A DNA stretch of 24,000 bases. Origin: Promethearchaeota archaeon (GTDB lineage Archaea; Asgardarchaeota; Lokiarchaeia; Sigyniarchaeales; SOKP01). Position 1 is the stretch's first letter, and each line of letters starts with the position of its first letter. Positions 1-24,000 of this stretch are shown one piece after another. Location of the stretch: positions 5,260 through 29,259 of the forward strand of contig JAHLWH010000075.1 of NCBI GenBank assembly GCA_019058015.1, in the 5' to 3' direction. Under the pieces are notes generated by a model that was not told the origin of the DNA, ran no database searches, and saw only the letters and a list, made by a program, of their open reading frames with translations. The position numbers were made by a program, and so were the translations under genes.

Positions 1-6214: not shown

Positions 6215-7606
6215 ATGAGTGAACTTGAGAAGGAGAGTAGTGTCTCAAACTTAAACATGGCCTCTTACAGTATGGCAGAATTTATATACATGGTATTTAG
6301 TGGAATCTTCGGTTCGTTTTTCATTTTTTACTGGGAAACTGAAGTGGGATTAAATATATGGATTGTGACGCTTGGTTATATAATTTATGCAATCTGGAAT
6401 TCAATTAATGATCCTCTTGTTGGTTACTTCACTGACAAACCCAATAAACTTTGGAAAAAATATGGTAAGCGATTTCCGTTCATTATTATTGGAGGAATTC
6501 CTTCAATTTTTATGCTTGCACTTATTTTTACTCCACCTTACTTGGATCCCATAACCGGAGCATGGATATATTTTGGATGGATATTATTATCCTCATGCAT
6601 GTATGAGCTATTTTACACAATTTTCCAACTTAGTAATGCGGCATTATTTCCAGATAAATTTCGTTCTGATAATGAACGAAGAAAGGCAGGTTTCTTTCGC
6701 ATGGGATTAGGACTTGTGGGTACTGCAGTTGGGTTAATCATTCCTCCACTGTTTATTTCTTATGGAGATCGCCAATCCTATACTAATATGGCATGGATAT
6801 TTGTTGTTCTTAATCTGGTCTTTTTCTTGACAATTATTCCTGGACATAGAGAATCAGCGCAAATGAGAGAAAGATATATGCAAGAACCAAGTGCTGAAAA
6901 GAAGTTGCCGTTTTTGAAAACAATGAAAATCGTGGTTACTCAGAAGAATTTTATTGTATATATGATTGTTTTTCTATTTGATGGAATTATCGGTGCGTGT
7001 CTAGTAGGATCTATACAATATGCTACTAAATATATATTACTGGAGGACCCGACAATGTCTATTATCGTTTTAGCCGGATTTCTTTTAGGTTCTTTAGGAT
7101 CGATATTCTTTTGGCTTATTTTTTCACAAAAGTTAAATAATAATAGAAAAATGTTAATAATTGGCGTTTTTCTAAATACGATCTTCTTATTTCCATTTAT
7201 GTTTGTACAAGGATTACTTGGTTTTGTTATAGCTGCAGTAATATTGGGAATTGGAGGAGGTGCGCTGAGAATAGGAAGAAGTCCTGTTTTAGGTGACACG
7301 ATTGATGAAGCTACTGTCAAATCAGGTCAAAGACTTGAGGGTTCTTATATGGGAGTGTACGCTTTTTTTGTTAGGTTTGGACTTATTGGCCAAATATTGA
7401 TTTTTGCAATAGTACATGAATTAACTGGATTTAATGCAGATGTACTAATTCAAACTGAATTAGCTCTATTTGGAATACGTGCTCATTTAGCATTGATACC
7501 AATGATCTTAACTCTCATTGGTTTAGTCATTTTCATTTTTGTGTATGACCTTACTCCTGAAAGAACAAAAGAAATTAAAGAAAAATTAAAAGAATTAAAT
7601 TTATAA
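6215..7606 (+). CDS. MFS-type sugar:cation symporter, GPH (glycoside-pentoside-hexuronide, MelB-like) family
   Basis: 463 aa with about 12 hydrophobic segments. An N-terminal NDPLVGYFTDK motif is typical of GPH transporters. Confidence 0.8.
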   Translation: MSELEKESSVSNLNMASYSMAEFIYMVFSGIFGSFFIFYWETEVGLNIWIVTLGYIIYAIWNSINDPLVGYFTDKPNKLWKKYGKRFPFIIIGGIPSIFMLALIFTPPYLDPITGAWIYFGWILLSSCMYELFYTIFQLSNAALFPDKFRSDNERRKAGFFRMGLGLVGTAVGLIIPPLFISYGDRQSYTNMAWIFVVLNLVFFLTIIPGHRESAQMRERYMQEPSAEKKLPFLKTMKIVVTQKNFIVYMIVFLFDGIIGACLVGSIQYATKYILLEDPTMSIIVLAGFLLGSLGSIFFWLIFSQKLNNNRKMLIIGVFLNTIFLFPFMFVQGLLGFVIAAVILGIGGGALRIGRSPVLGDTIDEATVKSGQRLEGSYMGVYAFFVRFGLIGQILIFAIVHELTGFNADVLIQTELALFGIRAHLALIPMILTLIGLVIFIFVYDLTPERTKEIKEKLKELNL

Positions 7607-7613
7607 TTTTTTT
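7607..7613 (+). terminator. oligo-T tract immediately after the transporter stop codon
   Basis: A T7 run starts 1 nt after the TAA at 7604-7606, and further T-runs follow. This is an archaeal oligo-T termination signal. Confidence 0.3.
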
Positions 7614-8039
7614 CTTTTATCTTATTTTATTTTATTTTTTTTATTACATTATCATGCCAAATAAATTACGTAGACTCACAAAATTACAAATGATTTTTTT
7701 CTGAATAAATTAGAAAAATTAGTAAAAGAAGCTAAACTTGGACTAAATGAATTAGCGAAAACTTACCCAATTTCTAAAGAGGATTATGAATTTGAAATGT
7801 CTTGGTGGAATAAATACTAAATCTTTCTTAAGTATTTAAAGAGGAGAAAAAATTTCACCATTATATAAAAAAGTCGAAAATATCGCCGAAAAAATCATAT
7901 CTTACATTGGCTGAATTTTCAAATTTTTATCATTAAGTTTAAATAACAATTTAATAAACTTATAACTGTTTTTTTAAAAAAATTTTTTAAAAAATATTAG
8001 GGTCTTTTAAATTTAGATTTTGTTAAAAGTCAAAAAAAA

Positions 8040-8429
8040 CTATTCAAATTCTATCACTGTCCCGCACATACTACATATATTTTCCCCCTTTTTAACTTCT
8101 GCTCCACAAAAACGACAATAGAGTATTTGTTCACTATATATTATGGGCGTTTCTGGGAGTATTGTTGTTTGAGACACACTCTGAGCGCGTTTCCAATTAG
8201 GTGGATAACTAAGAATTCTTGTGGTTTTAAGAGTCTTTTGGTTACATATATCGCAACGTCCTCTTTTTAGATTTCTACTGCAAGAATTGCAAATAACCCT
8301 CTCACAATTGGGACATAAGCGAACTTCAACCCATGGATTTTTTTTTGCAATATCTCTTCCACAAATATCACATGGTAGTGGGGGCTTCGGTTCTTTATCA
8401 ACCTTAAAAAATTTCTTTATGAAAGACAT
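8040..8429 (-). CDS. zinc-finger protein: N-terminal C4C4 RING-like cross-brace pattern plus C-terminal zinc ribbon
   Basis: 129 aa. The N-terminal cysteine pattern is C20-x2-C23-x15-C39-x2-C42-x4-C47-x2-C50-x8-C59-x2-C62. The C-terminal pattern is C105-x2-C108-x10-C119-x2-C122. It lies 22 nt downstream of the ESCRT-III gene on the same strand. Confidence 0.7.
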   Translation of the reverse strand: MSFIKKFFKVDKEPKPPLPCDICGRDIAKKNPWVEVRLCPNCERVICNSCSRNLKRGRCDICNQKTLKTTRILSYPPNWKRAQSVSQTTILPETPIIYSEQILYCRFCGAEVKKGENICSMCGTVIEFE

Positions 8430-8451
8430 TTTTAGATTTTTAATTTAATTT

Positions 8452-9099
8452 TTAGTCATCAGATTCTTTCAATTCTTTAAGCTCATTTTCTAGATCTTTA
8501 ATTCGTTGATCCCCACCCACTGTTGGGAGTTGTATTCCTGTTTCAACCGAGATTTCAGCATCGATCTCGCCTAAAACATTCATTACCTCTTCATTCGAAA
8601 CACTTGTATCAACATTAATGTTTTCAATTCCATCTGCAGTAATTTCTTCGGTAACTTGGAAGTCTTCAATTCCGATATCAATATCTTTGATTGTTTCGGT
8701 TATTTCAGGAATAGATATCTGTGATTTTAATCCTGAAACGGAACCAGCTATTGCTTTCATAATTCCAGCAACATCTTTAATTGCGGAGGCTTGTTCTAAC
8801 TTAAATTGCAATCCTTCAAGATTTAATTTAAAGGTTGAAATTCCTTTTGACCATTTTTTAAATTGTAAATAACCTCGGGCATGAACTTCAGCACCTTTCA
8901 TATCCCCTTCTTTTCGCAATTTTACAGCTTTAGTTCTTGCCTGTTTTGCTTTCGCTTCAAGTTTTTTTGCTTGTCTTTCTAAGCGCTTGTTAAAGATTTT
9001 AAGTTTAACGGTAACGGATCTAATATCCCGATCTTTTGATCTACCACCACTTAACCAACCACTTACGTCTTTTAGAAAACCCAAAATGATTCTACTCAA
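8452..9099 (-). CDS. ESCRT-III family protein (Snf7 superfamily, Vps2/24/46-like)
   Basis: 215 aa. It has a basic N-terminal helical hairpin (KLKIFNKRLERQAKKLEAKAKQARTKAVKLRKEG) and an acidic C-terminal half. The C-terminal IKDLENELKELK resembles a MIM1 motif. The start is TTG (9097-9099), preceded directly by an in-frame stop. It is divergent from vps4. Confidence 0.85.
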   Translation of the reverse strand: MSRIILGFLKDVSGWLSGGRSKDRDIRSVTVKLKIFNKRLERQAKKLEAKAKQARTKAVKLRKEGDMKGAEVHARGYLQFKKWSKGISTFKLNLEGLQFKLEQASAIKDVAGIMKAIAGSVSGLKSQISIPEITETIKDIDIGIEDFQVTEEITADGIENINVDTSVSNEEVMNVLGEIDAEISVETGIQLPTVGGDQRIKDLENELKELKESDD

Positions 9100-9156
9100 T
9101 TATTTTAAAATTAATCTTCTTAAAATTACTTAAGAATTAAATATTTATTTTAATAT

Positions 9157-9221
9157 ATATCTTAAAAAATATTTAAGATATTTCAATCTATTTTTATTAG
9201 TAGAGATATCTTAAAAAATAT
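9157..9221. promoter_or_regulatory. repeated 16-bp motif and 10-bp-arm inverted repeat in the ESCRT-III / vps4 divergent promoter region
   Basis: ATATCTTAAAAAATAT occurs exactly at 9157-9172 and 9206-9221. The first copy is part of the inverted repeat ATATCTTAAA-AAATA-TTTAAGATAT (9157-9181). The second copy overlaps a TATA-like element about 28 bp upstream of the vps4 ATG. Confidence 0.4.
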
Positions 9222-9244
9222 ATTCTGTTGAGAGTAAAAATTAA

Positions 9245-10462
9245 ATGAGTTCTTTAGATTCTAAGTTGTTTTCTTTTGCAATGAAAGAAGCAAAAGAAGC
9301 AGTTGAGTATGATAAAAAGGCTGAATATCAAAAAGCCATTAATAAATATAGTAGAGCAGCTGAAATATTAATTCAATTTGCAAAATACAATAAAAATCCA
9401 AGTTTGCAAAAACTATGCCAAGAAAAAATTCACGAATATGTCTCCCGTGCTAAAACATTAAAAAGAAGTTTGAAACCTTATATAAAAGGAAGGATTTCAA
9501 CTCGTAAGAGAGTAACTAAAAAGGGAATAGATTCAGAAGAAATCGAAGAAGAGGAGATTTTAACCAAAGAGCAACAAGAACTTAGAGAAACCATATCAGG
9601 AACAATTATTACGGAAGTTCCGAATATCCGATGGGAAGATATTGCTGGTTTAACAGATTGTAAACAATCACTTAGAGAAGCAATAGTCTTGCCAATAATG
9701 AGACCAGAATTATTTACCGGTGCTAGAAAGCCATGGTCTGGTATTCTTTTATATGGTCCTCCTGGTTGTGGAAAAACTCTGCTCGCTCAAGCGGCAGCAA
9801 CAGAATGTGAAGCAACTTTTTTTAGTGCATCAGCTGCTGAATTATTATCAAAATGGCTTGGGGAAAGTGAGAAATTAATTAGTTCATTATTTAAATTAGC
9901 AAGACTTGAAGCACCAAGTATCATATTTTTTGATGAAATTGATTCGATCACGACTTCGAGGGGATATGGTTCGGAAAGTGGTGGAGAGAGAAGAATTAAA
10001 ACTCAATTATTAGGTGAAATTCAAGGACTTAAATCAAGGACTGAAAAATTACTTTTAATTTTAGGTGCAACAAATCGACCTTGGGATATTGATACAGCAA
10101 TGTTGCGAAGATTTGAGAAAAAAATTTATGTCCCTATCCCAGATGAAGAAGCGAGAGAAGCAATTTTTAAAATACATACAGCTGGGGTAAATCTCTCACT
10201 TACAGATGATGATTTTAGGGAACTTGGAGAAAGAACTGCGGGATATTCCGGATCTGATATTGCTAATGTCTGTAGAGAAGTGATTATGAGACCGATAAGA
10301 GAGTTAGATATGAGTGGAAAAATAACTGCCGAAGCAGAGGAAATTATCGTTAGAGATGTAAATATAGAAGATTTTAACAAAACACTTAAAAAAATTAAAC
10401 CAATTGTATCTGAAAAAGAAATAAAGAGATACCATGAGTGGTTTGAACAATTTGGTGAATGA
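9245..10462 (+). CDS. vps4: Vps4-type AAA+ ATPase (N-terminal MIT domain plus a single AAA cassette)
   Basis: 405 aa.
- MIT-like three-helix N-terminus (AKEAVEYDKKAEYQKAINKYSRAAEILIQFAKY...YVSRAKTLK).
- Walker A: GPPGCGKT.
- Walker B: IIFFDEID.
- Second region of homology: ATNRPWDIDTAMLRRF.
- Vps4 C-terminal helix region (YHEWFEQFG). Confidence 0.95.
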   Translation: MSSLDSKLFSFAMKEAKEAVEYDKKAEYQKAINKYSRAAEILIQFAKYNKNPSLQKLCQEKIHEYVSRAKTLKRSLKPYIKGRISTRKRVTKKGIDSEEIEEEEILTKEQQELRETISGTIITEVPNIRWEDIAGLTDCKQSLREAIVLPIMRPELFTGARKPWSGILLYGPPGCGKTLLAQAAATECEATFFSASAAELLSKWLGESEKLISSLFKLARLEAPSIIFFDEIDSITTSRGYGSESGGERRIKTQLLGEIQGLKSRTEKLLLILGATNRPWDIDTAMLRRFEKKIYVPIPDEEAREAIFKIHTAGVNLSLTDDDFRELGERTAGYSGSDIANVCREVIMRPIRELDMSGKITAEAEEIIVRDVNIEDFNKTLKKIKPIVSEKEIKRYHEWFEQFGE

Positions 10463-10491
10463 TAAATAGTAATTAGGTGCATCCTTGAACG

Positions 10492-11373
10492 ATGGAAAGA
10501 CAAAAAGCTAAAGAAGTCCCAAAAGAAGAAATTGCTGTATCAGATGAAAAAATTGAAGAACTAAGGAAAGAATTAGAAAGTCTTAAAAAAAAAAAAGAAT
10601 TAAAAGTTAAAGCAGAACAACAAAAGGTTAAGGAAAAAGAAGGGCTAACAATTTCTATTGATTTAGATGATATAGAGAAAAGATTAGATGCTATAGAAGA
10701 ATTTCTTGAAGAAAAAACTCAAAAATCTGAGGTTCTAATTAAAACAAAAGATTTAGATGAGATTGAGAAAGAACTTCAGTCTATCGAAAGCGAAATTGTA
10801 ATTGAACCAAAGGTTATAGAAAAGGAATTAACTTCTTATGAAAAATTAATTAAAGAGCATCCATGGCTTGAAGAAACTAGATATGAATATATGTTTTCTG
10901 CTCCAGATAAAAAGAAAAATGCTAAAGATTATCAATCTTGGTTAATTGAGTGGAGCCAAGTAATTTATGATTATGCCCGAATATCGATATTGCACGTTCT
11001 CTATATTAGAAAATTAAATGCTGAGAAACCATTTTCTAAACTACGCAATAGAGATGGCGCAATCGCCGCAATAGCTCAAAAATTAGTGGATCAAAATATT
11101 GGAGTATGGTTAAATAAAAAAAAGAAAGAAGCATTAAGAATTTATTGGAAAACTTTGGATGAATGGGCAGAAGAAATGCTTGATTGGGCACGGGAAAACG
11201 GTAAATTAGAACCAATTCTAACTTTTGAGATCAGGGAGTCTGGAGAGCTTTTCGCAGAATTACCAAAAAGGGATTTGACGCGGATATTTAAAAGATTAGA
11301 AAAAGAAGGCAAAGGAGAAGTAATTAAATCTGAAGATGGAGATATTACCTTTAAAATAAATTTAAATTATTAG
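10492..11373 (+). CDS. Vps25-like ESCRT-II subunit (tandem winged helix) with a ~130-aa K/E-rich N-terminal extension
   Basis: The C-terminal ~160 aa align by eye with eukaryotic Vps25/EAP20. For example, LRIYWKTLDEWAEEMLDWARENGKLEPILTFEIRE matches LIMWRRPEEWGKLIYQWVSRSG..VFTLYEL, and the end GEVIKSEDGDITFKI matches AEIITVSDGRGVKF. It lies 29 nt downstream of vps4. Confidence 0.8.
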   Translation: MERQKAKEVPKEEIAVSDEKIEELRKELESLKKKKELKVKAEQQKVKEKEGLTISIDLDDIEKRLDAIEEFLEEKTQKSEVLIKTKDLDEIEKELQSIESEIVIEPKVIEKELTSYEKLIKEHPWLEETRYEYMFSAPDKKKNAKDYQSWLIEWSQVIYDYARISILHVLYIRKLNAEKPFSKLRNRDGAIAAIAQKLVDQNIGVWLNKKKKEALRIYWKTLDEWAEEMLDWARENGKLEPILTFEIRESGELFAELPKRDLTRIFKRLEKEGKGEVIKSEDGDITFKINLNY

Positions 11374-11374
11374 A

Positions 11375-12091
11375 CTATGAAATTGAAGGAAAATACCACT
11401 TCTGTCCTCTTAAATAGGATTCGTCTTTTTTGGCAAAACCGCTAGCTTCTAAAGAATTTAATGCCCTCAAGACTCTTTCTTGGGACCATGATAATTCTGA
11501 GCATGCATCTTCTAAAGAAATAAAACCTTTTTCTGAAGCTAATGAAATTACTTTTGCCTCATCATCGGTATGTTGAATGGAGAAAAATCTAACTTCAATA
11601 ACTCCATCATCAAGCTCTCGAATATTAGGAATTACTTTCCTTTTCTTTAAAAGATACATAGCTTTAATTACATCTTCAATCTCTAAATGATTTATGAGAA
11701 TACCTGTATTCACAATTTCAAATACGTCAGAGATCGGCATAATACCCCCAGTTTCTTCTTTTTCCATTAAAACTCTTTGGTATGCTAACATTCCTAATTT
11801 TTCATGATCAATTTTTCTCTTTTTCCTTAAGACGTCGATTTCTTCAATTCTTTCAGTAATAATTCGCGAAGTGGGTATATCAAATTTCCTCTGAAGTTCT
11901 TTAATTTCATCTCTTAATTCTGGATCTAAAGCAAGAATTACTCCATGTTTGATTGCAATTTCTCTTATTTTGTCTTTAGCAAATTCTCTTGTTTTTGCTT
12001 CTTCTTCAAGTTCTTTTTGTTTTAACTCTATGCCCTTCCTCTTCATTGCTTCTTTTAGATCAATATCATCCTCTATTTTGCGAATCCCCAT
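11375..12091 (-). CDS. Vps22/Vps36-like EAP30-domain ESCRT-II subunit
   Basis: 238 aa. The segment GGIMPISDVFEIVN...VIKAMYLLKK...LASEKGFISLEDACSELSWSQERVLRALNSLEASGFAKKD...KWYFPSI parallels SNF8/Vps22 (GGLITLEELHQQV...LAEKNGYVTVSEIKASLKWETERARQVLEHLLKEGLAWLD...YWLPALF). It is convergent with the Vps25-like gene, with a 1-nt gap. Confidence 0.8.
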   Translation of the reverse strand: MGIRKIEDDIDLKEAMKRKGIELKQKELEEEAKTREFAKDKIREIAIKHGVILALDPELRDEIKELQRKFDIPTSRIITERIEEIDVLRKKRKIDHEKLGMLAYQRVLMEKEETGGIMPISDVFEIVNTGILINHLEIEDVIKAMYLLKKRKVIPNIRELDDGVIEVRFFSIQHTDDEAKVISLASEKGFISLEDACSELSWSQERVLRALNSLEASGFAKKDESYLRGQKWYFPSIS

Positions 12092-12194
12092 ATAGTTCTA
12101 CGACTTTTTTAAATACACTTACTTTTAATTTTTAATTTTATAATTATTAAATAATAATAAGATTATATTTTTTTTTCGCTTTATTAATTTGATA

Positions 12195-12779
12195 ATGCCC
12201 AATTTTGAAGAAATTTTTCGAAAATTAAATAAAAATGAAAAAAAAATTGTAAAAGATTCTCTACATAATATCTCTGACAAGATTTGGGAATATTTTCTTG
12301 AAGAGCAATATGAAATATATATTAAAATTTCAGAATCAAAAAAAAATAAAACCTCTCTTGAATTGTTTTTAGTTCCCCAACAATTAGAGCCAGAAGTAAA
12401 TAAAATTAAAAACCTTACAACAATAGATTTTACAGGAATTCCATTGGGGTTTATTAAAAATAAGCGATTGTTTTTAAGTTTAGAAACGGCAGAATTGCTT
12501 TTCAATTTACATAAAATAGATCCTAGGATTATTTTAATCCTTAATGAAAATGGTGAAAAATCTGTATTATATGGAAATCCAATAAAAAAAAGCATGATTT
12601 TAGAGATTTCTTCTGAAGTTCAGGCAAATCGGATAGTATTTTTAATTAATAAAAATCAAGAGTTTCTCGGTCTTGGATTATTAAAAGCCAATTACGAGAA
12701 GTATAGAAAACTAAAGAATAATGATAATATTGCATTAAATTTGGTTGATAAAGGTTCTTATTTAAGAAGAGATCAATGA
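12195..12779 (+). CDS. Nip7-like pre-PUA/PUA domain protein (archaeal UPF0113 type)
   Basis: The C-terminus IVFLINKNQEFLGLGLL...NLVDKGSYLRRDQ matches the archaeal Nip7 ending (VVVLND.GDIIGIGL...NLKDVGEFLRR). The ATG at 12195 is preferred over the TTG at 12189. Confidence 0.75.
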   Translation: MPNFEEIFRKLNKNEKKIVKDSLHNISDKIWEYFLEEQYEIYIKISESKKNKTSLELFLVPQQLEPEVNKIKNLTTIDFTGIPLGFIKNKRLFLSLETAELLFNLHKIDPRIILILNENGEKSVLYGNPIKKSMILEISSEVQANRIVFLINKNQEFLGLGLLKANYEKYRKLKNNDNIALNLVDKGSYLRRDQ

Positions 12780-12909
12780 TTACAAGGAGATTTAGGAAGT
12801 AGATAAAAGCATAAATTATTCAATAAATTTAATTTTTATTATTTCTTTAAGAGTTATGAGAAAAAAAAGAGTAAAATAATAAATAAAGATAATATACATA
12901 GAAGGAGCT

Positions 12910-13368
12910 ATGAAACATAAGTTAAAATTATATCTAGATACATCAGTTATCTCAGCATTATTTGATGAGAGAAATCCTGAAAGAAAATCTCTTACAGAGT
13001 CTTTTTTCAAAGAAATTAAAAATTATGAGGTATATGTCTCTGAAATTACTATTGCTGAGATTCAAAAAACGCTTGATCAAGAGATTAAAGAAAAAATGAA
13101 TGAAGAAATGACAAAGTTTTTAGTTCTTACTATATCAGATGAAATAGAAGAATTAGCAAAAGAGATTATCCAAAAAGGGGCAATTAATGAATCGTATTCG
13201 GAGGATGCTTATCATATTGCTATAGCTATAATAAATGGGATGGATTTTCTTTTAAGTTGGAATTTTAGGCATATAGTAAGAAAAAAAACAAAAGATATTG
13301 TGAGAATGATTAATACTTTAAAAAATTTAAGACAAATCGAAATTATAACTCCAGCAGAATTATTGTAG
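12910..13368 (+). CDS. PIN-domain protein (VapC-like putative toxin ribonuclease)
   Basis: 152 aa. Acidic PIN positions are D10 (LYLDTSV), E45 (VSEITIAE) and D99 (SEDAYHIAIA). The fourth position is Asn (SWNFRH). AAGGAG lies upstream of the ATG. Confidence 0.75.
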   Translation: MKHKLKLYLDTSVISALFDERNPERKSLTESFFKEIKNYEVYVSEITIAEIQKTLDQEIKEKMNEEMTKFLVLTISDEIEELAKEIIQKGAINESYSEDAYHIAIAIINGMDFLLSWNFRHIVRKKTKDIVRMINTLKNLRQIEIITPAELL

Positions 13369-13375
13369 TAGGTGT

Positions 13376-13564
13376 ATGAAAATTTTAAGAGAAGAAGATA
13401 TTGAAAGAATAAAAAGTGAGGTTGAGCTAGAATTTCCAAACGATTTCGCATTACAACAAATCCATATTGCCAGGAAAATTATTACTAAAGAAGCGGAGAT
13501 GAAGGGATTAAGTTACCTTGATTATATCAAGTTATTAACTAAAGACACAAAAGCTATTCAATGA
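13376..13564 (+). CDS. small hypothetical protein downstream of the PIN gene (candidate partner)
   Basis: 62-aa ORF that begins 8 nt after the PIN stop. AGGTG lies about 3 nt upstream of the ATG. It is predicted helical and I recognise no family. Confidence 0.45.
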   Translation: MKILREEDIERIKSEVELEFPNDFALQQIHIARKIITKEAEMKGLSYLDYIKLLTKDTKAIQ

Positions 13565-13672
13565 AGATACTTTGAAATTACTGGTCAGCCAACACACGAG
13601 AAAATAAAACAATTAGGATTGGAAAAATATACTTAAGAGCAAAATTTTCTTTATTATATTCTTTATTTTAAT

Positions 13673-14617
13673 TTAAATTCGTTCTAATAAACAGTAAAAA
13701 AATCCCTCAGAATTGTGTATGTGAGGATATATTCTTTGAGAATGCCTTAAATCAGGATGAAAAATATTTTTTTCAAATTTTTCTAAACCAGGTATCCCAA
13801 TTTGGTCTTTTATCTTTAAAATTCTTACTCCAACATATTGATTTAGAACAGAATCTATAACCATTTCATTTTCTTCGGGGGCAATTGAACAAGTGCTATA
13901 TACCAGACGGCCTCCCTTCTTAAGGGAATCCAAACCAGAAATTAATAATCTATATTGAATTTTACTTAACTTCATAATATCTTCTAATGTTCGACTTGTC
14001 TTTCTTTTAGGGTCTCGTCTAATTAAACCTTCACCAGTGCATGGAGCATCCAACAAAATCTTATCAGCCTTGATGTCCATTTTTGGTAAATCTATAGCAT
14101 CTTGATTAATAACAATAGAGTTATATACTCCCAATCTTGATAGATTAATATTCAATGCAGGAATCCGATTAACATTTTTATCTATTAAGATTAATTTTCC
14201 TTTATTTTCCATCAATTGAGCAATTTGAGTAGATTTACTACCCGGAGCAGCACACATATCAATAACTGTTTCTCCCGGTTTAGGGTCTAATACATGGCAA
14301 GGAACCATTGAAGAAAAACTTTGTAAATAGTAATAACCCTGCAAAAATTCATGCAGTGAGCCTAAATTCATTGGACTTTTAATTACTTTAAATCCATAGG
14401 GTATCCAAGAGAGGCCTTCTAAAACAAATCCTTTTTTTTGAAGCCTATTGAGTAAATCATCAATCTTTATTTTCAAAGTATTAATTCTTATCGTTGGAAT
14501 AAGAGGCTTCTCATTAGCTTCAAGTAATTTTAAAGTTTCTTCTTTACCCAAAAATTTTATGTACCGTTCAATCATATAGGGTAAATAACCATATTTCTTT
14601 GCAATTGAAATGATCAC
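13673..14617 (-). CDS. NOL1/NOP2/Sun-family RNA cytosine-C5 methyltransferase
   Basis: 314 aa. SAM motif DMCAAPGSKSTQ; catalytic motif IV DAPCTGEG; motif VI YSTCSIAPEENE. GTG start. Confidence 0.9.
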   Translation of the reverse strand: MIISIAKKYGYLPYMIERYIKFLGKEETLKLLEANEKPLIPTIRINTLKIKIDDLLNRLQKKGFVLEGLSWIPYGFKVIKSPMNLGSLHEFLQGYYYLQSFSSMVPCHVLDPKPGETVIDMCAAPGSKSTQIAQLMENKGKLILIDKNVNRIPALNINLSRLGVYNSIVINQDAIDLPKMDIKADKILLDAPCTGEGLIRRDPKRKTSRTLEDIMKLSKIQYRLLISGLDSLKKGGRLVYSTCSIAPEENEMVIDSVLNQYVGVRILKIKDQIGIPGLEKFEKNIFHPDLRHSQRIYPHIHNSEGFFYCLLERI

Positions 14618-14686
14618 GATTTAATCAAATCTAATCCTTATTAATCAATAAAAATGAGAGGTAAAAAAAGAATATTTCAATTTTTT

Positions 14687-15073
14687 TTAGCATAAATTCT
14701 TTTTGATTTTATTACGCGCACCAGGTAAATATTTTTTTATCTTTTTAATCCATCCTAAGGGGATTTTTGTATTTTCGAAAATTGTTTTATTATCTGCTTC
14801 TTCGAGTTGATCGAAATAAAAATAGCCATTTTTGATAAATTGAGCTAATCTCTTAGTACCCAGATACTTTATACAATCTTTATATTTCCTTAAACTTATC
14901 GTATGAATCAATTTTTCCGCCTGAGCCGGGAAATGAGAAATATACCATTTAAGATTTTTATCAGTAATTACAATATAATCTTTTCCCAGTTGTTCGCCAG
15001 TATATATATTAAAACCCAATCGTGCCAAGTTTTCTCTAATTGTGGGAATATTTACATTCAATTTTTTTCTCAA
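14687..15073 (-). CDS. hypothetical HTH-like protein; the frame is open for 88 more codons upstream (to 15337) with no canonical start
   Basis: The ORF-track start is the TTG at 15071-15073. The same frame has no stop and no ATG/GTG/TTG between 15074 and 15337. It is in phase with the 15338-15991 gene. An HTH-like segment reads YAITQLRKKLNVNIPTIRENLARLG. Confidence 0.5.
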   Translation of the reverse strand: MRKKLNVNIPTIRENLARLGFNIYTGEQLGKDYIVITDKNLKWYISHFPAQAEKLIHTISLRKYKDCIKYLGTKRLAQFIKNGYFYFDQLEEADNKTIFENTKIPLGWIKKIKKYLPGARNKIKKNLC

Positions 15074-15337
15074 TTGAGTTATAGCATATTTTTTTTCAAT
15101 TGATGAAAGCTCATTAATGAATTTAAATATAAATTTTGTTTCAGGAGAACTTTCAATATTATTTTGAAAAAATTGAATTTCATTATTAGAGTTTAAATAA
15201 TACTCCTCTAATTCTCGATATTCTTCAAATTCATTCTCAAGATTTTGAAGTATACTTTTAATTTGACTCCTTTTTAAAACTCTAGATTCTTCTAATTCCT
15301 CAAACTCACTATCGATTTTTTGAAATATAGTTGCTAT

Positions 15338-15991
15338 TTATTGCTGAATATCTTCAATTCCGTTATTGATATTTTCTATACAATCATGAACTTCTTTTTT
15401 AGAGATAGAGTAAAGACCATCTTTTTCTTTATTTTTAATTTTAAAAATAAATGAGAAATGTTTAGAGAAAAAATCTCTACCCAAAACCAGTTGAGATATA
15501 TTTTCATTTTCATTCTTTTTTAATTCAATATCTAATCCAATTTCAGAAGATTCGTATTGTTTAATCCTTTGGTTAAATACATCTATGTTATTTACACTAA
15601 AAGTTCCTAAGATTAAATTAAATTCACCTTGATTGAGATCGATAATAATATGATCTTCTACTAAAGGAAGATTATTACTCCTTTCGATTAGAATGTTATA
15701 TATCTTTCTTAATAAAATCATAAGGGGTAGAGTTTTGAAGCCATCGATTTTGATCTTGTCATTATAAATACCATTCCATAACTCTTTATTTAAACTGAAT
15801 TCAAAATTTATTCCTTCTAATTTTTCTATATTTTTTTGAAGTTCAAGTGAAACATTTTGAAATTTTTTTAAGTTATCACCTAATTCTTGTATCCGTGCTC
15901 CCAAATTATGATTTAACAAATCCTTATCTACAAGAAATCTCTCTACTTCTTTAAATTCCATAAAAAAATACTCTAAATATTCAGTTTCCAT
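15338..15991 (-). CDS. hypothetical protein (possible N-terminal part of a gene interrupted by an in-frame TAA)
   Basis: 217 aa counted from the ATG at 15989-15991 (the TTG at 16000 is an alternative start). It ends at the TAA at 15338-15340. I recognise no domain. Confidence 0.6.
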   Translation of the reverse strand: METEYLEYFFMEFKEVERFLVDKDLLNHNLGARIQELGDNLKKFQNVSLELQKNIEKLEGINFEFSLNKELWNGIYNDKIKIDGFKTLPLMILLRKIYNILIERSNNLPLVEDHIIIDLNQGEFNLILGTFSVNNIDVFNQRIKQYESSEIGLDIELKKNENENISQLVLGRDFFSKHFSFIFKIKNKEKDGLYSISKKEVHDCIENINNGIEDIQQ

Positions 15992-16185
15992 AAAAATCAA
16001 ATAAGTTTTTTCTACTTTTTTTACATATTATTCACAATCAGAAATTTTTATGAATATAATATGTGAATATTTTATATTTGAACAAAATACAAATAGTAAT
16101 TTGATATTAAATTTAATTGCGTTAATGAGTATAAATTAAAATTTGATAATCATTTTAAATAGAATAGAATTTGGGCAATATATCA

Positions 16186-16779
16186 ATGTTTGAAGTGGAA
16201 GTAAAAGTATTATTGGAAAATACAGATGAAATCAAAGAGAAATTAATTTCAATGGGTGGAAAATATATTCATTCATTTGAACATGAAGATACTTATTTTA
16301 ATATGCCTAAAAAACTTAGAAACTTTTATAGAACTGATGAGGCATTAAGAATAAGAAAATCTATTGAATATAATGCAAATAATATTGAAGAAAAAAGAAT
16401 TTTTGAATTTTTAACATATAAGGGACCAAAAGTTGATGATTTAACAAAAACGAGGAAAGAAATAGATTTTAGAGTGGAAGATGGAGAAAAATTAAAGGAG
16501 ATTTTAAAAATCTTAGGCTTTAGAGAAGTATATACTATAAAAAAAGAAAGAGAACTTTTCGAAATTGAATACTATTCAGAAAAATTTGAGATATTATTTG
16601 ACTTTTTACCTGTATTAAATCAAAATTTTATCGAAATAGAATGCCAAACTGAAAAAGAAAATGAAATATCTCTAAAGAAGGATAAAATTTTCAAATTTTT
16701 AAAAAATTTTGATATAAGTAAGGACCAGTCAATTAGGAAATCATATTTGGAACTAGTTCTTGAAAAATTATTTAAATAA
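16186..16779 (+). CDS. CYTH-domain protein (CyaB-type class IV adenylyl cyclase / triphosphate tunnel metalloenzyme family)
   Basis: The N-terminal MFEVEVKV carries the ExExK signature of CYTH. The size (~197 aa) and alternating beta-strand pattern fit the tunnel fold. The ATG at 16186 is preferred over the TTG at 16171. Confidence 0.75.
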   Translation: MFEVEVKVLLENTDEIKEKLISMGGKYIHSFEHEDTYFNMPKKLRNFYRTDEALRIRKSIEYNANNIEEKRIFEFLTYKGPKVDDLTKTRKEIDFRVEDGEKLKEILKILGFREVYTIKKERELFEIEYYSEKFEILFDFLPVLNQNFIEIECQTEKENEISLKKDKIFKFLKNFDISKDQSIRKSYLELVLEKLFK

Positions 16780-16836
16780 ATCCAACTGTTTTTAATAAAC
16801 CATATAGACGTAAATAACATTATAATAGTTCTTCTT

Positions 16837-17436
16837 TTAGTTTTGATTGAATAAATCTACAATTTTCTTTTTCTCAAGAGCCATTTCTTTAGATTTTTTT
16901 AAATACAATTTTTCATTTAACTTCAGAATCTTTTCTTGCAGATGTTTTAAAACTCCATTTACACCCGTTCCATGGTCTATTTGATAAGCAATTGTACGAT
17001 AAATTCCAATTGCCCCGATTGCATCTAATTTATCTGCATCACTCAGAATTTTAGCTTCAATTGTCTGAGGTTCAATTTTATTTGAGAATGAATGTGCTCT
17101 GATGCAATGTATGATTCTTGAAATAATAAGAGAATTTAAATTTATATATTGTCGCAAATATTTTTCTGCAATTTGAGCTGAAATTTCAGCATGATTTACA
17201 TCCTTTTTAAGGTTTAAAAACAAATTATTATCATAATTAACACCTTTCGATAAACGACCAATATCATGAAGCAAAGTAGAAATTTTTACAATAAATGAAT
17301 TACAATTCTCCGATTTTGATAAAACTTCAGTGATTTTTAGGACTCGCATCACATGGGGAAATCCATGAGTATCATCATCGGAATAATACTTTTTTACAAA
17401 ATCCAATGTTCTTTGAAAAATTTGAGGTTGATCCAT
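16837..17436 (-). CDS. HD-domain metal-dependent phosphohydrolase
   Basis: 199 aa. H...HD signature: HGFPHVMRV ... LLHDIGR ... DADKLDAIG. Confidence 0.85.
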   Translation of the reverse strand: MDQPQIFQRTLDFVKKYYSDDDTHGFPHVMRVLKITEVLSKSENCNSFIVKISTLLHDIGRLSKGVNYDNNLFLNLKKDVNHAEISAQIAEKYLRQYINLNSLIISRIIHCIRAHSFSNKIEPQTIEAKILSDADKLDAIGAIGIYRTIAYQIDHGTGVNGVLKHLQEKILKLNEKLYLKKSKEMALEKKKIVDLFNQN

Positions 17437-17551
17437 TTAAAAGATATACAAAATTTTAAGAATATAATCAATAATTTTAATAAATTAATTTAATTTATTA
17501 TTCTCAAGTTAATTTCTCTTATTACTAAATTATTAATAAGTTAAGAATAAT

Positions 17552-17794
17552 ATGTGCTTAGCAATTCCCGGTAAAATTTTAGAGGTTAATGGTGATAAAG
17601 CCAACGTGGATTTTAATGGCGTTAAACGTGATGTCATCATAGCCTTAGTAAAAGATGCAAAAGTTGGAAAATATGTTTTAGTTCATGCAGGTTATGCTAT
17701 TGAATTATTAAATGAAGAAGAAGCTCAAGAAACTCTCAAACTCTGGAAAAATATTGTTGAAGAAGAGGGTTTAGATGAATCCCTCTTTTTATAA
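17552..17794 (+). CDS. hypC: [NiFe]-hydrogenase maturation chaperone HypC/HybG/HupF family
   Basis: 80 aa with the invariant N-terminal MCLAIPGKI (Cys2), then VDFNGVKRDV...YVLVHAGYAI, typical of HypC. Confidence 0.9.
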   Translation: MCLAIPGKILEVNGDKANVDFNGVKRDVIIALVKDAKVGKYVLVHAGYAIELLNEEEAQETLKLWKNIVEEEGLDESLFL

Positions 17795-17871
17795 ATGTTT
17801 TACTTAGTTAAATTATTCTTTTTGTATATATCCTGCTGGATTTAATAAACTATTGAAAAAAATTAGTAGTT

Positions 17872-19005
17872 TTACTCAATTTGAGATTGTTTAATTGATT
17901 CATGGTGGCATACGCGAATAGAAGTAGTTTTTCCCTTTAATTCTAAATTATCATTTACAGATACCCAACTTGAGAGTATAACAAAATTATTACCGGACCC
18001 TTCAATTTTTGTTTTTTCTCCAATTGAACAATAATCTGCAATAATTGCATTATTCATTTTAACTCCCTTAGAAATATAACAATGATTAAACAAAATTGAA
18101 TTTGAAATTTCGCAATTGTCACAAATCTTCGAATATTTTCCAACTATTACATTAGGACCTAGCCTTGAATTGTTTTCGATAATGACATTTTTATCGAGAG
18201 CAACGGGGGGGATTATTTCTACATTTTCACCTATTTTACAACCTTCACTTATTAGTTTTTTCTGATCTTTACCTTTTTCTTGAAAAATATTTTCTAAAAT
18301 CATAAAATTTCCAAAAAAATAATCTTCAGGTAAGCCAATATCTTTCCATATACCCGAAATCTCATACGCATATAAATTATCTTCTTTCGCCAAAACTGGA
18401 AAAACCTCCCTTTCAATAGAAACAGGACGATCGGATTCAATATAGGATAATACTTCATTTTCAAGAACATAAATACCAGCATTTATTGGCATCGGTTTAA
18501 TTTCAGAAATAGTATCATCTATGGTTTGTTTTTCTAAAAATCTCATAATACGAGAGTTATTATCAATAACTAGTGTTCCATAGCGCCGTGGATCCTCAAC
18601 TGTATAACTACTAATAGTGCCTAATCCGCGGTAATTCTTGTGAGCCTTTAGCATTTGGGAAAAATCAAAATAACTTATAACATCACCGTTTAACATGAAG
18701 AAATTATCAGTTCCAATTAGATTTTCAGCCAATTTTACTGCACCCGCCGTTCCCATAGGTTCCTTCTCTTCTGTATAATAAATAGATATTCCCCATTTAG
18801 AACCATCACCAAAATAATTTTTGAGCTGGTCTGACATGACACTCACAGCTAAAATTATTTCTTTTATCCCAGCTTTGATTAACTGTTTGATAGTATTTTC
18901 CATTAAGGGTACATTGACGATAGGAATTAGGGTTTTTGGGATTGTGCAAGTTAGTGGCCTTAACCTTGTACCCCACCCACCACTTAAAATAACTGCTTTT
19001 GTCAA
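17872..19005 (-). CDS. sugar-1-phosphate nucleotidyltransferase with a C-terminal left-handed beta-helix domain (GlmU/ST0452-like architecture)
   Basis: N-terminal AVILSGGWGTRLRPLT (GxGxRLxPLT). The C-terminal third has hexapeptide-like repeats (IGENVEI, LDKNVII, IGPNVIV, etc.). The start is TTG, with GGAAGGT about 8 nt upstream. It lies 4 nt downstream of the SIS gene. Confidence 0.85.
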   Translation of the reverse strand: MTKAVILSGGWGTRLRPLTCTIPKTLIPIVNVPLMENTIKQLIKAGIKEIILAVSVMSDQLKNYFGDGSKWGISIYYTEEKEPMGTAGAVKLAENLIGTDNFFMLNGDVISYFDFSQMLKAHKNYRGLGTISSYTVEDPRRYGTLVIDNNSRIMRFLEKQTIDDTISEIKPMPINAGIYVLENEVLSYIESDRPVSIEREVFPVLAKEDNLYAYEISGIWKDIGLPEDYFFGNFMILENIFQEKGKDQKKLISEGCKIGENVEIIPPVALDKNVIIENNSRLGPNVIVGKYSKICDNCEISNSILFNHCYISKGVKMNNAIIADYCSIGEKTKIEGSGNNFVILSSWVSVNDNLELKGKTTSIRVCHHESIKQSQIE

Positions 19006-19009
19006 TCGT

Positions 19010-20149
19010 TTAACCTTCCTTTGTTATTTTTGTTGTATATTTAAATTTCCCAGGATCTAACCCTTTTATTATGGCTAATTTATAAAAAATTAATTGCAAT
19101 ATCACAATCTCCATTATTTGGGCTATGTAAGGGTTTGTTACTTGATGTTTAAATATATATAATCTTTTATTTTCATTCCTTAAAAAATTTTGATTAGTAA
19201 TATGAAAAATTTTACCTACACTCCATTTTTTTAATAAGTTCTTTATTAATTGAGAATTTAGTTCAAAATCCCTTAAATTCGATGATAGAATTACTATTTT
19301 AAAATCTTCATCAAGCATCTCAATACATCCATGTCGAAATAAGCCAACAGATAATGCCTCTGACTTTTCTTTAACAATTTCTTTAAAATTGAGTGCGGCT
19401 TGTTTTGCGGTTGCAATTGAGGGACCTCTTGCAATAAATTCTAAGAATTTTACATCTTTATCTAGAAATGAAATTATTTTATCAATCTCATTACTTGTTT
19501 CATAAAAAATTTTATGAAAAAGTTGTATTTCTTCAAATAAAGACTCGATTTCATAAATTTCTGATTTTATTGAATGCTTGCCATTAAAAAGATAATTCAG
19601 ACATAAATATACGGCTAAGATTGAGCATGTATATGTTTTAGACGTCGGACCATTTTCATAACCCGCTTTCATTAAAAAGCAAATATCACTAAATTTAAAT
19701 AAGGAACTTTCAGGTTGATTTGTTAAACCAACAATTAAAGGTGGCTTTTGGTAATTTCTTAATTTTTTTAATAACTTAACTAATTCCCCAGATTCCCCAG
19801 ATTGAGACACACAAAAAATTAATACATTTTGAAATGATATATATAAATCTCTCTCTGTTTCCATTGGTAAAGAATTGTATAAAAACTCTGAAGTGTCTCT
19901 TAGATCGCAAATTATTCCTTTAGAATTTAAAAAGTAATAAGGGATATAACAACAAAAAAGACTCGAACCCATCCCAGTGAAGATTATATATTTTATCTCT
20001 CTTAATTGAATTTCTTTTTTTAATTTAACCAGAAGGTCGAAACCCTCAGTTTGAAAATAATTTAATGTATTTTTCAAGGCAAAGGTTTGATCCAGAATTT
20101 CCTCTAAGAAATCATTCACATTTTTATCGGATTTCAATAAATTTTTCAT
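19010..20149 (-). CDS. tandem SIS-domain sugar-phosphate isomerase/aminotransferase-like protein (GlmS isomerase-domain type, no glutaminase domain)
   Basis: SIS motifs FTGMGSSLF and VSQSGESGE are present, plus a second SIS-like half (ARGPSIATAKQAALNFKE). The ATG at 20149 is preferred over the TTG at 20161. Confidence 0.8.
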   Translation of the reverse strand: MKNLLKSDKNVNDFLEEILDQTFALKNTLNYFQTEGFDLLVKLKKEIQLREIKYIIFTGMGSSLFCCYIPYYFLNSKGIICDLRDTSEFLYNSLPMETERDLYISFQNVLIFCVSQSGESGELVKLLKKLRNYQKPPLIVGLTNQPESSLFKFSDICFLMKAGYENGPTSKTYTCSILAVYLCLNYLFNGKHSIKSEIYEIESLFEEIQLFHKIFYETSNEIDKIISFLDKDVKFLEFIARGPSIATAKQAALNFKEIVKEKSEALSVGLFRHGCIEMLDEDFKIVILSSNLRDFELNSQLIKNLLKKWSVGKIFHITNQNFLRNENKRLYIFKHQVTNPYIAQIMEIVILQLIFYKLAIIKGLDPGKFKYTTKITKEG

Positions 20150-20281
20150 CCCATTATTCAAAAATAGTTGTAAGTAAAAATTATAATAATTAACAATTTA
20201 TGTGAATAAACAATAAAAGCCATAATAAATATATATAACTTAATTTAGTAATTCACTTAAAACGATAAATTTTTGATTGAT

Positions 20282-20656
20282 ATGTTGTGTCCTCACGGCT
20301 TAGACAATGTTGCCTGCCCAATATGCCGAATTGGAATTAAAGTAATGCCTCCCGTTCGTTTAGAGATTGAAGATTCTCAATCAAAAATATTACAACAGAT
20401 AAACCCAGCAATAAAAGAAATTATAGATAGGAGAACTAAAACATTCAATTTATTAACTGATATAAAGCCAAATTTGAGTTTTAATCCAAATTTATTTATA
20501 CCAGAACCACCTTCAATTGGCAAAATCTCATTAATGAACCCTCCGATATACAAAAGATTGAAGGAACTAGATGCTGAAATCCCTAAAGAATTTAATACAC
20601 TTCAAGAGATTTCGGTGAAATTACCCGATGGAAAAATTAAGAAAACTAAATTATAA
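20282..20656 (+). CDS. hypothetical protein with an N-terminal CxxxxxxxxCxxC zinc-knuckle-like motif
   Basis: ORF starting MLCPHGLDNVACPICR. The remainder is Pro/Asn/Ile-rich with no recognisable domain. The ATG at 20282 is preferred over the TTG at 20273. Confidence 0.45.
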   Translation: MLCPHGLDNVACPICRIGIKVMPPVRLEIEDSQSKILQQINPAIKEIIDRRTKTFNLLTDIKPNLSFNPNLFIPEPPSIGKISLMNPPIYKRLKELDAEIPKEFNTLQEISVKLPDGKIKKTKL

Positions 20657-20719
20657 TCAATTAGATCATAATTAAGTAATAAAAACTAATTTAAAAGCTC
20701 CCTTCTATTAATATATATT

Positions 20720-21925
20720 ATGGTTAAAATAGCAGCCCTTCAACCTTATCTTCCAAATAATCCAGTAGAATTCACTACTAATCCATATGATATAATTGGA
20801 AAAGAAGAAGAACAGCAATTAAAACAAAATCCAAATTCATTAATTCATCTCATTTTACCTGATGGTAAAGGTGATGAAATTTATCAAAATGCTGCAAAAG
20901 CTTATAAAAAATTTAAAGATGATAATTCTATAACTTTTGAAAAAACACCAAGTATTTTCGTTTATCGTCAAGAATCTGAACAATTTATTCAACAGGGATT
21001 TATAATTGGGCTTTCTCTTCAAGATTATGAAGATGGAAATATAGTAAAACACGAACATACTAGGGAAAAACCACTCAGAGATCGTACAAATCACATTGTC
21101 TCAACTAATGTTGCTGCAGGGCTTGTATGGTCAGTATATCGTTCAGATAATAAAATTAATCAATTATTAGAACAAATTAAACAAGAAAAACCGAAGTTTG
21201 ATTTTATAAAATTTGGATATCGACACATCCTTTGGCAAGAGACAGACCCCAAGATTATCAAACAATTAACAGAACTCTTTCAAGATAAAAAAGTCTATAT
21301 TGCTGATGGTCATCATCGAGCAGCAAGTGCAGCAGAGTATCGCAAAATTAAATTGAATGAATTAAAAGTATCTAATGATTATGATGCTCCATGGCAGTAT
21401 TTGTTGTCTTATGTAGCGTCTGACGATCAAATTCGAATATTACCCTATAATCGGGTAATTAAACGATTGCAGATGGAGGAAAAAGAATTTTTAGATAAAT
21501 TAGAAAAAATCTATAAGATAACCCCTATGAAACAAGCATTTAATCCCGAAAATAAAAATCAAATTGCCTTATGTATTAATGGTAAATGGTTTAAACTAAC
21601 AGTTATAGATAAATCATTTAAATCAAAGGGTGATAGCTTGGATGTAGCAATTCTTCAAGATAAGGTTTTAGAACCAATTTTAGGTATTTCCGATCCTCGT
21701 TCTGATGAAAATATCTTATTTGTAGGTGGCATCCAAGATCCAATAAGGATGGAGAAATATGTAGTCGATGAAGGAAATGATTTGTTTATCAACCTTTTTC
21801 CTGTTGATATACGAGATCTTGAATCTATTGGTGATATTGGTGGAGTTATGCCTCCAAAATCAACATGGTTTGACCCAAAAGTTCTTTCTGGCTTAGTTCT
21901 TCACGATTTAACTATAGAGTGGTAA
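20720..21925 (+). CDS. DUF1015-family protein
   Basis: 401 aa. It carries the YIADGHHR motif and has the overall length typical of DUF1015. Confidence 0.8.
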   Translation: MVKIAALQPYLPNNPVEFTTNPYDIIGKEEEQQLKQNPNSLIHLILPDGKGDEIYQNAAKAYKKFKDDNSITFEKTPSIFVYRQESEQFIQQGFIIGLSLQDYEDGNIVKHEHTREKPLRDRTNHIVSTNVAAGLVWSVYRSDNKINQLLEQIKQEKPKFDFIKFGYRHILWQETDPKIIKQLTELFQDKKVYIADGHHRAASAAEYRKIKLNELKVSNDYDAPWQYLLSYVASDDQIRILPYNRVIKRLQMEEKEFLDKLEKIYKITPMKQAFNPENKNQIALCINGKWFKLTVIDKSFKSKGDSLDVAILQDKVLEPILGISDPRSDENILFVGGIQDPIRMEKYVVDEGNDLFINLFPVDIRDLESIGDIGGVMPPKSTWFDPKVLSGLVLHDLTIEW

Positions 21926-21931
21926 TAATTT

Positions 21932-22864
21932 TTATGACTTCTTTAAAAAATCTGATATTTTTTCAGCGATCATAACAGCTGCTTGAACTTGTGTTTCTTT
22001 TGTTTGGCTTCCAATGTGAGGCGTTAGGATTAAATTACCTTCAAATTCCCATAATTCCTTTTCTTTAAGTGGTTCTTCTTTATACACATCAAGGGCAGCA
22101 CCTCCGATTTCCTTATTTTTCAAAGCTTTCAATAACGCCATGTCATCAATTAATTTTCCTCTAGCAGTATTGATGATTATTGAATTTTCCTTCATTAATT
22201 TTAATCTACTCTCATTGATGATATTTTCAGTTTTAGGTGTTGCAGGCAGATGTAAAGAGATAATTTGAGCATCTTGTAGTAATTCATCTACAGATGAATA
22301 AATACTACACCCTATTTGTTTAGCTTCTTCTATTGCTTTTGGACCTTTACTAAATCGGGAATACACACCAACGCTCATCCCTAATGCTAATGCTCTTTTA
22401 GCCAATTCTTTAGCAATATTTCCAAACCCTACTAAGCCTAATTTTTTCCCTTTTAATGTATAACCTAAGTATTGACTTTTATTCCATTCTCCAATATGCA
22501 TAGTTCGATCTGCATTTGAAATATGTCTTGTTAGAGTAAACATTAATCCTAGCGCTAATTCTGCTACAGAAACGGAAGGTGCCTCTGGCGTATTTAAAAC
22601 TTCTATATTTAATTCTGCAGCTTTTTTCCTATCTACATTATCCAGTCCTACACCTGCTCTTCCAATCACTTTTAAATTGTTTGCATTTTCTAAGACTTCT
22701 GCAGTTAATTTAGTTCTTGAACGAACTACGATTCCATCATATTCTCCAATTTCTTTTTTCAACTCATCATTTGTTATCGTAAAATTCTTTACAACATCAA
22801 AGCCATTATCTTGAAATATTTTAATTCCTTCTTCTTGGAGCTTATCACTAATTAGTATTTTCAT
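21932..22864 (-). CDS. serA: D-3-phosphoglycerate dehydrogenase-like D-isomer 2-hydroxyacid dehydrogenase (short form, no ACT domain)
   Basis: MKILISDKL...YDGIVVRSRTKLTAEVLE...LKVIGRAGVGLDNVD is a PGDH-like N-terminus. NAD motif: GLVGFGNIAKELAKRA. Catalytic region: LTPHIGSQT. The ATG at 22864 is preferred over the TTG at 22873. Confidence 0.85.
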   Translation of the reverse strand: MKILISDKLQEEGIKIFQDNGFDVVKNFTITNDELKKEIGEYDGIVVRSRTKLTAEVLENANNLKVIGRAGVGLDNVDRKKAAELNIEVLNTPEAPSVSVAELALGLMFTLTRHISNADRTMHIGEWNKSQYLGYTLKGKKLGLVGFGNIAKELAKRALALGMSVGVYSRFSKGPKAIEEAKQIGCSIYSSVDELLQDAQIISLHLPATPKTENIINESRLKLMKENSIIINTARGKLIDDMALLKALKNKEIGGAALDVYKEEPLKEKELWEFEGNLILTPHIGSQTKETQVQAAVMIAEKISDFLKKS

Positions 22865-22963
22865 TAATATCAATTTTACATAATTTTATTTAATTGGATA
22901 ATACTTTTAGTAAATTAAGGTTTAAAGAATTTTTTGTTGGTCTTCAAAAAAAAAGAATTGAAA

Positions 22964-24000
22964 ATGACTAAAAAATTATATTGGAAATACCCTTATAAAA
23001 CAAGTTTTAAAGCAGAGATTATTGAACTTAAAGAAAAGGGATTAATTCTTGACAAGACATTATTTTATCCCCAAGGTGGTGGGCAAGTTTGTGATAAGGG
23101 TGTAATTAAGAAAGATAATGAGGAATTTAACGTTAAATTTGTATCCAAAGAGGGACAAAATATATTACATCATTTATCTGGCAGATTTCAGGATTATTTA
23201 AAACAAAAAGATATAATTGATGGAAAGATTGATTGGGAATATAGATATGGAGTAATGCGTGCTCATTCTTCTCAACATGTTTTATCTGCTTTAATTAAGA
23301 ATGAATTTGATATTGATACATCACATGCGAATATTTTTTTTGAAGATGTTTCTCTTCAAATTGCTCAGAGAATTACCCATGATCAATTCAAACATATTTT
23401 ATTGGAATTTAATAAAATCTGTACTATAGAAAATCATCATTTTTATAGTAAATTTATTCCTCTAAAAGAAATTAAAAATCAAAGAGAAATAATCAGAGGG
23501 AAAATCCCAGATGAAGACGTCTTAAGAATTATTGAAGTGGAAAATTGTGATTTAATTTGCTGTGGGGGAACACATGTACAGAATTCGACAGAAATAGGAC
23601 CAATTTATGTGTATGAATTTAGGAAAGGGAGAGTTATTAAATTTATGGTTGGAAATAAAGCGATAAATGAATATTCTAAACAGAATGTTGATTTAATTCG
23701 CATAGTGAGTTCATTAAACATTCCAATTACCAAATTACCAAACAAAATTGAAAAGCAAATTGATTTAATTTCAAATCTTCAAGAAAAAAACAAAATTTTA
23801 GCATTAAAAACATTAGAATTGATTGCTAGAAATCCTAACATGACTCTAAATCAGATTAATGTGGGAGTAATAGAAACAGAAATGGATTATAAGATAATTT
23901 CTAAAAATTTTAGGAATTTTCCACCAAATTATTTGCTAATCATAAAAGATAAGGGAAACAAATTTATGGTTCTTTCGAATAGCCAAAATGCAAAAGCGGA
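22964..24000 (+). CDS. alaX: AlaX-type alanyl-tRNA editing protein (3' partial, runs off window end)
   Basis: It is not in the ORF track because it has no stop within the window. From the ATG at 22964 the frame is open to nt 24000. Motifs: FYPQGGGQ, HSSQHVLS (HxxxH) and CCGGTHV (CxxxH), as in the AlaRS editing / SAD domain. Confidence 0.85.
   Translation, partial: MTKKLYWKYPYKTSFKAEIIELKEKGLILDKTLFYPQGGGQVCDKGVIKKDNEEFNVKFVSKEGQNILHHLSGRFQDYLKQKDIIDGKIDWEYRYGVMRAHSSQHVLSALIKNEFDIDTSHANIFFEDVSLQIAQRITHDQFKHILLEFNKICTIENHHFYSKFIPLKEIKNQREIIRGKIPDEDVLRIIEVENCDLICCGGTHVQNSTEIGPIYVYEFRKGRVIKFMVGNKAINEYSKQNVDLIRIVSSLNIPITKLPNKIEKQIDLISNLQEKNKILALKTLELIARNPNMTLNQINVGVIETEMDYKIISKNFRNFPPNYLLIIKDKGNKFMVLSNSQNAKA

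Follow-up and report, generated by a model that had tools for sequence, protein, structure and literature searches.

The locus described here is, with high confidence, the core cluster of ESCRT-II, ESCRT-III and Vps4 genes of an Asgard archaeon belonging to the Lokiarchaeia (Promethearchaeia), and its arrangement is one already published for this class (Table 1). The system itself is known as the described ESCRT membrane-remodelling cluster of Lokiarchaeia-type Asgard archaea; the sole undescribed element at the locus is a small zinc-finger protein, whose gene lies beside the cluster in one narrow lineage. An earlier note on this DNA had proposed a eukaryote-like ESCRT locus of Lokiarchaeia-like source, and this interpretation is supported, since the affinity is Asgard rather than Cdv and the published layout is matched. 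The source was rightly named: the genome nearest to the 24-kb window (the whole stretch of DNA analyzed) is the Promethearchaeia MAG ABR01, whose Vps4 is 96% identical, and the G+C content of the window is about 29%. All five open reading frames (ORFs) were found where the note had placed them.

Table 1. Features of the ESCRT locus, in window coordinates
Feature	Coordinates	Strand	Basis
Small zinc-finger protein, 129 aa	8040..8429	-	ORF; Pfam Zn_Ribbon_1/DZR at C-terminus
ESCRT-III subunit, A-type by sequence, 210 aa	8452..9084	-	Pfam Snf7; conserved TTG start
ESCRT-III mechanical ORF, 215 aa	8452-9099	-	ORF list
Divergent intergenic region, 160 bp	9085..9244	.	sequence
Vps4 AAA+ ATPase, 405 aa	9245..10462	+	Pfam MIT, AAA, AAA_lid_3, Vps4_C
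Vps25-like ESCRT-II subunit, 293 aa	10492..11373	+	Pfam ESCRT-II/Vps25
Vps22/36-like ESCRT-II subunit, EAP30 family, 238 aa	11375..12091	-	Pfam EAP30

Profile HMM searches of these ORFs, judged against the Pfam curated cut-offs, recovered every proposed domain above threshold, Vps25 and EAP30 included. The assignments of ESCRT-III, MIT-AAA Vps4, Vps25-like and EAP30 proteins hold for all four, and the matches to solved Asgard and eukaryotic structures, Vps4 structures among them, agree with them. In particular, the ESCRT-III protein matches Snf7 with 62.9 bits (cut-off 27.3; 3.9e-17). Its position was given correctly but its start was not: the homologs share the N-terminus MGFLKD, and therefore translation is placed at the second TTG (position 9084), giving a protein of 210 rather than 215 aa. 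By sequence comparison this single ESCRT-III is of the A-type (Vps2/24/46, or CHMP1-3-like). The profile of its family, compared with PDB entries, matches CHMP2A (1.7e-11), CHMP1B (2.3e-11), CHMP1A (1.9e-6) and Vps24 (1.8e-4), whereas Snf7 reaches only 0.07-2.7, the A-type CHMPs being ahead of Snf7 by about 30 bits. The C-terminal helix, I195-K-D-L198-E-N-E-L202-K-E-L205-K206, is MIM1-like, with partial agreement (four of six consensus positions).

The ESCRT-III and Vps4 genes diverge from a very AT-rich intergenic region, which presumably holds the promoters of both. Within this region, at 9157-9181, lies an inverted repeat with perfectly matching 10-bp arms, ATATCTTAAA-N5-TTTAAGATAT, which occurs once in the window (0.01 expected by chance). 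The repeat block is kept in the homologous loci L001, L083 and L085, and not in L081, L002 and L003; we regard it as a putative promoter or operator element.

The Vps4 protein consists of an MIT domain (51.3 bits, cut-off 30), a linker, a single AAA cassette (135.3, cut-off 21.2), a lid (AAA_lid_3, 44.2, cut-off 27.2) and a Vps4_C helix (37.1, cut-off 21.3). All catalytic residues are kept (K177, W204-L205, D230/E231, N277 and R288/R289). The protein is 43.5% identical to yeast Vps4, the sequence of which was checked against PDB 5uie.

An ESCRT-III-superfamily protein together with an MIT-AAA ATPase of the Vps4 family is also what the CdvABC system of Thermoproteota contains, and the locus could accordingly be read as a Cdv-type (CdvB/CdvC) cell-division module and not as eukaryote-like ESCRT. 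Several homologs were indeed named 'division protein CdvB' by JGI annotators, the PDB matches include a CdvB structure, 9s9j (5.8e-6), and the CdvB and CdvC models are the best NCBIfam matches, but the scores fall far below the equivalog cut-offs (32.8 vs 370 bits for CdvB and 300.7 vs 650 for CdvC). In phmmer comparison the window Vps4 is closer to yeast Vps4 (327.8 bits) than to Aeropyrum CdvC (246.6 bits), and in a small neighbor-joining tree with one CdvC (Aeropyrum) and one eukaryote (yeast) an Asgard+yeast clade without CdvC was obtained in 170 of 200 bootstraps, an Asgard+CdvC clade without yeast in one. Vps4 thus does not fall with CdvC, in line with the earlier note. Further, the ESCRT-III C-terminus is MIM1-like rather than MIM2-type, CdvB proteins being without an MIM1-like helix (PMC7240154); CdvA has no match in any window ORF of at least 90 aa; and two ESCRT-II genes are present, which among prokaryotes are reported as restricted to Asgard archaea (PMC9192718). 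The Cdv reading is therefore extremely unlikely.

The first of these ESCRT-II genes, that of the Vps25-like protein, begins 29 bp past the Vps4 stop codon. Its product matches Pfam ESCRT-II/Vps25 with 46.5 bits (cut-off 27; 5.7e-12) and carries tandem winged-helix domains in its C-terminal half (approximately residues 127-284). Among PDB structures it matches 9uyv_A (2.1e-49, across residues 97-284), Odin Vps25 7pb9 (3.7e-22), human VPS25 (1.3e-5) and yeast Vps25 (4.7e-4). The N-terminal extension of about 125 residues is Lys/Glu-rich and includes two DLDxIEKxLxxIE repeats (57-70 and 87-100, as read from the translation); such extensions of Asgard Vps25 proteins have been described (PMC10936438; preprint 10.1101/2025.11.01.685982). 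The Vps22/36-like gene is convergent with the Vps25-like gene, with one nucleotide between the stop codons, and its product covers positions 2-218 of the 219 in Pfam EAP30 (44.2 bits, cut-off 26.8; 2.4e-11). It matches human VPS36 in the winged-helix region (7.6e-7) and SNF8/VPS22 over residues 16-224 (4.3e-5). No PH/GLUE, OB or zinc-finger module was found in this protein, and its architecture therefore resembles that of Vps22.

The name EAP30 goes back to a subunit of a transcription elongation complex of eukaryotes, and the two winged-helix proteins might act in nucleic-acid or transcription roles, their adjacency to ESCRT-III and Vps4 being incidental. A weak E2F_TDP winged-helix match, the RNA- and ribosome-related flanking genes NIP7 and RsmB, and the stimulation of Loki ESCRT-III assembly by DNA in vitro (PMC11791191) could be cited for such roles. 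However, across Heimdall-, Hel-, Loki- and Thorarchaeota no linkage is more consistent than that of Vps25 to ESCRT-III and Vps4 (PMC9192718), and this linkage holds in the Heimdall locus L005 too. Two-hybrid contacts of Vps25 with ESCRT-IIIB and of Vps22 with ESCRT-I are also reported. We consider nucleic-acid roles highly improbable, and an ESCRT-II assignment is retained for both proteins.

The gene order is conserved: ESCRT-III divergent from Vps4, Vps25 convergent with the Vps22-like gene, then NIP7, RsmB and CYTH, a pattern shared by ten or more independent loci of Promethearchaeota, which argues that the adjacency of the four ESCRT genes is not due to chance. The order CYTH-RsmB-NIP7-EAP30-Vps25-Vps4-ESCRT-III-PfkB, divergent between Vps4 and ESCRT-III, was found in L001-L004, L081-L086, L093 and L094, and the loci with the four-gene order span 47-96% Vps4 identity. 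Since NIP7, RsmB, CYTH and PfkB are as strongly conserved as the ESCRT genes, synteny alone is no proof of functional linkage.

A second Snf7 gene was not found in the 24-kb window, in agreement with the single ESCRT-III paralog noted earlier. Likewise, Vps28, Vps23/UEV, ubiquitin and E1/E2, all reported missing, have no match in any window ORF of at least 90 aa, and none of the small unassigned ORFs read by eye is ubiquitin-like in appearance. Of the suggestion that the cluster is either minimal or split, only the latter part stands: one A-type ESCRT-III adjoining Vps4, with the remainder elsewhere, is the normal Lokiarchaeial layout (Lu 2020, PMC7240154; Hatano 2022, PMC9192718). In Loki genomes ubiquitin and ESCRT genes are split over two regions, Vps25 being most tightly linked to ESCRT-III and Vps4 (Hatano 2022, PMC9192718).

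As judged from the papers and from other Promethearchaeota MAGs, Lokiarchaeum GC14_75 and Prometheoarchaeum syntrophicum MK-D1 have the identical set of four core genes, with the A-type ESCRT-III adjoining Vps4 and the B-type paralog, ESCRT-I and ubiquitin genes elsewhere. In GC14_75, Vps4 (KKK42121) and the Vps2/24/46-like ESCRT-III (KKK42122) are consecutive, and the B-type Vps20/32/60 is KKK44605 (PMC7240154). The Vps25 N-terminal extension is common to the window and MK-D1, as reported for the latter, and both gene order and the NIP7, RsmB, CYTH and PfkB flanks match other Promethearchaeota loci; the window subclade differs in an extra 129-aa zinc-finger gene between ESCRT-III and PfkB. 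Homologous ESCRT-III, Vps4, Vps25 and Vps22-like genes are also clustered in Odin-, Heimdall- and Helarchaeia (in L005, EAP30, ESCRT-III, Vps4 and Vps25 lie inside 4.5 kb), but those complete ubiquitin-ESCRT clusters add a second ESCRT-III, Vps28, UEV/Vps23, ubiquitin and E1/E2 (PMC9192718), none of which is in the window.

The eukaryotic ESCRT-II/ESCRT-III/Vps4 machinery (in yeast Vps22-Vps36-Vps25x2, Vps2/24/Did2 and Vps4) is built of the same domain families, CHMP2A and CHMP1B being closest to the window ESCRT-III. It differs in that the window has a single Vps22/36-like gene without a GLUE/PH domain, a Vps25 with a long charged N-terminal extension and without a PPXY motif, a Vps4 whose beta-domain region lacks about 29 residues relative to the yeast protein, and intron-less genes clustered on the chromosome. 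To our knowledge, no Vta1 is known in Lokiarchaeial-type archaea.

In the mechanism that we propose, an ESCRT-II-like platform would be assembled on the membrane from Vps25 and the Vps22-like protein, the latter probably dimerizing with itself; for orthologs, self-interaction of Vps22 and two-hybrid contacts of Vps25 with ESCRT-IIIB are reported (PMC9192718). The platform would nucleate an ESCRT-III polymer of a B-type (Vps20/32/60-like) subunit encoded elsewhere in the genome, which the A-type subunit of the locus would enter, reshaping the filament; co-polymers of Loki CHMP4-7 and CHMP1-3 have been shown (PMC11791191). The MIT domain of a Vps4 hexamer may then bind the MIM1-like helix, and the hexamer would extract subunits using ATP, so that the filament turns over and the membrane is constricted or cut. 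For orthologs, binding between MIT and MIM is described, and Asgard Vps4 rescued a yeast vps4 mutant (PMC7240154). For the full model a B-type ESCRT-III, ESCRT-I and the genes of the ubiquitin system are needed as well, our view of the genome being 24 kb. The in vivo order of assembly is one that we infer, and the process served may be, for example, the release of vesicles, division, or the clearance of ubiquitinated proteins from membranes.

The zinc-finger gene lies on the strand of ESCRT-III, 22 bp past the stop codon of the latter, and the two probably share a transcript. Between the zinc-finger gene and PfkB, the window also has genes for an MFS transporter and a DUF2961 protein. The zinc-finger protein starts with a RING-like two-zinc module of eight cysteines at its N-terminus (C20, C23, C39, C42, C47, C50, C59, C62), has a conserved YPPxW motif (Y75, P76, P77, W79) and ends in a zinc ribbon of the form CxxC-x10-CxxC (C105-C122). 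The family is rare, the twelve cysteines and P76 being invariant in 14 sequences. Only Zn_Ribbon_1/DZR is detected by Pfam, at the C-terminus (Zn_Ribbon_1 marginally, 25.2 bits vs cut-off 25), RING-type and B-box families being sub-threshold. The gene is immediately downstream of ESCRT-III in L001 and L081-L086 and is not at this position in L002, L003, L093 and L094, where PfkB directly follows ESCRT-III. The five genes claimed to be adjacent are so in the window, but the zinc-finger gene does not belong to the cluster in general, being a lineage-specific insertion downstream of ESCRT-III.

Could this protein be a working ESCRT accessory in the subclade, such as a RING-like E3 or a ubiquitin-binding adaptor coupling cargo or ubiquitin to ESCRT-III? 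Its gene follows ESCRT-III by 21-28 bp on the same strand in every subclade locus while its own identity drops to 55-58%; on the other hand, unrelated neighbors such as PfkB are equally well conserved, so the linkage may be merely inherited synteny, and most Lokiarchaeial clusters lack the gene. The spacing C-x2-C-x15-C-x2-C-x4-C-x2-C-x8-C-x2-C fits a C4C4 RING pattern like that of CNOT4, which we take as no more than a lead. Matches to RING, Prok-RING and B-box families recur in 5-7 of the 14 family members, all sub-threshold, and every Pfam RING family stays below its cut-off. When the N-terminal domain was modeled with AF2 (pLDDT 88.9), the best Foldseek matches were RING domains with E of at least 0.15; E3 RING domains dominate the Foldseek lists and the ribbon at the C-terminus can be superposed on TRABID NZF1 (probability 0.84-0.87), whereas every E-value is at least 0.14 and RING-domain TM-scores do not exceed 0.51. 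Where the surroundings of distant relatives (25-33% identity) can be seen, they hold no ESCRT genes; one relative lies in an ORFan-rich contig and another next to a transposase. Taken together, an accessory role is possible but rather unlikely.

The five genes of the locus were found at exactly the positions assigned to them in the earlier note, whose observation and interpretation both proved correct. A profile check placed the Snf7, MIT-AAA-Vps4_C, ESCRT-II/Vps25 and EAP30 calls all above the curated Pfam gathering scores. The ESCRT cluster, the split arrangement of its genes and the encoded proteins are already catalogued, and in part biochemically characterised, in Lokiarchaeia, and near-identical sequences are public (at 96% identity in ABR01, a Promethearchaeia MAG and the nearest genome, and at 99% for ESCRT-III). 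The window contributes no new principle. Because the case for an archaeal origin of membrane remodelling in eukaryotes draws centrally on the ESCRT genes of Asgard archaea, identifying them correctly is useful.

Genes of the ESCRT locus in window positions
Feature	Position	Strand	Length
Zinc-finger protein	8040-8429	(-)	129 aa
ESCRT-III ORF	8452-9099	(-)	215 aa (mechanical ORF)
Vps4	9245-10462	(+)	405 aa
Vps25-like	10492-11373	(+)	293 aa
EAP30 protein	11375-12091	(-)	238 aa

The ESCRT-III protein matches the Pfam Snf7 profile at 62.9 bits (cut-off 27.3; profile positions 5-166 of 171). All of its homologues begin with MGFLKD. This moves the start codon to the second TTG (position 9084) and corrects the length of the protein to 210 aa. 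Homologue searches returned only the labels 'Snf7 family' or 'CdvB'. The subtype was assigned not from such database names and not from a phylogeny, but by comparing the scores that a profile built from 13 orthologues gave with PDB chains. The highest scores were obtained for CHMP2A (47.5 bits, 1.7e-11) and CHMP1B (47.1 bits, 2.3e-11), followed by CHMP1A (31.0 bits, 1.9e-6), Vps24 (24.6 bits, 1.8e-4) and Snf7 (at most 16.2 bits, 0.07 or weaker), and no match to CHMP4 was found in this PDB search. CHMP2A was also the top match in a single-sequence search of PDB chains. The C-terminal segment IKDLENELKELK forms a leucine-rich helix that fits the MIM1 consensus used, (D/E)xxLxxRLxxL(K/R), in four of six positions (L3, L7, L10 and K11; positions 0 and 6 do not fit). 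Residues L198, L202, L205 and K206 are invariant in the 13 orthologues, and similarly relaxed MIM1 motifs occur in Asgard Vps2/24/46 proteins (Lu 2020, PMC7240154). Based on the PDB profile scores and the leucine-rich C-terminal helix, the ESCRT-III protein of the window is, judging from its sequence, the A-type (Vps2/24/46, CHMP1-3-like) paralogue, a type that corresponds to the CHMP1-3/IST1 clade.

This paralogue stands alone in the window, as noted before: a scan of the other ORFs of at least 90 aa revealed no second Snf7 gene. The reported absence of Vps28, UEV, ubiquitin and E1/E2 genes from the window was upheld by scanning the ORFs of at least 90 aa and reading the small unassigned ORFs by eye, and a steadiness-box/Vps28 identity of the ORFs 1097-1822, 2062-2692, 14687-16000 and 20273-20656 had no profile support. 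The question of whether the locus is minimal or split is answered in favor of a split, which is the layout published for Lokiarchaeum GC14_75. In that genome, Vps4 (KKK42121) and Vps2/24/46 (KKK42122) have consecutive accessions and are thus presumably neighbouring genes, and Vps20/32/60 (KKK44605) is located elsewhere (Lu et al., PMC7240154). In Lokiarchaeota, the ubiquitin and ESCRT genes occupy two discrete regions (Hatano et al., PMC9192718). The GC14_75 accessions and this two-region layout argue that a split locus is the normal state for the class.

The MIT domain of Vps4 (residues 12-73) scores 51.3 bits in Pfam against a cut-off of 30, and the best PDB match of residues 1-122 is the MIT domain of yeast Vps4 (9.5e-7). 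The AAA (135.3 bits) and AAA_lid_3 (44.2 bits) matches exceed the Pfam gathering scores, and Vps4_C, the C-terminal oligomerisation helix, is matched by residues 363-404 (37.1 bits, cut-off 21.3). The protein has a single AAA cassette, in which Walker A and B, the pore-loop-1 Trp, sensor-1 and the paired arginine fingers are all present. In comparison with yeast Vps4 (we used the sequence identical to PDB 5uie), the overall identity is 43.5% and every catalytic residue is kept, K177, W204-L205, D230/E231, N277 and R288/R289 corresponding to yeast K179, W206-M207, D232/E233, N277 and R288/R289. Eukaryotic Vps4 proteins have a full-length beta-domain, the Vta1-binding insert in the small AAA subdomain, whereas in the window protein this region is about 29 residues shorter, with 13- and 16-residue gaps relative to yeast Vps4 in a global alignment. 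The protein was therefore filed as an Asgard-type, not a eukaryote-type, Vps4.

The proposed affinity to Asgard archaea rather than to the Cdv system was borne out. In phmmer comparisons, Vps4 scored 369.6 bits with the Heimdall Vps4, 327.8 with yeast Vps4, 316.7 with human VPS4B, and 246.6 with Aeropyrum CdvC. Among 80 loci returned, a true CdvC was present only in L007, and the rest encoded two-domain Cdc48-like ATPases, so that a neighbor-joining tree (279 aligned columns, Cdc48 D2 domains as the outgroup) includes one CdvC and one eukaryote, yeast. In this small tree, the Asgard proteins group with yeast Vps4, leaving CdvC outside, in 170 of 200 bootstraps, and the alternative grouping of Asgard proteins with CdvC appears in 1 of 200; the tree agrees with published large phylogenies. 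Both proteins fell far short of the NCBIfam equivalog models for the Cdv division proteins: ESCRT-III scored 32.8 bits with cell_div_CdvB (cut-off 370) and Vps4 scored 300.7 bits with cell_div_CdvC (cut-off 650). The zinc-finger protein, Vps25, EAP30 and the unassigned ORFs gave zero NCBIfam matches. The CdvABC system includes CdvA as a component, whereas profile searches detected no CdvA-like match in any window ORF of at least 90 aa.

The Vps25-like protein matches Pfam PF05871 at 46.5 bits (cut-off 27). Its PDB matches include 9uyv_A, named 'ESCRT-II complex subunit' (2.1e-49, from residue 97 on), Odinarchaeal Vps25 7pb9 (3.7e-22), human VPS25 (1.3e-5) and yeast Vps25 (about 5e-4). The entry 9uyv_A probably represents the crystal structure of MK-D1 VPS25 from a 2025 preprint (10.1101/2025.11.01.685982). 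Alignments to the Asgard proteins 9uyv_A and 7pb9 and to human VPS25 cover both winged-helix domains. In eukaryotes, N-terminal PPXY motifs of Vps25 bind Vps22 and Vps36, as seen in the yeast ESCRT-II structure, whereas the 293-aa translation contains no PPxY motif and has in its place a charged extension of about 125 residues. Extended N-termini have already been described for Asgard Vps25 (PMC10936438; 10.1101/2025.11.01.685982). Within residues 1-125 (window 10492-10866), a segment of about 30 residues is duplicated in tandem (DLDDIEKRLDAIEE, 57-70; DLDEIEKELQSIES, 87-100), which yields two DLDxIEKxLxxIE repeats. In two more distant Lokiarchaeial loci, L002 and L003, Vps25 can be aligned only from residue 55-59 onward, so that the first 55 or so residues are highly variable.

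The EAP30 protein scores 44.2 bits with Pfam PF04157 (cut-off 26.8) over profile positions 2-218 of 219, and its PDB matches are human VPS36 (7.6e-7) and SNF8 (4.3e-5 over residues 16-224). At the N-terminus, Vps36 has a GLUE/PH domain or, as reported for the 'VPS36' of MK-D1, an OB fold, whereas the window protein has neither. The EAP30 domain, which consists of a helical N-terminal part and two winged helices, fills the whole protein, so that a GLUE or OB domain could not be accommodated, and the architecture is therefore Vps22-like. Asgard EAP30 proteins have been placed nearer to Vps22 (Hatano 2022, PMC9192718).

The suggestion of a Lokiarchaeia-like source was also correct. In a scan of one genome per species, the best Vps4 match was 'Promethearchaeia archaeon ABR01' (96% identity), followed by other Promethearchaeota MAGs (64-65%), a Heimdallarchaeota chromosome (47%) and Aeropyrum CdvC (37%), and the G+C content of the window is about 29%. 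This composition, the intron-less genes, the archaeal housekeeping neighbours and synteny with Promethearchaeota MAGs speak against a eukaryotic or contaminant origin. Synteny was analyzed by tblastn of the window proteins against fetched homologous loci of other genomes and from gene tables of further contigs. The order CYTH - RsmB - NIP7 - EAP30 - Vps25 - Vps4 and then, divergently, ESCRT-III - PfkB recurs in at least 10 independent loci of Promethearchaeota, whose Vps4 proteins are 64-96% identical to that of the window, and a looser version in the Heimdall locus L005 has EAP30, ESCRT-III, Vps4 and Vps25 inside 4.5 kb. In all compared loci, Vps25 lies 3' of Vps4 on the same strand (at a gap of 29 bp in the window), ESCRT-III is divergent from Vps4, and the EAP30 gene is convergent on Vps25. 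As the housekeeping neighbours are equally kept, synteny among close relatives does not by itself prove function. The association of Vps25, ESCRT-III and Vps4 extends across Asgard classes (Hatano 2022, PMC9192718).

Between the zinc-finger gene and PfkB, the window has two plus-strand genes (4976-7606), one for a DUF2961 protein and one for an MFS_2 sugar transporter. No such genes separate the zinc-finger gene from PfkB, its immediate neighbour, in L081, L083 and L085, and the pair looks like a two-gene insertion specific to the window genome. NIP7 and RsmB are separated (12910-13564) by a PIN-domain gene (152 aa) and, after it, a 62-aa ORF, which probably form a toxin-antitoxin pair, and tblastn found no PIN match in L001-L005, L010 and L081-L092. 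In the related MAG locus L094, genes for a Roc/Arf-LRR GTPase and for a small GTPase of the Arf/Ras family (1-2107 and 11887-12411) flank the ESCRT cluster, and a TIR-domain gene lies about 2.5 kb further along; eukaryote-like GTPases of this type are absent from the window.

For the window itself, we established domain content, conserved catalytic residues and synteny; the biochemistry is published and concerns orthologues. The Loki CHMP4-7 and CHMP1-3 proteins form co-polymers (PMC11791191), Asgard Vps4 rescues a yeast vps4 mutant, MIT-MIM interactions have been modelled and assayed by calorimetry (both PMC7240154), and two-hybrid analysis detected self-interaction of Vps22 and contact of Vps25 with ESCRT-IIIB (PMC9192718). 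Together, these data support a model in which a platform of the Vps22-like protein and Vps25 would nucleate B-type ESCRT-III, the A-type subunit encoded in the window would then join and remodel the filament, and Vps4 would act last, disassembling the filament by MIT-MIM1 recognition and ATP hydrolysis.

The zinc-finger gene is the sole part of the cluster not covered by the published literature searched. Its start lies 21-28 bp after the ESCRT-III stop on the same strand in all contexts recovered (L001 and L081-L086), where PfkB then follows, and the two genes are probably co-transcribed. In the more distant Lokiarchaeial loci L002, L003, L093 and L094, PfkB comes directly after ESCRT-III, leaving no room for the gene, which is therefore a subclade-specific insertion. 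Its close homologues (56-90% identity) fall into only six clusters at 90%. A whole-library profile search recovered mostly generic zinc-ribbon repeat proteins, matched through the C-terminal ribbon, and a handful of full-length distant relatives (25-33% identity) sharing the 12 invariant cysteines and a (Y/F/W)P motif, with no ESCRT gene nearby where the context is visible. Two distant homologues of about 33% identity, L087 (JGI Ga0378408_0013911) and L090 (JGI Ga0675942_0028936), occur in unrelated settings: one on an ORFan-rich contig with almost no Pfam matches, possibly viral or mobile, the other beside a DDE transposase. The family may travel on mobile elements.

The protein reaches the Pfam Zn_Ribbon_1 cut-off only just, via its C-terminal ribbon. 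Eight of its invariant cysteines have RING-compatible spacing, and 5-7 of 14 members match the RING, Prok-RING and B-box families, in each case with a sub-threshold score (the best RING-type match is Prok-RING_4 in one member, 1.3e-4). The full-length AF2 model is poor (pLDDT 67); the domain-only AlphaFold model is confident (pLDDT 88.9), and its Foldseek list consists mostly of E3 RING domains, none of them significant (best E only 0.15, TM about 0.4-0.5). The C-terminal ribbon of the weaker full-length model can be superposed on NZF1, a zinc finger of TRABID. With the profiles below cut-off and Foldseek E values of at least 0.15, the protein was not filed as a RING protein and is described as a RING-like module with two zincs, followed by a zinc ribbon. 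That it has a genuine role in ESCRT or ubiquitin function is unlikely. Less likely still, the ESCRT-III operon of one subclade recruited a small, undescribed protein (RING-like module, YPPxW motif and NZF-like ribbon) that possibly links ubiquitin or cargo to ESCRT-III and Vps4; if true, this would be a lineage-specific shortcut between two modules, ubiquitin and ESCRT, that Lokiarchaeia otherwise keep apart in the genome. The gene is a minor lead and the only possible one, which, in the case of a ubiquitin-related adaptor, would be a small testable addition on Asgard ESCRT-cargo coupling. The 433-bp gap downstream of it (7607-8039) is unusually long for non-coding DNA in the window and contains no ORF of at least 35 aa and no Rfam match at the gathering threshold.

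The divergent ESCRT-III/Vps4 promoter region (9085-9244) contains a perfect 10-bp inverted repeat at 9157-9181, ATATCTTAAA-N5-TTTAAGATAT, which occurs once in the window (0.01 expected by chance). A block of about 55 bp around it is kept in L001, L083 and L085 and not in more distant loci, and the repeat may be a binding site for a regulator.

Elsewhere in the window, an in-frame TAA (15338-15340) replaces a Gln codon of a conserved gene of about 433 aa (14687-16000, minus strand) and divides it into ORFs of 220 and 128 aa. L001, L081 and L083 have an intact copy, and the TAA is either a nonsense mutation, making this a pseudogene, or an assembly error. A 100-nt tRNA detected by Rfam at 3451-3550 on the minus strand (42.1 bits), which ARAGORN does not report, is probably an intron-containing archaeal tRNA. 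Adjoining it is a possible integrated element (205-2692), a block of unassigned ORFs and a ParB-HTH-like gene.

Follow-up and report, generated by a model that had tools for sequence, protein, structure and literature searches.

What is the small, cysteine-rich protein encoded directly behind an ESCRT-III gene in a Lokiarchaeial genome, and does it work with the ESCRT machinery? Asgard ESCRT systems serve as models for the origin of eukaryotic membrane remodelling and of its control by ubiquitin, and the core subunits have received most of the study. The gene in question was examined within a stretch of DNA of 24,000 nt (the window; Table 1). The ORF listing placed it at 8040..8429 of the minus strand, with an ATG start, a TAG stop (8040-8042) and a product of 129 aa, which is named 'hypothetical protein' in the databases. 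A literature search found no paper on this protein family, in line with an earlier note on this DNA that had regarded it as uncharacterised. As that note had also stated, the gene follows the ESCRT-III gene on the same strand at a distance of 22 nt: the TAA of the upstream gene lies at 8452-8454, and the zinc gene opens with an ATG at 8427-8429. The neighbour could be refined to an A-type ESCRT-III (Vps2/24/46- or CHMP1-3-like), its best PDB matches being CHMP2A, the CdvB Vps2-like protein, CHMP1B and Vps24. In the accessible part of Table S2 of PMC10936438, its Lokiarchaeum GC14_75 orthologue is assigned to the Vps24 family cog.001760.

Table 1. Features of the ESCRT-III/zinc gene locus, in window coordinates (residue numbers refer to the 129-aa protein)
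Feature	Position	Strand	Basis or remark
PfkB-family kinase	3582..4601	-	Pfam; tblastn, 81% identity to PfkB of locus L003
DUF2961	4976-6058	+	Pfam; inserted between zinc gene and PfkB
MFS transporter	6215-7606	+	Pfam; inserted between zinc gene and PfkB
T8 run right after the zinc-gene stop	8032..8039	-	candidate archaeal oligo-T terminator
C-terminal zinc ribbon C-x2-C-x10-C-x2-C, residues 104-129	8043..8120	-	Pfam
Variable linker, residues 83-103	8121..8183	-	poor conservation; dN/dS 0.4-0.9
Basic/aromatic extension, residues 63-82	8184..8243	-	conserved columns; net charge +5
C4C4 eight-cysteine module, residues 20-62	8244..8372	-	spacing, RNF4 profile match, AF2, Foldseek
Proline-rich motif (PKPPLP), residues 14-19	8373..8390	-	P-x-[PL]-[PN]-[LI]-P
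N-terminal peptide (MSFIKKFFKVDKE), residues 1-13	8391..8429	-	short, amphipathic, basic; alignments
Spacer, ESCRT-III stop to zinc-gene ATG	8430..8451	-	22 nt, AT-rich, no T5 or longer run
A-type ESCRT-III (Snf7 family; Vps2/24/46- or CHMP1-3-like)	8452..9099	-	Pfam PF03357, 62.9 bits
Vps4 (MIT + AAA + Vps4_C)	9245..10462	+	Pfam; divergent from ESCRT-III
Vps25-like ESCRT-II subunit	10492..11373	+	Pfam PF05871, 46.5 bits
EAP30/Vps22-like ESCRT-II subunit	11375..12091	-	Pfam PF04157, 44.2 bits

The translation contains 12 cysteines, eight of them spaced C20-x2-C23-x15-C39-x2-C42-x4-C47-x2-C50-x8-C59-x2-C62 and the other four forming a separate C-terminal C105-x2-C108-x10-C119-x2-C122, exactly the pattern that had been claimed for it. 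All 12 were invariant across seven homologues with 56-90% identity (alignment A1), and the eight N-terminal ones were also invariant, with near-constant spacing, in 14 sequences reaching down to about 27% identity (alignment A2). The dN/dS ratio was 0.14-0.22 for the whole gene and 0.06-0.12 for the zinc module, with much higher values in the linker. Because all 12 cysteines are invariant and the overall dN/dS is this low, the gene is genuine and evolves under purifying selection. Its product is a small, basic protein (computed pI 9.05, net charge +9) with three zinc sites, in which an amphipathic peptide, a proline-rich motif, the eight-cysteine module, a basic/aromatic extension, a relaxed linker and a generic ribbon follow one another.

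The eight-cysteine module had been proposed to be a cross-brace, and several observations point in that direction. In a PDB sequence search, profile A2 matched the RING of RNF4 over 55 residues with E-values of 4.7e-7 to 2.5e-6 (single domains), a result to be read with the caveat that scores of cysteine-rich sequences are inflated by composition; the alignment covered the entire module in one register. An AF2 model of the domain (pLDDT 83.2, pTM 0.67) showed a beta-beta-alpha-beta order, with strands at residues 36-39 and 44-46, a helix starting at residue 48, in the third cysteine pair, and a third strand. When the model was compared with the PDB using Foldseek, 16 of the best 50 matches were explicitly RING, U-box or E3 proteins, and many others were TFIIH or spliceosome chains, which we take to be the MAT1/Tfb3 RING and the Prp19 U-box. 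Against BFVD, about 22 of the best 50 were explicitly of RING type (probability up to 1.0, TMq up to 0.58). The E-values of the best structural matches were all 0.018 or higher, with TM values of 0.4-0.58, and are thus non-significant; together with the fact that no curated RING model was passed, this is a point on the negative side. The sub-threshold Pfam matches of the family fell on Prok-RING_4 (PF14447), whose 46 profile positions (1-46) were all covered by family members at 22-24 bits, and on other RING-like models (zf-RING_2, DUF1272, ANCHR-like B-box, FYVE and RH_dom). The window protein itself reached 13-17 bits overall (Prok-RING_4, 13.6-15.2; zf-RING_5, 13.2-14.5), under the Pfam RING cut-offs of 27-27.9, and the best family member reached 24.3 bits for Prok-RING_4 (cut-off 27), with no RING, FYVE or B-box model passed.

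The RING consensus reads C-x2-C-x(9-39)-C-x(1-3)-[HC]-x(2-3)-[CH]-x2-C-x(4-48)-C-x2-C. Six of the seven spacings of the module fit it; the exception is the x4 between ligands 4 and 5, where the canonical range is 2-3, although C4C4 RINGs and PHD/FYVE types with x4 are known. The likeness to RNF4 (PDB 3ng2, 4ppe, 2xeu and 4ap4), which recurred among the structural matches, extends to ligand pairs 1, 3 and 4 and to a hydrophobic V-[YF]-C core. RNF4 is, however, a C3HC4 RING with C-x-H as its second pair, while that of the zinc protein is C-x2-C, is shifted N-terminally and is followed by x4. The zinc protein also lacks SIMs, and in its ESCRT-linked clade the Pro behind ligand 7 and the Arg behind ligand 8 are both missing. 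The CNOT4 type suggested in the earlier note did not hold. The C4C4 RING of CNOT4 likewise has eight cysteine ligands and x4 between ligands 4 and 5, but its second pair is C-x-C rather than CxxC, and no CNOT4 chain was present among the 60 best PDB sequence matches or the best 50 structural matches. Overall, the module is most likely a RING-like cross-brace, that is, a binuclear treble clef in which pairs 1+3 and 2+4 would each hold one zinc. The cross-brace proposal is supported by the RNF4 match, the order of the modelled elements and the RING-dominated Foldseek lists, as a predicted fold with non-significant structural E-values and scores below every Pfam RING threshold. The family is unclassified within the RING-like superfamily, and with this module the prokaryotic RING-like domains would gain a new family.

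The same cysteines could also be arranged as two sequential ribbons or knuckles (pairs 1+2 and 3+4), making the whole protein a triple zinc ribbon. The x15 and x8 spacings are each compatible with a ribbon, DZR gave sub-threshold Pfam matches in 12 of the 14 family members, and zinc modules of TFIIE-alpha, Nop10, MetRS and PolD appeared among the Foldseek matches. Moreover, Makarova et al. 2024 (PMC10936438) described three-Zn-ribbon modules at the N-termini of cog.011556 (Znr_CC_PH_SB) and cog.002441, which are Asgard-specific ESCRT-I/II-like proteins (compared here by description). Such an arrangement is nevertheless doubtful: the AF2 helix lies at the third cysteine pair, as in site 1 of treble clefs and RINGs; RING/U-box structural matches, spanning 47-64 columns, were far more frequent than ribbon matches; the RNF4 alignment runs across both putative ribbons in a single register; and the four residues between pairs 2 and 3 would make a very short inter-ribbon linker. 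A FYVE-type PI3P binder was considered and rejected. FYVE fingers, which bind PI3P, are defined by WxxD, R(R/K)HHCR and RVC motifs. The x2, x4, x2 spacing is FYVE-like, and Pfam FYVE matched 9 of the 14 family members below threshold (best E 0.0026), yet neither WxxD nor the characteristic basic motifs occur; the second cysteine pair is embedded in VEVRLCPNC in the window protein, and distant relatives have [MIV]-G-[ILVM]-C there.

The separate ribbon at the C-terminus, also described in the earlier note, exists and is by its sequence a generic zinc ribbon. In the window it marginally passed Zn_Ribbon_1 (PF13240; 25.2 bits, cut-off 25) and scored 25.5 bits for DZR (PF12773), below the cut-off of 27.3; the ribbons of relatives passed Pfam ribbon cut-offs with 27-35.4 bits. 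An NZF-type ubiquitin-binding finger was also considered for it. The NZF/RanBP2 signature is W-x-C-x2-C-x3-N-x6-C-x2-C plus the ubiquitin-binding residues T-F...Phi; the x10 spacing fits, but the Trp, the Asn and the Thr-Phe are missing, the sequence being [YF]-C-x-x-C-G-[AGE]-[EK], and this assignment was dropped. Among the family members, Pfam Zn_ribbon_RanBP reached just 18 bits, in one distant relative, and in the Foldseek comparison with NZF/RanBP2 fingers TRABID NZF1 matched over 25 residues with a non-significant E>0.8.

Outside the zinc modules, the conserved segments differ in how far they extend through the family. In the basic/aromatic extension, K65, T66, K68, T69, R71, I72, Y75, P76, P77, W79 and R81 were invariant in alignment A1, a [YFW]-P-x-x-[WFY] motif was found family-wide with P76 invariant in alignment A2, and a strand at residues 67-69 appeared in the structure models. 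The linker is probably disordered (residues 83-99, pLDDT <50). The N-terminal peptide and the proline-rich motif were found in the ESCRT-linked clade only, the motif being missing in distant homologues (A1 vs A2). In the alignments the peptide has the clade consensus M-x-F-[ILMF]-[KD]-[KR]-[FIL]-[FL] and is similar to MGFLKN, with which the neighbouring ESCRT-III orthologues begin. Its residues 1-13 were modelled at pLDDT <50, the helical hydrophobic moment of the first nine residues was 0.62-0.74 in four of five clade members, and it may bind membranes. Within the proline-rich motif, P14 and P19 were invariant in alignment A1. A proline-rich MIM2 is known in Vps20/32/60-type ESCRT-III proteins (PMC7240154), to which PKPPLP might be likened.

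The order Snf7-then-zinc gene with a gap of 19-22 nt was seen in the window and in loci L001/2, L003/4, L005/6, L008, L018-20 and L029 (spacers measured in L001, L003, L005, L008 and L029); every relative at least 56% identical with enough flanking sequence had the zinc gene 19-22 nt after an A-type ESCRT-III gene. A metagenome scan with the ESCRT-III query gave five close loci. In relatives, PfkB directly follows the slot behind ESCRT-III; in the window, insertion of DUF2961 and the MFS transporter has moved it about 3.4 kb away, and L007 is arranged likewise. The ESCRT-III/zinc pair stayed together despite this 3.4-kb insertion. Behind the zinc-gene stop, the window, L003, L005 and L008 have a T-run and L001 has none; T-runs thus lie 3' of the zinc gene, but not of the ESCRT-III gene, in four of the five loci. 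The T8 run of the window would close a two-gene unit as its terminator.

This linkage is confined to one narrow Lokiarchaeial clade. In sister Lokiarchaeia with the Vps22-Vps25-Vps4-ESCRT-III-PfkB cluster, the zinc gene was absent within +/-6 kb (L023-L028), and the slot between ESCRT-III and PfkB was either empty or held a Rab-like small GTPase. As these sisters keep the whole cluster, ESCRT function there does not need the zinc protein. Peptide patterns of the clade matched three of about 185,000 species genomes. A full-length profile search of 1.84 billion representatives returned 959 matches, nearly all of them unrelated repeated zinc ribbons found via the C-terminal module, and about nine relatives of the same architecture. 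Distant homologues (about 30% identity) have this architecture in non-ESCRT surroundings, either on ORFan-rich contigs or beside a transposase, indicating that the ancestral function of the family was not ESCRT-specific. No PHROG or Pfam match was found on the ORFan-rich contig L014, which carries one of them, and viral-contig scans with three queries gave no match. The ESCRT synteny proposed earlier therefore stands for all close relatives with enough flank and fails beyond their clade, where homologues are unlinked. The restriction to one narrow group suggests that the protein is probably an ESCRT accessory factor of this lineage and does not belong to the Asgard core; it is not among the ESCRT components discussed in the accessible part of PMC10936438.

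A tentative reading, which we place a little short of an even chance, is that this RING-like three-zinc protein assists or regulates the ESCRT-III/Vps4 machinery as a lineage-specific partner, and that its gene is co-transcribed with ESCRT-III, closing a two-gene transcription unit. The RING-like module and the basic extension could form a protein-interaction surface, a candidate target being the C-terminal half of ESCRT-III, which is strongly acidic (computed net charge -20, against +9 for the zinc protein) and complementary in charge. The N-terminal peptide and the proline-rich motif could serve as a tether, either to the membrane or to the MIT domain of Vps4. Tight linkage, a pair that survived an insertion, the placement of the T-runs, clade-specific N-terminal motifs and complementary charge all speak for a partner, as does the alternative occupant of the slot, since a Rab-like GTPase is also a regulator of membrane-traffic type. 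Absence from ESCRT-bearing sisters and the non-ESCRT contexts of distant homologues speak against a partner, and adjacency within a single clade could stem from one insertion event inherited without functional coupling.

This last scenario has its own formulation, in which a generic small zinc-finger protein, for instance a nucleic-acid-binding or regulatory one, without any ESCRT role, was inserted once in a permissive slot and then inherited. Small basic zinc proteins are often nucleic-acid binders. The zinc protein is strongly basic, the slot is variable (empty, Rab-like GTPase or zinc protein), distant homologues lack ESCRT linkage, and there were weak profile matches to the archaeal ribosome-associated 'Zn-ribbon RNA-binding protein' (E=0.003-0.008), eS27 and Nop10. 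In the same genome pairs, moreover, the zinc protein evolves faster than ESCRT-III (56-69% vs 77-90% identity). This explanation appears rather unlikely, as a spacer of 19-22 nt was kept at protein identities down to 56%, the pair outlasted a rearrangement immediately downstream, and the N-terminal peptide and proline-rich motif were gained in the clade alongside the ESCRT location. Further, the slot does not look random, given that its other occupant is a protein of membrane-traffic type.

Equally to be weighed is a true C4C4 RING-type E3, which would engage the E2~ubiquitin of Lokiarchaeia and, at ESCRT sites, modify ESCRT-III, Vps4 or cargo with ubiquitin. Many RINGs contact E2 through the residue between the first two cysteines and that four positions after the sixth; the zinc protein has a hydrophobic I22 at the former and a conserved hydrophobic L54 at the latter, and in sequence it comes closest to the catalytic RING of RNF4. 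Against this, the seventh cysteine is followed in the ESCRT-linked clade by Asp in place of the usual Pro, and the eighth by Asn, Asp or Gly, where many active RINGs have the Arg/Lys 'linchpin'. The fourth ligand is also displaced relative to RNF4, with C39 aligned to a non-ligand residue and the RNF4 His to Lys or Arg, and several C4C4 RING-like domains, MAT1 for one, are not known to act as ligases. Neither the window nor any related locus examined contained a ubiquitin, E1 or E2 gene, and the window had no other gene of the ubiquitin system. According to the accessible part of PMC10936438, Lokiarchaeum does encode ubiquitin-like proteins, E1 and E2 (Table S2), but a different gene, for a 'membrane associated RING finger', is already present in its ubiquitin operon. 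A small Helarchaeia RING E3 encoded with Asgard ESCRT genes was reported to ubiquitylate an ESCRT-I protein (bioRxiv 10.1101/2023.07.25.550441), and its ubiquitin/UEV-Vps23 cluster is a precedent for RING-ESCRT coupling before eukaryotes; that gene, compared here by description, is found in several Asgard classes and is clustered with ubiquitin, E1, E2 and Vps23 rather than placed behind ESCRT-III. On balance, an E3 function is rather unlikely, and any link of the zinc protein to ubiquitin or cargo is purely conjectural.

The accessory-partner reading can be sharpened into a dedicated C4C4 RING ligase or adaptor wired to the late-acting ESCRT-III/Vps4, with a membrane-anchored peptide, a MIM2-like motif on the MIT domain, and binding of E2~ubiquitin or of the acidic tail that would control filament assembly or turnover. 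In this specific form it is distinctly unlikely; if true, it would be a minimal prokaryotic counterpart of the eukaryotic ubiquitin-dependent and ANCHR-type control of ESCRT-III, and the Rab-like GTPase in the sister slot would suggest that upstream regulators are interchangeable. Elsewhere, ESCRT-III/Vps4 is recruited or regulated by small non-core proteins such as the crenarchaeal CdvA, a PRC barrel with a coiled coil and no zinc, and the eukaryotic ANCHR/ZFYVE19, which combines FYVE and B-box zinc modules with a Vps4-binding motif. The ANCHR-like B-box model of Pfam gave weak matches in 11 of the 14 family members; the zinc protein has no significant homology to ANCHR or CdvA and is likened to them by its possible mode of action only. 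More broadly, the position just 3' of the A-type ESCRT-III gene is a hot spot, filled by a RING-like zinc protein or a Rab-like GTPase depending on the Lokiarchaeial lineage, both candidate regulators. Failing any such role, it would be one more small zinc protein, and the narrow distribution of the gene limits its bearing on eukaryogenesis.

Two minor observations concern the ESCRT-III gene itself. In locus L021, a fused Snf7::Zn ORF had been considered as a 'Rosetta stone' and was set aside: it arose with a 106-nt deletion that removes the first cysteine pair, and it is taken as a rare variant or an assembly artefact, because the independent contig L029, with a near-identical protein, has two separate genes. 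In the window, ESCRT-III ends in a MIM1-like DLENELKELKE segment, and its true start is probably near 9084, where the orthologues begin with MGFLK.

The translation of the zinc gene showed eight cysteines in the N-terminal module (C20-x2-C23-x15-C39-x2-C42-x4-C47-x2-C50-x8-C59-x2-C62) and four in the C-terminal ribbon (C105-x2-C108-x10-C119-x2-C122), exactly as described in the earlier note; the 22 nt reported there between the ESCRT-III TAA stop codon and the zinc-gene ATG were also found, and that observation is confirmed. Close homologues formed six clusters with 56–90% identity, one of which contains 33 member sequences under the NCBI name 'hypothetical protein [Candidatus Lokiarchaeota archaeon]', and all 12 cysteines were invariant among them in the alignment. 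Pairwise dN/dS values between the window and four orthologues were 0.14–0.22 for the whole gene, 0.06–0.12 for the eight-Cys module plus its extension, and 0.4–0.9 for residues 83–103. The zinc protein is therefore constrained in both zinc modules and at the N-terminus, and relaxed in the linker. Its character is basic (pI 9.05, net charge +9).

The genes around the zinc gene form a typical Lokiarchaeial ESCRT cluster, and genome matches place the organism group in Promethearchaeota, that is, Lokiarchaeia. Entries in Table S2 of Makarova et al. (PMC10936438) list the same cluster order for Lokiarchaeum GC14_75, with an ESCRT-III of the Vps24 family. The solved structures closest to the window ESCRT-III were CHMP2A, a CdvB Vps2-like protein, CHMP1B and Vps24, making it an A-type paralogue. 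Its annotated TTG start (9099) probably lies five codons ahead of the true one, since orthologues start with MGFLK. Across the same genome pairs, ESCRT-III is far better conserved than the zinc protein (77–90% versus 56–69% identity). A conserved coiled-coil protein is also part of this neighbourhood in relatives (L001, L003, L008 and L024); its window orthologue is broken by an in-frame TAA where L003 has Gln, the result of a nonsense mutation or a sequencing error, or the mark of a pseudogene. The tRNA detected with Rfam, presumably intron-containing, was not reported by ARAGORN, which found no tRNA in the window.

Features of the window and of related loci retrieved for comparison (L-numbers)
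Feature	Locus and position	Strand	Remarks
tRNA	window 3451-3550	-	100 nt; Rfam 42.1 bits
PfkB orthologue	window 3582-4601		set apart from zinc gene by insertion
DUF2961 and MFS_2 sugar-transporter genes	window 4976-7606	+	inserted between zinc gene and PfkB
Insertion junction	window 7607-8039		433 nt, AT-rich, non-coding
Zinc gene	window 8040-8429	-	ORF, 129 aa
Snf7-family ESCRT-III	window 8452-9099	-	upstream of zinc gene, same strand; Pfam 62.9 bits
Vps4	window 9245-10462	+	ESCRT cluster
Vps25-like	window 10492-11373	+	ESCRT cluster
EAP30/Vps22-like	window 11375-12091	-	ESCRT cluster
NIP7, RsmB, CYTH genes			window ESCRT cluster
Coiled-coil orthologue	window 14687-16000	-	no Pfam family
In-frame TAA in coiled-coil orthologue	window 15338-15340		
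Coiled-coil protein	L003:2483-3787		~434 aa
Slot GTPases	L023:6776-7330; L027:6788-7351; L028:6409-6972		slot corresponding to window 8040-8429
ESCRT-III/zinc fusion	L021:802-1731		309 aa
FYVE-like coiled-coil protein	L016:404-2680	-	758 aa

In all relatives with at least 56% identity and enough flanking sequence, the zinc gene immediately follows the ESCRT-III gene, at a distance of 19–22 nt (syntenic loci: the window, L001/L002, L003/L004, L005/L006, L007, L008, L018–L020 and L029), and a PfkB kinase gene comes next. The window differs from all other relatives in the two genes inserted ahead of PfkB, which it has in common with L007 (same strain, 97.7% nt identity); the ESCRT-III/zinc pair is intact despite this insertion. 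T-runs follow the zinc-gene stop at four of five loci and the ESCRT-III stop at one, a pattern that would fit a two-gene transcript. At L021 ESCRT-III is fused in frame to the zinc protein by a 106-nt deletion, which takes out the stop codon and spacer together with the opening 24 codons of the zinc gene, among them those of the first CxxC pair. Since L029 encodes an almost identical zinc protein in a gene of its own, the fused form is either an assembly artefact or a rare variant.

The identity of ESCRT-III orthologues breaks sharply, from 77–98% in the zinc-gene clade to at most 63% in the next Lokiarchaeial group, which is very abundant and of which three members were inspected. All three keep the whole cluster (CYTH-RsmB-NIP7-Vps22-Vps25-Vps4 / ESCRT-III ... 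PfkB). The slot between ESCRT-III and PfkB is an empty 105-nt gap in L024–L026 and holds a Rab/Arf-like small GTPase of 184–187 aa in L023 and L027/L028; no zinc-family ORF was found within ±6 kb at these sister-lineage loci. This slot appears to collect different candidate regulators, and the zinc gene is a lineage-specific insertion into it, not a conserved Asgard ESCRT component. The earlier note asked for a check of synteny across Asgard genomes: it is strict inside the narrow clade, while sister and distant loci are not syntenic, so that the loss of synteny in related genomes that would speak against the proposal was found in half measure.

A profile search without word index of 1.84 billion representative proteins yielded 959 matches, which consisted almost entirely of generic zinc ribbons in repeats, drawn by the C-terminal module. 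About nine proteins shared the architecture of the zinc protein at ∼30% identity (P0012, P0014, P0031, P0045, P0048, P0105, P0156, the 208-aa form P0070, and P0076, with a duplicated N-domain). In 14 aligned N-domains the eight cysteines were invariant, spaced x2, x15-17, x2, x4, x2, x7-12, x2 and followed by a [YFW]-P-x-x-[WFY] motif. Of these distant homologues, one comes after unrelated genes without Pfam matches (L010–L012), one lies among the ORFans of a 13-kb contig (L014) and one beside a DDE transposase (L016); scans of viral contigs found no family member. None of the 19 genes called on L014 (13,150 bp, GC 27–32%, carrying P0014) had a Pfam match, nor did any of ten tested have a PHROG match; this contig could represent an unknown virus or mobile element with a low-GC archaeal host.

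There is precedent for RING-type proteins in the ESCRT/ubiquitin clusters of Asgard archaea: a RING E3 from Helarchaeia is reported to ubiquitylate UEV-Vps23 (bioRxiv 10.1101/2023.07.25.550441), the Lokiarchaeum ubiquitin operon has a gene entered in Table S2 of PMC10936438 as 'membrane associated RING finger', and three zinc ribbons have been described in ESCRT-I/II-like proteins specific to Asgard archaea (PMC10936438). None of the ESCRT surveys searched described a small RING-like gene in the position behind ESCRT-III. We class the zinc family, compared with these Asgard RING and three-ribbon proteins by description only, as an unclassified RING-like family of which one clade was recruited to an ESCRT-III operon.

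Two motifs were present in this ESCRT-linked clade alone. The first, an N-terminal M-x-F-[ILMF]-[KD]-[KR]-[FIL]-[FL] peptide, is similar to the MGFLKN with which the neighbouring ESCRT-III begins; its first nine residues have a helical hydrophobic moment of 0.62–0.74 in four of five clade members, and it could serve as a membrane anchor. The second, P-x-[PL]-[PN]-[LI]-P, lies just ahead of the first Cys and might be MIM2-like. Asgard Vps20/32/60 carry proline-rich MIM2-like motifs modelled as binding the Vps4 MIT domain, and Vps2/24/46 a leucine-rich MIM1 (PMC7240154); the window ESCRT-III ends in a MIM1-like DLENELKELKE. Its C-terminal half carries a net charge of -20, as against +9 for the zinc module with its extension, making an electrostatic contact plausible. 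The likeliest role of the zinc protein, proposed tentatively at slightly under even chances, is that of a lineage-specific partner of ESCRT-III/Vps4 with an accessory or regulatory function. With its variable slot and clean domain anatomy this hypothesis is easy to test, but the distribution is narrow and nothing so far links the protein to ubiquitin. That the zinc protein is a functionally unrelated hitch-hiker, as the changing slot and the scattered distant homologues might suggest, is unlikely; the clade motifs and the intact gene pair point the other way.

In Pfam, the eight-Cys module gave sub-threshold matches only: DZR (12 of 14 members), ANCHR-like B-box and RH_dom (11 each), DUF1272 and FYVE (nine each), and zf-RING_2 and Prok-RING_4 (eight each; the latter reaching 24.3 bits at most, where the cut-off is 27). 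Against PDB sequences the family profile matched the RNF4 RING first (E=4.7e-7, single domain), with an alignment that keeps one register across ligand pairs 1, 3 and 4; C39, however, is paired with a residue that is not a ligand, and the His of RNF4 lies opposite Lys/Arg. The MID1 B-box, the RUFY1 FYVE, the BRE1 and TRIM37 RINGs and some archaeal zinc-ribbon proteins followed (E=1e-3 to 1e-1). Positions that touch E2 in many RINGs gave a mixed picture: I22 and L54 are conserved hydrophobic residues, but the ESCRT-linked clade has Asp in place of Pro behind the seventh Cys, and Asn/Asp/Gly behind the eighth. The window ribbon scored 25.2 bits with Pfam Zn_Ribbon_1 (cut-off 25; relatives clearly above). 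It is no more like NZF/RanBP2 fingers than any 25-residue ribbon, lacking their Trp, Asn and Thr-Phe residues, and Pfam, structural and residue comparisons gave no support for ubiquitin binding. A true E3 ligase is a rival reading of the protein and seems unlikely, about as much so as the hitch-hiker.

AlphaFold2 gave a mediocre model of the full-length protein (pLDDT 66.8; residues 1–14 and 83–99 below 50) and a better one of residues 14–85 from an 11-sequence alignment (pLDDT 83.2, pTM 0.67). The latter has strands at 36–39 and 44–46, a helix that begins at residue 48, within the third Cys pair, and a further strand at 67–69, which in the model is the RING/treble-clef order. Foldseek returned no significant match for the module (best E 0.1 in PDB, 0.018 in BFVD). 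Among the best 50 PDB matches, 16 were explicit RING, U-box or E3 domains (TRIM37, TRIM32, TRIM23, cIAP2, RNF4, MEX-3C, PRC1, MDM2, APC11, RBX2 and Prp19), and many other chains, from TFIIH and the spliceosome, we take to be the MAT1/Tfb3 RING and the Prp19 U-box. In BFVD, about 22 of the best 50 matches were large DNA virus proteins explicitly of RING type (TMq up to 0.58, probability up to 1.0, rmsd 1.8–2.4 Å, ∼50 columns). The module is thus likely to be a RING-like cross-brace, its interleaved zinc ligation being inferred from the structural matches. Two sequential ribbons, for which the zinc modules of TFIIE-alpha, Nop10, MetRS or PolD in a minority of the best 50 PDB matches would speak, are unlikely.

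The earlier interpretation is partly supported: the cross-brace agrees with the structure prediction, which did not give two independent knuckles, and synteny holds in the clade, but neither the wider synteny nor the CNOT4 type does. The CNOT4-specific assignment was rejected, with no CNOT4 chain among the best matches and a CxxC second pair here. FYVE and PHD domains share the x2/x4/x2 pattern of the module, but the PI3P motifs of FYVE are absent from the alignments. A 758-aa protein on L016, close to P0012 and separated from it by the DDE transposase gene, has an N-terminal membrane segment, a FYVE-like module (C-x2-C-x15-C-x2-C-x4-C-x2-C-x14-C-x2-C) and a long coiled coil, combining the cysteine spacing of the zinc family with a different architecture.
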